Part shown: positions 1-64,000 of the stretch, piece after piece | How the letters are laid out: each line of letters begins with the position of its first letter | How positions within the stretch are numbered: the stretch's first letter is position 1 | NCBI GenBank assembly: GCA_000004985.1 | Contig: GG738852.1 | Origin: Naegleria gruberi | Lineage: Eukaryota | Reading direction: 5' to 3' (one strand) | DNA length: 64,000 nt | The notes under the pieces: model-generated | Databases searched by the model: none | What the model was told of the DNA's origin: nothing | What the model saw: the letters and a program-made list of their open reading frames with translations, nothing else | Program-made: the position numbers and the translations under genes

Positions 1-1262
1 CATTTTTAGATTTTGTGAAACAAGCTCTCAACTCTAAAAATCCAATAAGGGAAGATATTGCAAAATTTGCAGTCTCTGAAGAACAAATTCAAAAAAATCA
101 GGATAGAGGAAAGGATATTTATCAAAGTTTTGCAGAGGTAGCTCCAAATACAGCAGATCCTAAATTGAATATTTTTCATTTGACCATAACACCAAGAAGA
201 TTCAATCCAAGACATAATGCTCTTGTGAGAGGATACGAATATGTTTTGCCGTTTGAAATTATTACCAATCTTATTTCCAAGTTTGACACCTCAAATACTA
301 AGCTCAGTAACTTGATGGAATTGAGTGGATTGACCCCACAAAAGCCATTATCAACTCTAAATGACACTGAAAAACTCAATCTTGCTTCCATAATTTGCAA
401 CAAGTTGAATACAATTTTGAATCAATATCAAGGCACTCACTCATTCCATAATTTTACTGTAAAGGGAGAAAATAATGAAACATTTGAGAGATTGATTTTT
501 CACTGCTATGCCAAGCCAACTCTAATTACTATTGATGGAACAACTCATACAGTTATTAAATTCAAGATATCTGGTAATGGATTCCTTCAGCATCAAATTA
601 GAAAAATGATTTCCAGTAGTGTTTTGAACTTGATAGCTCCAGAAATTGTGGATCAGGAATATGTTGACTTTGCCATCGAAACGAGGCAAAAAATTTACTT
701 GAGTAAAGTACCAGGGGAGCATCTTATCCACACAAGGACAATCCTTCTCGATGAAGCTATTGAGAAGTTGTACGTGAATAATTGTAGAGAAAAGCAAATT
801 GCCTACAAGAATAACATTCTCTATCCAGAAATACTTAGCAAGCATAAAGATTATTTGGAAGAAACTTGGAATATGTATGCTCAGGAAATTATGGACTATG
901 GAAATGAGTGGCTGGAGGGAAAGGATAAGGTTAAAAATCAAGCAAGAGAAGAAATTGAAAAAGCAAATAATAGAGCAATTGAAAAAGCACAAAGAGAAAT
1001 GATTATTAGGAGGAAACTTTTGGATCAAGGTACTCCATTAAATGAAGACAAGGTTCTTCCAAGAGGTTACAGAGCTCACTTTTATGTCAAGTTTAAAGTT
1101 TACCCAACCGATGCCAAGGCAGCCAATGCTCTTAATACTCTCGTAGAATGGACTCTTGCAAAGAAAATTGACCTCTTCTCAGAATATGAACCACTCGATT
1201 CAATTGTTGTCTCGGAAGGGTTAATGGATCCAAATGAAATTCTTCATGGTGAGGAGTTATAA
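1..1262 (+). CDS. tRNA pseudouridine synthase, TruA/Pus1 family, C-terminal part; 5' end lies outside the window
   Basis: Frame is open from position 1. Motif YQGTHSFHNFT matches the Pus1-type GTHNFHNFT box. A basic/acidic C-terminal tail follows. The ORF-track start at 15 is GTG, not a real start. Confidence 0.55.
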   Translation, partial: FLDFVKQALNSKNPIREDIAKFAVSEEQIQKNQDRGKDIYQSFAEVAPNTADPKLNIFHLTITPRRFNPRHNALVRGYEYVLPFEIITNLISKFDTSNTKLSNLMELSGLTPQKPLSTLNDTEKLNLASIICNKLNTILNQYQGTHSFHNFTVKGENNETFERLIFHCYAKPTLITIDGTTHTVIKFKISGNGFLQHQIRKMISSSVLNLIAPEIVDQEYVDFAIETRQKIYLSKVPGEHLIHTRTILLDEAIEKLYVNNCREKQIAYKNNILYPEILSKHKDYLEETWNMYAQEIMDYGNEWLEGKDKVKNQAREEIEKANNRAIEKAQREMIIRRKLLDQGTPLNEDKVLPRGYRAHFYVKFKVYPTDAKAANALNTLVEWTLAKKIDLFSEYEPLDSIVVSEGLMDPNEILHGEEL

Positions 1263-1308
1263 ATTTTTGTTGAAATCAACTAAGAAATATGATGGAAACT
1301 GAAATAAT

Positions 1309-3147
1309 TTATTCTTGTTGTTGATTCTTTAAAAATCTTTCATACTTTTCATAGTAAAGAGTATTGTCTGAATATTTTCTTCCTCCGTTATGTTCACAAA
1401 CCTGAATGAGTTTTTCAAATAACTCCTTAGCTTGAGTTGTATTCTTCAAAGTATTCATTGAGAATTTTGCATATTGATAAAGACTATTCTTCACAGCTGT
1501 GAATTCGTGGAATTCATCAGACAAGTCGAAATTACAAGCTTTCTTAAAGTGAGTTTCAGCCAATTTGAAATTTTCAAGTTTGACAAGAGTCAGTGCCAAA
1601 TTAGAGTGAACCTCCAAAGAATCTGAATCAAGTTCCAAAGCTCTTTGATACATGCTCTTAGCTTCCTCATATTTACCTTCTTCGAATAAGAATGAAGCAT
1701 AATTATTGAATAAATTAACGTGAGAGTCATTTGGAGCAATCTTTTCGTGTTCATCATAGGCCTTAACAGCTTCATCGAAAGCCTTCTTGGCATCAATGTT
1801 ATTTCCACACATTCTTTCAGAGACAGCATAGTTCATCAAGATGGCACAGGATTGGAATGGATTGAGTTGGAGTGATCTCTTCAAATTGTCTCTTGCTCTC
1901 TTAAATATGGCGCTAGAATTCTTTGGATCGTTAACTGCTTGAGCCATTGACACCATACCATAACTAGACATGGACATGTAATCATTTGGTACAATTGACA
2001 TGGCTTGTTCTAATAATTTAGTAGCTTCCTCAACATCTCCTTCTTCTTCAAACAAATACATGGCATAATTTCTCAAATTGTTAACATGAGTTGGTTTAGC
2101 AGCGATAGCATCAATAAAGAATTGTTTAGCTCTCAAGAGGTCACGTTTAACATTTCTATAGAAGACAGCAATATCACCCATAACATCAGGATCATTTGGA
2201 TTGTATTGAGCAAGGAGTAAGTAGCACTTTTCTGCCATTTCAATATCTCCAGTATACTCATAAATAGTTGCCAACATTAAAATACTTCTCTCATCACTTG
2301 GCTTTGAGACCATTGAACGCAAGACGTATGATTCAGAGAGTTCAAAATTTCTCAAAGTTTCATCATGGAAATAAATCATGGCCAAACACATGGATGAAAT
2401 AAAGTCAACTCTCAAAATACGTTCTGAAAGGTCAGCAATATTCGTAATTCCATATTTTTCAGCCAAAATCTTCTTGGCTTCATCAGTTTCAATTAATTCG
2501 GCTATTCTTTCCTTAATCTTTGCTAAAAGCTTATTATTACCATGAGGTGAGTGTTCGAGTGCGTTCTTAACATATTCAGATGATTTAAATCTCTTCAAGA
2601 AAAGTTCCTTATATAATTTAGTTGATTCCAATAATAATTCCACACACAATTGTCTATCTTGTCCATCAGGTTTACAGCTTTGTCCATAATATCCATAGAG
2701 AATGCAATCAATAAGCATGTCATATTTAGTTCTTACAGAGGCCTTCTTGAGTCCTAACTTCTCTTCTCTTGGCAAAATTTGTGTATGCCATGATCTCAAA
2801 TAAAGTTTGGCACTATCAACATCTCCATGTTTAGAGAATAAACGAAAAACTGCTTCAATAACTTCTTTCTTTGCTTCTCCCAATTCAAATTCTCCAAAAA
2901 CAACTTCCTTTGGTTGTTCAGATTCAACATTATTGGATACTAATTTTGAAGTGTGGAATGCTCTGGTTTGGAAAAGTTGATTTGAAGAAGGAATGAATTT
3001 AATTGCTTTGCCACCATATTGTTGAGTGATGATATTATTGGATCCAATCAAAATTGATGAGGCCTCTCTTCCGTGATGCTGACCACTCTTCAAAAAGCGA
3101 AAAGCAGAGGAAGAACAAAGGCGTGAGGATAATCTCTTTCCTAACAT
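1309..3147 (-). CDS. TPR repeat-containing protein, 612 aa, possible mitochondrial presequence
   Basis: ATG at 3147-3145. Multiple 34-aa TPR-like repeats with W/Y/A/F/P spacing, e.g. AKQFFIDAIAAKPTHVNNLRNYAMYLFEE. N-terminus is R/S-rich (MLGKRLSSRLCSSSAFRF). Confidence 0.6.
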   Translation of the reverse strand: MLGKRLSSRLCSSSAFRFLKSGQHHGREASSILIGSNNIITQQYGGKAIKFIPSSNQLFQTRAFHTSKLVSNNVESEQPKEVVFGEFELGEAKKEVIEAVFRLFSKHGDVDSAKLYLRSWHTQILPREEKLGLKKASVRTKYDMLIDCILYGYYGQSCKPDGQDRQLCVELLLESTKLYKELFLKRFKSSEYVKNALEHSPHGNNKLLAKIKERIAELIETDEAKKILAEKYGITNIADLSERILRVDFISSMCLAMIYFHDETLRNFELSESYVLRSMVSKPSDERSILMLATIYEYTGDIEMAEKCYLLLAQYNPNDPDVMGDIAVFYRNVKRDLLRAKQFFIDAIAAKPTHVNNLRNYAMYLFEEEGDVEEATKLLEQAMSIVPNDYMSMSSYGMVSMAQAVNDPKNSSAIFKRARDNLKRSLQLNPFQSCAILMNYAVSERMCGNNIDAKKAFDEAVKAYDEHEKIAPNDSHVNLFNNYASFLFEEGKYEEAKSMYQRALELDSDSLEVHSNLALTLVKLENFKLAETHFKKACNFDLSDEFHEFTAVKNSLYQYAKFSMNTLKNTTQAKELFEKLIQVCEHNGGRKYSDNTLYYEKYERFLKNQQQE

Positions 3148-3290
3148 TTTTTTTGTATTATTAATAATATTATTATTGTTTATTATTGTTTATTATTAGA
3201 AGGGTTCAATGAAAGTCATGTAACAATAATAAACTAGTTAAATAATATTTAATAACATGCAATAATAATAATAATTTAATTTTATTGGAT

Positions 3291-3580
3291 TTATTCAATC
3301 TTCTTAGACTTCTTCTTTGGAGTAGAAGTGGATGGGGAGGACTTACCAGCCTTTCTTTCTTCATCTCTCTTGGCATAGATCATTGCAGTGAATGGTTCTT
3401 CGAACAAACAAGCAAACTTGTACATGACAAAGACACAGATAGCCATTAAAATACCAGCTGGTGATGACTTAACCAAGGAGTGACCAAGGAACCATAAAGT
3501 AGAACCATTGTACATTGGATTGTCAGTAACATTGAATGGGAAAGAGGTAATTCTATCTTCCATGAGAATACCAAAGTAGT
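3291..3580 (-). CDS. phospholipid (phosphatidylethanolamine) N-methyltransferase-like protein, exon 2
   Basis: Acceptor ttaatag at 3587-3581. Joins exon 1 in phase 1, giving ...GTYLG-D-YFGILMEDRIT...NVTDNPMYNGS..EEPFTAMIY. This resembles the PEMT/PLMT motifs (xDxPxY, EE...Y). K/S-rich tail. Confidence 0.5.
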
Positions 3581-3676
3581 CTATTAATTATTATTATTAT
3601 TAAATTTGCCACAATAGTATATTATCATCATGATAACAACAAGAAGATAAATACAACAAGTGAAAATAAAACATAC

Positions 3677-4028
3677 CACCAAGATAAGTACCAGTAATAC
3701 CCAATTGATAATAGGCACCCATAACAAGGAGAGAACCGATAACTTGCAAAGCATAACCACCATACATAATTTCAGTAGCATATTGGGAAGCAAAGATTGG
3801 TTGAGTTTCGAGAGCCTTATTGAAAATATAATCTCTGAACAAGGAGAAGCCGAAAACATAAACAGCCAAAATATAACATCCCAAATACTTGTTTCCACAG
3901 GCCAATTTAGTGAGCAAGTGAGTATAATATTCGATACGAGCCAAAATGTTCCAAATAATTGGAGTGATAATGATCACACCAATTGAAATGAACAAATTCT
4001 TATCGGAAAAGTCGATTAATTGATCCAT
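3677..4028 (-). CDS. phospholipid N-methyltransferase-like protein, exon 1 (multi-pass membrane)
   Basis: First true ATG at 4028-4026 (MDQLIDF). The ORF-track start at 4064 is TTG. Donor gtatgt at 3676-3671. Hydrophobic TM segments. Intron 3581-3676 is 96 nt. Confidence 0.5.
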
Positions 4029-4270
4029 TGTGATGATGAGGATATTTTTTGTTCGCTTTTGCAAAATTTGTGTTCAACTTTTTTCCGCTATTTTGTGAAG
4101 ATTGGATGACGTCATGTGAAATCACCTATTGAATTGATTGGATAACGCTCACAAACGATATTGGTTCCAATTTTTATTAATTATTGTTAATAAAACAATA
4201 ATGAACATAAATATATATGTTGAATTGTTTTGAGTGCAAATAATAAGGAATGTTATGGTACTCCCAACGA

Positions 4271-4351
4271 GCGGTCTTGACCGAGTGGTTAAGGTGATTG
4301 ACTAGAAATCAATTGGGGCGACCCGCACAGGTTCGAATCCTGTAGACCGCG
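4271..4351 (+). tRNA. tRNA-Ser(AGA): tRNA-Ser (anticodon AGA)
   Basis: Perfect 7-bp acceptor stem GCGGTCT/AGACCGC. D-arm GCCGAGTGGTTAAGG-type. Anticodon loop CTAGAAA. Long variable arm GGGGCGACCCGC. T-arm ACAGG-TTCGAAT-CCTGT. Discriminator G. Followed by a T6 Pol III terminator at 4354-4359. Confidence 0.85.
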
Positions 4352-4503
4352 AATTTTTTGATTATGCTCAAAATGATGCAATTTTCCTTTGCCTCACCTT
4401 TCATAGTTGTTAGTGTTGTGCGTACAAATGTCCAATTTCTTAGTTCCCTTAAAAAGTCCTCAAAACAAACTTCCCGCCATCTCATGAAAGAGATTTAAAA
4501 AAA

Positions 4504-4755
4504 ATGGGTTATACAGCTACAGCTCCACCTCAATCACAAGTTGCAAGACATCCAGTGATTCAAGGTTTGATCGATTTTTTGCAAAGTCCATTCTGGATTA
4601 ACCCAATTCAAAGTTTTATCGATGAAAATTGTCTTGTATTTGGAGGTGAAGACGAAAATTGTTTAGAACATACAAGTGTTCATGAAAAGTTTAGAGAATT
4701 AATTGAAAACTTGCTCGAATTCCTTGTCGGAGAGATGAATCTGAGTCATGAAGAT
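4504..4755 (+). CDS. ARL2-binding protein (BART/ARL2BP)-like domain protein with UIMs and E-R/K helix, exon 1
   Basis: ATG at 4504. FIDENCLVFGGEDENCLEHTSVHEKFRELIENLLEFL parallels ARL2BP FMDKYYLEFEDTEENKLIYTPIFNEYISLVEKYIEEQL. Donor gtaagt at 4756. Confidence 0.6.
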
Positions 4756-4806
4756 GTAAGTGTATTATTTGTACAGAACATTATTTAAACTGAATGATGA
4801 AAACAG

Positions 4807-4946
4807 TTCATCAAGGCTCTTCAATCAGAAACCAATGATGAAACACTCGGACAAGCTCTTGAACACATTATGGCTATGGATGACTTTTTGAGTTTCAAAA
4901 AGATTATGGAGAGAAGAAATTTACAATTGGAATATGAAACAATAGA
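4807..4946 (+). CDS. ARL2BP-like protein, exon 2
   Basis: Acceptor aaacag at 4801-4806. EHIMAMDDFLSFKKIMERRN matches the ARL2BP C-terminal helix. Donor gtatgt at 4947, phase 2. Confidence 0.55.
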
Positions 4947-4987
4947 GTATGTATTCAATCTTGCATTATACTTACTAAAATAATAAG

Positions 4988-5258
4988 GGAAATGAAAAAG
5001 AGTACCGAGCCAACAACATCTGATGAGTCTAATGAAGATGAAGAACTTCAAAGAGTGTTGGAATTATCTAAGCAAGAGCATGAAGAAAATTTGAAAAGAG
5101 AAAAATCCGTCTCTGAAAGAGAAGAGTATGAAATGGCTGTCGGAGCTTCATTATCAGAACAAGAAAAGTACTTGCAAGAAAGTCAAAGAAGACTCGAACA
5201 AGCTGAACTTGAAATGGCTATTGCCATCTCCTTGTCACTCCAAGAAGAACAAAAGAGA
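4988..5258 (+). CDS. ARL2BP-like protein, exon 3 (two ubiquitin-interacting-motif-like segments)
   Basis: Acceptor aataag at 4982-4987. UIM-like EDEELQRVLELSKQE and AELEMAIAISLSLQEE. Donor gtaagt at 5259. Confidence 0.55.
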
Positions 5259-5306
5259 GTAAGTTTTTCCAGAATATCAGTAACCATTCTTATCATTGAT
5301 CTTTAG

Positions 5307-5890
5307 AGAGAAATGGAAGAAGAAGCTGAAACACTCAGAGTTCAACAAATTGAAGAAGAAAGAAGAAGACAAGATGAGGAAGAAGAAAAGAAACGCCAAG
5401 AGGAAAGAAGATTGGAAGAAGAAAGACAAACGAAACTTCTCCAACAAGTCATGGAGGAGGAAGAAAGAAGAAAGCTTCAAGAACAACTTGAAAGAGAAAG
5501 AAAGGAAAGAGAAGAACAAGAAAGAATCAAGAGAGAAGAGGAACGTTTAAGACTCGAACAATTGAAGAGAGAAGAGGAAATGAGAAGAGAAGAACAAAGA
5601 AAGTTGGAAGAAGCTAGAAGAATCGAGGAAGAAAACAAGAGAAAGGAACAAGAGCAAAAGCTTTTGGAATTGAAGAAACAAGAAGAAGAATCCAAAAAGG
5701 TTCCTGAAGTCAAACCAGAAACTTTCAACTTTAATTTCAGAACCACCAGTAAATCTGAAAAGGAAATTAAGGAAGAATTAGATAGAATTCAAAAGGAAAG
5801 AGAACTTCTCCAAAAATTAATGGCTGAAAAGGAAAAGCAAAAAGAAGAAACAGCTGCCAAGATTTTGGCTAACAATACTACTCCTGAAAG
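5307..5890 (+). CDS. ARL2BP-like protein, exon 4 (about 190-aa E-R/K-rich single alpha-helix/coiled-coil segment)
   Basis: Acceptor ctttag at 5301-5306. EEERRRQDEEEEKKRQEERRLEEERQ... periodicity. Donor gtacgt at 5891. Confidence 0.6.
5313..5700 (+). repeat. GAA/AGA/AAG-rich coding microsatellite-like repeat encoding the E-R/K helix
   Basis: Runs of gaagaa/agaaga triplets across exon 4. Confidence 0.5.
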
Positions 5891-5931
5891 GTACGTTTTT
5901 GTTCATATTTAATCTCAAACTTTTCAAATAG

Positions 5932-6469
5932 TGCAACCATCAAGAAAGAAATCAAGGAGGGTAAGGAGAGGCTTGTTGAAAAGAAAAAGCAAGAAAGAGA
6001 AGAAAGACTTAAAGAATTCAAGATGAAGCTCACCTTGAAGAAGATTAACACAACTGACAATAGTCCAAAATCAGTCACAGCTTCTCCAACATTCTCAAGC
6101 TCTGCTTCCTCACCAGTTTCATCTGTTGACATTACTACTCCAAAAATCTCAAAGCCTATTGTTTCTCCAATTGTCGTTTCTGCTACCACCTTCACCGAAA
6201 GCCCAGTTCAAACACCAAAGAGTGATTCATCATCCGATGATAGTGATTCAAAGAAGAGAATGATTAGAGAGGCTCTTTCAAAGAGAGTCAAGGACGATCT
6301 CCTCAGACAATCTCAACCAATTTTGGAGCAGCCAAAAACAACTCAACAACAATCTCAAGCACTTCCTGTACAAAATAATGATCACTTGCGATCACTCCTT
6401 AATAATGTTGTTAGAAACTTGAAAAAGACTGTGGATGAAGAAGATTTCCACTTTTCTGAAACCAAGTAA
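5932..6469 (+). CDS. ARL2BP-like protein, exon 5 (S/T/P-rich tail)
   Basis: Acceptor caaatag at 5925-5931. The frame connects to ORF 6023-6469. Stop TAA at 6467-6469. The five-exon CDS is 1785 nt in frame. Confidence 0.5.
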
Positions 6470-6492
6470 GTCAATAAAGAATGAGATGATCT

Positions 6493-7131
6493 TTATTTCT
6501 TTGATGCACCAACCGATATGGCAGCAACTTCAAGACTCACTATAACAATTGAAAAAACTATATTAACTACAAGAGTAATCAGGAATGCAATCCATGCATA
6601 CCTTCCAACTCTTTGTGTCTTCTTATCCTTCTTATTAGCATATTTTAACAAGCGAATGAAGGGAAGACACGAAAGAAAGAACAGCCCAAATAAACTAAGC
6701 ACTATAGATATTACAACCATTTTTGGAAATTGTGCTTTTGCTATTTTTCTTTCTTGCAATTCCTTCTCTTTTTCAATATTCTCCTTGATAAAATTGGCTC
6801 CCTCTGACTTTTCTTGGGTTCCTATAATTTGAATGTTTTCAAAATTGAGATTGGATGGTAATGAGTGTCTACGTTGACCCAATGTTTCTCTTCTTCCATA
6901 TTTCAGTTCTTCATCATTAACAATAGTCATTCTAAAGTTGTTGTTTGGTCGATCTCTTTGGCTGCCACTATTGAATGAATTATCAAAATAAGAACCAACT
7001 CCGTATGAGAATAGAAATGGGTTTTGACTTGGTTGAGTTGTTCCACAACTCGAATCGAGAGGGTTTAGCAGAAACTCTTGGGAAGAAATTGGTAAGCTAC
7101 TGGCAGGAACTGAATCACTTGATTGCATCAT
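6493..7131 (-). CDS. hypothetical small membrane protein with two C-terminal TM helices
   Basis: ATG at 7131-7129. S/N/Q-rich N-terminus. Hydrophobic stretches VVISIVLSLFGLFFLSCLPF and AWIAFLITLVVNIVFSIVIV. Confidence 0.45.
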   Translation of the reverse strand: MMQSSDSVPASSLPISSQEFLLNPLDSSCGTTQPSQNPFLFSYGVGSYFDNSFNSGSQRDRPNNNFRMTIVNDEELKYGRRETLGQRRHSLPSNLNFENIQIIGTQEKSEGANFIKENIEKEKELQERKIAKAQFPKMVVISIVLSLFGLFFLSCLPFIRLLKYANKKDKKTQRVGRYAWIAFLITLVVNIVFSIVIVSLEVAAISVGASKK

Positions 7132-7262
7132 TTTTTATTGTTTGGTTAGAGTTCAGAATGTTCTGATATCAATACATTTCACCTTTCTTTCCTTGAAGAT
7201 TGAAACGTTAAAAGAAGAAAAAGTAAAAATGGTCATTATTCAATTTTAAAAGTTTAATATAA

Positions 7263-9747
7263 TTATTCCTTTCTAATGTAGAACAAAACATAGTTAGAAG
7301 AGGCTTTGATTGATTCTGGATTGTGCACTTCAGAAGAACGAGAATCATCAAATTTGTACCACTTTCCATCAATATGATTCTTAGCACATGCAGTATAGTG
7401 ACCTCCACCCAAACCACCAAAGTGATCAGAGACAGCAAACAAATCATACTTCAAATTCAAATCTTTACAATGAACAAAGGAACTAATATCTAAATCTTGG
7501 ATTGGATAATCAATAAAACGATCAATCTTGTCTCTACTATAGGAAGAGAAGGAGAATCTCTTTAAATGAACAACCAAAACATCAGGAGCTTTCCAAATAT
7601 CAAATTTCTTAGTTGCTTCTACATGTTCCTTGCAGCTTGGACAGTACCAAGTATCGTTTGCTCCAAGCTTTTCCTTTGATGTATACAAATCCAAACATTG
7701 ATAAATATTGATGGCTTCACTTTGAGAAATCTTTTGCTTGGTTGATGGGTGTTCCTTGAATCTAGGAAGCTTTTCATAATCCAACATCTTGTCGTGGAAG
7801 AAGGCTGGAATGTGCATAAAGATCGACTTCTTTTCAGTTCTAGCACTGCTATATTTTGGAGCGTAAGGCTTGAATTCAGTTTCATCACAAAGTAAGGCAC
7901 CATCAAAACTACGATCATTGACCTCAAGTCTGCCTCCTTCTTGGTCGAATAAATAGAATATGGAGATATTTTCTTCAACATTTTCTCCAGACTTCAAGGC
8001 TTCAAGCTTTTCTTTAGATGGCAAGAAGTCTTTGAAAGTTAAATTACGTTCCTTCATAGTTTGTTCGATTTCTGCAGCAAATTCATCCTTAACATATCTA
8101 AGCATGTATTGGAAACAATATTCGTAGAGATCTTCATGAGTTGGAACACTGACTTCTTTATCTTCCTTCTTTTCCTCGAAAATTTGTCCCAAAGGAACAA
8201 CAAAAGGTGTACCAATAATTTGGAAGGACTTTCTACCATATTGATTTGCAGTGTGAGAGGACAAGCTGACTTGCAAGAATGGCAATTGTTGTTGAGTGTT
8301 GGAATAGGTTTGTCTGTACAATGAGTGAACATTCTTAGGAAGATTATTCAATTTTTCAACTGCCTTTCCAGATGTTACAAAGTTGGAAACGATTACTTCG
8401 GATGCCTTTGGCAAAATTTGACAGTGAATAATGTCTGCATCTAGAATACCTGAAATAGAGTCACCATCAGAAAGATACTTGTAGACCTTGTTGCTGAAAA
8501 TTTCGTACAATACGCATCTATCATGATCTTCGTTTGTGTTCAAGCCCAAAAGTTCCAAAACATTATCTCTGAGTTGAGAGACTGAACCAGTCTTGGAAAC
8601 TTTACATGTGAGTCTGGTTGGCATGTTGCTAAGCTTTGAAAGATCAGAATCAAGAGTTGACTCAACTTCATTAGGGAAGGTAGAATTGGAAAATACCATA
8701 ACATTAATCAATCTGTTCTTTTCAATTGGGATTGGTAATGACAAATACATGAAAGGATCAAAAATAATAGAAAAATTATCACATTTTGGACAATGAAGTG
8801 TTGACTTCAATTGACCTTGGAATTTGTCAACAATAATAGAATCATTACGTAATTTGTGAACATCCCAAGATTCTTGAGCAACAACAGAATCCTCTCTACC
8901 CTTAGCTTCAACTGGATTTGTGGCTGGTTTCTTTTGAATTCTATTCAAATCTTCATGTAAACCATCCAAAATGAATGAAATCAATTCTTGAGAATCTTGT
9001 TGTTGGTAGCCTGCAAATTGAGGGGCATATTTACCAATGACACGTTTAAAATCATTTGGAGAGAAATATGAATTTTCTCCTGACCACATTTCTTTCATTA
9101 AAGCACCAAATGCAAGAGCTACAGCACCACCCATACCTAATGGATTAGTTTCGTTGATTTCTTTTGAATAGTCATTTTCCAAAAAGTATCTATAGAGAAC
9201 AGGTGAGTGAGTCAAACATTGAAGACCACTGTTCATGAAACAAGTATTACCGAGATTACTCAAACCACATACTCCTGGAGGTGCACTATCGTATCTCTTC
9301 TTTTGTTGTGCTGTTGTTCCACTAATTTGAACCTTGTTATTTGTCATGGATCTAATGGCATTATATGATTCAGCAACTGGAGGTTCAATAATCCAATTTG
9401 GACCAACTTCAACAATAAATCTTTGACCAGTTTTTCGTTCAAGAGCATTTTCCAAAGTTTGATCCTCAACAACTGATAAATCAACTTCCTCGTGAGGAGA
9501 ATTGTAAATTGTTTTCCATAATTTACATTCTCTGCTTTGAATATTAAACTCTCTTTTAACTTGATCCATGACTTGCTTGATGGTGGCATTTTTGGAGAAT
9601 TCAAAGTCAACCCAATCCAGTTGATTTGATGTTGTTTGTAGAGCAACACTAATTTCACAAGGTCTTACTTCAACAGTGTATGAAATTCTGTAGGCTTCAG
9701 GGTTTTGTATAACAGATTTTCTAGGAATAGCAGGACCACCTCCAAAC
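7263..9747 (-). CDS. ubiquitin carboxyl-terminal hydrolase (USP4/USP15-like), exon 2
   Basis: Cys box GLSNLGNTCFMNSGLQCL and His box GGGHYTACAKN. Acceptor ttaaag ends at 9748. Frame continues FGGGPAIPRK... into ORF 7263-9569. Confidence 0.8.
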
Positions 9748-9789
9748 CTTTAACAATAAATTAAATAAAATAGAATGTGAATTACATAC

Positions 9790-10205
9790 CATGAGTGAAA
9801 AAGATTCCAAATATGTTCAGGTATAATTTCATAATCTTGTTGTTCTTGTACTTCGTCTTTAACTCTATAGATACCATCCGATGTTTCATCGACAAGGTGA
9901 GTGTTGTCAATAGTACCTGGAGAGATTTTTGCTGCTTCATCGAAAAACGCTGCTACCCATTTAGCATCAATGACATACCATGTTTCTCCTTCTTGTGAAG
10001 GTACTCCAGGGTGTTTAAGTAGTAATTCCTTGATATGATTAACTTTTTCATCAAGTGTAGTGGCATCACTAGATGATGTAAGTTCAGAGTCCATTGTTGT
10101 AGAGGCAGCAGCAACAGGAGCTCCTGATATATTGTTTGTTTCATCTTCCATTCTATTGTCATCACTGGCTGCAGGTGGTGCAGAGACTTGATCAGCTTGA
10201 GCCAT
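9790..10205 (-). CDS. ubiquitin carboxyl-terminal hydrolase (USP4/USP15-like), exon 1 with DUSP domain
   Basis: ATG at 10205. DUSP-type ETWYVIDAKWVAAFFDEAAK. Donor gtatgt at 9789-9784, phase 2, W codon split. Intron is 42 nt. Confidence 0.75.
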
Positions 10206-10955
10206 CTTTTCCGTATCTTTTCTGTGTTAGTAGTAGTGGTGGGAGAAAGTATAAATTGTACTAAAGATCTTGTTATGTACTAGATTATCCAGGTGAGACT
10301 TTAAAACTAGCCTGTTGATGAAGATGATGTTGGAAAAAAACAACGTCAATAAATTAATTTTGGCTAAAAACTTCGTTGTCTAGGCTAACGTTGTGATCAA
10401 ACAATTTTTTTCAAGTTAACCAGAGGAAGTTTTTTTTAGATTGGAACTTACTGTGAGCAAGCCTTGAATGTTTCTTCATGATGGAATTCAGATAATTATT
10501 GCATGGTTCAATACATCATCAATCCTTTGATAATGTTCTTCTTCAATGCAGAGTGGATGTTGGGTTACAAAATTTGAAACGAATTAAAAATTGAAAATTC
10601 TCAAAGAATCTGTTCTTGAATTGAAGATTGAGTTTCAATGTTAAGCCGTAGAAAATTTTCAATTACTAATACTATACTTTTGTAATTGTCATTTAAATGA
10701 AATTGAAGATCGAACGTTCAAGCAATATTTATTCAATTGTAATCTTGAATAAATATCCAATCTTTCATTCCAACTTTAAGGATTCTCATTATCCTACATA
10801 ACTAATACTTGAATTCTAAATAACACTTTTATTCCTATCTAGCTTGAATGGAGAGGACAAATTGATCACACTCAATTAACTGCTGATGGACTTAATATTT
10901 TGAATAAAAAACGCAAATCCATTATTATATTTTTAATTTCTTCATCTTTAAAAAA

Positions 10956-11105
10956 ATGCCAAAACACCAAAACATCTCCTACTTTTATGATGGAGATGTT
11001 GGTAATTATTACTATGGCCAAGGCCATCCAATGAAGCCACATCGTATCAAGATGACCCACAATTTGTTATTAAATTATGGACTTTATAAACATTTGGAAG
11101 TATAT
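10956..11105 (+). CDS. class I histone deacetylase (HDAC1/Rpd3-like), exon 1
   Basis: [50 protein letters not shown] is near-identical to the HDAC1 N-terminus. Donor gtaggt at 11106. Confidence 0.85.
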
Positions 11106-11154
11106 GTAGGTTTTATTATGATTGAAAATAGATTAAATTTTGTATGATGATCAG

Positions 11155-12270
11155 AGACCTCATCCAGCTTCTGAAGTTGAAATGTGTAAATTCCATGCGG
11201 ATGAATATGTTGAATTCTTGAAAAGAGTTACACCTGATAATATGCATGATTTCCAAAAACAATTACAAGCTTTTAATGTTGGTGAAGATTGTCCAGTATT
11301 TGATGGTCTTTTTGAATTTTGCAAACTTTCTGCAGGTGGTAGTATTGGAGCAGCAGTAAAATTAAACCATGAACAATCAGATATTGCCATCAACTGGGCT
11401 GGTGGTTTGCACCACGCTAAGAAGAATGAAGCCAGTGGCTTTTGTTACATTAATGATATTGTATTGGCTATTTTGGAATTACTTAAATATCATGCACGTG
11501 TTCTTTATATTGATATTGACATTCACCATGGTGATGGTGTTGAGGAAGCTTTTTATACCACAGATCGTGTAATGACAGTTTCTTTCCACAAATTTGGAGA
11601 ACAATATTTCCCAGGAACAGGTGATATCAAGGACATTGGTGCTGGTGCTGGAAAGTATTATGCACTCAACTTCCCACTTAAGGATGGTATTGATGATGAG
11701 AGCTATCTTTCAATTTTCAAACCTGTTATTGAAAAGGTTATGCAAGTTTTTAGACCAGGTGCTGTTGTTCTTCAATGTGGTGCTGATTCTTTAACTGGTG
11801 ATAGATTGGGTTGTTTTAACTTGACAACCAAAGGACATGCTGCTTGTGTAGACTTTGTCAAAACATTTGGCTTACCTCTTCTTGTTTTAGGTGGTGGTGG
11901 TTATACTGTTCGTAACGTTGCTAGATGTTGGACATATGAAACCTCAGTTCTTCTAGGTATTGACATTGAAAGTGAAATGCCATATAATGACTACTTTGAA
12001 TATTTTGGCCCAGATTATAATTTACATCTTCAACCTTCAAACATGGAAAATATGAATTCTCTAGAGTATTTAGAAAAGTATAAGAATATTATTTTGGATA
12101 ATTTGAATCATATCAAAGGAGCACCTTCGGTGCAGATGCAAGAAGTTCCACCTGACACTTATTATGTCAGTGAAGATGAGGATGATGTTGATCCTGATGA
12201 TCGTTTGTCACAAAAGGTTCTTGATAGACATAGAGCTCGTTCTAATGATTTTTATGATGATGACTTGTAA
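11155..12270 (+). CDS. class I histone deacetylase, exon 2
   Basis: Acceptor tgatcag at 11148-11154. [23 protein letters not shown]. Catalytic HHGDG and [16 protein letters not shown] motifs. Acidic tail. Intron is 49 nt. Confidence 0.85.
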
Positions 12271-12327
12271 TCTAATTTAATAACTCTTGTAAATTTAAAT
12301 ATAATTCTTTATTCACACAAATAAAAA

Positions 12328-12963
12328 ATGACCTTTTCCAATAACCTAATCATTCACGTTCATTATGATCACCAACAACAATACCAGAACAATAATCATT
12401 CTTTTCAAGAAGAAGAAATTAAACAATCGGAATCTATTCCATATCATGCAATTTTAACTTTTAATGGAAAACAATATAAATGTAGTGTTGGAAGAAATGG
12501 AATCAATCAAAAGGTTGGTGAGGGCGATGGAATTACACCCATTGGAGAATATTCATTGAGAATGGCCTTTTACAGATCAGATAGGGTTGATCCATCAATT
12601 ATTTCAAAAATTAAAGGAATTCCTCTTATTGAATTGAAAGAAAATTATGGTTGGTGTGATGATATGTTAGATTCACTGCATTACAATAGATTAATACAGC
12701 TTCCTGTATTGGAAGGATTATCGAGTGAAAAATTGTGGAGACAAGATCATTTGTATGACCTTTTTGCAGTAATAGGTTATAATGATAATCCAATTCAATT
12801 AGGAAAGGGAAGTGCAATCTTTTTCCACATTGCATCTGAAAATTATGGACCAACTTCAGGATGTGTTGCCATGCAGAGGGATGATTTAATTGAAGTATTT
12901 TCTAAATTGACTGCCTTTACCATTTTGAAAATTTCACAATCCTCTTATCCTTATCTGAAATAA
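12328..12963 (+). CDS. L,D-transpeptidase (YkuD/ErfK-family) domain protein, intronless, bacterial-type
   Basis: ATG at 12328 in ataaaaaATGa context. ITPIGEYSL and FFHIASENYGPTSGCVAMQRDDLIEVF match the YkuD His ... Ser-x-Gly-Cys-(V/I)-(R/A)-M catalytic signature. Confidence 0.6.
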   Translation: MTFSNNLIIHVHYDHQQQYQNNNHSFQEEEIKQSESIPYHAILTFNGKQYKCSVGRNGINQKVGEGDGITPIGEYSLRMAFYRSDRVDPSIISKIKGIPLIELKENYGWCDDMLDSLHYNRLIQLPVLEGLSSEKLWRQDHLYDLFAVIGYNDNPIQLGKGSAIFFHIASENYGPTSGCVAMQRDDLIEVFSKLTAFTILKISQSSYPYLK

Positions 12964-13008
12964 ATTTCAACTTGTTTAAATAAAATTTAGTTTTTAATAA
13001 ATTACATT

Positions 13009-13916
13009 TTAATCTTGATATTGCTTTTGAACAACTTGGGAATCACCATGTTTCAAAAGTTCAACATCACCTTCCACCATTCCTCTAACTAATTCATCAA
13101 AGCTGACATTTCTCTTCCATCCTAATTCAGTTTCAGCCTTGGTTGGGTCACCAATCAAGAGTTCAACTTCAGTTGGTCTAAAGTAACGTGGGTCAACCTT
13201 AACTCTGACAACACCATCAACAACACCATGTTCATCAACAGTACCTGGAGTACCCTTCCATTCAACCTTCTTACCGAGAACAGCAAATGATTTTTCAACA
13301 AATTCTCTAACTTTGTGTTTTTCACCAGTGGCAACACAATAATCGGCTGGCTTTTCTTGTTGGAGCATCAACCACATGGCTTCAACATAGTCCTTAGCAT
13401 GTCCCCAATCTCTTTCAGCATCCAAATTACCCAAATACAAGCAATCTTGCAATCCGAGATGAATACGAGCAACAGCCATAGTAATCTTTCTTGTAACAAA
13501 GGTTGGACCACGACGAATACTTTCATGATTGAAAAGAATTCCGTTCAAAGCAAACATATTGTAAGCTTCTCTATAGTTGATAACAATCCAATAACTGTAC
13601 AACTTGGCGCAAGCATATGGAGAACGTGGATAGAATGGAGTGGTTTCTTTTTGTGGAATTTCTTGAACTAAACCATACAATTCACTAGTACTAGCTTGAT
13701 AGAATCTAGTCTTCTTTTCCAATCCACAAGCACGAATGGCTTCCAAAATACGCAAAGTACCAATACCATCAACATTGGCAGTGTATTCAGGCATTTCAAA
13801 ACTGACTTTAACATGGGATTGAGCACCCAAGTTGTAGATTTCATCTGGTCTAATCTTGGAAATGATGGAAATCAAGTTTCCGGTATCAGTCAAGTCACCA
13901 TATAAAAGTTTGAATT
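13009..13916 (-). CDS. GDP-mannose 4,6-dehydratase, exon 2
   Basis: [54 protein letters not shown] and ASTSELYG...[12 protein letters not shown] are near-identical to human GMD. Acceptor aatcag ends at 13917. Confidence 0.85.
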
Positions 13917-14028
13917 CTGATTAATTATTATTATTAATCAAATAAATTAAATCATCAAAAAAGATCAAAATAATTATCATCACAAAGGATTAAAATTGTT
14001 AGCGTGAATCACGACAAAAATTACTTAC

Positions 14029-14311
14029 TAGCCTTGGTGATGTGAATATCCTTATACAAATGTTCAACTCTACCAGTGTTGAATGATGAAGAACGTCTAA
14101 TCATACCATAGACAGTATATCCCTTTTCTAACAAGAGTTCAGCCAAGTAGGATCCATCTTGACCAGTTACACCAGTAATCAAGGCAACTTTAGAGTCGTG
14201 TTCTTGGATTGGAATTTGGGTAATGTCGACTGGTGTTGGTTCGCTCATTTTTTTATTGTCAGTGCTTCTGTTGTTTTCCAACAGTGTCGAAAAAACATCA
14301 ACGGTAACCAT
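14029..14311 (-). CDS. GDP-mannose 4,6-dehydratase, exon 1
   Basis: Rossmann motif [24 protein letters not shown]. Donor gtaagt at 14028-14023, phase 1. Intron 13917-14028 is 112 nt. ATG at 14311. An alternative A-rich-context ATG at 14248 gives MSEPTPV. Confidence 0.8.
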
Positions 14312-14767
14312 ACAAAATATTCACAGAAGAAAATAAGGAATGGAAGTGGAAGTTGTTTACGATACATGGTTTGTATTAGGAACAATGAAGAGGTTGGTCA
14401 ATTGGTTTAATAATTTTGAATATTGTTGAGAAGAATCTTTGTCATTTTCTCATTCTCGGTAAATTTCCCTATTTATTTGTTTTCTCGTTAAGAATATTGT
14501 CAAAGATTAGGCGAAGTTTAATATTACACAAGAGTGGTAAAATTCAAGGTCAGACAATAAAGCGTTTCTTGATCACTGCTTATGCTACATTTCTTAGATG
14601 TCCTTAACTTTTGATTCATCATATTAGCTGTTGAACCTAACCATCCGGCCTTTTCCTGTTCTCATATTTTTTGAACAGCAAAATTGCGGTTTTTAAAATT
14701 TATTAAATATTTAATACGTGTGTGCTGGAATAATTCCTAGAAGTTAAATAAATCTGGATTTTATTGC

Positions 14768-15904
14768 TTATTTCTGATATAATGATCTGGAATTTGGAAT
14801 GTAGAAATAATCGAAAAAGTAAACCTTATGTGTTAAATCCAAAGCTCCATTCAAAAATGTAATTATATGATCATCAGAGGTACTTGTCTTTGAATCGAAT
14901 GGCTGTTCAATATTGAACAATTTTTGCTGATATTCTTCTTCAGCCTTCAATTCCTTAATGCTCTTTCTAACAAAATTCTGGTCGTCGTGCACATGGCCAA
15001 ATACAGAAATATTTGGCTTAACTCTATGAATTAATTGATTTTTCAACCAATAATCTCCCCAATGCTCATAATAGTCATGAATATTTCCACAAACTTTACA
15101 AACTTGTTTTGGATTTTCATTATTCTTTACCCAAGCTAAATCCAGAATGTTGAAAGGTGGAGTATGACTCAGGACAATATCAGAATCACTGTCAATCTCC
15201 TTCCAATAAGAATAAGAATTTGATGAGTGAAAGGCCATTCCCTGAGAGGTAATTGGTGATCCATAAATCTTAATACTCGAATCTAAAATTATTGAATTAT
15301 TCTGTAAATAATAATCACAGTTTGGCAGTAATGGATTTTGTCTAGTATTGAAAATTTTCTCAGGGTCCAAATTCTTATTATATTTTGCATCCATTCCATA
15401 ATCATGATTACCTGAAATACAGATTATTGTTTTACAATTTCCACTTATTTTTAGTCTTCCTAGAAAATCATTGAATTGAGAAATTTCATCCAAACTCCCC
15501 CTATTTGAAAAGTCTCCACAACATAAAATTACATCTCCATTGGGTATTTTGGGGAAGAGAGCTTCTCCTTTTGAATGAATATCAGATAGTACAACAAATC
15601 TTTTAACATTATATTCTTGGTTGGTGTCATTAATAATTGGCATGTTCATTTCTTTCAATCCCTGCAACAATTGATCCCTAATCTTGATGATAACATCCTT
15701 ATCTTTATTAGTATCCTTTCCTAACAAATATTGATGAATGTACCAATTAATAAACTTTAAGTTCACCTGTATAGGTACAAAGTTTGGTTTATGATAGGCA
15801 ATTTCCTTCTCCGAGGAAAAATAGCTTCCCTGATGTAATCTCTCTTTAATGAAGAGAGAAATTAATTGTTCACAGTGTTGTTTTAGTGGTAGATTTTGAG
15901 ACAT
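14768..15904 (-). CDS. metallophosphoesterase (calcineurin-like phosphoesterase) family protein
   Basis: ATG at 15904-15902. Motifs CCGDFSNRG (GDxxxRG), ISGNHDYG (GNHD) and VFGHVHDDQ (GHxH). Confidence 0.7.
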   Translation of the reverse strand: MSQNLPLKQHCEQLISLFIKERLHQGSYFSSEKEIAYHKPNFVPIQVNLKFINWYIHQYLLGKDTNKDKDVIIKIRDQLLQGLKEMNMPIINDTNQEYNVKRFVVLSDIHSKGEALFPKIPNGDVILCCGDFSNRGSLDEISQFNDFLGRLKISGNCKTIICISGNHDYGMDAKYNKNLDPEKIFNTRQNPLLPNCDYYLQNNSIILDSSIKIYGSPITSQGMAFHSSNSYSYWKEIDSDSDIVLSHTPPFNILDLAWVKNNENPKQVCKVCGNIHDYYEHWGDYWLKNQLIHRVKPNISVFGHVHDDQNFVRKSIKELKAEEEYQQKLFNIEQPFDSKTSTSDDHIITFLNGALDLTHKVYFFDYFYIPNSRSLYQK

Positions 15905-16089
15905 TTTTTAATTGCTTTTTTGCTGATCTATCAAGTTCCTTATCCCTATCTCTCCATGTTCAAATTGTTCAATATCTTAGAAAAATATCCAGAGAATTCC
16001 TGAAGAATCGTTTGCTTGAAGTTCCTATTAACTATCTCTATGCATTATGATTTTTAAAAAACTATTATTTATTATTCTTATTAATTAAT

Positions 16090-19000
16090 TTACAATCTAT
16101 TTGAAGCACCACCACAAGTATTTCTCATAATAATTGATTCAGATGAAACACCTGGACCGAAAGCAACAGCAATAGACCATTCATTATTGAGATATTGTTG
16201 AGTTCTTCTATATAATTCCATTACAAACATAATGGTAACAGAGGACATGTTACCATATCTTGTCATGATATCCCATGAGGCCTTCAAATCTTCACGATTC
16301 ATTGTCAATGCCTTTTCAACTGCATACAAGATTGCCTTACCACCTGGGTGAGCCAAAACATTACAATTTTCCTTCAAAACAATTTCATCCTTGTGTTGAG
16401 ACTTCTTCAACAAGGTATTAATGTAATCCTTGAGTGAGTTGGTAATGATTTGTGGAACTTCAGGTGACAAGCTCAAGTGGAAACCATCATGGAAAACTTT
16501 CCATGTCATGCATTCATCAGTATTTGGAGTAGTGTAAGAGTGAGTATCGAATAATTCATAAACAGGTTTTTCACCCTTTTGAGCTTGTGGTTGAGAACCA
16601 ACAACCATTGAGGCAACACCATCACCAAAGATGGCACTAACAATCTTTTCATCAGTATTATTGGAAATTCTAAAGTGAACAGATGACAATTCAATACAAA
16701 TGACCAAAACTCTATTCTTTGGATTGAGAGAAGTCAAAGCACGAGCAGCCTTCAAAGTAATCAAACCAGCAGCACATCCTGACATGTTGATTGGGAAATA
16801 TTCAACAGCGTGAGACAATCCAAGTCTATCCATAAACTTCAAGTGAATATTTGGAACAGCAATACCAGTTGAGGTACAAGTAATGAGGTGAGTAATTTCC
16901 TTAACATCACCCTTCCATTCATCAATGGCCTTAGAAGCAGCTTGATAAGCCAATTCTGGGGCAACCTTCAAGAAGATATCATTTCTACTTTCAATAGTCT
17001 TCAAATCATTGGTAGAATTCTTGGTAAAATCGAAAGCAACACATCTTTCCTTAATTTCACAGCCCTTGAACAAGTTGTGAATTCTTTCCTTGATCTTTTC
17101 GTCAGCAGTTCCGTAATCCTTCATGATACCTTCGAAGAGTTCTTCTTGAGTCTTTCTTGGAGGATTGGCAACACCAATACCAAGAATGTAAGCATTGCTT
17201 GGGTTCTTCATGTTGGCCTTTCTGGCATGAGCAGCAAATTCCTTAACTGGAACACTTTCAGGAACAACAGTCTTAGTGAGTGGAGTGTTATCAGTGGTGG
17301 TAGTAGTGACTGTTGTGGTAGCAGTAACAACTGGAGTTTGTTGAGCGACAACAGGTTTTGGTTGTTCAGCAACAACTGGTTTTGGTTGAACTGGAGTAGC
17401 AGCAGAGGCAACAGCAGTTGGAGTAGCAGTCTTGGTTTGCTTGGCTGGTTCAGATTTTTTAGAAGTCTTAGATTCCTTCTTTTCAGATGAAGCAGCTCCC
17501 ATCTTGTCCATAATCTTAGCAGCAAGTGACTTGACAGTTGTGTCCTTCTTCAAGATATCAATGGTTGTGATTGAACCACGAGGATACATCTTATCCAACC
17601 AGTTCTTCAATTGAGTAGCCATCAAAGAGTCCATACCGTATTGTCTGAGTGGTTCAGCAATTTCAATAGCTTCTAATGGAATACCCAAAATCTTGGCCAA
17701 TTGAGTGGCAATCATTTGATCGACAGTTAATTGAGAAGTAGAAGCATCCATACCAGCATCTTGAGCAGTTTCAATAAACAATTCACCGAACATCTTCTTC
17801 AAATGCTTAAAGTTATCAGAGTGATCCTTCCAATCAATACAACTGATAATCTTTTGTGGTTGAGCATCAGTTTGTTGAGAAATCAATGCCTTTTCAAGAC
17901 ATTTAACCAAGAGTGGAATTGGCATAGAAATGAAACCTCTTGATCTCAAAATAACCTTAGTTGAGTATTGTCTTGAAACAAAACCATCATCAATGGCACC
18001 AAAGTTAACACTCAATGCTGGTAAATTCTTTGACTTTCTGTAGTGGGCAAGAGCATCCAAAATACAATTGGCAGCAGCATAATTGGATTGTTCCATATTA
18101 CCATTGATAGCAACAAAGCTGGAGAACATGACAAAATATTTGATAGAGTTTTCATTCAAAGTAGCATGGTGAACATTCCAAGCAGAAACAGCCTTAGCTT
18201 GAATGACATTGTTGAACTTGGTTTCAGTCATGTTATTGATGGAACAATCTTCATATACAGTAGCAAGATGGAAAACTGATTCCAATGGTGGCATATTCAA
18301 AGTGGTACGAACTTGAGTAATGATATTTTCAACATTTTGTCTGTTAGAAACATCACATGGCAAAACTTGAATATTCAAAGAAGAGTCAGTCTTGATCAAT
18401 TCTTCAATTCTATCCTTTGATTGACCTTCAGTCAATTTACCACTTCTTGAGAGAATGACTAAATTCTTAACTTGCTTTTGTTCAATGAGCCATAAAACGA
18501 GGGACAAACCAACACCACGAGTACCACCAACAACCAAATGAGTCTTGTCAGAAGAGAAGGTCAATCCACGCATTTCTTCCTTCAATTTTTCATATCTTGG
18601 AATGGAGGTTTCCAAATCTTCATTGGTCATGTTGAGGACAATCTTACCAATGTGCTTGGCATGAGCCATAAAATTGAAAGCATCATGAAGCTTTTCCTTA
18701 TCATAGACAACATATGGCAATGGGAAGAGTCTCTTTTGCTCCATCAAATCCATAACTTCTCTGAACATTTGTTGAACAAGTTCTGGCTTTTCGTCCATCA
18801 TTCTGTCCAAATCAACTGAGGCATAGGTCAAGTTACGATGCATTTGTTGCAAATTGACACAAGTACCATCATAGATATCTCTAATACCAATTTCGACAAA
18901 TCTACCATATGAACCCAATGATTCAAAGTTGGCAGACAACATATCAGTACCAGCCAAAGAGTTCAAAACAACATCACAACCCTTTCCATTAGTGAATTTC

Positions 19001-22000
19001 ATAACATCATCACGGAAACTAGTTGAACGAGAATCAGTAGTGTAATGAACCTTATAGGTTTCATCTTGTTCCAAGAAGGTTCTCTTCTCACCACGACCAG
19101 CTGTACCAATGGTGACGGCACCAAAGTGATTAGCAATTTGAACAGCAGACAACCCAACAGCACCAGCTGCAGAGTGAATCATACAGGTTTCTCCCTTTCT
19201 CAATCTGGCAACATGAACCAAACCATACCATGAAGTCAAGAAGGCAGATGGAATAGTTGAAGCTTGTTCGTAGGACATCCAATCTGGTTTCTTAATAGCG
19301 AGACTTGACTTGACATTGACATAGGATGAGAAACATTTTCTAGCAATACAGACAACCTTATCACCAATCTTAAAGTCAGTAACAGATGGGCCAACTTCAA
19401 CAATGACACCAGAACATTCCAAACCGAATGGTGGATTCCATTTACCACCTCTTCTAAAAGCCTTATCTGGAATTCTACCCAATGAGAACATTAAATCCTT
19501 GAAACTCAAAGCAGAAGCCTTAACTGAAATTCTAACTTCATCAGCTTCAAGTGGAACAAATTCTTCAACTTCATGGAATGACAATTCACTAACTGAACCA
19601 ATTGAGTTGGACTTTAAGGTAACTGGAGCGTTTGGCTTTTGAATCAATGTTGATTTGACAACCTTCAAATACTTCAAGTCACCACAAGCAGCTAAAGCCA
19701 ATTCGTTATATTCCAAATTGTCACAATTTACAAAGAGGTTAGAAATAGTTTGGGAAGCAATGTCCATGTTGATACCTTCAGAGAAATCGAACAAGAAACT
19801 CTTAATGTTTGGATGTTCACTTCTGAAAGTTCTACCAATACCAACAAATTGAGCAGATGATGGAACAGAGTAGGTGAGTTGAGCACCCTTGGTGACAATC
19901 CACAATTTAGTTTCACATGATTCATGGTCAAGTTCAATCTTGATCATTTCCTTAATAATTTGCATCAATCTCCAAGAGTTGGATTCTTGAGTGACTTGAT
20001 TATCTTCAGCAACGTTAGCAACAAACACAATACCAGAAATTTCTTGATTTTGAGCGAGCATGTTAACAGCTTGTTCAGCAGAAACAATTGTAGTAGAAAC
20101 AGCAGACAAGGAAGAGACAACAGCCTTGGTCATGTCAGATTCAGCAACATCAGAGACAACAATCCATTGTTGAGCAACAGATTGTTCTTCTTGTTCGACT
20201 GGAGCAGTCATTTCAGTCAATTCTTCCTTATTGGCGGAAGTCCAAGCAACATCATACATACAATCATTAGAAGTAATGGTAAAGACAGTTGGACAAGATG
20301 CTTGAGTAATAGCTCTACACTTGACGCACAAGAATGAAGCAATTGGAACAATAGAACCTTGCTTGTGGCCATAAATAAAGACGTCACCTTCAAGTTCATA
20401 TTGAGATTGATTAGTCATCTTGCAGTAAACTGAAATACTATCCATGTCTGGGACCAATTGGTTCAAACAAACTTCAGTATTCAAAACACAAGTATCAATT
20501 GAAGATGGAATGTATACGATAGCATCTTCTTCAGCAATAGCGATCAATGATTGCAAACAAGAATCCAAAATACCAACTTCCAAAACAGACTTGTGTCTCT
20601 TAGTATCCAAGAGACTCTTTGGTCCTTCATCGAATTTCTTCTTCAATGACAATTCACTGACACCTTCATTCTTACCAACATAAATCTTATCCAATTGTTG
20701 GAAAACTGGACCATATTCAAGACCCATCTTTCTCAATTTAGAGTAGAGTTCATTCTTTGACATTGAGACTTCCATGCAACGTGGCTTGACTTCATCCAAG
20801 TTTGGATGAGTCTTTAAATTGGTTGGTGGCAACATTCTCAAGAAACACTTATAGTGATCGAGCCAATCTTCCAAACCTCTCTTACTCTTAATTTCAATCA
20901 TTTGACTATTTTGAGTTCCGTGAACTAATGGAGTAACATCAGTTTCAACAATGAAACCACCTGGTGCAGTTTGAGATAAGGATAGAGCACCCTTAAAGTC
21001 ACATCCTTGCAAAATGAATTGCTTTGGAAGTTCCTTTTGTTCAGAGTCCTTTTCATTAGCTCTGATTTGAGCAACAGCAGCGTGGAGAGACATTAAAACA
21101 TAGGAAACACCTGGATAAATGATATCACCTTGAATAACGTGATCCTTCAAGTTAGGGAAGTGATCCAATGAAATTCTATTTTGGAATGTAACACTACCAG
21201 ATCTCAAACTCTTGTGTCCAACCAAATTAGATGGATAACCTCTTCTCCATTCAGCAGCTTGTTCTTCAGTTTGATTCCAAATCATTTGACTTCTATCCCA
21301 TGGGTAGAATGGAACTTTAACCTTATTGAAAAGGTGATTCCAGTTGACATTTTCTCTGAAGGTAACATTGTGAATGAATCCATTGACGAATAAATCTCTA
21401 GCACATTGGAGCATAGTTTCTTGTTCATCAACGAAACGCTTCAAAGTAAAGTAACACTTGGTATCTTCAATACCCAATTCAGAAGCACATTCCTTAATGG
21501 AAGCAGCAAGAACTGGATGAGGACTCAACTCAACAAATCCTCTGTAACCTTGTTTTAACAAATCAGTAATTGGATCAGCAAAGAGAACAGCTTGTCTAAC
21601 ATTACCCCACAAATAGTGTTCATCCATATTTTCAACAGTGGTATCATACAATTTACCAGTAACAGTAGAGTAGAGTGGAATGAGGGTTGGTTTACCACGG
21701 CTGACTGGTGAGAAATTCTTCAAAGCATTCAACATTTCTTCCTTAATTGGTTCTTGATATTGAGAGTGGAATGCACAATAACCTCTCAACTTTCTACAAA
21801 AGACTCCCTTACCCTTGGAAATATCTTGTTCCAACTTGTTAATGAGTTGAGGAGAACCAGCCAAAGTACATGATCCAGGACCATTGATAGCAGCAACAAC
21901 AACAGCAGAACGATCTTCACCACTCAAATATTCATCCAAGTAGAGTTCACATTGAGCTGGAGAGACACCAACAGCCAACATGTTACCAGATCCACAGGTC

Positions 22001-24066
22001 TTTTCTTGCAAGGTACTTCTCCAATACAAGATGGTAATGGCTTCTTCCAAAGTATAGACACCAGCAGCATAGGCACTACCAACTTCACCAGCAGAGTGAC
22101 CAACAACGACAGATGGATGAATATTCCAAGCTTTCATCATGGCATATAAACCAGCTTGGAGGAAGAAGATAGCTGGTTGAGCATAGAGTGGGTGATCCAT
22201 ATCATCATCAGTTAAACATTGTTCCTTAATCCACTTTCCAACAAGAGACCATCCAGACAATTGACTGAACAATCTATCACATTCATCCAAACAATTTCTG
22301 AAAATTTCATACTTGTTATAGAGTTGGATACCCATGGATTTAGTTTGTGGACCTTGACCTGGGAAGACAAAGACGAATCCCTTATCACTTCTATTTGAAT
22401 TATGTACAATACCCTTAGATCTAAGAGTATCAGCAGATTCGGATGCAATTGTCTTCAATTGTTTGACACAATCTTCAACAGAGCTAGTAATGATAGTACT
22501 TCTCAATTTGTGATGAGATCTAAATTGATTTTGAACAGTAAAGACATCAATCATAGAATCCTTATCATGGATACATTCCTTGCTTGATAAATCTTGAGCA
22601 AGACTTTGGAGGGATGGAATGGATTGTGCAGACAACATCATCATGACCTTTTCGCTTTCCTTTTCTGGCAATTTTGGTGCTTCCAACTTTGGTTGCTCGA
22701 ATTCTTCCAAAATGACGTGAGCATTGACACCACCAATACCCATAGAGTTAATACCAAAGACCAATGGCTTGGAACCTCTCTTCTTAACCAATGGAATTGG
22801 TTCAGTAACAACTCTCATATTATACTTATCCAATGGAATCTTTGGATTCAACTTTTTAATATTGGCAACTGGACATAAGAGTCTCTTTTCCATCATGAGA
22901 ACAGCCTTAATTAAACCAGCGACACCAGATGCACATTCCAAGTGACCAATATTACCCTTAACAGAACCAACATAGATTGGTTTGGATCTATTTGGACCGG
23001 AGAGAACTTCACCAATGGCAACAGTTTCAACAACGTCACCCTTAGCAGTACCAGTACCGTGACATTCAACATAATCAACTTCGAATGGTGACAAGATACT
23101 AGCAGTTTCTTCTGGTAATCTATCATAAGCTTTCTTAATATTCAAAGCTTGAGTAATTGAGGAAGGAGTGATCAAAGAATCTTCAGCAGCACCATCAACA
23201 TTGACACTTGAACCACGAATGACACCATAAATACGGTCACCACTTTCAAGAGCCTTCTTCAATGGCTTTAAAACAACTAAACCAGCACCTTCACCTCTAA
23301 CGAAACCGTTGGCAGATTCATCGAATGGTTTACACTTACCATCCTTTGATAAAACACCAACTTTACTAAACTCGCAATAAGGAGATGGAGAAAGGATTAA
23401 AGAGACACCACCTGCAATAGCCATTTCACACTCATTATTCTTCAAGCTCATACATGCTTGATGAACTGCAACGAGAGAAGATGAACAAGCAGTATCAATA
23501 CTCATAGATGGACCTCTAAAATCATAGAGGAATGAAATACGGTTAGAGGCAATACTCAAAGTATTACCATTGTGAGTGTATGAAGTAATTCTTTCAAAAT
23601 TATTGTTATCCAATTGAACAGTGTAAAAGTCCAATTGACCAATACCGATAAAGACACCAGTTTCATCGAACAAATGACCATTTGTGCTATCTTTCTTTGG
23701 TCTAATACCAGCATCTTCTAAACATTCCCATGTTAATTCTAAAAGTAAACGTTGTTGTGGATCCATAACTTCCACTTCTTTTTGACCAACACCCAAAACA
23801 CTACAATCGAAAGCCTTGATTTGATCCTCGGGTATGTAAGCACCACGAGATGAAGACATTAATCCAGGAACATTGGAAGCATCAGTAGATTCCCAATTTT
23901 GAGATTTCCATCTCCATTCAGGTGTATCGGTAATGTGTTCTTGGCATTCAGTGAGGAGCTTCCAAAATTCGTGCTTATCTTTAGCTCCAGGTAAACGACA
24001 GGAAAGACCAACAATGGCATAACTGTCAGCAGTGATATGATTGTGATTATTTGTAGTTGTAGACAT
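16090..24066 (-). CDS. Steely-type hybrid polyketide synthase: type I KS-AT-DH-ER-KR-ACP fused to a C-terminal type III (chalcone synthase-like) PKS domain
   Basis: Single 8-kb ORF. First ATG at 24066-24064 (MSTTTNNHNH). The ORF-track start at 24102 is TTG. KS: DTACSSSLVA, ECHGTGT, GNIGHLECASG. AT: GHSAGEVGSAYAAGV, YCAFHSQ. DH: HVIQGDIIYPGVSY. ER: HSAAGAVGLSAVQ. KR: VVGGTRGVGLS, NYAAAN. ACP: GMDSLMATQL. P/T-rich linker. Type III domain: NMSGCAAGLITLKAARAL, LAHPGGKAILYAVE, YGNMSSVTIMF (Cys-His-Asn triad). The line labels place the stop at 16089-16091, a 1-nt discrepancy with the track. Confidence 0.9.
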   Translation of the reverse strand: MSTTTNNHNHITADSYAIVGLSCRLPGAKDKHEFWKLLTECQEHITDTPEWRWKSQNWESTDASNVPGLMSSSRGAYIPEDQIKAFDCSVLGVGQKEVEVMDPQQRLLLELTWECLEDAGIRPKKDSTNGHLFDETGVFIGIGQLDFYTVQLDNNNFERITSYTHNGNTLSIASNRISFLYDFRGPSMSIDTACSSSLVAVHQACMSLKNNECEMAIAGGVSLILSPSPYCEFSKVGVLSKDGKCKPFDESANGFVRGEGAGLVVLKPLKKALESGDRIYGVIRGSSVNVDGAAEDSLITPSSITQALNIKKAYDRLPEETASILSPFEVDYVECHGTGTAKGDVVETVAIGEVLSGPNRSKPIYVGSVKGNIGHLECASGVAGLIKAVLMMEKRLLCPVANIKKLNPKIPLDKYNMRVVTEPIPLVKKRGSKPLVFGINSMGIGGVNAHVILEEFEQPKLEAPKLPEKESEKVMMMLSAQSIPSLQSLAQDLSSKECIHDKDSMIDVFTVQNQFRSHHKLRSTIITSSVEDCVKQLKTIASESADTLRSKGIVHNSNRSDKGFVFVFPGQGPQTKSMGIQLYNKYEIFRNCLDECDRLFSQLSGWSLVGKWIKEQCLTDDDMDHPLYAQPAIFFLQAGLYAMMKAWNIHPSVVVGHSAGEVGSAYAAGVYTLEEAITILYWRSTLQEKTCGSGNMLAVGVSPAQCELYLDEYLSGEDRSAVVVAAINGPGSCTLAGSPQLINKLEQDISKGKGVFCRKLRGYCAFHSQYQEPIKEEMLNALKNFSPVSRGKPTLIPLYSTVTGKLYDTTVENMDEHYLWGNVRQAVLFADPITDLLKQGYRGFVELSPHPVLAASIKECASELGIEDTKCYFTLKRFVDEQETMLQCARDLFVNGFIHNVTFRENVNWNHLFNKVKVPFYPWDRSQMIWNQTEEQAAEWRRGYPSNLVGHKSLRSGSVTFQNRISLDHFPNLKDHVIQGDIIYPGVSYVLMSLHAAVAQIRANEKDSEQKELPKQFILQGCDFKGALSLSQTAPGGFIVETDVTPLVHGTQNSQMIEIKSKRGLEDWLDHYKCFLRMLPPTNLKTHPNLDEVKPRCMEVSMSKNELYSKLRKMGLEYGPVFQQLDKIYVGKNEGVSELSLKKKFDEGPKSLLDTKRHKSVLEVGILDSCLQSLIAIAEEDAIVYIPSSIDTCVLNTEVCLNQLVPDMDSISVYCKMTNQSQYELEGDVFIYGHKQGSIVPIASFLCVKCRAITQASCPTVFTITSNDCMYDVAWTSANKEELTEMTAPVEQEEQSVAQQWIVVSDVAESDMTKAVVSSLSAVSTTIVSAEQAVNMLAQNQEISGIVFVANVAEDNQVTQESNSWRLMQIIKEMIKIELDHESCETKLWIVTKGAQLTYSVPSSAQFVGIGRTFRSEHPNIKSFLFDFSEGINMDIASQTISNLFVNCDNLEYNELALAACGDLKYLKVVKSTLIQKPNAPVTLKSNSIGSVSELSFHEVEEFVPLEADEVRISVKASALSFKDLMFSLGRIPDKAFRRGGKWNPPFGLECSGVIVEVGPSVTDFKIGDKVVCIARKCFSSYVNVKSSLAIKKPDWMSYEQASTIPSAFLTSWYGLVHVARLRKGETCMIHSAAGAVGLSAVQIANHFGAVTIGTAGRGEKRTFLEQDETYKVHYTTDSRSTSFRDDVMKFTNGKGCDVVLNSLAGTDMLSANFESLGSYGRFVEIGIRDIYDGTCVNLQQMHRNLTYASVDLDRMMDEKPELVQQMFREVMDLMEQKRLFPLPYVVYDKEKLHDAFNFMAHAKHIGKIVLNMTNEDLETSIPRYEKLKEEMRGLTFSSDKTHLVVGGTRGVGLSLVLWLIEQKQVKNLVILSRSGKLTEGQSKDRIEELIKTDSSLNIQVLPCDVSNRQNVENIITQVRTTLNMPPLESVFHLATVYEDCSINNMTETKFNNVIQAKAVSAWNVHHATLNENSIKYFVMFSSFVAINGNMEQSNYAAANCILDALAHYRKSKNLPALSVNFGAIDDGFVSRQYSTKVILRSRGFISMPIPLLVKCLEKALISQQTDAQPQKIISCIDWKDHSDNFKHLKKMFGELFIETAQDAGMDASTSQLTVDQMIATQLAKILGIPLEAIEIAEPLRQYGMDSLMATQLKNWLDKMYPRGSITTIDILKKDTTVKSLAAKIMDKMGAASSEKKESKTSKKSEPAKQTKTATPTAVASAATPVQPKPVVAEQPKPVVAQQTPVVTATTTVTTTTTDNTPLTKTVVPESVPVKEFAAHARKANMKNPSNAYILGIGVANPPRKTQEELFEGIMKDYGTADEKIKERIHNLFKGCEIKERCVAFDFTKNSTNDLKTIESRNDIFLKVAPELAYQAASKAIDEWKGDVKEITHLITCTSTGIAVPNIHLKFMDRLGLSHAVEYFPINMSGCAAGLITLKAARALTSLNPKNRVLVICIELSSVHFRISNNTDEKIVSAIFGDGVASMVVGSQPQAQKGEKPVYELFDTHSYTTPNTDECMTWKVFHDGFHLSLSPEVPQIITNSLKDYINTLLKKSQHKDEIVLKENCNVLAHPGGKAILYAVEKALTMNREDLKASWDIMTRYGNMSSVTIMFVMELYRRTQQYLNNEWSIAVAFGPGVSSESIIMRNTCGGASNRL

Positions 24067-25664
24067 TCTTTGATCTATATGGTTGTTATCGTGACTATAC
24101 AATTGATTAATTGATCAAAGTGTTTGTGTTGTTGTATATAGATTCTCTATATAATGTTTTGGGTTGATTTTGTGTCTTTTTTTCAGACTTGCAATTTGTC
24201 TAAGGTGGCCTTGCAGTTCTCTTAAAGGTTCAAATTTGAGTACTATGCTGAAGTGTGCTATTGTGACACAAAAATTGAAACTAGCTGTTGTTGTGGAGAG
24301 TCCTCTCTCTTCGAATCAACATTCAACATCTCTCTCCTTTCTTACATCACCAGCACACAGAAAGTAGAGTGCTCTCTCTTGAGGAATCAACAACATTGCT
24401 GTTGATGATATTCATGAAGAATCTGAAAAGATCTTTTGCCAACAACCATCCACTTGGTTAAAAGAAAGTTTGAGGAATCAAATGTTAACTTTTGAGTGAA
24501 AGAAGGCACTTCTTCTCGGCATTTTCCAGAAATCAACGGACACTTTGGAATAAATTCACCGTACATGTAGGCCATTTCTATCGAGTATTTGATAGTTCCA
24601 AATTGCTGGAATGTTTGAAATTCCAAATCAGCAATTGGGTTACGATCAAATTTCTAAATTTTTCAAGCTGTATTTTGCTTCTTAATACCTTACTGTAAGT
24701 TTGAATTGCATTTTCAATGTGTTTCTTAATGAAGTGTGCAGTGGGTCATTGCAATAAGGAGTAATCGATAGAGTTACTACTAGTCGATTGAAAAGATAAT
24801 TTAAGGAACTTAATATCCTTCCTCCCATTCATATTAACAGATAACAAGACAGATCATATATTGGCTCATATTGCATTAATACTAAACAGTAAGCGCTGAT
24901 GCTTCAAGTTGTTTTTACAGCCATTGGTACACTGCAAAGGAATATAGGGCAGAACTTTCATATTGATGGTTCTCTTGAAGCTTCATATGATTGAAAGGTT
25001 CTTCATCCAGCAACACCTCATCATCAGAAAGCATAATATTCATGATTATTAATCATTCAATGTCCTCTCAACGTCCACGTTTCTTTTATAGATTAAATTC
25101 CAATCCTAGAAGCCAATACAAATCATGCTTATTGTATAGAAATTTATTGTAATTTTCTATTGCGTTCCGATAATAATAAAAGATAATCACACTATTCAAC
25201 TTTAAATTTTCGAAAGCATAGAATACAGCCCACCATTTCAATGCATTCTTTATTCTGTGCCTGAACCTGTGTGACAACCCAATTTTGTACAGACACTTTG
25301 AATTTTCCTGTGAATTGGACATAAAACTTGATGTGCGATTGTATACTATTTGAGGATTGTTAGATATGGAATCAACAAAGATAAGTGGTAATTATCTGGC
25401 TGCAATTATGTTAGAAAAAATGTCTCAATCTCTTACACTTGTATTCTTGTGAAACCTTAATGAAATCAGAGCATGAATCAACAAATTTATTAAAATAATA
25501 ATAAAAAAATTGTCAAATAATACCTCTTAAATGTTGATCATATTTGAACCCATTTTACATTCTCTTTATATTCAAAACTTTTCATCCCTAAAGTAAAAGT
25601 GAAAATTAACTTTACACCTGCTATTCAAAAATTTGCTTGAAAGTAAAAAAAATTGAATTAAAAA

Positions 25665-27509
25665 ATGAGTGAAGTGAAAAGAACCCCAAAAGCCTTCAAG
25701 TCATTGGCCACTGCTCCATCTTCTTCGGATGAACCATCTTCATCAATAAATACACCAAAGAAAACACCATCTTCATCAACCAAATCCACACCAGCAAAAC
25801 AAACAACAATACTAGCAAAATCTACACCAGCAAAACAAACCCCAAAAAAGAAGGAACAATCCGATAATGTAGTAGAAAAAACCACTCCATCAACTAACAC
25901 CACCACACCAAAGGAGAAACGTAAACAAACAGAACAAAAACAATCGGCAACAAAGAGAAAGTTTTCCGAAACTGATCTCGAAAAAGAATCAACAACAATA
26001 GAACAACAAGAATCAACAAAAACCACCACTGTTGATGATATCAATACTGTTGGTGATAACAAGGCTGACTCATCTGTTATTGATACATCAATTTCATTTG
26101 CTTCTCTTGGACTTTCACAGGTTTTATGTGATACATTGAAGGAAATTGGATATAAACACCCAACCAAAATTCAAAGAGAAGTTATTCCAGTTGCCATCAA
26201 GGAAGCATTCCATGACGATGAAACTGGATTTACTAAATATAATGATATTATTGGTATTTCTGAAACAGGTTCTGGTAAGACTGCTTCCTATGTTTTACCA
26301 GTTCTGGAAAGACTTTTACAATTGAAAGGTGATCCATCACCATGTAGTGCTCTTATTTTAGCACCAACAAGAGAATTGGCTGTACAAATTCAAGGACACG
26401 TAAATGCATTAGGTAGTAAGATTGGTATCACTTCAACAACCTTAACAGGTGGTACAAGCATTGCCAATGATTCTTTGCGTTTCAAGAAGAATAGATATCA
26501 CGTAGTTGTTGGTACTCCTGGAAGAGTTTGTGACTTGTTAGAATTCGGAAAGAGTAATTTCAATTTGAATCATACTAGATTTTTAGTTTTGGATGAAGCT
26601 GACAAAATGTTGGGATCTGAATTTGACAAGTGGCTCACTACCATTTCTGAAAAATTGAGAAGAAAACAATGTACAGTCTACTTGTTCAGTGCAACCATGA
26701 CTACCAAGATTGACAAACTCTTAAAATTGCATCAAATGACTAATCCTGTAAAAATTCAAGTCACAAGCTCAAAATACCACACTGTCGATACACTCACTCA
26801 ACAATACCTACTCTTACCTGAAAAGTATAAGGAACAATATTTAGTATATTTACTCAATGAAAATCCTGGAAAGAGAATATTAGTTTTTGCTGGACAAAAC
26901 TCAACATGTATCTTATTGAGTATTTTATTGAGATCTCTCAAATTCCCTACAGTTCCACTTTCTGGACATATGGACGAAACTCACAGACAACATTGTCTTA
27001 GAAAATTCGTATCTGGTGATAGACCAATTCTTGTTGCTACTGATATTGCTGCTAGAGGTTTGGATATTCCTCTCGTAGATATTGTTATTAATTTTGATAT
27101 TCCAGTTCACTCTAAGGAATACGTTCACCGTGTAGGTAGAACTGCTAGAATTGGTAATCAAGGTCTTGCTGTCACTTTTGTTACTCAATACGATTTACAA
27201 TATTTCCAAAAGATTGAAGCTCTCATTGAAAAGAAGATGGATGTCTGTAATGTTAATAAGGAAAATGCAATGCTCTTAACAAATACTGTTTCACAAGCAT
27301 TGAAATTGGCCAAGAAGAAGATGTCTGACATGGAAAAGGGTGATATGGCTGTCAAATCTGATGAATTTACCGAAGAAGAAGAAGTTTTGAACAATGCCAT
27401 TAGATCTCTTTCAGCTAAGAGAGCTGGTGCCAAGTCAAGTGGTAAAGGATCATCCATGGCTAGTAGTGGACCAGGTAATCAAAAGAAGAAGAGAAAGCAA
27501 CAAAAATAA
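25665..27509 (+). CDS. DEAD-box ATP-dependent RNA helicase (DDX47/Rrp3-like) with K/T/S-rich N-terminal extension
   Basis: Q-motif ...HPTKIQREVIP. ETGSGKTASYVLPVLERL. VLDEADKML. FSATMT. HRVGRTARIG. C-terminal KKKRKQQK. Confidence 0.85.
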   Translation: MSEVKRTPKAFKSLATAPSSSDEPSSSINTPKKTPSSSTKSTPAKQTTILAKSTPAKQTPKKKEQSDNVVEKTTPSTNTTTPKEKRKQTEQKQSATKRKFSETDLEKESTTIEQQESTKTTTVDDINTVGDNKADSSVIDTSISFASLGLSQVLCDTLKEIGYKHPTKIQREVIPVAIKEAFHDDETGFTKYNDIIGISETGSGKTASYVLPVLERLLQLKGDPSPCSALILAPTRELAVQIQGHVNALGSKIGITSTTLTGGTSIANDSLRFKKNRYHVVVGTPGRVCDLLEFGKSNFNLNHTRFLVLDEADKMLGSEFDKWLTTISEKLRRKQCTVYLFSATMTTKIDKLLKLHQMTNPVKIQVTSSKYHTVDTLTQQYLLLPEKYKEQYLVYLLNENPGKRILVFAGQNSTCILLSILLRSLKFPTVPLSGHMDETHRQHCLRKFVSGDRPILVATDIAARGLDIPLVDIVINFDIPVHSKEYVHRVGRTARIGNQGLAVTFVTQYDLQYFQKIEALIEKKMDVCNVNKENAMLLTNTVSQALKLAKKKMSDMEKGDMAVKSDEFTEEEEVLNNAIRSLSAKRAGAKSSGKGSSMASSGPGNQKKKRKQQK

Positions 27510-27808
27510 ATTAATTTGTACAACTGGCTTGTTAATGCAAAAGTAAATTATTTATTTTCTCTTCTTCAGATCAGCATTGCAGTATTCAAATGAGTAATTC
27601 ATCATCTCAATTTTTTGAAAATGAAAAATTCAGAGCGTGCGCATAAATATTTCAATAATGCGCACGATGCTAAGCATTAAATATTTTCACTTCCACGTCC
27701 AAAAGTTTCCCGCTAAAAATACTCTGAGGATACTCCATTTAAAAACCTCAAGCCAAGCATTACTGACAATAACCAAAATAACAAAGTGAAAAAAAAAGAC
27801 AACAATAG

Positions 27809-27982
<174 letters not shown>

Positions 27983-28064
27983 TAGTGGATTGATTAATTG
28001 AGATGGTCAACTAATGATTTTAATATTTTGTACATGCATGTTTGTTCATAATTGAAATGATCAG

Positions 28065-29422
28065 TTGGATGTATTCCAAAGAAACAAATGCACTTTGCTT
28101 CAGAGATGGGTAACAAGATCAGAGAGGCCATTAACTATGGATGGAAATTGCCACTTGGTCTTGGTGAAGCTCCAGAGGAAGACATGTTCAACAATTTCCC
28201 TCACAATAAGAGAGGTGAATTCTTTGATTGGACAACTCTCGTTCAAGGTGTTTTAAATACAAGATCTGGATCTAACTTTGTTTACAAGGGAGAATTGAGA
28301 AAGAGAAAGATTGATTTCTATGAAGCTCTTGGTAGACTTGTTGACTCTCACACTGTTGAACTTGTTGGAAGAGTTGAAAGATTGACTGCCAAGTATATTT
28401 TGCTAGCTCCAGGTGGAAGACCAAACGTTCCAAGAGACATCCCAGGTGCCTATGAATATGCCATTACCAGTGATGATTTATTCTCACTCCAACAAGCTCC
28501 AGGTAAAACTCTCGTTGTTGGTGGGTCATATATTGCATTGGAATGTGCTGGTTTCTTATCTGGATTAGGATTTGATGTTTCTGTTATGGTTCGTTCAAGA
28601 ATTTTGAGAAGTGAAGCTTTTGATGCTGAAATTGCTTCAATTTTGCGTGAATCTATGGAACTTCATCATCATGTCAAATTCTTGGAACCATGTATTCCCG
28701 TCAAGATTGAAAAATTGGAAAATAATCAAAAGAGAGTTACATTTTTGAATGCTACTGAAAATAAGGAATATACGCAAGACTTTGATACTGTCATGTTTGC
28801 AACAGGTAGATATGCTGATGTTCAAGGTTTGAATTTGGCTGCTATAGGAGTTCAACATACTAAGGAAGGTAAAATTATTGTCAATGACGAAGAAAGAACT
28901 AGTGTTGAGAGTATTTATGCCATTGGTGATGTTATTGAGAATGGTCACAATTATGAATTGACACCTGTCGCCATTCAACAAGGTAAATATTTGGCCTATC
29001 GTTTATTCAAGCCAGAAGAAATCAATAAGAAGGTTGACTATGATTTCGTCCCAACTACAGTCTTTACCCCAACAGAGTATGGCCTTGTTGGTTACAGTGA
29101 AGAGAAGGCCAAGAAGGTATTTGGTGAAAATAATTTGGTAATCTACAAGAAAAAGTTCAATATTTTGGAACACAAGATTGCAGAAATTGGAGAGAAGGGT
29201 TTCGTCAAATTGATTTGCGTCAAGAATCAAAATGAAAGAGTTGTTGGCTTGCACTATTTGGGTCCAAATGCTGCTGAGGTCACCCAAGGTTTTGCTTTGG
29301 CTTTAAAGAAGGGGTGTACTAAGGAGGAATTCGATGATGTGATTGGTATTCACCCAAGCAATGCTGAAGCTTTCATGTATTTGGAACTTGGTGTTTATGA
29401 AGATAAGACATGTTGTGGATAA
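28065..29422 (+). CDS. thioredoxin reductase, exon 2
   Basis: Acceptor tgatcag at 28058-28064. Completes CVNVGCIPKK redox centre. GGSYIALECAGFL NADPH motif. IGIHPSNAEAF. C-terminal extension ends ...EDKTCCG, a Cys-Cys-Gly redox tail, then TAA. Intron is 87 nt. Confidence 0.8.
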
Positions 29423-29952
29423 ATAGATATTTGTAATTACAAATATCAAAGAGCTCTTTAATGTAAATAAACAATTTTGAAAAATCTAAAAACTTTACTT
29501 TATCATTGTGTTATGGTCTTAATGACTACAATTGAGGTACCAACTAGTTGGCATTTCTCGATAGGTATAATGAAGTCATGTTCCTGTTACTGCATTAGTT
29601 TGTTCTCATAATTGTTACATAGAACAGAAGGAGATAGAGATTGACTAGTGTTCGTCGTTTTTTGCCGTTACACAATTTCAATTTCAATCGATTATTTAAC
29701 GATGGCTGTTACATATTTCTCCCGCCATTTTATTTACAAGTAAAAACCTATCCGTTTTAACAACCTTATTTTTTGAAAACAATCGAAAGAAAAAGTCTCG
29801 AAAGCACCTCAAACAACATCACTCCCTTATTAATTTATTAATAATATATTAATATACCATCTACAACAATTCAAGAGAGATCATCGTACAATCATCGTCA
29901 TCATCAATACTAATCCTTCTATACAATATAATTATTAATTTACATCAACAAG

Positions 29953-31905
29953 ATGATAAACAGAAACCGAAATTTGGGATTAGGAGTAGGCCCCACTACG
30001 TCCAAACCAACAACATCGACAGCAGCCCTAACCAAAAGGTCAAATATACCTGTCTCTTCTTCAGCAAGTTTTCCTCTCTCTAGCAGAAAGAATCCAATAA
30101 TACAGGAAGTTGCTGATAAGGGTGGAGTAAAAACTGTCCTCACTACATATAAGCAAGGTGAAATGTTGGGAGAAGGAGGTTTTGCCAAGTGTTACGAAGT
30201 AACAGACTGTAGTTCTGGAGCTTCATTAGCAGCAAAGGTAATCCCAAAGACTTCCCTTGTAAAGGAAAAGACAAAGGAGAAACTAATGACTGAAATTAAG
30301 ATTCACAAGAAGATGAACCACAAATACGTTGTTGGTTTTGAAAGGTTTTTTGAAGATTCCCAAAACGCTTACATTATGCTAGAAATGTGTCATTGTAAAT
30401 CATTGATGGAACTCATGGAAAAGAAGAGAAGACTCGCCGAGTCAGAAGCTCAATATATTTTCTACCAAGTACTCTCTGCTGTGAGGTATATGCACTCTTG
30501 CAGAGTAATTCATAGAGATTTAAAGTTGGGTAACATTTTCCTGGATAAATATATGAGAGTCAAGATTGGTGACTTTGGTCTTGCCACTGAAGTAAATGGC
30601 CAAGAGAGAAAGACAACTCTGTGTGGTACTCCAAATTATATCGCCCCAGAAATTTTAGAGAACAGAGGCCACTCATACGAGGTTGATATGTGGTCATGTG
30701 GTGTCATTCTGTATACTCTCCTTATTGGTACACCACCATTCGAAACTAGTGATGTAAAATCAACATATAGAAAGATTCAAGAGAACAGGTATTCATTCCC
30801 TCCTGATATTAAGATTAGCGAGCCAGCCAAGAAACTCATCAAGAGACTCTTGAGTTCAGATCCAAAGAGCAGACCAAATGTAGAACAATCAATCAATGAT
30901 GAATTCTTTAAAACTATGAAATCTACTGGATGCCCATCCTCACTGATGAAGTATGCTCAAAGCTACTGTGGTCAAGACGTCAAGAAGAACCTAGAAGTCC
31001 TTCAAAGAGAAAGAGAAGAAGCACTGAAGAGAAAGCAACAAGATGCTGAAGAAGGAAGCACTAGATCTTCTGAGGAAAGAGCTCCACTCAAATCAATTGA
31101 TCCAAACATTCTCAGTGCAAGAGGAAAGGAAAATGGAGTTCTCGACAAGTTATTCAAAAAAGTCTTGCCAAAGAAGAGGGAAAGTGATGAAAATAGCAGA
31201 CCATGCTCAAGTAGATCTACTCAGCCTCCACTTTCAGCCAAATCCAAATCGCCAGTCCCAACCTCAACAAGAGGATCACCTTCCAACTCTGCCTCTCCAA
31301 AGTTGAAACCAACAAGGTTGTCTTCACGATCTCCAGTGCCAAGAACAAAGGTCGTCCACTCAATTGACTATCCAGATTATGGTCTTGCTTATCGTCTCAG
31401 CAATGGATCCACAGGTGCCTTCTTTAATGATTGGTCCAAGATGGTTCTCTCTGCTGATAAGAAACGAGTTGACTATTACGAATTCCAAAAGGATCAAGTG
31501 CAACCATTTGACAAGCAATCCACTTTTTCTCTGGTTCAACACCCAGAAGAATTAAAGAAGAAGATTACTCTCATTAAATTCTTCAAAGGTGTCTTGGATC
31601 AAGAAATTAAAAAGACTGGAAAACCAGAGTTATTGGAAATCTCTGGAGAGGACTCTAATGTTTATGTGAAGAAGTATCACTCAACCAAACAAGCTACTGC
31701 CTACAGATTGAGCAATATGGTTATTCAAGTGAGGTTCCAAGACAGTGCAGAAGTTTTGCTCGCAAACAGCTCACATGTTGCCATCTTTACAAACACTAAG
31801 GGAGAGAAGGAGTACATTCATGAAGATTCCACTGCTCCAGAAGCTCAAAGATATATCAGTCTCGCTAAAGATTATATTAAGGAATTGAAAACAGATTCCC
31901 GCTAA
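29953..31905 (+). CDS. polo-like kinase (Ser/Thr kinase domain plus C-terminal polo-box domain)
   Basis: GGFAKCYEVTD, HRDLKLGNIFL, DFGLA, GTPNYIAPE. Polo boxes VVHSIDYPDYGLAYRLSNGSTGAFFNDWSKMVL and ...YRLSNMVIQVRFQD. Confidence 0.85.
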   Translation: MINRNRNLGLGVGPTTSKPTTSTAALTKRSNIPVSSSASFPLSSRKNPIIQEVADKGGVKTVLTTYKQGEMLGEGGFAKCYEVTDCSSGASLAAKVIPKTSLVKEKTKEKLMTEIKIHKKMNHKYVVGFERFFEDSQNAYIMLEMCHCKSLMELMEKKRRLAESEAQYIFYQVLSAVRYMHSCRVIHRDLKLGNIFLDKYMRVKIGDFGLATEVNGQERKTTLCGTPNYIAPEILENRGHSYEVDMWSCGVILYTLLIGTPPFETSDVKSTYRKIQENRYSFPPDIKISEPAKKLIKRLLSSDPKSRPNVEQSINDEFFKTMKSTGCPSSLMKYAQSYCGQDVKKNLEVLQREREEALKRKQQDAEEGSTRSSEERAPLKSIDPNILSARGKENGVLDKLFKKVLPKKRESDENSRPCSSRSTQPPLSAKSKSPVPTSTRGSPSNSASPKLKPTRLSSRSPVPRTKVVHSIDYPDYGLAYRLSNGSTGAFFNDWSKMVLSADKKRVDYYEFQKDQVQPFDKQSTFSLVQHPEELKKKITLIKFFKGVLDQEIKKTGKPELLEISGEDSNVYVKKYHSTKQATAYRLSNMVIQVRFQDSAEVLLANSSHVAIFTNTKGEKEYIHEDSTAPEAQRYISLAKDYIKELKTDSR

Positions 31906-32023
31906 GCTTTTTAATTCGCAGTGACACCATTAAATTGGCTGTCACTGTTTATTGTAAAAAAAAATAAATAATATACTATTAAATTCAATTTAATAATTGC
32001 ATTTAAAATTCTAATAATAAAAA

Positions 32024-32242
32024 ATGAGCAAGGCCAATCAAACACAACAGAAGCAGGACAAGGTTAACAATAATAATAACGCAAAGACCAATAAACAAGA
32101 ACAAGCAAAATTAAAACAACAACAGCAACAACAACAGAAAAAGAAGAATGTAAAAAAGGTGAAAAAAACCATGGCTAACCCGTATGAATACAAATTCAAA
32201 ATTCTGTCATCGGAACAACAGAAAAAGGTCACAAATATGTAT
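32024..32242 (+). CDS. hypothetical protein, K/Q-rich N-terminal exon (tentative 2-exon model)
   Basis: ATG at 32024. Poly-Q/K (QQQQQQKKKNVKKVKK). The only phase-compatible junction is donor gtaatt at 32243 with acceptor atcaag at 32282-32287. That gives a 45-nt intron matching the local intron size class. Confidence 0.35.
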
Positions 32243-32287
32243 GTAATTTAAATTGGTGGAATTTATTGGAATTTTGAAAGAATCAAG

Positions 32288-32728
32288 GATAATATTAATG
32301 AATTGGACATTATTTTAGATGTAAATAGTATTGTGGAGAAATTATCAAAAAATTGCAATGATATTGAAATTTTAATCTTTCCAGATGCACATCATAAACA
32401 AATGATGAATATCCAAGTGGATCATATTAAAATTCAGTGTGGATACTCATCAATACCGTTCATTAATTTAGATATGAGTTTGGAGGAATTTTCTGACATT
32501 TTCAAGGAGTGCACCCAATTCAATCAAGTGCACAAGAATAACGTCATCAAGGTAATTGGAATAGTGAAAAACTCAAAACTGAGAGAAATGATTGAAAAGG
32601 ATAATGAATTTGGACCTGCAATATTGTCAAATGACTTGTATTTTAAAGTTCCAACAATGAATTTTAGATTTATGGATACCATTGTTGAAGATGTCTCTCC
32701 AATATATCCTAAAAGGAATAAAGCTTAA
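32288..32728 (+). CDS. hypothetical protein, exon 2
   Basis: Open frame continuing to stop at 32728. No recognisable domain. Confidence 0.4.
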   Translation, partial: DNINELDIILDVNSIVEKLSKNCNDIEILIFPDAHHKQMMNIQVDHIKIQCGYSSIPFINLDMSLEEFSDIFKECTQFNQVHKNNVIKVIGIVKNSKLREMIEKDNEFGPAILSNDLYFKVPTMNFRFMDTIVEDVSPIYPKRNKA

Positions 32729-33038
32729 TTTCATTTCATATCCCTTCAAATTAATTTGAAGTTTACAATGATACTACTTTCTTGTATGAAACTTTTTCAT
32801 GGAGGATAACTTTCTTAATTGAAGAAATAGTATTAAACAATTCGGTTTAGTTACTCTCCATCTACTTCAAATAGCACACTTAGCACAAACAGAATATTTT
32901 CTTTTTTAATCAACTTGGTCATTTGAAAGAGAGCAACACAAATTCGTAAAACGAACCAAAAAGGACCTTGCCAAGCAAAAAAGCATTTTTCTCTTGATCA
33001 ATTTTTTTTAAGCCACAAAAAATACAACAACAATAACC

Positions 33039-33053
33039 ATGGACAGACAACCA
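33039..33053 (+). CDS. enolase, 5-codon first exon (MDRQP)
   Basis: ATG at 33039 in caataaccATGg context. Donor gtaagt at 33054. This exon is needed because the downstream exon has no in-frame ATG before the conserved enolase core. Confidence 0.55.
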
Positions 33054-33118
33054 GTAAGTTTTTTTAAAGATTTTCAGTCGGTACATACCAATCAAAATTA
33101 TTTATTAATCAAATACAG

Positions 33119-34555
33119 ATTAGCGAATATCTTCAAAACAACAATCTCCAAAAGTTGGTAGAAGATGCTTTAAATGAATGCTACAATGCTAATGCTTCAG
33201 ATGTTCATTCCTTCCTCGGAAACTTCTTCTTGTCTCGTGGTAAGAAGTCATCTGGTCAAATTGATAAGATTGTTGGTAGAGAAATTTTGGACTCTAGAGG
33301 TAATCCAACTGTTGAAGTTGACGTTTATGTTAATGGTCAAAAGAGACCAATTGCCACTGCTTCTGCTCCATCTGGTGCTTCAACTGGTAGTAATGAAGCC
33401 CACGAACTTCGTGATGGTGATAAGTCAAGATTCCTCGGAAAGGGTGTTTTGAAGGCTGTTAAGAATGTTAATGAAACTCTCTCAAAGGCTGTTGAAGGTA
33501 AATCACTTGATAGTCTTGCTGAAGTTGATCAAGCTTTGATTGATGCTGATGGTGATGAATTGAAGAGCAATTTGGGTGGTAATTCCATTACTGCTGCTTC
33601 ATTTGCTCTTGCTACTGCTGGTGCTGCTGTTAAGAATGAAGAATTATTCTTGTATTTGGCCAATGCTTTCCACAATGGAAAGACTGAAGGTTTAAAGTAT
33701 CATCTTCCAACTCCTATGGTCAATATTTTGAATGGTGGTAAGCACGCTGGTGGTCGTCTTCAAATTCAAGAATTCATGATTTTGCCAAAGGAAAATCAAT
33801 CATTCCGTGAAAAGCTCAGATGTGTTGCTGAAGTTTATCAACATTTGGGTAAGATTCTCGTTGAAGCTGCTGGTCCAAGTGCTAAGAATGTTGGTGACGA
33901 AGGTGGTTTTGCTCCAAACTTGGAAACTGCTGATGAAGCTTTGAACTATATTGAACAAGCCATTGTTAAGGCTGGTTATAAGGTTGGTGAAGACGTCTTT
34001 TTGGCTTTGGATGCTGCTTCAAGCGAATTCTATGATTCTGAAACTAAAAAGTACGAAATTACTCAAGGAAAGGATTATTATACTTCCGAAGAAATGGTTG
34101 AATATTATGCCCAATTAGTCGAAAGACACCCTGCTATCGTTTCTATTGAAGATGGTTTGGAAGAAAAGGACTATGAAGGATGGAAGAAGTTGACCGAAAG
34201 ATTGGGCTCAAAGATCATGTTGGTTGGTGATGACTTGTACACTACTAACACCAGATTGATTAAGCAAGGTATTGAAGAAAAGTGGGCTAACTCTTTGTTG
34301 TTGAAGGTTAACCAAATTGGTTCTATCACTGAAGCTATGAATGCTGCTAGAATGATTTTCAATGTCAACCAAAAGGTCATTGTTTCCCACAGATCTGGTG
34401 AAACTGCCACTAATTTGATTGCTGATTTGGTTGTTGGTATTGGTGCTACTCACATTAAGACTGGTGCTACTGCTAGAGGTGAACGTGTTTCCAAGTACAA
34501 TAGATTGTTGCAAATTGAAGAATACCTCGAACAAAATGGTTTGCTCTCTCAATAA
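33119..34555 (+). CDS. enolase (phosphopyruvate hydratase) with about 40-aa N-terminal extension
   Basis: Acceptor aatacag at 33112-33118. Extension ISEYLQNNNLQKLVEDALNECYNANASDVHSFLGNFFLS. Then IVGREILDSRGNPTVEVDV, SHRSGETATN and the full enolase core. The ORF-track start at 33155 is TTG. Confidence 0.9.
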   Translation: MSEYLQNNNLQKLVEDALNECYNANASDVHSFLGNFFLSRGKKSSGQIDKIVGREILDSRGNPTVEVDVYVNGQKRPIATASAPSGASTGSNEAHELRDGDKSRFLGKGVLKAVKNVNETLSKAVEGKSLDSLAEVDQALIDADGDELKSNLGGNSITAASFALATAGAAVKNEELFLYLANAFHNGKTEGLKYHLPTPMVNILNGGKHAGGRLQIQEFMILPKENQSFREKLRCVAEVYQHLGKILVEAAGPSAKNVGDEGGFAPNLETADEALNYIEQAIVKAGYKVGEDVFLALDAASSEFYDSETKKYEITQGKDYYTSEEMVEYYAQLVERHPAIVSIEDGLEEKDYEGWKKLTERLGSKIMLVGDDLYTTNTRLIKQGIEEKWANSLLLKVNQIGSITEAMNAARMIFNVNQKVIVSHRSGETATNLIADLVVGIGATHIKTGATARGERVSKYNRLLQIEEYLEQNGLLSQ

Positions 34556-34671
34556 TTTTCTTTTCTAATTAAATAAAACAATTGTAAAATTAATGTAATT
34601 TATCTAATGTTTAAACTGATCATTTCTACGGTTCGTAATTGCTTTCTTAATATTTGATTGTGTCTTGTGAC

Positions 34672-35382
34672 ATGAGCGCCATTAAGATTGGCGCCAAAAC
34701 CAATTTTAAAAAAAGTACAGAAAAAAACCACCATCAAATAAGCAACATGAATAATAGTAACAAACAATCTTCATCAACGGAAAGACAATTTAATCAAGTA
34801 ACTCTTCAAAATAGTAGAGATCAGAGAAAAGCAGAACGGGATAAACATTCTCTAGAAAGAGGACGACTTGCAAATAGGAAAGAGGGTTTTCAAAGACACT
34901 CACCCTCAACAAATCCTCTCGAAATGATGGAATCAGCAGTTGGTTTTGTTTCTGATGCTAAACGATTTCACGGAGATAGTGCAGGAGAGGAGAAGGCAAA
35001 GAGGGATATGGAAGTAAATCGAGTCAAGAATATTACTGAGAGAAAGAGAAATGAATTTACTCAGAGAGAGCAGGAACGTCTTGAAAAGAGAAAGGAGGAA
35101 TTTGAAAAACAACAAAAGACATTCGAGAATAGGGTTGGAACTGAAAAGAAGAATCAAGGATTGGCAGGTTATAATATCATTACAAAACAACCCTTAGATG
35201 CTGAACACCGAAAATTACAAACCTATGAAGATCAAATGAGACAATATAGAGGAGCTGTCAGAGCAGATTTACTGTACCAGAGAGGATCAAGTACAGGTTG
35301 TAATCCAATCACTGGTGATCCTCTTCCTCAAAGAGTTAACATTCCTCAAAAGCCATCATTTGATTCAAATAAATTTTATTGA
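34672..35382 (+). CDS. hypothetical charged coiled-coil protein
   Basis: First ATG at 34672 (MSAIKIGAK). Track start is TTG. R/E/K-rich central region. Confidence 0.45.
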   Translation: MSAIKIGAKTNFKKSTEKNHHQISNMNNSNKQSSSTERQFNQVTLQNSRDQRKAERDKHSLERGRLANRKEGFQRHSPSTNPLEMMESAVGFVSDAKRFHGDSAGEEKAKRDMEVNRVKNITERKRNEFTQREQERLEKRKEEFEKQQKTFENRVGTEKKNQGLAGYNIITKQPLDAEHRKLQTYEDQMRQYRGAVRADLLYQRGSSTGCNPITGDPLPQRVNIPQKPSFDSNKFY

Positions 35383-35490
35383 AATAATAATGAGAATTTC
35401 AAATCACACAAATTGTTTCTATAATATATTATGAATTTATTATAAAAGGGATTGAAAATAGATAATAATACTAAAAATAATATTAAAAAA

Positions 35491-36036
35491 ATGTTAAAAA
35501 AACTCTTTCCTTCAAAAATTGCTAACAATGATCGTATCGGATTTGGGTACTTTTATGATAGATATTATACCAATGCTAAAAGACCTGGCATGAAAATCTT
35601 CCTCTTCTATGCAGCATTTATTGTATGCAATTATTATCCATGTAAATTCATCTACCGATATATTTATGAGCACCCGTACTGGGAGAAGAGACAAATTGAA
35701 AAGGATAAACAAAAGGAAATTAGACAAGCCATACTCATGTCTTCAAGTAGAGACAGAAGAGAGGATTTACGTGATTTTTACAAAGAGTATTACCTCACAC
35801 AATTATTAATTAATTCTTCCGATAATCATACTTCTCAATCACCATCCAAACATTCCGAATCACCTTCATCCAACAACTCTACTTCCCAACAACATGACAT
35901 CATTAGCAAGGAAAATGATGATGCCTTGCTTCAAATTATCAAGACATGGAATGTAATTGGAGAGGAAGAGTCAAATCTAATTAGTAGAATTATCAGAACA
36001 AATGAAGTTCTCCAGCTATTTCCAAACAGAAAATGA
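35491..36036 (+). CDS. hypothetical protein with one TM helix
   Basis: First ATG at 35491 in aaaaaaATG context. Track start is TTG. Hydrophobic IFLFYAAFIVCNYY. Confidence 0.4.
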   Translation: MLKKLFPSKIANNDRIGFGYFYDRYYTNAKRPGMKIFLFYAAFIVCNYYPCKFIYRYIYEHPYWEKRQIEKDKQKEIRQAILMSSSRDRREDLRDFYKEYYLTQLLINSSDNHTSQSPSKHSESPSSNNSTSQQHDIISKENDDALLQIIKTWNVIGEEESNLISRIIRTNEVLQLFPNRK

Positions 36037-36365
36037 GCTTCATGGCTAATTAGAAAGTATCCATGCTCAATATTTCCCTTTTTGTAGAAAATACAACGAG
36101 TAAGCAACTGAAAAATTTCACCTATTGCAGATTATTGCAGAATGGGATTGAAGCAGAAAAGCCTTTGGCAAATTGATTTTGGCATTTTTCTCTTGCCCAA
36201 AAAAATTCTAATTTTGATTTGTGACTGGAAAGGGTTTGGTACAGTATCATTTTTAGACAAGTTGCATTACTGTGGGATGCACAAAACATCAAATGAAAAT
36301 TATCAATAAAAATTGCCCTAATTGACAGTTGGCATTTGCTTCAAGTACTGCGCAATACTTCAATC

Positions 36366-37520
36366 ATGCAACAAAATAATGGCCAGAAGCAACAAGAAAC
36401 TGTTTTACCAAGTTTTCATTCATTGATATCAACATTGGGTGTTTCAAATGATTCAACTTTACCTTCCATCAACATCAACACAAGTACTTGGGATAGACAA
36501 CAACCATCAACGAGTTGCATTAATCCATCTCTTCCCTCATTACAGTCATCGTTAGAACAAACTACCTTAGAATGTAATTATAATAATGGCAATATTGGAA
36601 CATGTATAATAGATTCACCTTCAGTGAGTTTTCCAACATGTCCATTCAATTATCATTCCACTCAAGATTCTCAATTGTCTTCGCCTTTTCCACCTCACTA
36701 CTGCCACAATCCATTTACCCCATTGTACAATTCCTCTCATAACCAAACACAATATCAACATGTTACACCAATCATTTCAGCAACCTCGTTATTGCTCTCT
36801 CCAACATCACCTCCTCAACAACAATACCTCACCACTCAAAACAACACACTCCTTTCATCACCTTCAAACATGAATCAACAACCACAGCTTAACAATAGTC
36901 CTATAAGGAGTAGGCGAAGAAATAATTCACCTCCAATAACACCTAATACAGATGCGCTCATTGAATCACAACAGAATAAGAAGGAAAAGAAAAAGCAAAT
37001 CAAGTTTATGCCAAATAACAATTTCAAATCATTGAATTCATCCTCTCAACCTCAGCTACCAAGACCTCCTTCAGTTGATGCTGATGATGTAGAGGTAACC
37101 AATGTAACATTCTCTATGGAAAAGCAATCCCAACCTAAAAAGAAACGAAAGGGAATTTTTCAATCAAAAAACTCGAAACTTTCTCCCATTGTAAATCAAT
37201 CAGAAAGTACTAACGATTCAGATTACAGTTCAACAGGATCTTATCCCTTTCAGAATGGTACTACCAATGGTCCATCAATCTCAACAGATAATTCCTCACA
37301 AAATGTTTCAAATCCAACACAGTCCAACAATATAATGAATAGTGGACTGTTTATGGAATTTATTGGAACTTCCACAAAGAAGAGAAAACAATATCGAGAT
37401 ATTATCAATTACAAGGATGAATTCTTTACAGATTCTTACTCAGCTGAGAAGAGATTAAGAGAATCAAGCACAAAATATCGATCCAAGCAACCACTCAATC
37501 CTAACAATAAAGAAAAGTAA
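36366..37520 (+). CDS. hypothetical S/N/Q/P-rich low-complexity protein with basic KKRK segments
   Basis: First ATG at 36366 (MQQNNGQ). Track start is TTG. Long open frame with compositional bias. Confidence 0.4.
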   Translation: MQQNNGQKQQETVLPSFHSLISTLGVSNDSTLPSININTSTWDRQQPSTSCINPSLPSLQSSLEQTTLECNYNNGNIGTCIIDSPSVSFPTCPFNYHSTQDSQLSSPFPPHYCHNPFTPLYNSSHNQTQYQHVTPIISATSLLLSPTSPPQQQYLTTQNNTLLSSPSNMNQQPQLNNSPIRSRRRNNSPPITPNTDALIESQQNKKEKKKQIKFMPNNNFKSLNSSSQPQLPRPPSVDADDVEVTNVTFSMEKQSQPKKKRKGIFQSKNSKLSPIVNQSESTNDSDYSSTGSYPFQNGTTNGPSISTDNSSQNVSNPTQSNNIMNSGLFMEFIGTSTKKRKQYRDIINYKDEFFTDSYSAEKRLRESSTKYRSKQPLNPNNKEK

Positions 37521-37683
37521 CACTTTGTTTTTTGTGAAACAACAATCAGAGCTCTACTTCAAAGTTCAATATTGATAGGGAATTGTAAACACCAGTGCGA
37601 CGCTTATTTATTCAAAGTACGCACGCACCACCTGGACATTAAATTGCTTAACATCTTTCTAGGAATAAACACAATCAAAAAAA

Positions 37684-37813
37684 ATGTCTCTCGTTGAAAA
37701 GTATCCACTCGTTCTCTCTGCCTCTGCTGTTAATCTTTTGTATTATATTTATACTGCCTTGAGAGTTGGTAATGCTAGAATCAAGTATGGTGTTAAAGCT
37801 CCTGCTGTTACCG
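37684..37813 (+). CDS. MAPEG-family microsomal glutathione S-transferase 3-like, exon 1
   Basis: ATG at 37684. MSLVEKYPLVLSASAVNLLYYIYTALRVGNARIKYGVKAPAVTG parallels the MGST3 N-terminus. Donor gtatgt at 37814, phase 1. Confidence 0.6.
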
Positions 37814-37865
37814 GTATGTAGAGTTTGATATTTTGATTATTAATTTTGATCGGAATTAAATTTAG

Positions 37866-38139
37866 GTCATTTGGAATTTGAAAATGCTTATAGAGTTCAA
37901 ATGGTCTTGAATATTTGCCAGTTACCATGTCATCTTTGTGGATTGCTGCTTTGACCTCTCAAAATGATGCCTTGGTTGGTGGATTGGGATTGACCTATGC
38001 TGTTGGAAGAGTTTTGTATGGTATTGGATATCCAGCTAAGAGATCTGCTGGATTTGGAATCTTCTTTTTGTCTCTTGTTGGCTTGTTAGGTATTACCAGT
38101 TATCATGCTTTTGGTGGTGTTTTGAAGAAGTATTTGTAA
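37866..38139 (+). CDS. MGST3-like, exon 2; conserved sequence continues in a +1 frame after the A-run at 37899-37901 (apparent 1-nt deletion or pseudogene)
   Basis: Acceptor aaatttag at 37858-37865. Frame A gives HLEFENAYRVQ then stops after about 28 codons. Frame B from 37900 gives NGLEYLPVTM...GRVLYGIGYPAKRSAGFG matching MGST3 RAHQNTLEVYPPFLFF...GRVLYAYGY. One extra A would give RVQNGLEYLP. Confidence 0.55.
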
Positions 38140-38432
38140 ACTTTCAAATTTAATTAAACTTGATTTTTTTAATTCAAAAGAATATTGAAATTATTCACAG
38201 CTATATCATTTGAAATCTCTGTAATTCACAGTTTTCATCTGATCTCTTCTTGTGAAGTTTGAATGCATTTGAAGAAAGGATGTACTAATTCATCACCTTA
38301 TTTGCCAAATTTCAAAAATCCATTCCGTTGGACATTGGGTGTCGGTAATCTTTAAAGCGTGCGTTCTAATTTTCTCACCTCATTAAAGAGGTCAGCGTAT
38401 CCAACCAATCCTCAAATAACAAATTCAAAAAA

Positions 38433-39296
38433 ATGAGTCAACATCAAGAAGCATACATTTGTGGAGAAGATTCTTGTCAAAGAACGACCACAACCAGCAG
38501 CAGCACATCAACAACCAATTCTGTAAATAATGAATCATCATCTGTTTTAAATGTAGAAATCATTTCGGATATTGCTTGTCCATTCTGTTTCCTTGGTAAA
38601 TTGCAATTGGAAAAAGCATTGGAACAATTAAATATTAAACCAATTGGATCCGATTCATCATCCGATTTAAAATATACCATTTATTGGAAACCATTCTTGT
38701 TGAATCCAAATGTACCAGCTGGAGGAATGTCACGTGATCAATTTTTCAAAATGAAATTTGGAATGAATTTGAGTGAAGATATGAAAAATGATCCAAAATT
38801 ATTACTCAAATCCATGCCAATGCTCAACCATATTGAAAATAGTGGATTGGAATTGGGAATTAAAACAATGAATGTTGCCAATATGAAAGTACCAATCAGT
38901 AATACATTAAATGGACACAGATTGATTCGATATGTTGAACAATTATATCCACATCAAACTTCTGATATGCAAAATAAGGTAGCTGATAGAGTTTTTAGAG
39001 CTTATTTTGAGGAAGGAAGGGATGTCTCTCAAGTTTCAGTTATGAATGATATTGTTAAGGATTTGAAATTACAAGATCAAATTTCTGAAACCTTCTTTTT
39101 GGAGGATGTTCATTCAGTCTCTGCCTACACAGATGAACAATTAAAAGCTGTCAAGGAAGAAGCCAAAAAAACACAACGTGTCACAAGTGGAGTTCCTTAT
39201 TTCACATTTACCCATGCTGGAAAAAAGACTTCAACTTCTGGAGCTATTGGTATTCAATCATTTGTTAAATTACTCAAAGCTTTCATCTCTAAATAA
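38433..39296 (+). CDS. DsbA-like thioredoxin-fold thiol oxidoreductase (FrnE/DSBA family)
   Basis: ATG at 38433. CPFC active site (DIACPFCFLGK). GVPYFTF near the C-terminus. S/T-rich N-terminus. Confidence 0.65.
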   Translation: MSQHQEAYICGEDSCQRTTTTSSSTSTTNSVNNESSSVLNVEIISDIACPFCFLGKLQLEKALEQLNIKPIGSDSSSDLKYTIYWKPFLLNPNVPAGGMSRDQFFKMKFGMNLSEDMKNDPKLLLKSMPMLNHIENSGLELGIKTMNVANMKVPISNTLNGHRLIRYVEQLYPHQTSDMQNKVADRVFRAYFEEGRDVSQVSVMNDIVKDLKLQDQISETFFLEDVHSVSAYTDEQLKAVKEEAKKTQRVTSGVPYFTFTHAGKKTSTSGAIGIQSFVKLLKAFISK

Positions 39297-39364
39297 ACCT
39301 ATAACGTTGTAAAAACACAAAAACTCTTTCTCAGTAAACTTCCAACTTGTTTTCAATTTCAGAA

Positions 39365-41089
39365 ATGATTCTGTCAAACATTTCGTTTACAAGTTCTAAA
39401 AAAATGTCATCACACCAATATAAACCATTCAAAAGTAAACTTGTAGAGGAGTACTCGTCGGAAGATTTCCAATCATCGTCTTTTAATGATGTTGGTATGG
39501 AATCAGGTACTCTCTTTCGTTATTTATGTTCATTAGCACATCGATCTCTCGGACTTGATACCATCCACAATTTGATGAAGAAGGGAGAGGATGAATTTCA
39601 TCTGTGGGAACATTGTGATTTAAATGATAGTTTTGATTCTCTGGTGTATGGTGCTTGTGATAGATTAATTAGTGTTCAATGCAGATTCAGAGATCAAGAT
39701 GTCGATTCAACTTATTATTTTCATCCGTTAGTAATTTGGCAAAGATGGCCAATGTTACTTGGATATGCACTCAATTCAGAATTGAAAGGAGAAATTAAAA
39801 GAGAGGAACTGGCTATTGTCACTGAAAATGATTTATTCCTTGCTACTTTAAATACAAACAAGCAAATTGAAAAGTATTTTGGAAGTATTAATGATAAAGT
39901 ATTGGATCAATTGGAATTTAGAAATCAAATTAGACAATTGAAACTTGAAATTGCAAAAGCAAAGAGTAATATTGAACAACATTCCTCAATATTTGTAAAG
40001 CATGAAAAGAAGATTCAAAATCTTCATGAATGTTTGAAACAATTTGATGAAACAGGTTTAAAATCTCTCCTTCTTCCAACAAGTCAATTGTGGAATATTC
40101 ATTTAGGAAATATTGATTTTCACAAACAAGCTTTCGATGAGATTGTCTTTTATTTATATACTTCAAAATTTGTTAATTTAGATAATGATCCAACTGAGAG
40201 CACACTCCTTCCACCTGTTAGATCATTAGAAGATTTAATATTAGGAAAGGATAAGGAATATTTCCAAGAAATATTAACCCTGTTGAACTCTCTTGGTATT
40301 CAACCAATCAATTCCCTTCTATATAAGGATTCAGCCTCTCTCAATAATTTTGAAAGTGAGAGTGAAATTAGAAAGGCAAAAATCTATGACACTCTCTTTG
40401 GAATGCTAAAGGAACAATTAGCTGATGGAATTTTCTTCACAACAACTCAACCACCAAATAATCCCTTGGAAACTCTCAAAAAATTTATGTGCAATTTAAT
40501 TATTGAGCAACAACCTCCAGAAGCTACTGATGATCATGTCGATGAATTTACTGAATTGCCAGAACACTCAGAGGAGCAAATTTTTGGACACAAATCATTC
40601 TTAATGAAACACTGTCCATTCATTGATGTTTTAATTAATAGTGATTTTCAAGAGGCATTCCAAATTAGAGAAACTGAATCAAAGAATGAAATACCGGTCA
40701 TACATGTAGAATGCTCCAACTTTCAAATATTGACAGATATTATTCGATACATTTATAGTAATAGAATTTCAATTAACAAGAGTAATGTATTTGAACTCTT
40801 GTTACTCTCTCAAAAATTAGGACTTGATGATTTAACTGAACTATGTGAAAAATCAGTTCCTGAGATGGATTTCTTTGATTTTGAATTGGTTCAAGTCATT
40901 TCCCTCACCATTTCACTTTCTCTTCCACATTTGAAAAATATTTTCGAGCAAAAGCTATTCTCACAATTAAAGACAATGATAAAAGGAAGATTAATGGGAT
41001 CTGATGAAGCTCAAGTAATTCTGGAACAATGTGGATATTCATTTGAAGAGGTCAATGACTTGCTGGTACAATTAATTTGGGCAGATTAA
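39365..41089 (+). CDS. BTB/POZ domain-containing protein
   Basis: First ATG at 39365. Track start is TTG. C-terminal BTB-like region KSFLMKHCPFIDVLINSDF...IPVIHVECSNFQILTDIIRYIYSNRISINKSNVFELLLLSQKLGLDDLTELC. Confidence 0.6.
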   Translation: MILSNISFTSSKKMSSHQYKPFKSKLVEEYSSEDFQSSSFNDVGMESGTLFRYLCSLAHRSLGLDTIHNLMKKGEDEFHLWEHCDLNDSFDSLVYGACDRLISVQCRFRDQDVDSTYYFHPLVIWQRWPMLLGYALNSELKGEIKREELAIVTENDLFLATLNTNKQIEKYFGSINDKVLDQLEFRNQIRQLKLEIAKAKSNIEQHSSIFVKHEKKIQNLHECLKQFDETGLKSLLLPTSQLWNIHLGNIDFHKQAFDEIVFYLYTSKFVNLDNDPTESTLLPPVRSLEDLILGKDKEYFQEILTLLNSLGIQPINSLLYKDSASLNNFESESEIRKAKIYDTLFGMLKEQLADGIFFTTTQPPNNPLETLKKFMCNLIIEQQPPEATDDHVDEFTELPEHSEEQIFGHKSFLMKHCPFIDVLINSDFQEAFQIRETESKNEIPVIHVECSNFQILTDIIRYIYSNRISINKSNVFELLLLSQKLGLDDLTELCEKSVPEMDFFDFELVQVISLTISLSLPHLKNIFEQKLFSQLKTMIKGRLMGSDEAQVILEQCGYSFEEVNDLLVQLIWAD

Positions 41090-41329
41090 AATTTGAGATT
41101 TGACATAAAAACGTACTGTGGCCACACACAGTAAAATAATTATCATTTTCATTCATTTATTAAATAACTTGGTTGATTTATTTGTAAATAATTCTTCGGA
41201 AGCAAAATTTCCGAAAAGTAAGAAACTTAAAAATAAATTTAAAAAAAAATTGATCAAAAGAACAGGAATCAATCTTCGAGGTCACCTGCACTACTACATC
41301 ATCGGAATCACCAGATTTTTTAGATCATC

Positions 41330-41881
41330 ATGAGCAGCAACGAAATTCCAGATAGCAATGAAGAAAAGATTAATTTTGCTAAAAAATTAAAGGAAGAAGG
41401 AAATGAACATTTCAAGAAGGGCGAATATTTGAAGGCCATCAAACAATACAAGACAATCTTTCTCTATGTAACTGGACTTGATTCGAATTTAATGTCTGTT
41501 ATGGGCGGAAACATGATGAAGGGAGCCTCTTCTGGTCAAAGTCTCTCAGAAACTGAGCAACTCCAAGTTCTTGCCAGTTTGAACCTTTCACAATGCTATT
41601 TGAAATTGAACAAATATGAACAAGCTCTTGATTATGCTCAAAGAGCCTTGAAATTGGAACCATCAAATACTAAAGGTCATTTACGTAAAGCTTTAGCCCA
41701 TGTTGGACTTGGAGATATTGACAATAGTGAAAGAGAATTGGAATTGGTTTCAAAAGAAATTCCAAATGACCCACTTGTCAAACAAGCTTACTCAAAATTG
41801 GAAGAATTGAAGAAACAATACAAGGTCAAGGAAAAGAAAATGATGATGGGAATGTTTGGAAAGGGATTAAGTGATCAATAA
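41330..41881 (+). CDS. small TPR-repeat protein (three TPR motifs)
   Basis: ATG at 41330. AKKLKEEGNEHFKKGEYLKAIKQY and LNLSQCYLKLNKYEQALDYAQRALKLEP are TPR consensus. Confidence 0.6.
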   Translation: MSSNEIPDSNEEKINFAKKLKEEGNEHFKKGEYLKAIKQYKTIFLYVTGLDSNLMSVMGGNMMKGASSGQSLSETEQLQVLASLNLSQCYLKLNKYEQALDYAQRALKLEPSNTKGHLRKALAHVGLGDIDNSERELELVSKEIPNDPLVKQAYSKLEELKKQYKVKEKKMMMGMFGKGLSDQ

Positions 41882-41922
41882 TGTAAATAACATTGTAAAT
41901 ATATTTTCAAAATTAGAACATT

Positions 41923-43251
41923 TTATATAGCAACACCTTTTGGTTCAGTATTGGAACTACCTAGTTTCATTGGCCTCATTGTCGGGAATGTATTTGTGAC
42001 ATCTACGATTGGGATATCTGCAACTACTTGCGATTGAATTCTTGTATATTTGGTACATGGCCACAAATCGTCTGTTGGACATTGTTTTGGATCAAAAGCT
42101 TCAACTTCAAATGAAACTGGATAAATCAAAGTTTCCCAACATTTTGGCATATCGTAGTGTTCAGTTGCTCTGATGGTACTAACTTTACCAAGATGAAATA
42201 ACAAGTTATACTTATAGGCAACCATATATCTATTTCCAAAATAGGCTAGTGAACTTGGTGTTTCTCTTGCAGCAAATTCAGTAAATAAGTGATCTGGAGG
42301 TCTCTTTCCAATTCTCTTAATCAAATGCTCGGCATAAGCTGCAACATCTCCATTTTCATTTCTCATAATGATACCGTTGAGTCCACTTGCAATACGAATG
42401 GCAGCCCATCCATTTTCTCCATATCTAGCATTTGATTTTTCAATCAAGTGTAAGATTGTAGTGAGAGCAAGTTCACAAACAAGAAAATCATCTTCCACAA
42501 TTAGTAAATATTTGGTCTTTTTGTCAACAGAAGAGAGAAAATGTATAACATCTGAGGTTTGTCTGTGTGCAGTTGGAGGAATAATAGATTTTCCATCAGG
42601 AGCTTGATATACCTCACTAGTATCCAATTTGTTAAAATTCCAAACCTTTCTTTCCTCATTTCCATAAGTTGTTTCCTTATATTGATCGTGTAATTTTTCA
42701 AAAAGTTCATGTTTTTCATTTCCTCTCATGTTCATAACATACATGGAGATTAACTTGCCAAGAATTGGATGTTTTTGAAATTCTGCATGATATGAGGCCA
42801 AAGTTGGTGTGAAATAATCAACTTTTAATTGTTGCTTTGGACCTCTTGGTATTGTAGGCATAACAATACCCAAGTAAGGAAGAGTTTTCAAATCCTTGTT
42901 CAGGTAATCAGAAATTCCTTCATAATTTTCCAACTCTATTTCCGTTGGATTTTTAGCAATCCTTCCTGAACCTTTTTGGCGATTTTCATTGTTTTTTTCA
43001 ATATTATTATTATTATTTGGTTTTACCAAGAGAGGTAAAACTGCAGGGTTATTAGGTTTTGTTCCTTCATTACCTTCCAACTGTATTGGTTTCTTTTTCT
43101 TTATAAAAAATCCAAATTGATAAATCACCAGAAACACAAAACACACTCCTAAAATTCCCACCAATAATTTTCGAGGAGTGATCAGTTTTTGTGTTGATTG
43201 GTTTGATGATGGTGTTGCATTGAAATCTCTGCCAAGTGAGAAAGTGGGCAT
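41923..43251 (-). CDS. type II membrane protein, putative Golgi glycosyltransferase (possibly GnT-IV/GT54-like)
   Basis: ATG at 43251. N-terminal signal anchor LLVGILGVCFVFLVIYQFGFF. Luminal domain with YLLIVEDDF (DxD-like) motif. Family assignment is tentative. Confidence 0.45.
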   Translation of the reverse strand: MPTFSLGRDFNATPSSNQSTQKLITPRKLLVGILGVCFVFLVIYQFGFFIKKKKPIQLEGNEGTKPNNPAVLPLLVKPNNNNNIEKNNENRQKGSGRIAKNPTEIELENYEGISDYLNKDLKTLPYLGIVMPTIPRGPKQQLKVDYFTPTLASYHAEFQKHPILGKLISMYVMNMRGNEKHELFEKLHDQYKETTYGNEERKVWNFNKLDTSEVYQAPDGKSIIPPTAHRQTSDVIHFLSSVDKKTKYLLIVEDDFLVCELALTTILHLIEKSNARYGENGWAAIRIASGLNGIIMRNENGDVAAYAEHLIKRIGKRPPDHLFTEFAARETPSSLAYFGNRYMVAYKYNLLFHLGKVSTIRATEHYDMPKCWETLIYPVSFEVEAFDPKQCPTDDLWPCTKYTRIQSQVVADIPIVDVTNTFPTMRPMKLGSSNTEPKGVAI

Positions 43252-43322
43252 TTTTTTCAGTTCTTTTTACACGTTCCAAGCAGCAAAGTCAAGTTTTTCA
43301 GAAACAATTTAAAAAATCAAAT

Positions 43323-44371
43323 TTAATGGATAGCAAGAGTACTTTCACAGACTCCACAAGCAACTTTTCTCTTCTTGTACCCAAAGTATGGTCTAGCAAC
43401 TGCTCCAAGATAACCACCAAACAAGGCCATAATAATCCAAGTGTAACCATGAATGGACATGCAACTAACGCCTGAAAAGTAAGCTCCAATGTTGCAACCA
43501 TAACCGAATTTAGCACCAATACCCATAGCAATACCTCCAATAATCTTTGCAATAGCAATTCCAAAGTTATCCTTAATCCAATCAACAAATCTTGAAATAT
43601 AATTAGAAATGGTGAAAAACACAGAAGCTCTATCTCCATTTTCGTCAGTTCTCTTTGGAGCAAAACTCTTCAAAGACATTCCATCTAGGAAACTTGGGAA
43701 TTTACCCTTCAATAAAGTGGCAATAATGGCACCATAAACAATACCAAAATCAAGAATAAAGTTTGGATTGAAAAGCATGTTAGCCTTTCTAAGATCAGTA
43801 CCCTTCCAAGCAGACCAGCCAGGAACATTTAAATTTGGAGCAATGGCATCCAAAATCTTACAACCAATAATTGCAAATGGACCAGTAAGTCCCATAGGAT
43901 GTTGAGTGATGAGAAGGAAGAAAAAGTTGAAAAAGGCCAAAGCAATACCAGTGCTCATAATATCCCAAGGTCCATAAATTAATTTAAAGATAATATTTGA
44001 AAAGAATTCCTTGATCTTTTGAGATGTAGAAAGTTGAACTTCTTCATTCTCTACTTGATTAATTAATCCTTCTCTAGAAGCTTCTTTTTGCTTTCTCTTA
44101 TTATAGAAATGAACTCCAATAGCAAAAGCAAGTAAAATAGTAATTTGTGTACACATGGCAAAAACTGCAATCAAATATTCCAACCAAGCATGTTTTTGTA
44201 AAAAGGCAATTCCATAACCCTTCTTTAAGAAAGCTCCTGGGAAGAGCAATGAGAGACCGACATGATTTGGGAATGAAATGTTCCAATCTCCTGCACTTTG
44301 CAAAGCAGTAGCAATAACACTTCCAGCAACAAAGAAAACCAACAAATATACACTCCATAAACTACCAGCAC
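43323..44371 (-). CDS. YeeE/YedE (Sulf_transp) family membrane protein, exon 3
   Basis: Acceptor aattatag ends at 44372. Second-half motif IGGIAMGIGAKFGYGCNIGAYFSGVS (GxGCxxG). Confidence 0.6.
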
Positions 44372-44417
44372 CTATAATTTAAATATTATAGAAAATTGAA
44401 TTAATCAGTGAACATAC

Positions 44418-44460
44418 CAATGGTAAATAAGGTACCACTTGCACAAGCATCACCCAATTG
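44418..44460 (-). CDS. YeeE/YedE family protein, 43-nt microexon
   Basis: Acceptor caaacag ends at 44461. Donor gtatgt at 44417. Encodes QLGDACASGTLFTI, which completes GFGM-QLGDACASG, the first-half conserved Cys motif. Confidence 0.55.
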
Positions 44461-44504
44461 CTGTTTGTCAAGTTAGTGAAATATTTCACATCGTGATTAC
44501 TTAC

Positions 44505-45185
44505 CATACCAAAACCGAACAAGAAACCTCCCAAAATGATTGAGATAGTCATTGGTGAAGCTTCTGGGGCGTACATTTTCCATCCAGCAGCCTTATCGAT
44601 AATGTATAACATTGAAAAGAGGAAGGTAGCAATTGCAATCATTACTGCATGAGCTTGCATTGTTGAAAATTGTGGTAATACTTTTGAAGGTGGTAAGATA
44701 TTCTTCATTTTCTTTTCCTCATCCTCACTTTCCTCCCTCAATTCAATCATGACTGGTTCATATTGTTGTTTATATAAAACTCTAAAGTGAGCTCCAAATC
44801 CAAAAGCTCCTTGAATCAAAACAAATCCAAAACTAACAGAAACCAACATGAGTAAACCAAGTTTCCATGTTGGAGCTCCTTTCAAATCATGTTCTCCAAA
44901 ATATGCTCCTGCAAATCCCAACACGGAAAGAATAATAATAATTGCCAAAATGTGTGATGTAATTCTTCTCCACCCTTTCACTTGTTCCTTCCATTTAGTG
45001 CAAGATGATGATTTTTCTTCCAATGATGATGACGGAAGTGATGAAGAGTTTGGTATTGTTGAATAGGGAGATGAATAGAGTGCTGCATTATTATTAATGA
45101 GTGGTTTGGAAACCTCTCCTCCTTGATGATTTCTGAACGACATTTTTTTGAACACAAACGAGATTTCAATGGAGCGAGAAACCAT
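44505..45185 (-). CDS. YeeE/YedE family protein, exon 1
   Basis: ATG at 45185. An alternative ATG at 45143 has a better A-rich context. Ends ...ILGGFLFGFGM with donor gtaagt at 44504. The ORF-track C-terminus (VSNHDVKYF...) is intron read-through. Introns are 44 and 46 nt. Confidence 0.55.
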
Positions 45186-45609
45186 GTGATCGCCGAAATT
45201 ATTTGGTGAAGAATACTAGTTGACAATTTAATGGTTTAGAATGAAAATCTAATAAATCTAATTGATATTCTCTACTCTCTCAGTACCAAAGTGGAAGGTT
45301 TCAAGGAGTTTTGAGGAGTTTGATATTTATTGGATTTTTTTGTAAACATTGTTTCTATTCAAGATTTTATAAAAGGATTTTTAATCTTACCTTGCTACTG
45401 TTAACTTACATTTAGTATTAGTGATTAATTATTTCTAGAAAGGAAGAGAACATGACATTACATTCATCTAATACAACCAACAAATTATTACTCGTAAATA
45501 GTTGTTGTTTATCATCAGTAAAAAATTTAAACGCAAACAACTCTCCTCATCTTGGTTGTTTCCTCTTAATCAACATCACCATCAGTTAAATAAATTATTT
45601 AAATTAAGG

Positions 45610-46410
45610 ATGAGAGTTGTTGTGGAGTCTTCCAGAAAGGATCGTGTTGGATTCGTCATCACAATTGTAATGCTCTGTGCAATTGTTTTATTATTTGCAA
45701 CTGGGAGTGTTCACTCAGCAAAGACATTAAAAACCTCCAAAACAACAAAAACCTCAACAACAACAGCTATTAAGGAAGGTATTCCAAACATTTCTATTGA
45801 TAACTTTGGAGATATACAATTCATGAATGTGGAACACTCTCTCACAGAAGAAGTGGCTAGTAATCTTACCAAGACAGACCTCTCTATTCAGGTTGGAGAG
45901 ATGGTTTCAAAACAATTATCCAAAATCACCAATGTAAGGGAATCATTCCTACATGCTGATCCATTCGGAACTGTGTATCAAATTGAAGATTTTTCCAAAA
46001 CAACTCAATCCTTAATGACCAACAGTAACAACGACACTAAATTACCACCATTGAAATTAGAATTAACATTTGATAAGAAAAATCCAAATAGTGATAATGC
46101 AACCCGATACTTGGATATTGTTACTCCAGTGACACAAATATTGAATAATGAAAACAATCCAGTTGCCTACTGTGTTGGTAGGGCTGCATCTAATTTGTTA
46201 GCCAATCAAATAACTCTTCAAGTATTGGCTGATCTTTATGGAAAAGTCTCCACTCAATACTTGTCTTCTAAATTTACATTTGAGGTTTCAAAGAGTTCCT
46301 ACGAGAAGGAATTGAATGTTTACAATCCTATTGTGAAGAGGTTCAACAAAGCCTTAGAGAATATGAAGAATCTTATCAATACAAAGAAAGAACTTCTCTC
46401 CAAACAATAA
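45610..46410 (+). CDS. hypothetical secreted/type II membrane protein
   Basis: First ATG at 45610 (MRVVVESS). Track start is TTG. Hydrophobic FVITIVMLCAIVLLFATGSVHSA, then an S/T-rich spacer and a globular region with one Cys. Confidence 0.4.
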   Translation: MRVVVESSRKDRVGFVITIVMLCAIVLLFATGSVHSAKTLKTSKTTKTSTTTAIKEGIPNISIDNFGDIQFMNVEHSLTEEVASNLTKTDLSIQVGEMVSKQLSKITNVRESFLHADPFGTVYQIEDFSKTTQSLMTNSNNDTKLPPLKLELTFDKKNPNSDNATRYLDIVTPVTQILNNENNPVAYCVGRAASNLLANQITLQVLADLYGKVSTQYLSSKFTFEVSKSSYEKELNVYNPIVKRFNKALENMKNLINTKKELLSKQ

Positions 46411-47325
46411 ATTACTCCCTCTTTTTAAAATTGATTACTTGATAATTATCTGTGTTAAAAATCCGAAAAGATTCTAATTTAATTATTATAATAATTTTAA
46501 ATCTTTTTTATAATAATTGATTAACTCGTCCGTGGTTACAATATTGAAGAGTAATCTATTAAACTATGTTACTAGCAATAATTAAATACAACTGTAGAAT
46601 AAAACATACTACAAGATCTAGAATTGTCTCGCTTTGCGTATAATAGTAATTTGAAATTACTGGAGAGTACCTAAAAGTAACATGCCAGCTTTCACACCAT
46701 AATCAAACTTTGTAATCCAAATACATCAGGAAAACTTGGCCCGATTGAACAATTATCTATTATTACTTTTAAATACTTTCATCTTTTCAATAAAAAGTGT
46801 CAGAAAAAGTGATTCTAACAAAAACATCATCCCTTCAACTAACACGTGTTTGACTCTCAACGTTGAGCTGCCAACACCATACATCCAATCGTTTTTTGTT
46901 TGCTTCCGTAACAAACCGAACTTTCAGTATTGTAATCACCTTGATTTGCGTCATTGGTTCCATTTCATTTCTTCATCCTTGCCTATTTTAAGTTTCACAG
47001 TTCACGTTACCAACTGTTGTGTGTAACAACAAACAGCTGTTTTACTCCCACCACGCATCAACAAACTCCTTTCTTGCCCTCTGCCTATTTTCTCTCTGAG
47101 GCAAAGTGTCTTTGAGGAGTGACTCAACGGTTAAGATAATTTTAATAACTACATTAGCTAAAAAAATTTTGCAAACAAGAGAGGTCCTGACCACGTTCAG
47201 TCTTTTTATTCCTCCTCATCCTCTTCCAACTATTTACTGTTGTTTATTAATCCAACCACTATTGATTGTTCAACTATTCTATCACTAGCACCAATAACAA
47301 CACTTGTGTACATACATTTAAAAAG

Positions 47326-49239
47326 ATGAGTTACGCCTCCCCAACAAATAACTTTGACTTTGAATCCCTCTTCTTAGAAGAAGAACAGGAAGTACCACTC
47401 AACTTTTATCAAAGTCCAACTGAAAGTTTATTATCAACTAGTAGCAGTGGTACCGATCATACCAATTCTTCTAATGAACAACAACAACAAATTACCTATG
47501 ATGTTATCAGTGATGGTTATGTTTTTGGTAACGACTTTGATATGAATGCTCAAAAGCAAAAGGGTTTAAAACAAGAAGATTTGGCTGCTGCTAATCCATT
47601 CTATAATCAAACTAATACTCCAAATGCTAATAATCAATTCTCCTCACTTAATCCACTGAATAACTTTATGTATAATCAAAACCAAAAACCAGGTTTTATG
47701 GGATATCAAAATCCACAATTGATGGGACAACTTGGAATGTACTTCCCACACACCTTCCCTAATGTATTCCCACAATTCGGTAATCAACCATTCCCATTCC
47801 CAAACAATAATCTTATCTATACATCACCAAATACATCACCAATTGGTCTTGCAACAAGTCCAAACTCGAATAATAGTAATGGTGTTACACCTTCATCGAA
47901 TACATCAAATAGTACAACTGCTACTACTACTTCAGCAGCCACTACACAACCAGCTGAATCTAAAACAAAGGCCTCCAGAAGAAAATCAGCAAAGAAGAAT
48001 ACTAAATCAACAACAACCACAGCAACTACTACAACAACTACTTCTTCAACAACATCCAAGAATGAAGAAACAACTACAACAACTAGTCCTTCTACAACCA
48101 CTTCAGATGAACAAAAATCGACAAAGGCCTCTACACCAGAACCAACAGACTCTGATAACTCTAATCAATCCTCTGAAAAGGAAGAAATTGACTCTTCTTC
48201 ATCTTCATCTGAAAAGAAATCTGAAGAAAAGAAGAGAAAGAGAAAATCCAAGAAGGATGGTAAAGATGGTAAAGCTTTGACTCCTGAAGAAGAAAAGGAA
48301 TTAAAGAGACAACGTCGTCTCATCAAGAATCGTGAGTCTGCTCAAGCTTCTAGAGAACGTAAAAAGATTTATATTCAAGGTCTGGAAAAGAAGGTTGATG
48401 GTCTTGCCCAAGAATTCAATGAATTACAAGGACACGTTGTATCTTTGGAAGAAGAAAATGAAATTCTCAGACAACGTTTAAAGATGCTAGGTGAACATGT
48501 TGAAGAACCAAGCAATAAGAAGAGAAAGATGGCTCCAATGACATCTTCTGGACAAATGAAGGTACCAATTCCAATGGATTCCAGATCATTTGCCAATCCA
48601 TTCATGTTAGATTTTTGGAGTCTCTTTGGTATGCAACAACAATTGCAACAAACACAACAAGCTGCTCCTGACATGGCTCAACTCAATCCAAGAGCTGCCT
48701 CATCATCTAGAAGAGTTGTCATGTTTATTATGTTGTTCTGTGTTGCTATGTTTTTGGTTTTACCACATTCTTCTGATATCAAGTTTGATAGTCAAACTAC
48801 TACTACTACAACAACTGAACAAACTGAATCTGTTACTAGTAGATTGAGTCCAGCTTCCAGAAAGCTTGCATCAACAGATCAAAAGGATACAATGGTAGAT
48901 GTTTCTATAGATGCGTCCCAAAAACCGTTTGTTGATGAGGACTTTAAGAAGAATGTTGCTGAAATTTATCAAACATTCCAACAAGTCAGATCTGAAGCTT
49001 CTGAAAATTCTGAAGAATCTGAAAAGCCAACTATTGATGATTTGGCTTCCCGTATCAATGTTGTTTTTGATACTGACAAGATTTCTCTCTCCTTCCCAAA
49101 GTCTATTTTGGTTAAGAAGGAAGAAGAATCTGATGAAATGGTAGATGAAGAACAATTCTCCAACTCAACCTACGATGAAAAGATGTCCTCACTTTCTACT
49201 AAACTTTTGAAGGAAATTTGTCGTGTTGTCAACCATTAA
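47326..49239 (+). CDS. membrane-tethered bZIP transcription factor (CREB3/ATF6/OASIS-like architecture)
   Basis: First ATG at 47326 (MSYASPTNNF). Track start is TTG. Basic region KRQRRLIKNRESAQASRERKK. Leucine heptads. Then a C-terminal TM helix VVMFIMLFCVAMFLVLP and an S/T/E-rich luminal tail. Confidence 0.75.
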   Translation: MSYASPTNNFDFESLFLEEEQEVPLNFYQSPTESLLSTSSSGTDHTNSSNEQQQQITYDVISDGYVFGNDFDMNAQKQKGLKQEDLAAANPFYNQTNTPNANNQFSSLNPLNNFMYNQNQKPGFMGYQNPQLMGQLGMYFPHTFPNVFPQFGNQPFPFPNNNLIYTSPNTSPIGLATSPNSNNSNGVTPSSNTSNSTTATTTSAATTQPAESKTKASRRKSAKKNTKSTTTTATTTTTTSSTTSKNEETTTTTSPSTTTSDEQKSTKASTPEPTDSDNSNQSSEKEEIDSSSSSSEKKSEEKKRKRKSKKDGKDGKALTPEEEKELKRQRRLIKNRESAQASRERKKIYIQGLEKKVDGLAQEFNELQGHVVSLEEENEILRQRLKMLGEHVEEPSNKKRKMAPMTSSGQMKVPIPMDSRSFANPFMLDFWSLFGMQQQLQQTQQAAPDMAQLNPRAASSSRRVVMFIMLFCVAMFLVLPHSSDIKFDSQTTTTTTTEQTESVTSRLSPASRKLASTDQKDTMVDVSIDASQKPFVDEDFKKNVAEIYQTFQQVRSEASENSEESEKPTIDDLASRINVVFDTDKISLSFPKSILVKKEEESDEMVDEEQFSNSTYDEKMSSLSTKLLKEICRVVNH

Positions 49240-49452
49240 TTTTGTAAATAAATCTAGTTTTTTTAATTAAACCTCAGACATTGATACAATCTTATTTATT
49301 GAAATAGTATTAATAAATAAACCTGAGAGACCACAAATAGTATTAATAAGCTGGAGTGTTTGAGGAGTATTCAAGGAGTTACTGAACAATAAAACAAATT
49401 AATTCTGAGAATAGCTTTCTGGACAATTCTCACAATTTAAAAAATCAAAAAA

Positions 49453-50682
49453 ATGCTTTCAAAAACACTTTTCAACAGAAAGTCAGCATCAGTCTTTCAA
49501 CAATACACCAAGTCTTCATTATCCCAAAGACTCTTTTCCACCACTACTAATTTATGCAATAATAACACATCATCAATTAATAGAGTTGTTTTTTCGGGAA
49601 TTCAACCAACAGGAAATCTTCACCTCGGAAATTATTTAGGAGCTGTTAAAAATTGGGTTACATTATGTAATGATGATAACATTCAACAAATTGAAACCCT
49701 GATCCATCCAAAGGATAAGGAAACACAAAAACCATCAACAATTCCACTCGATGGAAGTGGTCCATTATTTCACAAGAAATTCTTTTGTGTTGTTGATTTA
49801 CATGCCATCACAGTTCCTCAAGATCCTAAAACCCTCAAAGAGTCATCATTTAATTTAATTGCCATGTTGCTTGCCTGTGGATTAGATCCTAAAAAGTGTT
49901 CACTCTTTTTCCAATCTCAAATTCCAGCTCACTCTCAACTTTCTTGGATTCTTGGATGTTTTATTACAGAAAATAGATTAAAGAGAATGCATCACTATAA
50001 GGATAAAAAGAATGATCTCAGTTCAATTGGTTTAGTGAGTTATCCTGTATTAATGAGTGCTGATATTTTACTGTATAGTTTAAAGGGAAATGAATTGTAC
50101 ATTCCAGTTGGTGACGATCAAAGACAACATTTGGAATTGGCACAAGAAGTTGCTCAACAAATGAATTTCAAATTTGATGGATTGTTTGATGTTCCTAGAG
50201 GAATTTATCCACCTCATGCCTATCGTGTTATGAGTTTGAGAGATGGCACTAAAAAGATGAGTAAGAGTGATACAAGTGACATGTCTAGAATTAATTTAGT
50301 TGATGAAGATGATGTCATTCTTCAAAAGATTAAGAAGGCCAAGACTGACACATTGGATGGGCCTATTTACTATAATAAGGATACAAGACCTGAGGTTACA
50401 AATTTGATAGATATTTATGCAGCATTGAGAGGAATGACAGCAGAACAAGTTGTTCAATCCTATTCCCACATTACTGAACAAGCTAATTCTAAATTCAAAA
50501 AGGAATTGGCAGAGGTTGTTATCGAATCTATTAGGCCAATCAGAGAAAATTACAAACACTACTTGAATAACCCGGAATTCATTCATCAAGTTGTTCAAGA
50601 TGGTGCTGATTATGCTAATCATGTAACACAAGTGGCACTTCGTGAAATTATGGACCAAGTAGGATTCTACAAGAAACCTTAA
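49453..50682 (+). CDS. tryptophanyl-tRNA synthetase, bacterial/mitochondrial type, with N-terminal presequence
   Basis: HIGH-type IQPTGNLHLGNYLGA. KMSKS. MLSKTLFNRKSASVFQQY presequence. Confidence 0.85.
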   Translation: MLSKTLFNRKSASVFQQYTKSSLSQRLFSTTTNLCNNNTSSINRVVFSGIQPTGNLHLGNYLGAVKNWVTLCNDDNIQQIETLIHPKDKETQKPSTIPLDGSGPLFHKKFFCVVDLHAITVPQDPKTLKESSFNLIAMLLACGLDPKKCSLFFQSQIPAHSQLSWILGCFITENRLKRMHHYKDKKNDLSSIGLVSYPVLMSADILLYSLKGNELYIPVGDDQRQHLELAQEVAQQMNFKFDGLFDVPRGIYPPHAYRVMSLRDGTKKMSKSDTSDMSRINLVDEDDVILQKIKKAKTDTLDGPIYYNKDTRPEVTNLIDIYAALRGMTAEQVVQSYSHITEQANSKFKKELAEVVIESIRPIRENYKHYLNNPEFIHQVVQDGADYANHVTQVALREIMDQVGFYKKP

Positions 50683-50741
50683 TAAACATCAGCTTGAAAG
50701 CTGGTTGGAATATAAATAAATATATGGGAGTAGAAATTGAT

Positions 50742-50832
50742 GGTGAGTTGGTCGAGTGGTCTAAGACGACACGTTAAGGTATGATTAATACCGTGTTCCG
50801 CAAGGGCGTGGGTTCAAATCCCACACTCATCA
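50742..50832 (+). tRNA. tRNA-Leu(AAG): tRNA-Leu (anticodon AAG) with 11-nt intron
   Basis: Acceptor GGTGAGT/ACTCATC with one G-U. D-arm GTCGAGTGGTCTAAGAC. Anticodon stem ACACG/CGTGT with loop TTAAGG, then intron tatgattaata at 50780-50790 after position 37. Long variable arm. T-arm GTGGG-TTCAAAT-CCCAC. Discriminator A. T4 follows. Confidence 0.8.
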
Positions 50833-51082
50833 AATTTTGCCCTCAATTTTCAACGTTTTTCCAACTTTGAGAAGTAAGCCTGTTAATTCTTATTTACTTT
50901 TCAACATGCTTTTTATAAATTAAATCTTGCAATAATCTGACTCTTTTTACAAAGGTTGGAGTAAATCTTTCTTCGCTATACATTTTGAGAATATTTTGTA
51001 AATCCTCTGGTGTGAACAATCTTGCACAGTGAATTACAAATGTTTCCACAAAGTCCTTGCACAATGAATCAACTTCCAGTAC

Positions 51083-53431
51083 CTAAACAAACCTATTAGA
51101 TTCAAATTTTTGAAATAAAATACTTACCGTAGCAAGATAAAAGAATAAATGAATATTACTCTTGTTTCCAACAGATAAATGCTTGATCAGCTCGGTACAA
51201 CAATGTTTTACAATAAACTCCATTTGGAATTGATGAGAAATGAAGAGAATACAAATCCATTCATTTAGGTCATACTCTTCAAATTTACCATAACACATTT
51301 CCAAGACAATTCTTAGAATTTCACATCTAGATTTTTTGCAATGCTCGAAAAACATCTCATTCAAATTGTCTGACATCATTAAAATAAACTCGAGCAAATT
51401 AATGGTGGAATCTTCTGATAGATTGGATATCATTGTTGAAAGAACTGGGCTGTTCACAGCTAGGACACATTTGTGAAGATTCATAACTTGCTCAGAGTTG
51501 GAATCAATAATTACCTTCAAATCACTAGATGTATCTTCTATTAAGGTGACCAAAGATTGTTCCAAATTCATTAAGATATTGTCTTCCTTCCATTGAACCT
51601 GAACAGCAAAGAATGTCTTTTTAGTTTGATCTATTTTTGGTTTGATTTTCAAAAAGGAATCCAATGATCCATACCTATTGTGACATTCATTATAGTTGGC
51701 CTTAATAAAAGCAAAACATTTCTTGACAAGTAGGAGCAAGATACTAGTTTCTGAATTTTTTAAAACTTTCCATGATAGATAATTGGAGGTCCATGTAAGA
51801 ATATCCATTACATTCTCAACAGTTATTCTGTTTGCTAACTCATTGAATAAAAATGTCTTGAAATAAATTCCAACATCTGAAATGTCATTAAGTATAAATA
51901 AACAAGTGACTAAATCCTTTTCAATATTTTCTTCAGATAATTTGGATAAGAATCTATCGAAATAAATGAATAATCTGTCAGAGTATGATTCTTCCTCTTT
52001 TGTTGTATTGGATGTTGCCTCATTTGATTGAAAATTGTTGGTGAATTCTTCCTCAGTCGCCAAAGATAGCTCACAACTGATAAATTTACAAATTCTAAAT
52101 AAAATTTCGCCTTCTTCAGCTTTAAGCCTCTCAGTAAACTCTCTATTGATAAGTAACGAATGCAAATCTTTGGATATCCTTTTGATTAAAGGTAAAAAGA
52201 CATGAATCTTTGAATTTTCTACATGGAAGAATTGACTACAGTCTCTCAATTCATCGATAAGCATTACGGTATTGGTTGCAATTAATTCTTGAGTGGATAG
52301 TAATGGAGTTTCATGCATTACAAGAGTACTATTATTGCCACATATTACTCTCACATCCTCTCCTTCCTTCCATTCAAAAGGTAGATTGATAAGTTGTGGC
52401 TCCCTAAATGAGACAGTCTTTGAGTTCTTACCAAGCTCTCCAAATCGATTAGAGCCAAATGCATATAATTTTCTGCTAGATGTTTTTAAAATCACATGAT
52501 AGGGCCCACTCCAAACATCATCAATATATTCATCATTGAGAGGAATTTTCTCAAATGGGTAAACCTGCTCACGTGTTCCAATACCCAATAAGGTTCCAGC
52601 TCCACTCACAAAGCATTCTCCATTCGAATGAAGAGAAATGATATTTGACTTTCCCAGAACTATCTTTTTGACACCCTCTGCAACCAATTGAGCTGCTGGT
52701 TTTACATAACATGGATCATGTTGAGGTCTATTATTGGCATATTCAACTATCATATAATCTGAATTCGAAAAGGTGGCCTTTTGTCCTTTTTCTAGAAAAA
52801 CACTTCGAGTTTCTCCTCCAACAATATCATCTGCTATTGGAAAGGATCTAGAAGTGTGTAGACATAAATTACAGAAAATGCTTGTTGGTGTATTGACTTG
52901 AAAAGTCATCTTAAAATCACCGTCATCAATGAGGAAACATTGTTCAATATTATTATTTCCACATGCATAAACGGTTGTCTTTTCAGAAACAAAAAAGGAT
53001 TGGGAAGGGCCTGTGAAAATCTTTCTAATTGGTGAATCAAACAAGCTCTGTAATATTTCCACAGGTTTGTTGCATTCCTTTCTCAAAGGATTACCCAATT
53101 GACCTGTACTATTACTTCCACATGAAAAAACTCTTCCCAACCTGGACAAGAATAAGGCATGTTTCTCTCCGAGTCTAATCTGTACAATCTGATCATCATT
53201 ATTTAAATCCTCAAATTCTATTGGGGTGGGAATTTGTCGTGAGTCTAAATCTCCTACACCCAGCCATCCACAATCATTTCGTGTTCCGAGAGTGTACACC
53301 TTACCACTTTTTGTTAGGAAACAACAAAATTCATACGAGTAGGTGGAAGTTATTTCAAATTGTATGATCGGATCATGGAAGGAATAATATTCTAGAAAAT
53401 CAATTTTTGAAAAGGTTGATTGATCTGGTTG
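51083..53431 (-). CDS. RCC1-repeat and BTB domain protein (RCBTB-like), exon 2
   Basis: RCC1 repeats SGKVYTLGTRNDCGWLGVGD and GRVFSCGSNSTGQLGNP. BTB-like HKCVLAVNSPVLSTMISNL. The ORF-track start at 53299 is GTG. The frame is open upstream to acceptor ataatatag ending at 53432. Confidence 0.7.
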   Translation of the reverse strand, partial: QPDQSTFSKIDFLEYYSFHDPIIQFEITSTYSYEFCCFLTKSGKVYTLGTRNDCGWLGVGDLDSRQIPTPIEFEDLNNDDQIVQIRLGEKHALFLSRLGRVFSCGSNSTGQLGNPLRKECNKPVEILQSLFDSPIRKIFTGPSQSFFVSEKTTVYACGNNNIEQCFLIDDGDFKMTFQVNTPTSIFCNLCLHTSRSFPIADDIVGGETRSVFLEKGQKATFSNSDYMIVEYANNRPQHDPCYVKPAAQLVAEGVKKIVLGKSNIISLHSNGECFVSGAGTLLGIGTREQVYPFEKIPLNDEYIDDVWSGPYHVILKTSSRKLYAFGSNRFGELGKNSKTVSFREPQLINLPFEWKEGEDVRVICGNNSTLVMHETPLLSTQELIATNTVMLIDELRDCSQFFHVENSKIHVFLPLIKRISKDLHSLLINREFTERLKAEEGEILFRICKFISCELSLATEEEFTNNFQSNEATSNTTKEEESYSDRLFIYFDRFLSKLSEENIEKDLVTCLFILNDISDVGIYFKTFLFNELANRITVENVMDILTWTSNYLSWKVLKNSETSILLLLVKKCFAFIKANYNECHNRYGSLDSFLKIKPKIDQTKKTFFAVQVQWKEDNILMNLEQSLVTLIEDTSSDLKVIIDSNSEQVMNLHKCVLAVNSPVLSTMISNLSEDSTINLLEFILMMSDNLNEMFFEHCKKSRCEILRIVLEMCYGKFEEYDLNEWICILFISHQFQMEFIVKHCCTELIKHLSVGNKSNIHLFFYLATVSILFQKFESNRFV

Positions 53432-53477
53432 CTATATTATAGATTTTAATGTACATTATACATTGCTATTAACGTAC

Positions 53478-53561
53478 TATATCCTTTGTCCATGGAAGGG
53501 CAGACAATGTCGACCAAAAACCTTGTCCACATCCATAAAATGTTTGTTTGGTTTCTGTCAT
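53478..53561 (-). CDS. RCBTB-like protein, predicted first exon
   Basis: ATG at 53561 in caaaaaaATGa context. MTETKQTFYGCGQGFWSTLSALPWTKDI. Donor gtacgt at 53477. A 46-nt intron to the phase-0 acceptor at 53432. Confidence 0.45.
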
Positions 53562-53607
53562 TTTTTTGTTTGACATTACGTTTGATTTTATTCTTGTATG
53601 AAAAATT

Positions 53608-53698
53608 TGATGAGTGTGGGATTTGAACCCACGCCCTTGCGGAACACGGTATTAATAATACCTTAACGTGTCGTCTTAGACCACTCGACCAACTCACC
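53608..53698 (-). tRNA. tRNA-Leu(AAG): tRNA-Leu (anticodon AAG) with 11-nt intron, inverted copy
   Basis: Reverse complement of the 50742-50832 gene, identical except one intron base (tattattaata vs tatgattaata). T5 terminator follows on the minus strand at 53603-53607. Confidence 0.8.
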
Positions 53699-53783
53699 AT
53701 CGATTAGGGAAATATTTATAGCCTTAACATCACTTTATACAGCTAAAAACTGCATTAATTTTGCTGCAATTTTTACAATGTTT

Positions 53784-54335
53784 TTACAATCTAGGTGTCA
53801 ATGAGGATGGTAATCTAGCTGATGAAGAGGTTGATTCATTCTGATAGAGTGGTAATTGTTCATCCACTGTTGGTCCATAAATTGATTGCAATATTGGATG
53901 TTGCAACTTGTATCTGAATTGTGACACATCATTCTCTTCAACTTCAACAAAAGCAAAATCAATAAACATTTGCTGTGGAGCCCTATCAAAATGATCCAAA
54001 AATTGTTTCAACCTTTTCATCAAGTGTGGTTTCGTGTAAATGCTCACAACAGGAGTTGTCCCAATACCACCTGATGATCCCGATGGTGAACCCAATACTG
54101 GTGGAGTGTAGGTTTTTACTTGTGATCGATGATGAACCTGTTGATAATTATTCAATGTCGGTTGCGCCGTAGTAGTAGTATTCATATTTTGTTCTCCATC
54201 TTCTATTTTGTTATTGATTTGTTTATCATTATCGGTCTCGTGGGTATTTGTCTCCGAGAGGAATTGTTTTTCATTCTTGTTGTCTTGCTGTCTATTTAAT
54301 ACGCTTCCATTGTTGGTTTGTTTTGACTCTTGCAT
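53784..54335 (-). CDS. hypothetical N/Q/T-rich protein
   Basis: ATG at 54335. No recognisable domain. Confidence 0.4.
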   Translation of the reverse strand: MQESKQTNNGSVLNRQQDNKNEKQFLSETNTHETDNDKQINNKIEDGEQNMNTTTTAQPTLNNYQQVHHRSQVKTYTPPVLGSPSGSSGGIGTTPVVSIYTKPHLMKRLKQFLDHFDRAPQQMFIDFAFVEVEENDVSQFRYKLQHPILQSIYGPTVDEQLPLYQNESTSSSARLPSSLTPRL

Positions 54336-54920
54336 TTTTTAAATGAATGATTAAATGGTGATGTGTAATGCACCTTACAGTATTTCGATTTTGTTAAGAG
54401 AGATTTTCCTGATGCTGTAATAAATATGATGAATAAACCATTGACTAAGAGGTTATTTTAAATTATTAAATTGTTAATGATAAAGGATTTTCTTTCATAA
54501 AATCAAAATAAATCATCAAGGAAAAGGGACAAATGCAATCACATTAATGGAAAGCCACTTTCCCAATTATTAAATTTCTTTAATAGGCCACTCACTTCCT
54601 TAATAGCACGTGTAATCTTTGCCAAAGAACTGAATTAATGCCAAATGAAGCCAAATAGCTTCTTAAAAAAACTCTCACATTTTCAATAGAGATATCTAAG
54701 CAAATAAATTTCACATTTGCTTGAGTGTGAAGTTATTGTACATTATATAACCGAGAGAAGGGAAAATCAATTAATTTTCACAGCAAGGAATATCCACCTT
54801 TTGTATTACTATCACTCCTCTATTATAATAATTCTTTCGTTAAATCCTCTGAGAAATTATTATTATATCACTTTATTATAATAATATTCACACTTTAACA
54901 TTGATTCTCAAAAAACAGAG

Positions 54921-56156
54921 ATGAGAACAAGAAGTAGGAGCTTGTTCACCGATTTCATACCTCACAATAATACTACTAGTAATAATAGTGGGAGTAATAC
55001 AAACTCACCAACTAGTACTAGGGAGGGAAGACAATTCTCTCCCACGAGTCCAATATTGCAATCCTTCAGAACTACTCAATCACTTGTGGAGGAAGATGTT
55101 GGAACCGAGCCAAAAACACTCTCCATTTCATTAAGGGATAACTCACCTACTGTAGGATCAAATTCCTCTTCACCATCATCTAATCCATCATCCTTTTCCT
55201 CAGCGTTGAATGGTGGAACGACCACCTTCTTTACACCTCACAGTCCAACCACACCCTCTCCAAGTACTTCAACTCCAAGAAGAAGAAAACTCTCACTAGG
55301 ATTGAGTAGTATGCAGAATATGAATTCTACTCCACTCTCCTCTTCACCAACACCTTCACCCCTAACAATGAATCCCTCCACAACTGTACAACAAGCAACA
55401 AGTGGGGGAACTTATGTTCCAGGTACTTTTAATCAATCCCCTTCCCCACCAAGTTCAACATCTCCTTCAAGTCTCTCCTCCTCTCCTTCTAATTCTCTAT
55501 TCATTAATGATGCAGCTGGATCTTCAAGCCCTAGAAATTACTCACCACGAAGATATTCAATAATGCCTGCTGTTGGATTTGCCACTCCTCCCCCACTAAG
55601 TTCTTCATCAAATGGTTCTTCCACACCTACTGGAGGTAATAGTAGAAGAAATTCATTGGAGAGGAAGGTCTCTGAAGCTTTTGCCTTTCCAAACATTAAT
55701 GAAAAACCAATGAATAATCGTTTGAGGGAAATTAAATCGATGGAACTTGATGAACAAATGGACTATAATTCATATAACAATTCATCGAGTAATAACAACA
55801 ATAATAATAACGACTCATCAAGTAATAATATCATTGATGACATGGGGGGATTGCTTAATTACATTTCACCCCAATTCCTTCAACCTGCAGTTCCTGCACA
55901 ACCAGTGTTGGAGAGAAGAAGGAGTTTCAAGAGAAATCCATCATCGCCATCTGTTGTGGGAGATCATGAAGTACCATCTCTCATTCCAACTTTCCAAAGG
56001 AAGGACAGTGTATCTTCTCTGGAACAAGTTAGAGAGCTGCAAAGAGTTCCATCAAAAAGCTCCAACCTAACAGTTGTAGCAAGTCCATCATCAAACAGTA
56101 CTTCCTCAAACAGCATTGCCCCAATTAGAGGAAAAATCTCCTGCAACTCCTTGTAA
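54921..56156 (+). CDS. S/T/P/N-rich low-complexity protein, first reading-frame segment
   Basis: ATG at 54921. Open to stop at 56154-56156. Composition continues seamlessly into the next frame. Confidence 0.45.
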   Translation: MRTRSRSLFTDFIPHNNTTSNNSGSNTNSPTSTREGRQFSPTSPILQSFRTTQSLVEEDVGTEPKTLSISLRDNSPTVGSNSSSPSSNPSSFSSALNGGTTTFFTPHSPTTPSPSTSTPRRRKLSLGLSSMQNMNSTPLSSSPTPSPLTMNPSTTVQQATSGGTYVPGTFNQSPSPPSSTSPSSLSSSPSNSLFINDAAGSSSPRNYSPRRYSIMPAVGFATPPPLSSSSNGSSTPTGGNSRRNSLERKVSEAFAFPNINEKPMNNRLREIKSMELDEQMDYNSYNNSSSNNNNNNNDSSSNNIIDDMGGLLNYISPQFLQPAVPAQPVLERRRSFKRNPSSPSVVGDHEVPSLIPTFQRKDSVSSLEQVRELQRVPSKSSNLTVVASPSSNSTSSNSIAPIRGKISCNSL

Positions 56157-57126
56157 AATATATGCTGATGAACAACAGAATGAATCGTCACCTAAAATTA
56201 TTACTACACCATCAACTCCTTCCAAGTCGGTAGCTTCTTCTTCCTCTTGTAACATGTTGAATGAGAATACTCCAAACAGAGCTCAAACACCTGGATCAGA
56301 GGATAATAGCTTACTTAAATCACTCTTATCAATACAATTGACATCTGAAATGTTAACAACTGAACCACATGCTGAAAACCAGGGCAGAAGAAGACATCAA
56401 GAGAAAGAAGACACCTCAGGTCAAGATTCTTCATTTGATCGTTTAGTTTCAAACTTTTCTAGTATTCAAAGACAGAAAAAAGATGTTAAGCGAATTCCAG
56501 AATTTGAAGAACACTTGAAAGAATTCTCTTCACTCGTTCGTCAATTCCAAATTAAGGGAGTTGTCCTAAACCAACAGGAAATTGAGGAATTTCTTCGTGA
56601 TGATAGAAAGGGAAACGATGAAGTTGATCCAAATGTTTTGAGTAAGATTAGAAGTAAGGAATTGGAGAGCTACATTAGAACTCTTGGTCCAAAAACCATT
56701 CAAATGATGTGTGATTGGAGAGATCGTTTCCATAGTGTTCATGAAAACTCAAATGCAGTTCTCGACTTTTCTGATAAGAAGAAAAAGGTTGAGGATAATA
56801 TGAAATTAATGAAGAAGGCCATGGAAAATGTAAATGCAATTCCTCCAGCACGTAGGGATAGCTTATCAACACCAGTTGGTGGTAGTGGAAGGAGAGATTC
56901 CTTACCTCTCATCAACTCGTCACCAACTGGCTCACCATCAGCAGGTAGTGGAATGACCCTTACCACAACTCCTGGAACTCCAACAAGTCAAATCAGAAGT
57001 GGAATGACACAATCTAAAAGCAGTGTAAATATGTTGTCTCCAACAACTACAACATCTTACAGCCCAATACCTAGAGCTAGTAGACAGAGATCAAAATCTT
57101 TGAATGTTATTAAAAAACTTGATTAA
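56116..57126 (+). CDS. probable continuation of the preceding S/T/P-rich protein in +1 frame (no ATG; 41-nt overlap containing an A5 run)
   Basis: Frame is open from 56116 with a TTG. Same S/T/P-rich composition (SPATP...TPSTPSKS). No canonical intron of permissible length reconciles the two frames. Confidence 0.4.
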   Translation: MPQLEEKSPATPCKIYADEQQNESSPKIITTPSTPSKSVASSSSCNMLNENTPNRAQTPGSEDNSLLKSLLSIQLTSEMLTTEPHAENQGRRRHQEKEDTSGQDSSFDRLVSNFSSIQRQKKDVKRIPEFEEHLKEFSSLVRQFQIKGVVLNQQEIEEFLRDDRKGNDEVDPNVLSKIRSKELESYIRTLGPKTIQMMCDWRDRFHSVHENSNAVLDFSDKKKKVEDNMKLMKKAMENVNAIPPARRDSLSTPVGGSGRRDSLPLINSSPTGSPSAGSGMTLTTTPGTPTSQIRSGMTQSKSSVNMLSPTTTTSYSPIPRASRQRSKSLNVIKKLD

Positions 57127-57523
57127 GTTGAATGAAACCAATTCTATTATCTTTGTAAAAAGATATGCTCGAGACAGTACACCAACAATGATAATGTCAA
57201 CCAAAGTTGGACAGTTACTAAATCTCCAATACTACTATTTCTTCCGCCGTGGACGGATTAAGAATTAATGGGATTCTTATCACTGGTTAAGGAAGAACAG
57301 GTAATACCGATAAATGGTAAATGCTGTTCACAATATATAAATGTATAATGTTTAGGAATGGCATTGTGGGTTGTTAAAATTTTAATAATAAATTAATGTG
57401 AAATTTTTCAATCATTCTTTTTGGATGTAGCTGTCTTGGCTTTCTTTTCTGCTTGAATGTTCAATTGTCTTCTCTTCACTTGTACAACCATTGAAGCAGA
57501 GGTTATCAACATGTTGATCTGGT

Positions 57524-57720
57524 TCAAAAATTGTTAAATATTAAATGGTGCGAATATTTTTGTAAACCTACCACAATGATCACCAATAAGAATAATAGAG
57601 GGAAGGCATACACAACTGCAGCAAAGAAACCGCGTGAATCGAAATAATTAAGTGTTGAGAAGGATTTCCAATTCATTCCACACCATCTATTCAAAGTTTC
57701 TGACATGTATGTCATAAAGC
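57524..57720 (-). CDS. TMEM18-like transmembrane protein, exon 2
   Basis: Acceptor caaatag ends at 57721. MNWKSFSTLNYFDSRGFFAAVVYAFPLLF matches TMEM18 [28 protein letters not shown]. Confidence 0.7.
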
Positions 57721-57780
57721 CTATTTGACACGACAAATATTCTGATAAATACTCCTCCTATTCCACAATAATAAACTTAC

Positions 57781-58186
57781 AAATAATGGCAAATAAAACA
57801 GCTTGAATATTCATATTTCTTCTAGACATTATAATACAAATAAAAAGTACAATATGCATAGCAATAAGTCCTTGTAACCAAACCTCATCTCTCCAATAAA
57901 CACCATTGACAAATGCAGAGGTATCCGATTTAAATTGATCCCATCCTTGACGTCCATATTTAAATAATATATCAAAATCAAAGTTGGAATTTATAAATTC
58001 TTGAACAACATTCTTTGTAGTCGGAAAGTTTCCAGCATTACCACCTCTTGAAGTTGGTGGTACTTGTTGTTGTTGTTGACCATCCAATGCATTCAATCCG
58101 AGACCATACAATAATAAATTGATGAGTTTTGCCTGATTCTCAAAGACATTTTCCAATACGTTCCACCAAGTTGAATTGTTACTCAT
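57781..58186 (-). CDS. TMEM18-like protein, exon 1
   Basis: First ATG at 58186 in aaaaaaaATGa context. Track start is TTG. VYWRDEVWLQGLIAMHIVLF matches TMEM18 [21 protein letters not shown]. Donor gtaagt at 57780. Intron is 60 nt. Confidence 0.65.
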
Positions 58187-58495
58187 TTTTTTATGTTTTT
58201 TAATTTTACTCAAAATTGTTTTTTAGTTTCAACATTGTTGATTGTTTGGATGTTTACAATAAGTTGAAATTTTGTAAATAAATGAGAACTCCTGATTGGG
58301 GTAGTGTCAGATACGAAACTAATTCGAATGGTTTATATTTTAATTTCATTTCCAAAATTGTGCCATGTTGAAAATCCAAAACAAGTCTTTGGAATGTATG
58401 AGAGGTGAATTTTCAATACTTTAAACATGCCGAGATCAACAAATAGTTTCAAAACACAAAAAAACAAATGAAAGATACTCCAAAGAAACTCAGCN

Positions 58496-58544
58496 NNNNN
58501 NNNNNNNNNNNNNNNNNNNNNNNNNNNNNNNNNNNNNNNNNNNN
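58496..58544. other. assembly gap (run of N)
   Basis: About 49 consecutive n characters. Downstream ORF-track coordinates are offset about 2 nt from the line labels, so the gap display may be truncated. Confidence 0.9.
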
Positions 58545-58588
58545 CGCTTAAGGAAGTTCCTCCTCAAGAAGAAAAGAATGAAGAATCT

Positions 58589-59101
58589 GTGGTTGACCAA
58601 GCAGTAGACTCTGTTGAAACAATTGAAAATGAGAAGGAAACAAAAAGTGATGATTCGAAAATGAAACATCAAAGAGATCAAGTGAAGAATTCTCAAAAGT
58701 CAACATCCCTCTCAATGTACATTATCTTATCTCTTATGGTTGCAGTAATGGGCTATTTAGTCAACCAACAAATGATAATCAATCAATACAACAAGAATCT
58801 CGAGAGTAAATTAGCCAAACTTGAAAATCCTCAATTAGAATTCAAAATGGTTTCCAAAGTAGGCCTTGGTGATATATTCGTTGAGTGTCCAGCAAGTTTC
58901 ACCCTTCTTTCTTGTGGAATCAATCACTCTGATAATGGACACAACACAGGTCATCGACCATTCTCCACCACTGGATGTGTTTGTTCTCAAAATGCAGACG
59001 AAACAAACCTTCACCTTAAATACACTTGTTTCGCTTACTGCATGAAAAATCCATCACTCTATCAATCCAAAACAAAACCTTATCCATTAAGCATTGAATA
59101 A
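58589..59101 (+). CDS. hypothetical Cys-rich type II membrane protein, 5' end open into the gap
   Basis: Frame is open from the gap edge. First in-frame ATG gives MKHQRDQ. Signal anchor MYIILSLMVAVMGYLV. C-terminal domain with six Cys (VECPASF..LSCG...TGCVCS...YTCFAYC). Confidence 0.4.
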   Translation: MVDQAVDSVETIENEKETKSDDSKMKHQRDQVKNSQKSTSLSMYIILSLMVAVMGYLVNQQMIINQYNKNLESKLAKLENPQLEFKMVSKVGLGDIFVECPASFTLLSCGINHSDNGHNTGHRPFSTTGCVCSQNADETNLHLKYTCFAYCMKNPSLYQSKTKPYPLSIE

Positions 59102-59307
59102 TAATAAAACATAATGTTCTTTGTTCCAACTAAATTAATCCATGAAGGAGAAGTGCTATCCCAGCAACAACAAGTGGGATAACGGATTTTGGTGGACTTT
59201 GAAACCGCAACCCCTTTTCAATGTCCTTACAATGTCCATCGCATGATGGTGTTGAGGTTTTAAAAAACTAACTTTCCAAAACATGTATGGAGAAATAATT
59301 TGAAAAA

Positions 59308-59997
59308 ATGGTTTCTGCACAATTATTACAAACTCCTTTCGAAGATATGAACAGAATGCAACTAATTCTCAATTCAGTGTTGGTTGTAATTCTTGTTGCC
59401 TTGCTCATTCATGTCATTCGTTTCTTGCATGTCTATTTCAAGTTTAGACACATACCTGGATATGTTTCAATTCTACCACCCATGCTAGCTAGCATATTTG
59501 CAGGTGAAATGTATGTCGACTATGGATACAAATGTACATTGAAAGCATTCTTGGACAATCCAGAGGCAAACCTTGTTAAAGTTCAAAATGGTTATGGTAT
59601 TGTGTTTGCTGTGGCCAGAGATCACGATTTAATCAAGGAAATGCTAGTGAGAAAGTACAAAACATTTGCTAAGGATGAAAAGATGTGGGAACCATTGGCT
59701 CTCTTTGGACACAATATTTTGTCTGCAGATTCAATGAATCCAATTTGGAAAAAACATAGAACACTTGCTAATCCAATATTTTCGAATGCATCACATTTGA
59801 GAAATGTATTTAGAGTTACAGTGGAGGAATTGCCACACATGATTGAGTATCTTAGAAGACATTATTCAGTTGACCAAGAGAATCAATCTATTAGAAATGT
59901 TAATATTACCCAAGAACTCAAATCCATTACCTTGACGGTTATTAATAAGGTTGCATTTGATTATGACATTCAATTATTTGACAGACTCCAAGACATA
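59308..59997 (+). CDS. cytochrome P450, exon 1 (N-terminal membrane anchor and helices A-F)
   Basis: ATG at 59308. Hydrophobic anchor LILNSVLVVILVALLIHV. Frame ends at TGA 60031 unless spliced at GTGAGG (59998). Confidence 0.6.
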
Positions 59998-60065
59998 GTG
60001 AGGAAATGCATCAGTCAATTGGACATTTATTGAGTGGAATTTTGTATCAATTCATTTTCCCAAAG

Positions 60066-60944
60066 TGGTTCTTTGATTATATTCCTATTGGAATTTTCAA
60101 ACAATTTAAGGAAGCAAAACTGAGATTCCACGACAGAGCCATGACCATGGTAAGAAAAAAACAAGCCGAAATTGAAAAGAATATAGAAATGAAAGATGAC
60201 GAAGATTTATTGAGTCTATTATTGAAGAGCTTTGCTGCACAAAACTTGTCAGATGATGAAAAATTATCCAATGATGAATTGGTCAGTGCAATTTTCATTA
60301 TCTTCTTTGCTGGATTTGAAACTAGTTCAACATCTTTGAATTTCTTTCTGAGAATATTGGCAACTCATCCAGATGTTCAAGAAAGATTGATTGAGGAAAT
60401 TGATTCAAATATCAACTCTATTGATTCAATGACTTTTGAAGATTTAACGGAAAAGCTTCCACTTATGAATTCTTTCATTAAGGAATCGTTTCGAGTTAAA
60501 CCAGCCGTTGGAGCTGTAGCAAGAACTGTCTTGAAGAAGGAAGGTGAATCTATTGGCAAGATTCACTTGGAAAAGGGGTCAGTTTTAATTTGTAACATGA
60601 TGGTTCATCATCAACTCTCTCAGAATACAGCTTTGGATACCTTCAAATTTAACAGATATTATCAAGATCCAACTCTTGAAGAGAAGATTGACAGGGGAAC
60701 TATGGGACATTTGGCACTCGATTTTACAAAGGATGATTTGATTCCATTCTCACTAGGACCAAGAGATTGTCTTGGAAAACGTATGGCACTAATAGAAATT
60801 AAGGTCATTCTCGTTTTCTTATTAAAACAATTCAGGTTGAAAGTTCCAGATCATTTGAAAGAATCTCAATCAAAAATTAAGGAAGGTTATTTCATGACAA
60901 GAACAACAGACTCTCCATTCATTCTTGATTTTGAAACTAGATAA
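60066..60944 (+). CDS. cytochrome P450, exon 2 (I-helix to heme-binding loop)
   Basis: AGFETSS, ESFRVKP (ExxR), FSLGPRDCLGKRMA (FxxGxRxCxG). The only phase-compatible acceptor is cccaaag ending at 60065, giving a 68-nt intron. A frameshift is the alternative explanation. Confidence 0.7.
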   Translation, partial: WFFDYIPIGIFKQFKEAKLRFHDRAMTMVRKKQAEIEKNIEMKDDEDLLSLLLKSFAAQNLSDDEKLSNDELVSAIFIIFFAGFETSSTSLNFFLRILATHPDVQERLIEEIDSNINSIDSMTFEDLTEKLPLMNSFIKESFRVKPAVGAVARTVLKKEGESIGKIHLEKGSVLICNMMVHHQLSQNTALDTFKFNRYYQDPTLEEKIDRGTMGHLALDFTKDDLIPFSLGPRDCLGKRMALIEIKVILVFLLKQFRLKVPDHLKESQSKIKEGYFMTRTTDSPFILDFETR

Positions 60945-60991
60945 TCTTTCCTTTTTCATAGGACGGTCAATCAATTTCTTATTAAAAAAAA

Positions 60992-62137
60992 ATGAATACA
61001 AAACTCACTTCACACTTGCCACATTTGATAAAACACAATTTTCCGAGTGTAAAGTATGCCTTTGCCTATGGATCGGCAGTCTTTAAACAAAAAGGGAATG
61101 AGGCACTTCATGAAGATTTTGATAAATTACACGACACTAAAATTATTGATGTGTCCAAGCCTGGTGAGGAGGAGAAGGCTGTAGTTCCGATTGTTGTGGA
61201 TAGGAAAAAGATGATGGTAGATATGGTGCTTGCTGTGAGTGATTCGTATGAATTTCACAAACAGAATTTATTATTAAATCCAGAGCATTATTCAGTGTTG
61301 ATGAGGATTTTGGGACCGAGAGTGATTACATTGCTACAGGAAAAGTTTGGAGCTAGAATTTATTATAATACAATGGTGGATTTGGATGATATTCATACTG
61401 GTGTTAGGTCACCATTTTTGTTTAAATATGGAGTTATAAAGGCACAACATTTAATTAAAGATTTGAATAATTGGGAAACTTTGTATGTGTCTGGAAGATT
61501 GCAAAAACCAACCTTTACAATTGATACAATTGATGAGAATGTTAGATCACTGCCAGGACATGTGGATACATGGCATCAAAATATCTGTCTAGCTCAGGAA
61601 CACAATTTGGAGCATGCCTTATTTACTGCATTGAAAATTATTTTATCTGAAAATCAATTGACAAATGGAACAGATCAAGAACAGGATATCAAAATTAATT
61701 TATTCGATTTATTTGTAATGATTGCCTCGCTATCCTATCAAGGAGATGTTAGAATGAAAATCAAGGGAGCAGAAAATAAGAATAAGGTGACTAATATTGT
61801 CACAACAAATTATGAACATTTTATAGAACTGTACGAACCAATTATGGAAAAGAGTAAATTATCGATCAAATTGGATCCAGATACTAAACAAAGTTATGTG
61901 AATATTACCAAATCAGATGTGGAGAAGGTTCGTGGTAGAGATCTACCTTTGAATGTTCAACAACAGCTCAGTAATCAATCAAAGATTACTGCTGATAGCA
62001 TCCAACAAGCTATTGCCAAGATTGTTTCCTCATCTAGTACATCACAAACTCTGAAGGGTTTAATTTCGGCTGGTCCTGTAAAGAGCTTTCACTATGTTTT
62101 GGAAAAATTGAAAAAAGGATTAAAGAGCCACAAGTAG
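60992..62137 (+). CDS. TAM41/MMP37-family mitochondrial phosphatidate cytidylyltransferase
   Basis: ATG at 60992. FAYGSAVFKQ and LYVSGRLQKP match the Tam41 YGSGVF.Q and Y(I/V)SGRLHKP motifs. Confidence 0.7.
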   Translation: MNTKLTSHLPHLIKHNFPSVKYAFAYGSAVFKQKGNEALHEDFDKLHDTKIIDVSKPGEEEKAVVPIVVDRKKMMVDMVLAVSDSYEFHKQNLLLNPEHYSVLMRILGPRVITLLQEKFGARIYYNTMVDLDDIHTGVRSPFLFKYGVIKAQHLIKDLNNWETLYVSGRLQKPTFTIDTIDENVRSLPGHVDTWHQNICLAQEHNLEHALFTALKIILSENQLTNGTDQEQDIKINLFDLFVMIASLSYQGDVRMKIKGAENKNKVTNIVTTNYEHFIELYEPIMEKSKLSIKLDPDTKQSYVNITKSDVEKVRGRDLPLNVQQQLSNQSKITADSIQQAIAKIVSSSSTSQTLKGLISAGPVKSFHYVLEKLKKGLKSHK

Positions 62138-62267
62138 TTATGCTGCCTTGTGGATATATTTAATGGTTACAAAATTTCAAAATTCAAAACTTTTTCATCC
62201 TCTGCCTCAATCCTTCTCTTTTTACTGATACCATGTCTAGCAATTCATCATCAAAAATCATACCAAG

Positions 62268-62705
62268 TTATTCAGAAACACTCTTGTACTTTTCCTCCAA
62301 TTCCTTCTTTTTTTCCACCCATCTCTTCAATCCACTTGGAGAAAGTTTATCCTCTCTTGGATCGAGAGCATACTTCCTCTCAAAACTAGGTGACAAGTTT
62401 CTCATAAAAGAGAATACAAGCAGGAGTGATGATGAAACAGTCAAAATATTGGCTTTACCAGTTTGTGGTGGATTTCTTCTCTTTCTTAAAACTCCACTCA
62501 CATATGCAGATCCGAGAGCTAAATTAAAAATTAAAACATTGAATGCAATTGGAGAGTTTAATCTTGTCTCATAAACTGCTCTTTCGGCCACTAGTAATGT
62601 GCTCCTATCATCGGGTCCGATTGGTTTTTGTGTTTGACGAAGAAGTTTGTTAGTATTTGTTGGAATGATATTTGGTTGTGGTGTAGGGCTATTGCTTTCA
62701 GACAT
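62268..62705 (-). CDS. hypothetical small protein with one TM helix
   Basis: ATG at 62705. Hydrophobic IAFNVLIFNLALGSAYVSGVL. Basic/acidic C-terminal tail. Confidence 0.4.
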   Translation of the reverse strand: MSESNSPTPQPNIIPTNTNKLLRQTQKPIGPDDRSTLLVAERAVYETRLNSPIAFNVLIFNLALGSAYVSGVLRKRRNPPQTGKANILTVSSSLLLVFSFMRNLSPSFERKYALDPREDKLSPSGLKRWVEKKKELEEKYKSVSE

Positions 62706-62829
62706 TTTTTAGTAATTAAAAAGTAAAATTTAAATATTAAATAGTAATTGATTATTCATGATTAATTATTTATTATTTTAAATAGTTTCACACCAATATG
62801 TACATTAAATATTTTCATAATAATTATTA

Positions 62830-63657
62830 TTACTTCTTTGAGAATTTTCCTTTGAAAATGGTACTAATAGATTCTTCAGTTTCTCTCCTCGTCTTACTCA
62901 GGGCAGCTTTGATTGGTTCGAAAAAGTTCGTATCCTTGAAATCTTTCTCCTTTTGAACTGGAGGTGCAGTGTTTGATTTATGACCATGATCTTCACCTGG
63001 TTTGACACCAACAAACTTTTCAATTACAATTCTTTCAGTAGCTTGATAATTGAGTGTATAGGATGAATTTTCTTGGTCAACTGTGAGTGTAGCAGATGAT
63101 TCAGTGTTATCTGTTGATTCATCGGCTTCAGATGTCTTGTTGAAATTAAATTGTGAATCATCATATCTTTTACGTGGCTTTTTACCTTCGGAAACATCTT
63201 GTATAAGTAATTTCATAGCAAAATCAGGTGTCTTATTTTGCTTTTGCATTTCCCACAGAATACTATTCACTCTCTCGGTTCTATCTGTTTGACCAGCACA
63301 TTCCTCAATTTGTTTTCTAAAATGGTCAATAGAATGATCAATGGTCAACATCTTTTCAGCAATCTTTCTAGCTTCATCCTCTGTTAATGAAATCTTTCTA
63401 TCCACTTTGGTTTCACTAATTTGTTTTGATGTTTCTTCCTTAGATTCAAATAGTGTTCCAAAATTTCTCCTTCCATGTACTCCCTTCTTATTCATCAATT
63501 CAAAAACATCTTGATCGGCCGGTATTTCTCCTCTCAAAAGACACGATGATGAAAATTCGAATTTTTGCACCCGAATAATATTATTACTAATTAAATTCCG
63601 ATAATTATTGCAACAAGGATAACGACGAAGTGGCTTTGCGAGCACGTTTTTAATCAT
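62830..63657 (-). CDS. hypothetical protein with basic N-terminus (possible mitochondrial presequence)
   Basis: ATG at 63657. MIKNVLAKPLRRYP. Acidic S/T/D/E-rich middle. Confidence 0.4.
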   Translation of the reverse strand: MIKNVLAKPLRRYPCCNNYRNLISNNIIRVQKFEFSSSCLLRGEIPADQDVFELMNKKGVHGRRNFGTLFESKEETSKQISETKVDRKISLTEDEARKIAEKMLTIDHSIDHFRKQIEECAGQTDRTERVNSILWEMQKQNKTPDFAMKLLIQDVSEGKKPRKRYDDSQFNFNKTSEADESTDNTESSATLTVDQENSSYTLNYQATERIVIEKFVGVKPGEDHGHKSNTAPPVQKEKDFKDTNFFEPIKAALSKTRRETEESISTIFKGKFSKK

Positions 63658-63887
63658 TTTTTATTTTATTATTATTTTGCAACAGGTGAATTTAACAATG
63701 GAGAACGGTATTGGATGATTCTCATCAATTTACTAATATTTGCATTTTAATAACAATTGGAGAGTAGTATCAAAAGTGAGCGAGGATGTAATTATTATTG
63801 TTGCTTACAGATATCAAAAGTGATTCTTCTTGGAATTGAATTTTGAAACTTTCATGGTTTGATAATTGAAAAGCAAGATCCAAAAAA

Positions 63888-64000
63888 AATGAATTTAGCA
63901 GCTAATCTTGTGAGTACCTCCACTGCAGCAGTTGCTGCTGGCTCACAGAGACAATCACTGCCCTCCGTAGGAGCAAGTGTTGGTGCTGGTGATTCTGTGC
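63888..64000 (+). CDS. 5' end of an unidentified gene, continues beyond window
   Basis: ATG at 63888 in aaaaaaaaATGa context. Open to the window end. GC-rich codons. A GTGAGT at 63909 could equally be a donor after a 7-codon exon. Confidence 0.3.

Follow-up and report, generated by a model that had tools for sequence, protein, structure and literature searches.

The window analysed here is a stretch of 64,000 nucleotides of Naegleria gruberi DNA (GenBank assembly GCA_000004985.1, contig GG738852.1) in which an intact gene for a protein of the YkuD-fold family lies between a histone deacetylase (HDAC) gene and a GDP-mannose 4,6-dehydratase (GMD) gene (Table 1). An earlier note, made from the letters of the DNA alone, had reported a YkuD gene in this position among spliced eukaryotic genes; the amino acid strings that it quoted are present in one uninterrupted ATG-to-TAA reading frame, and Pfam matches together with GT..AG introns on both sides bear out its description of the neighbours. 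The other genes of the window are likewise eukaryotic, and include those for a Polo kinase, enolase, a DEAD-box helicase, a bZIP protein, an RCC1/BTB protein, a P450, Tam41 and a class I tRNA synthetase. A large hybrid polyketide synthase is also encoded nearby and the DNA is AT-rich, which probably explains why the earlier note took the host for a dictyostelid.

The host assumed in the earlier note, a dictyostelid, was mistaken: an intronless reading frame on the minus strand of the window (14768..15904) matches N. gruberi NAEGRDRAFT_63982 (EFC48203.1, 'predicted protein') with 100% identity from end to end, the named eukaryotic orthologs of the YkuD protein are all heterolobosean, and there was no dictyostelid homolog among 628 matches. 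Because the host is Naegleria, the checks proposed in dictyostelid genomes and the idea of a role in the spore coat do not apply. The exact YkuD sequence is missing from a collection of 15 billion proteins that includes the neighbouring N. gruberi protein, its best match there being 75% identical, so the gene is apparently unannotated in the public N. gruberi set; addition to the reference protein set, which seems to miss it, is warranted.

Table 1. Coordinates of the YkuD gene, its parts and its immediate neighbours in the window.
Feature	Position	Strand	Remarks
YkuD-fold protein CDS	12328..12963	+	211 aa + TAA; complete, intronless, leaderless; from ORF list and sequence
Q/N/E-rich linker, aa 12-38	12361..12441	+	Poorly conserved; between first strand and domain core
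YkuD catalytic domain, aa 48-198	12469..12921	+	
EGD motif, Glu65-Gly66-Asp67	12520..12528	+	Near-invariant in subfamily
Codon of predicted catalytic His167, within GSAIFFH	12826..12828	+	Invariant; at the His position of the YkuD motif
Codon of predicted nucleophile Cys179, within TSGCVAM	12862..12864	+	Invariant; aligned with GC of Pgp2 and Csd6
AT-rich spacer, HDAC stop to YkuD start	12271..12327	+	57 bp; from sequence
Spacer to convergent GMD gene	12964..13008	.	45 bp; from sequence and ORF list
Histone deacetylase (HDAC) gene	10956..12270	+	Two exons; Pfam Hist_deacetyl, E=2e-84
HDAC intron, GT..AG	11106-11154	+	49 bp; read off sequence
GDP-mannose 4,6-dehydratase (GMD) gene	13009..14311	-	Two exons; Pfam GDP_Man_Dehyd on both ORF pieces
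GMD intron, GT..AG on minus strand	13917-14028	-	Read off sequence

Family, fold and predicted active site

The Pfam model PF03734 (YkuD) matches aa 48-198 of the protein with 43.8 bits against a gathering cut-off of 23.4 (E=4.9e-11), and all homologs of the protein carry the same domain; this significant match and the predicted fold uphold the family assignment that had been read from motifs. No Pfam domain besides YkuD was found in the 211 residues, neither a peptidoglycan-binding nor an accessory domain. The AlphaFold2 model, built from 19 homologs, has a mean pLDDT of 84.7 with block means of 83-97 over residues 41-200, and is predicted to form the YkuD beta-sandwich; its top Foldseek matches are L,D-transpeptidases, and the solved structures nearest to it are those of the L,D-carboxypeptidases Csd6 of H. 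pylori (4xzz) and Pgp2 of C. jejuni (6xj7). A search of the PDB with the single protein sequence returned no match, and a search with the family profile returned weak matches only, to Pgp2 and Csd6. The HMM score, the fold and the catalytic dyad all place the N. gruberi protein in the YkuD-fold family.

In an alignment of 138 relatives, His167 and Cys179 are invariant (138/138), as are E65 and D67 (138/138 each), and G66 is present in 137/138; besides His167 and Cys179, about 40 positions are invariant in the subfamily, and all of them are retained in the N. gruberi protein. Conservation of the catalytic Cys and His, the lack of which the earlier note would have taken as a refutation, holds in every ortholog. 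The spacing of the dyad is H167-I168-x10-C179 in the window protein and H-(L/V/I)-x10-C throughout the subfamily, which does not fit the H(S/G/D)X14-19C motif quoted for YkuD-fold enzymes (PMC4599014), the His-Cys loop of the subfamily being shorter. In a weak profile alignment (E=0.42), E65-G66 falls on the L-E-G-D stretch of Csd6. Glu-110 and Gly-111 of Csd6 bind the D-centre of meso-diaminopimelate, and the E110A variant is inactive (PMC4599014); sequence context and the weak alignment suggest that E65-G66 may be the equivalent of this pair.

Neither an export signal nor a membrane anchor was found, and the N-terminus is itself a strand of the fold. The N-terminal pattern MTF..L.I.V is kept in the closest ortholog (P0001, metagenomic), the first beta-strand (aa 8-13) belongs to the fold, and since that strand begins at residue 8 there is no space for a cleavable targeting peptide. 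The linker that follows corresponds to a 16-aa gap in P0001 and is missing from bacterial homologs; its block-mean pLDDT is 53-65, and no part of it is hydrophobic, the highest Kyte-Doolittle mean over 12 aa being 0.57. By a Kyte-Doolittle hydrophobicity heuristic, used for all signal-peptide calls in place of SignalP, the five heterolobosean proteins all lack a hydrophobic N-terminus, a signal peptide and a transmembrane segment, and the Willaertia N-terminus is acidic (MESDDD…). In a set of 237 family members, the N-terminus is unextended in 131, bears a short extension that is not hydrophobic in 81 and is hydrophobic in 25. A cytosolic location is predicted for the N. gruberi protein.

Relatives, bacterial ancestry and integration

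The sequence of P0001 is 75% identical to the window protein; identities are 59% for N. fowleri FDP41_001814 (over the modelled part), 53% for N. lovaniensis C9374_011686 and 51% for Willaertia magna ABK040_007686. In sister species the orthologs have been labelled automatically as 'L,D-TPase catalytic domain-containing protein'. Heterolobosean orthologs are 180-205 aa long, the N. gruberi protein reaching 211 aa solely through its low-complexity linker, and the next-closest sequences are hundreds of bacterial proteins of approximately 163-170 aa. Among the 628 matches, the named eukaryotes with an ortholog are Naegleria and Willaertia only, joined by one or a few unidentified metagenomic eukaryotes. 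At least 593 relatives came out of a scan of prokaryotes with one genome per species (GTDB representatives); of these, the 80 listed loci are almost all from Alphaproteobacteria, among them Rhizomicrobium/Micropepsales, Stellaceae, Caulobacteraceae, Hyphomonas, Defluviicoccus, Dongia and Rhodomicrobium. Among 1.84 billion cluster representatives, searched exhaustively, 943 clusters (50% identity) reached E<=1e-10.

Neighbour-joining trees of 167 columns group N. gruberi with P0001 and N. lovaniensis with N. fowleri at 100% bootstrap, all Naegleria at 58-59%, and Naegleria with Willaertia at a moderate 45-61%, with a gene tree topology that agrees with the species tree. An insertion of one residue (…D-x-x-H-YNRL) occurs in seven of 138 sequences, which are the five heterolobosean ones, P0005 and the bacterial P0016. 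The gene of P0005 adjoins one for a eukaryotic WD40/DUF2415 protein, whose best named matches are from plants at approximately 41% identity, and P0005 therefore comes from an unsequenced eukaryote. A metagenomic sister group whose members bear signal peptides (P0010, P0027, P0030, P0032, P0045, P0060 and similar sequences), encoded on short contigs, has 86% bootstrap. By the trees, at moderate support, and the shared insertion, the heterolobosean sequences form one narrowly distributed group in a family that is otherwise bacterial.

The gene is integrated into a eukaryotic genome. It is linked to intron-bearing eukaryotic genes and has their composition, as the earlier note had supposed: GC3 is 0.22 in the YkuD gene, which falls within the 0.22-0.31 seen in five of its neighbours and far from the 0.73-0.82 of alphaproteobacterial homologs, and the codon adaptation of the gene to its neighbours is inside the neighbours' own range. 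The 875-bp metagenomic contig that encodes P0001 (L001) carries the C-terminus of HDAC followed, after a 136-bp spacer, by the YkuD gene, so the HDAC-YkuD order is kept in a second Naegleria-like genome. The N. lovaniensis and W. magna orthologs are located on contigs of 234 kb and 790 kb among genes for Maf1, a HECT ligase, V-ATPase subunit D and a histone, with neither HDAC nor GMD adjoining, and support from synteny, another check suggested earlier, is therefore limited to the close relative L001. Comparison with P0001 gives dN=0.27, dS=1.74 and a dN/dS of 0.15 (0.13 for the domain alone), which is approximate because dS is saturated, and which indicates purifying selection.

Bacterial contamination or a chimeric assembly is effectively refuted by these data, as the gene has intron-bearing eukaryotic neighbours at distances of 57 bp and 45 bp, the composition is that of the host, the HDAC-YkuD junction was assembled independently in a metagenome, and orthologs are found within large eukaryotic contigs of three other species. 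That the gene is a non-functional relic, a reading frame that survived by chance after an old transfer, might be suspected from its absence from the public N. gruberi protein set; this is very improbable against the dN/dS (read with dS saturated), the intact frames in five heterolobosean genomes or contigs and the full retention of the subfamily-invariant residues. The values of dN/dS, GC3 and codon adaptation together make contamination, chimerism and decay very unlikely. A more specific alternative to later horizontal transfer is endosymbiotic gene transfer from the alphaproteobacterial ancestor of mitochondria, to which the predominance of Alphaproteobacteria among the 80 loci listed of at least 593 would lend itself; the restriction of named eukaryotes to Naegleria and Willaertia, plus one or a few metagenomic eukaryotes, and the lack of a mitochondrial presequence, with an acidic N-terminus in Willaertia and an N-terminus homologous to that of the bacterial proteins, leave this origin a very slight chance.

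An intronless gene of host-like composition embedded among spliced genes implies an old transfer instead of contamination, and the conclusion of the earlier note that the transfer was old and host-adapted stands on the bacterial family, the spliced neighbours, the GC3 and the orthologs on large eukaryotic contigs. The simplest history suggested by the sequences is a single bacterial transfer into the ancestor of Naegleria and Willaertia, with vertical descent since. The source was probably the mostly leaderless subfamily of approximately 165 aa that is commonest in Alphaproteobacteria. Horizontal transfer into Naegleria is already well known, 2.7% of N. gruberi genes being homologous to bacterial genes as cited by a pangenome paper (PMC9928731).

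Predicted function and comparison with known systems

As Naegleria feeds on bacteria and itself lacks peptidoglycan, cytosolic action on prey-derived tetrapeptides is proposed. In this mechanism, the substrates would be peptidoglycan tetrapeptides freed from digested bacteria and present in the cytosol; Cys179, activated by His167, would attack the L,D bond that links meso-diaminopimelate at position 3 to D-Ala at position 4, D-Ala would depart, and the resulting Cys179 thioester would be resolved by water. Since there is no peptidoglycan acceptor, resolution by water would make the enzyme an L,D-carboxypeptidase that converts tetrapeptide to tripeptide, not a crosslinking transpeptidase, and peptides containing D-amino acids, otherwise indigestible, would become open to catabolism. 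Processing of prey peptidoglycan, one of the possibilities raised in the earlier note, is most likely the role, in preference to wall crosslinking. The joint reading, of a functional leaderless YkuD L,D-peptidase gene that was acquired in one transfer and encodes a cytosolic L,D-carboxypeptidase of prey tetrapeptides, is considered somewhat better than an even bet.

The term transpeptidase, used in the earlier note, is sound as a family label and doubtful as a statement of activity, given the lack of a signal peptide, the divergent motif spacing and the closest structures, Csd6 and Pgp2. An enzyme that is nonetheless a true L,D-transpeptidase, with glycoproteins or the cyst wall of Naegleria as examples of what it might crosslink, would be in keeping with the YkuD fold, the intact dyad and the many family members that are transpeptidases; it is quite improbable, because no signal peptide or transmembrane segment occurs in any of the five heterolobosean orthologs and the N-terminus lies within the fold, because there is no peptidoglycan-binding or accessory domain and the bacterial relatives are mostly leaderless, and because the closest structures are carboxypeptidases and the organism is without peptidoglycan. 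Unlikely, but less so, is a peptidase or exchange activity on some substrate other than prey stem peptides, or a subfamily role unrelated to wall recycling; examples would be other peptides that contain D-amino acids, or the inactivation of bioactive muropeptides of intracellular bacteria. In favour of such a substrate are the uncharacterised state of the bacterial subfamily, its great distance from the L,D-carboxypeptidase ElsL, and the H-x11-C spacing, which differs from the H(S/G/D)X14-19C of the studied enzymes. When 417 flanking ORFs from 76 bacterial loci were clustered, the neighbours were a response regulator, YggS, a ThiE-like protein and LeuS; the conserved neighbours YggS, ThiE-like protein and response regulator are not recycling genes and count for the same alternative. 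PBP1A is no more than three genes away in 12 of the 76 loci, and no recycling operon was seen in these neighbourhoods, which thus give no support to a recycling role.

The reading of the protein as a prey-tetrapeptide carboxypeptidase would be of interest because YkuD-fold enzymes are usually treated as purely bacterial wall enzymes, and a copy that is conserved, under selection and predicted to be cytosolic in a predator lacking peptidoglycan argues for action on soluble peptidoglycan peptides. It would offer a clean, acceptor-free system in which to probe the large, leaderless, mainly alphaproteobacterial subfamily. The ortholog of N. fowleri, the brain-eating amoeba, has the fold of a carbapenem-type target, which is a curiosity unless the protein is important for growth.

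B. subtilis YkuD, E. faecium Ldtfm and M. tuberculosis LdtMt1-5 represent the canonical L,D-transpeptidases. These are secreted or anchored, the matched ones being longer and multi-domain; they have the H(S/G/D)X14-19C motif and two substrate paths (PMC4599014). The N. gruberi protein, in contrast, consists of one domain without a leader, is 11-21% identical to them and has a His-Cys loop of 11 residues, and by its lack of an export signal and of an accessory domain and by its motif spacing it does not appear to be a canonical secreted L,D-transpeptidase. Csd6 and Pgp2 are cell-shape enzymes of three domains, in which an N-terminal dimerisation domain, an L,D-CPase domain and an NTF2-like domain are combined, and they trim the peptidoglycan wall (PMC4599014); their family is further marked by a single narrow substrate path. 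Compared to the three-domain Csd6 and Pgp2, the N. gruberi protein is a bare domain, and its H-x11-C loop is shorter than the H-x15-C of Csd6.

The one characterised precedent for a leaderless YkuD protein of such size is ElsL of Acinetobacter baumannii, a cytoplasmic member of the YkuD family that is not a transpeptidase but an L,D-carboxypeptidase removing D-Ala from tetrapeptide muropeptides during wall recycling (PMC8649774); enzymes of its class turn tetrapeptide into tripeptide and leave pentapeptide uncut. By analogy, the N. gruberi protein probably works most like ElsL. The two have in common a single YkuD domain of approximately 165 aa with neither signal peptide nor peptidoglycan-binding domain, and a catalytic Cys near residue 140 of the bacterial-length protein, the weak HMM matches being collinear with the ElsL model; the description of the ElsL class as leaderless proteins with a single YkuD domain and 105-200 aa (PMC8649774) fits this subfamily, whose bacterial members have 163-170 aa. 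Orthology to ElsL was considered and rejected on the scores of NCBIfam NF040925, a narrow 'exception' model that is stricter than the BLASTp E<=1e-4 used in PMC8649774: the window protein reaches 16.7 bits and no relative exceeds 22, where the cut-off is 270. Orthologs of ElsL are reported mainly in Gamma- and Betaproteobacteria and Verrucomicrobia (PMC8649774), whereas the present subfamily is mainly alphaproteobacterial, and the host here, unlike that of ElsL, is a eukaryote with no wall to recycle.

No relevant paper came out of literature searches on YkuD or transpeptidases in Naegleria, Dictyostelium or eukaryotes. Eukaryotes are not mentioned in a 2025 review of L,D-transpeptidases, and PMC9928731, PMC13198582 and the other literature found are silent on any L,D-carboxypeptidase or YkuD gene. 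The gene would belong with the prey-derived wall-catabolic genes of bacterivores, here within the leaderless YkuD subfamily. Naegleria carries AnmK, a cytosolic enzyme of peptidoglycan recycling (PMC9928731), and bacterivorous anaerobic ciliates have laterally acquired NamZ, AnmK, MurQ, LysA and the D,D-carboxypeptidase pbp4b (PMC13198582); like these, the YkuD gene would encode a bacterial wall-recycling type of enzyme kept by a bacterivore, presumably for digestion of prey walls. A tentative and rather doubtful extension is that Naegleria, with at least one other, unsequenced protist that has the indel-marked gene, rebuilt part of the bacterial cytoplasmic recycling pathway as a digestive pathway from the YkuD protein, AnmK and perhaps further acquired enzymes, by which the D-amino-acid stem peptides of prey walls would be broken down in the cytosol. 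Such a result would also give the large, mainly alphaproteobacterial subfamily its first function, as a second, ElsL-independent class of recycling L,D-carboxypeptidase. If the prey-tetrapeptide reading is correct, the gene may reveal a eukaryotic cytosolic route of stem-peptide catabolism: the protist cases published so far deal chiefly with the amino sugars of peptidoglycan, while the N. gruberi enzyme would act on the stem peptide and would extend by that step the few genes for peptidoglycan catabolism that bacterivorous protists have taken from their prey.

The YkuD gene in Naegleria and its orthologs

On L001, a metagenomic contig from a close relative of Naegleria, the 3' end of the HDAC gene is followed by a 136-bp spacer and then by a 190-aa YkuD ortholog with 75% identity to the window protein; thus the HDAC-YkuD junction has been assembled independently. 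The exact 211-aa YkuD sequence has no entry in a collection of 15 billion proteins that does contain EFC48203.1, the N. gruberi protein encoded next to it; the gene has therefore apparently been left out of the public N. gruberi gene set. The orthologs of N. lovaniensis (P0002) and N. fowleri (P0006) carry long low-complexity insertions, rich in N, S and H, in the same surface loop, which is equivalent to residues 86-97 of the window protein. The gene model of the N. fowleri ortholog begins inside the domain (MSEEVKGIGHK…), which suggests that its start was mis-called or its first exon missed.

Coordinates of the features discussed
Feature	Location	Strand	Description
YkuD gene	window 12328-12963	+	211 aa
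Steely-type ORF	window 16090-24102	-	2670 aa; KS-AT-DH-ER-KR-ACP, then C-terminal chalcone/stilbene synthase (type III PKS)
Sulf_transp ORF	window 43323-44345	-	340 aa; Pfam match PF04143, YeeE/YedE-type sulphur transport family
HDAC-YkuD contig	L001 1-875		ENA ERZ27254845 k141_1816163
P0005	L002 4572-5144		YkuD homolog; also on L003 and L004
P0004	L085 6001-6573		YkuD homolog
P0016	L086 6001-6543		YkuD homolog
Signal-peptide-bearing group			P0010, P0027, P0030, P0032, P0045, P0060 (L088, L091); P0162, P0180, P0192, P0209

Relatives in other eukaryotes and in bacteria

The 1-aa insertion of the heterolobosean proteins is also present in the homolog P0005, the gene of which adjoins a WD40/DUF2415 gene whose best named matches are plant proteins (approximately 41% identity). 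Judged by this sequence context, the probable source of P0005 is a microbial eukaryote that has yet to be sequenced, and the YkuD subfamily may therefore occur in more eukaryotes than Naegleria and Willaertia. Signal-peptide-like N-terminal segments characterize a group that has 86% bootstrap support inside the subfamily; some of its members contain low-complexity runs of eukaryotic style, such as the poly-N and T-rich stretches of P0162, and their contigs are short and AT-rich, with one copy adjoining a CLC channel gene. This group may represent secreted YkuD versions of other protists.

The only sequence in a bacterial context that has the heterolobosean 1-aa insertion (xHYNQF) is P0016, which is surrounded by genes for a response regulator, a porin and YggS; either it may be akin to the lineage that donated the gene, or the indel is convergent. 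P0004, which with 54% identity ranks among the closest bacterial homologs, is encoded next to dapA-bamC-purC on a contig of 42% GC. This gene order is typical of Gammaproteobacteria, and therefore the subfamily is not strictly alphaproteobacterial. The composition of AT-rich bacterial members may pull them towards the AT-rich eukaryotic sequences. Across loci L005-L084, the bacterial YkuD homologs have a conserved gene neighbourhood: a YggS-family PLP protein gene immediately downstream in convergent orientation (28 loci), a ThiE-like protein (28 loci), a response regulator of OmpR type on the upstream side (28 loci), an uncharacterised protein of approximately 258 aa directly upstream (22 loci), and PBP1A at a distance of three genes or fewer (12 loci).

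Other genes of the window

The Sulf_transp family is mostly prokaryotic, so the window may contain, in the ORF that matches this family, a further gene of bacterial type. The domain architecture of the polyketide synthase ORF is that named 'Steely', and this ORF was probably the source of the mistaken reading of the host as a dictyostelid in the earlier note. A literature search found no mention of a Steely-type enzyme in Naegleria. In a Dictyostelium paper (PMC9489281), the Steely architecture is termed unique to Dictyostelium; here it is present in Naegleria gruberi.

Follow-up and report, generated by a model that had tools for sequence, protein, structure and literature searches.

The window analyzed here is the whole stretch of DNA under study, 64,000 nucleotides of contig GG738852.1 from the Naegleria gruberi assembly GCA_000004985.1. 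Its minus strand contains an unbroken open reading frame (16090..24102), in which the first ATG, at 24066, opens a protein of 2658 aa with zero internal stops, as had been described in an earlier reading made from the letters alone (the sequence-only reading), which named no strand. The protein is a 100% match to N. gruberi (NEG-M) XP_002680948.1 / D2V518, an entry which carries the annotation "beta-ketoacyl synthase" only. Eight domains follow one another in order along this 8-kb frame, which therefore cannot be of chance origin. The features of the locus, with the sources of each assignment, are listed below.

16090..24066, minus strand: hybrid type I/type III polyketide synthase (PKS) coding sequence, complete, single-exon, 2658 aa plus stop (ORF list, translation, Pfam, protein identity)
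22858..24018, minus strand: ketosynthase (KS), aa 17-403; Cys194, His336, His375 (PF00109, PF02801; motifs)
22495..22848, minus strand: KS C-terminal extension / KS-AT linker domain, aa 407-524 (PF16197)
21385..22374, minus strand: acyltransferase (AT), aa 565-894; GHSAG Ser658, Arg683, CAFH 764-767, malonyl-type xAFH (PF00698; motifs)
20362..21207, minus strand: dehydratase (DH), aa 954-1235; His976 (HxxxGxxxxP), Asp1168 (DxxxQ) (PF21089, PF14765; His976 read from the translation)
19597..20361, minus strand: psiKR, the KR structural subdomain, previously termed a spacer, aa 1236-1490 (profile search; mycocerosic acid synthase alignment)
18622..19596, minus strand: enoylreductase (ER), aa 1491-1815; NADPH motif AAGAVG at 1633 (PF08240, PF00107, PF13602; motif)
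17977..18543, minus strand: ketoreductase (KR) catalytic subdomain, aa 1842-2030; GGTRGVG at 1847, Tyr1996 (PF08659; motifs)
17470..17745, minus strand: acyl carrier protein (ACP), aa 2108-2199; phosphopantetheine Ser2147 in GMDSL (PF23297, PF00550; motif)
17212..17469, minus strand: ACP-to-type-III linker, Pro/Thr/Val/Lys-rich, aa 2200-2285 (translation, composition)
16093..17211, minus strand: type III PKS, chalcone-synthase-like, aa 2286-2658; Cys2431, His2573, Asn2606 (PF00195, PF02797; PDB 2H84)
24067..25664, no strand assigned: divergent intergenic region of 1598 bp, common to the hybrid PKS and DEAD-box helicase genes, presumed promoter region (ORF/tRNA/Rfam scans)
25665-27509, plus strand: DEAD-box helicase gene, divergently transcribed from the hybrid PKS gene

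The order of the Pfam matches (KS-AT-DH-ER-KR-ACP-Chal_sti_synt_N/C), all of which score far over the gathering cut-offs, agrees with the architecture proposed from the letters, namely a reducing type I synthase joined in cis to a type III PKS, the latter covered by Chal_sti_synt_N (2286-2493) and Chal_sti_synt_C (2512-2649). In the type I half, the Pfam matches themselves extend over DH 954-1199, ER 1508-1811 and KR 1842-2026. A motif scan, combined with a CHS-numbered mapping, reveals complete catalytic residues in both halves (KS, AT, DH, KR, ACP and the Cys-His-Asn triad of the type III domain), and the motifs quoted earlier were all recovered: GCAAG (Cys2431), HPGG (His2573) and GNMSS (Asn2606) in the type III domain, and YCAFHSQ in the AT. 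In the AT motif CAFH takes the place of the canonical HAFH; it is of the xAFH type, not the methylmalonyl-type YASH, and the malonyl-type assignment is upheld. The region between DH and ER had been regarded as a non-catalytic spacer of about 300 aa. Such a region exists, at ~255 aa, but it is simply psiKR, with no unexplained insert: its profile matches the stretch that immediately precedes ER in the modular PKS of bacteria and in dictyostelid PKS, and the alignment of mycocerosic acid synthase begins at aa 1383, within psiKR, and continues through ER-KR. A hidden or degenerate C-methyltransferase (C-MeT) inside this spacer was considered and rejected, as the spacer maps to psiKR and has no methyltransferase match. 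Over the entire protein, Pfam yields no methyltransferase family at E<0.01, in line with the absence claimed earlier, and no thioesterase or other release domain. The ACP-type III linker includes a 24-nt tandem repeat at 17326-17389. At 2658 aa, the protein is indeed smaller than the Dictyostelium enzymes, exemplified by the D. discoideum StlA of 3147 aa (P0398).

The gene-free upstream region of 1.6 kb described previously is confirmed, as the gap at 24067-25664 has neither tRNA genes nor Rfam matches, and its ORFs do not exceed 79 aa. Developmental regulation, with which the sequence-only reading had found this gap consistent, would be conjecture. The divergent arrangement of the hybrid PKS and DEAD-box helicase genes recurs in N. 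lovaniensis. When the 1.6 kb upstream of the gene in the two species were compared by blastn in search of conserved promoter sequence, no similarity was detected. The neighboring genes code for a metallophosphatase, GMD and further housekeeping functions; no tailoring gene (halogenase, O-methyltransferase, P450 or prenyltransferase) appears within ~15 kb, consistent with the earlier view of the neighbors.

Colinear orthologues of the hybrid PKS occur in N. fowleri (79% identity), Willaertia magna (69%) and N. lovaniensis, and the ACP-type III fusion is kept in all vahlkampfiid orthologues. The W. magna gene is a single exon too, flanked by eukaryotic genes, at a locus which is not syntenic with the N. 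gruberi window. The catalytic domains are 67-90% identical among the species versus 17-41% in the ACP-type III linker, and dN/dS relative to N. lovaniensis is 0.08-0.16 across DH, ER, KR, ACP and the type III domain, figures which are approximate, with dS near saturation (about 1). Purifying selection has conserved the gene in both Naegleria and Willaertia. The N. lovaniensis assembly has it spread over four frame segments, and the three breaks, if they are not assembly errors, could be signs of decay in that species. The relatives of the type III domain come from an exhaustive HMMER search; a word-index search with this domain alone missed Naegleria and Willaertia proteins of 76-85% identity and returned only short, mostly stand-alone bacterial or metagenomic type III PKSs, one of them a 413-aa ACP-type III fragment. 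The feature is probably a functional nuclear gene of N. gruberi which encodes a Steely-type hybrid polyketide synthase.

By its alignments, the type I half is a compact, fully reducing, MAS-like PKS without a C-methyltransferase region. The NCBIfam Pks2 model aligns colinearly with it, residues 17-2189 corresponding to model positions 5-2084 of 2086, yet the score is 857 bits against a family cut-off of 2400, and the protein is not an orthologue. The closest PDB match over psiKR-ER-KR is mycocerosic acid synthase. The DH-to-ER region of 255 aa contrasts with the 650-700 aa found in 18 dictyostelid proteins, where methyltransferase domains occupy it in all StlA orthologues and in several other dictyostelid PKS/FAS. 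The short form (~255-300 aa, psiKR only) is common to the Naegleria, Willaertia, P0243, P0286 and L003 hybrids.

The type III domain has a different set of relatives. Its best solved relative is Steely1/StlA (PDB 2H84, E 8e-79, ~36% identity), compared with 2e-52 for plant STS. The identity of about 36% between Naegleria and StlA compares with 62-78% among StlA orthologues, and NJ trees resolve the vahlkampfiids and StlA as two distinct clades, each at 100%. The two appear to belong to a wider clade together with T. lacteum P0258 and the metagenomic P0243, P0245 and P0248 (85% bootstrap among 78 taxa), which is recovered with the addition of P0121 among 264 taxa (62%); these trees are NJ only and represent Steely by StlA, and resolution within the clade is poor (21-61%). 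StlB has no representative in the 150 best-scoring hits of the Naegleria type III domain (down to ~150 bits) and is therefore more distant than StlA. A search with full-length StlA returned StlA orthologues and non-hybrid dictyostelid PKS/FAS, and no StlB.

Residue mapping places the gatekeeper at Phe2480 and pocket residues at His2464, Trp2522, Leu2531 and Met2520. The pocket equals that of StlA at CHS positions 132S, 133T, 197H, 215F, 254M, 256W, 265L and 338S and differs from it at five positions (A165, S194, V211, G216 and F263). The changes relative to CHS (T197H, G256W, F265L/M and I254M) are common to StlA and related bacterial type III PKSs, e.g. P0150, and the bacterial relatives with this pattern include ones annotated in public databases as alkylresorcinol/alkylpyrone synthases. 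This pattern is tied to the alkylresorcinol/alkylpyrone product class but does not prove the product. Taken in isolation, the type III domain of StlA forms pyrones in vitro, although the in vivo product is a resorcinol; similarity of the pocket therefore predicts cyclisation chemistry poorly.

The suggestion that the protein is a divergent paralogue of Dictyostelium Steely has to be abandoned, as its source, N. gruberi (Heterolobosea, Discoba), belongs to another supergroup. The likeness to Steely is borne out for the type III half only; the type I half has the compact MAS-like form, and its KS, AT and ER are placed beyond the dictyostelid PKS/FAS family to which the StlA domains belong. Nor, in the comparison with StlA, does the type III domain fall inside a Steely orthologue group with an identical pocket, the outcome that the sequence-only reading had set against its own proposal.

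The fusion may well have been built independently of Steely, with a chance approaching even, by joining a MAS-like PKS to a type III PKS of StlA's amoeba-associated lineage, in which case the architecture would be convergent. In NJ trees of KS, AT and ER, StlA nests among the dictyostelid PKS/FAS proteins (bootstrap 100, 96 and 100, respectively), and its KS groups with non-hybrid Heterostelium PKSs (80). Naegleria and the metagenomic hybrid P0243 fall outside the dictyostelid clade in the first two trees, and the ER tree puts them on the side of the bacterial enzymes (93). The lengths of the DH-to-ER region, 650-700 aa in dictyostelids versus ~255-300 aa in Naegleria-type hybrids, also argue for separate construction, as do ACP-to-type-III fusions in Percolomonas, Acrasis and metagenomes, whose upstream modules are quite different; such fusions therefore arise repeatedly. 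Nevertheless, the Naegleria and StlA type III domains appear to share the clade described above, and KS and AT place the Naegleria hybrids as sister to the dictyostelid family (79 and 61) instead of scattering them among bacteria, in trees which are NJ only and sample neither animal, fungal nor other Naegleria PKSs.

Alternatively, the Naegleria and Steely enzymes could share a single hybrid ancestor, of great age or else passed on by eukaryote-to-eukaryote transfer, with the dictyostelids having later gained C-MeT or swapped type I parts with resident PKSs. Such a single origin is conceivable, if on the unlikely side. The type III clade consists of amoebal (Dictyostelia, Vahlkampfiidae) and metagenome sequences only, at least two of the metagenomic members being Steely-type hybrids (P0243, from JGI 3300062347, and P0248 on L003, from ENA ERZ26165376); in the midpoint-rooted KS tree the hybrids (P0286, then Naegleria with P0243) come off immediately outside the dictyostelid PKSs; and the best non-vahlkampfiid match of the ACP is D. 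purpureum StlA, albeit weakly (37 bits versus 24 or less for others). The ER tree disagrees, however, and the type I domains of StlA are closer to non-hybrid dictyostelid PKSs than to Naegleria. The poor resolution inside the type III clade, in a comparison drawn with StlA, likewise weighs against it.

A broader proposal, which we advance only tentatively, is that Steely-type fusions are not a dictyostelid invention but a widespread class among amoeboid protists, ancient or spread by eukaryote-to-eukaryote transfer. The compact Naegleria form, devoid of a methyltransferase, would then perhaps be nearer to the ancestral state of the expanded dictyostelid PKS family, and its product might be a conserved phenolic lipid or signal in differentiation or encystment. 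If this were true, the pathogen N. fowleri would possess a pathway without a known human counterpart. The class would span Vahlkampfiidae (Discoba), Dictyostelia (Amoebozoa) and at least three AT-rich, probably eukaryotic metagenome lineages.

Whatever the origin of the fusion, the two halves probably operate as a single assembly line. The mechanism is inferred by precedent from the Steely/StlB and Azotobacter ArsA-D systems. The malonyl-specific AT would load malonyl units, and KS, KR, DH and ER would use them iteratively to lengthen a saturated acyl chain that the ACP bears on Ser2147. Direct in-cis delivery of this chain to the type III Cys2431 is proposed because no thioesterase is present and the fusion is conserved; the type III domain would then add two or three malonyl-CoA units and cyclise the product. 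By analogy, the most likely product would be an unmethylated 5-alkylresorcinol or alkylpyrone, predicted because of the StlA-like pocket (His197, Trp256, Leu265, Met254) and the lack of a C-methyltransferase, and an acylphloroglucinol would be less likely. Its biological role, whether as a secreted signal, as an antimicrobial or as a phenolic lipid which the cells produce when they encyst, is a guess.

It is improbable, by comparison, that the halves are not an assembly line at all, the type III domain being cut off at the linker and using free acyl-CoA, and the type I half being otherwise employed, e.g. as a source of fatty acids. Cleavage of StlB in stalk cells, which frees its chalcone-synthase domain in active form (Saito et al. 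2022, PMC9489281), provides a precedent for this, and the Naegleria linker is long, of low complexity and poorly conserved; yet, as neither a thioesterase nor another release domain is present in the type I half, its only visible off-loading route is the fused type III domain, and the fusion persists in every vahlkampfiid orthologue. An artefact (bacterial contamination, mis-joined genes or a pseudogene) is scarcely credible, despite the intronless gene, the bacterial-like type I half and the frame breaks in N. lovaniensis, as the gene sits amid eukaryotic genes within a 939-kb N. gruberi scaffold, with flanking genes likewise identical to N. gruberi proteins, its GC content (38% vs 33-35% in the flanks) is ordinary for coding sequence, dN/dS is about 0.1 and the fusion is continuous in three further species, though frame-shifted in N. 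lovaniensis; this reading, contamination and chimeric assembly included, is effectively refuted.

The literature search, which left subscription journals outside its scope, found no report of a Steely-type enzyme outside Dictyostelia and, for polyketides or type III PKSs of Naegleria, Acrasis and Heterolobosea, no earlier report of this gene. The Dictyostelium enzymes have been called "two unique hybrid PKSs" (PNAS 2025, PMC12625978). The Steely-type design, formerly believed to be Dictyostelium-specific, is conserved in Naegleria, N. fowleri included, and in Willaertia. It provides a second, leaner example from another supergroup, on a MAS-like scaffold without a methyltransferase region, which would be useful for engineering; StlB is already in use for cannabinoid precursors. 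Whether type I/type III assembly lines originated repeatedly or spread among protists becomes a testable question. Naegleria, Willaertia and the brain-eating N. fowleri would produce the predicted polyketide, which could serve in signalling, defence or cyst formation. Humans are not known to have type III PKSs, and the pathway could therefore be a selective target or marker.

Among known systems, StlA (Steely1) shares with the Naegleria enzyme a single polypeptide of the order KS-AT-DH-...-ER-KR-ACP, with a C-terminal type III PKS which replaces the thioesterase. StlA differs in belonging to Amoebozoa rather than Discoba, in its size (3003-3335 aa) and in a DH-to-ER region of ~650 aa with methyltransferase domains (PF08242, PF13489), where Naegleria has psiKR only; its KS, AT and ER are also members of the dictyostelid PKS/FAS family, unlike those of Naegleria. 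StlB, the DIF-1 precursor synthase, resembles the Naegleria protein in overall hybrid design, and by its accepted mechanism the fused type III domain takes its starter, an acyl-ACP, from the type I half (Saito 2022, PMC9489281). The same mechanism is proposed here for the Naegleria hybrid, and a scan of the neighboring genes found neither a chlA-like halogenase nor a dmtA-like methyltransferase beside it. The mycobacterial MAS/Pks2 enzymes resemble the type I half in their compact, fully reducing KS-AT-DH-psiKR-ER-KR-ACP organization with no pseudo-methyltransferase, but MAS-like enzymes work with methylmalonyl-CoA and lack a fused type III PKS, whereas the Naegleria enzyme combines a malonyl-type AT with one. 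A carrier protein directly upstream of the type III domain, as in Naegleria, is found in P0388 of Percolomonas cosmopolitus, P0250 of Acrasis kona and the metagenomic P0293 and P0270, yet their upstream module is non-reducing (FAAL-ACP-KS-AT-MT-ACP) and their type III domains belong to a clade other than that of Naegleria. Both P. cosmopolitus and A. kona are also heterolobosean. In the ArsABCD system of Azotobacter vinelandii, a type I FAS passes an ACP-bound saturated acyl chain directly to type III PKSs, which supply the cyst envelope with its alkylresorcinols and alkylpyrones; the acyl chains are very long. This system is thus a functional analogue in a cyst-former, although it is bacterial and its components are separate proteins which act in trans.

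The hybrid polyketide synthase (PKS) gene of N. gruberi occupies one minus-strand ORF, 16090..24102 if counted from the first TTG, and from the first ATG at 24066 it encodes 2658 aa with no internal stop, exactly the uninterrupted length claimed in the sequence-only reading. An exact-sequence look-up identifies the product as N. gruberi NEG-M XP_002680948.1 (EFC48204.1, D2V518), publicly annotated as "beta-ketoacyl synthase" and nothing more; its domain composition could be seen in public databases from 2010 on. The order of the Pfam domains, every one of which scores far over its gathering threshold, bears out the type I/type III architecture proposed from the sequence, and each motif quoted at that time (YCAFHSQ, GCAAG, HPGG, GNMSS) was located.

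Domains, catalytic residues and linker repeat of the hybrid PKS
aa 17-403, KS, with catalytic Cys194, His336 and His375
aa 407-524, KS C-terminal extension
aa 565-894, AT, with catalytic Ser658 and Arg683 and the motif YCAFHSQ
aa 954-1199, DH, with catalytic His976 (read off the translation) and Asp1168
aa 1508-1811, ER, with the motif AAGAVG
aa 1842-2026, KR, with the motif GGTRGVG and Tyr1996
aa 2108-2199, ACP, with the phosphopantetheine serine Ser2147
aa 2200-2285, ACP-to-type III linker, rich in Pro, Thr, Val and Lys, with a short tandem repeat
17326-17389 (minus strand), the 24-nt tandem repeat of the linker, encoding QPKPVVAE twice
aa 2286-2493 and 2512-2649, two halves of a chalcone/stilbene synthase fold, with the triad Cys2431 (GCAAG), His2573 (HPGG) and Asn2606 (GNMSS)

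A Pfam scan of the whole protein found neither a thioesterase nor a methyltransferase, the latter in keeping with the lack of a C-methyltransferase noted from the sequence.

The locus is not a biosynthetic gene cluster: its neighbours in the window (HDAC, GMD, metallophosphatase, DEAD helicase, disulfide oxidoreductase, Polo kinase, USP and enolase) are housekeeping genes, and the sequence-only reading had already judged the metallophosphatase and GMD not to look like tailoring genes. On either side, the metallophosphatase and the DEAD-box helicase match N. gruberi proteins exactly, and both share one 939-kb scaffold with the hybrid PKS. The upstream gap, described earlier as 1.6 kb and gene-free, measures 1598 bp; it is longer than most of the intergenic gaps in the window, which is gene-dense, and holds neither an ORF >79 aa nor a tRNA or Rfam match. 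The PKS gene and the helicase, labelled probable eIF4A in UniProt, are divergently transcribed across a spacer of about 1.6 kb both in N. gruberi (window 24067-27509) and in N. lovaniensis (contig PYSW02000016.1, 3285-6622); blastn finds no similarity between the two spacers, these species differ in their downstream neighbours, and the Willaertia locus has no synteny with the window. Elsewhere in the window, a 211-aa ORF (12328-12963, plus strand) on this nuclear scaffold contains a YkuD L,D-transpeptidase domain of bacterial type (Pfam E 5e-11) and may have been horizontally acquired; its exact sequence is absent from the protein collection, so that a public gene model is either absent or different. 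The GDP-mannose 4,6-dehydratase ORF (13009-13893, minus strand) starts at profile position 61 of 332, which implies an upstream N-terminal exon across an intron, inside the 13894-14767 gap.

Full-length, colinear orthologues are present in N. fowleri (2702 aa, 79% identity) and Willaertia magna (2626 aa, 69%), the latter as a single uninterrupted exon among typical eukaryotic genes. The N. lovaniensis orthologue (PYSW02000016.1, 6626-14764) is annotated as two adjacent genes, of 1000 aa (KS-AT) and 1591 aa (DH to type III), and falls by tblastn into four frame segments, hence three apparent frameshifts, which reflect either long-read indel error or gene decay in that species. Identity between species is 67-90% in the catalytic domains and 17-41% in the linker, which also differs in length and sequence. 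Against N. lovaniensis, with dS near saturation, dN/dS is 0.08-0.16 for DH, ER, KR, ACP and type III, 0.22 for the spacer between DH and ER and 0.37 for the linker. Contamination, mis-assembly and a pseudogene are rejected for the N. gruberi gene by its conserved orthologues, domain conservation, low dN/dS and scaffold context.

Among solved structures, the type III domain best matches D. discoideum Steely1/StlA (2H84, E 8e-79), followed by plant stilbene synthase (2e-52). Homologues were collected by searching 1.84 billion representative proteins exhaustively with HMMER, followed by name look-up. After the vahlkampfiid orthologues, the top match is P0243, a metagenomic hybrid of 2467 aa, at 294 bits and 43% identity; the StlA proteins of D. 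purpureum and Cavenderia fasciculata score 261 and 252 bits at about 36-37% identity, and a 392-aa metagenomic protein, P0245, is among the best matches, listed after StlA. The best 150 matches include no StlB-sized protein apart from the StlA representatives, which places StlB farther from the Naegleria domain. A neighbour-joining (NJ) clade unites Naegleria and Willaertia with seven StlA orthologues, a Tieghemostelium type III PKS, P0243, P0245 and metagenomic P0248, with bootstrap values of 85% (78 taxa) and 62% (264 taxa, the metagenomic sequence P0121 joining the clade) and no resolution of the branching order within it.

Pocket residues, in alfalfa CHS2 numbering
Naegleria type III: S132, T133, V137, A165, S194, H197, V211, F215, G216, M254, W256, F263, L265, S338
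StlA, same 14 positions in order: S, T, I, L, C, H, A, F, A, M, W, W, L, S

The two pockets have the signature substitutions T197H, G256W, F265L and I254M in common, yet are unlike at 165, 194, 211, 216 and 263, with a conservative change at 137. The Naegleria domain is thus StlA-like, but it is not an StlA orthologue and its pocket is not the same; membership of a Steely orthologue group with identical residues, which the sequence-only reading had named as counting against it, was not found with respect to StlA.

The type I half, by contrast with the Steely enzymes, appears to be of another kind. The DH-to-ER distance is 650-700 aa in 18 of 18 dictyostelid PKS/FAS proteins examined, including all examined StlA orthologues, and StlA has methyltransferase Pfam domains in this interval; the distance is about 255 aa in Naegleria, Willaertia and P0243. 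The spacer profile matches the part of bacterial modular PKSs and dictyostelid PKSs that directly precedes ER, and in a PDB comparison mycocerosic acid synthase aligns with the protein from residue 1383 onward through ER and KR; both results identify the spacer as the KR structural subdomain (psiKR). KS-AT resembles bacterial modular PKSs (CurL, PikA, DEBS) and D. discoideum Pks16 about equally, and animal FAS less. In NJ trees, the StlA KS, AT and ER lie inside the dictyostelid PKS/FAS grouping (bootstrap 100, 96 and 100), whereas Naegleria and P0243 are sister to that entire clade in KS (79) and AT (61) and fall on the bacterial side in ER (93). Shared ancestry of the Naegleria and Steely fusions is favoured by the type III tree, and independent assembly or domain replacement by the type I trees and domain layout. 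The "divergent paralogue" first suggested is not borne out, the gene belonging to Naegleria.

Three more compact Steely-type hybrids without a methyltransferase occur in metagenomes:
L003 1269-9128 (ENA ERZ26165376)
L002 2020-9423 (JGI 3300062347)
P0286 (ENA)

Contigs L002 and L003 have 35-37% GC; the former, which carries P0243, is AT-rich with few called genes. The L003 hybrid is fragmented and adjoins fragmented ABC-transporter genes, suggesting an intron-bearing eukaryote or a noisy assembly; P0248 represents the ACP and type III portion of this fragmented Steely-type gene. A second kind of carrier-protein-to-type III (T3) fusion is represented by P0388 of Percolomonas cosmopolitus (2570 aa, FAAL-ACP-KS-AT-MT-ACP-T3), P0250 of Acrasis kona (683 aa, ACP-T3) and the metagenomic P0293 (FAAL-ACP-KS-MT-ACP-type III). 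The first two are from Heterolobosea, and their type III domains group together, separate from the Naegleria/StlA clade. In Cymbomonas tetramitiformis, a predicted 4818-aa protein (KAK3233920.1) contains type III PKS domains in a tandem series of twelve and is either a merged gene model of a tandem array or an unusual multi-domain protein.

What is seen in Naegleria is a complete reducing module, maintained by selection, whose last domain is an ACP; it lacks any release domain, and a complete type III PKS follows on the same polypeptide. By its architecture the protein qualifies as a Steely enzyme, and it is predicted to work like one. Handover of an acyl group to a type III PKS has a precedent in the Azotobacter Ars system, and it is from this and the Steely precedent (Saito 2022, PMC9489281) that we infer the mechanism. 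The malonyl-type AT (xAFH) would supply an iterative KS-KR-DH-ER cycle yielding a saturated acyl-ACP; the acyl group would pass to Cys2431, and the type III domain would extend it with malonyl-CoA units and cyclise the chain. Cleavage of the linker, as in StlB, is also possible. With a pocket like that of StlA and no C-methyltransferase, the tethered enzyme is expected to make an unmethylated alkylresorcinol or alkylpyrone or, less probably, an acylphloroglucinol; sequence alone gives neither the chain length nor the cyclisation mode.

In the literature searchable without subscription, nothing was found that ties Naegleria, Acrasis or Heterolobosea to Steely, type III PKS or chalcone synthase, and the Naegleria pangenome paper counts 16 PKSs and says nothing further of them. 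Steely enzymes are unreported outside slime moulds according to Steely specialists (Saito 2022, PMC9489281) and have been called unique (PNAS 2025, PMC12625978). ACP-to-type III PKS fusions are more diverse than has been recognised. The point of interest is an intact, conserved Steely-type enzyme in Naegleria, Willaertia and protists seen in metagenomes, with a type I scaffold of a different kind. Three tests of descent speak against placing it in the dictyostelid Steely family: its host is not one of the Dictyostelia, Naegleria belonging to Heterolobosea within Discoba; the hybrid PKS lies outside the StlA orthologue group, with StlB more distant; and the dictyostelid type I scaffold is absent from it. 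Its residues 17-2189 are instead colinear with the NCBIfam model of Pks2, a mycobacterial synthase of the mycocerosic acid synthase type.
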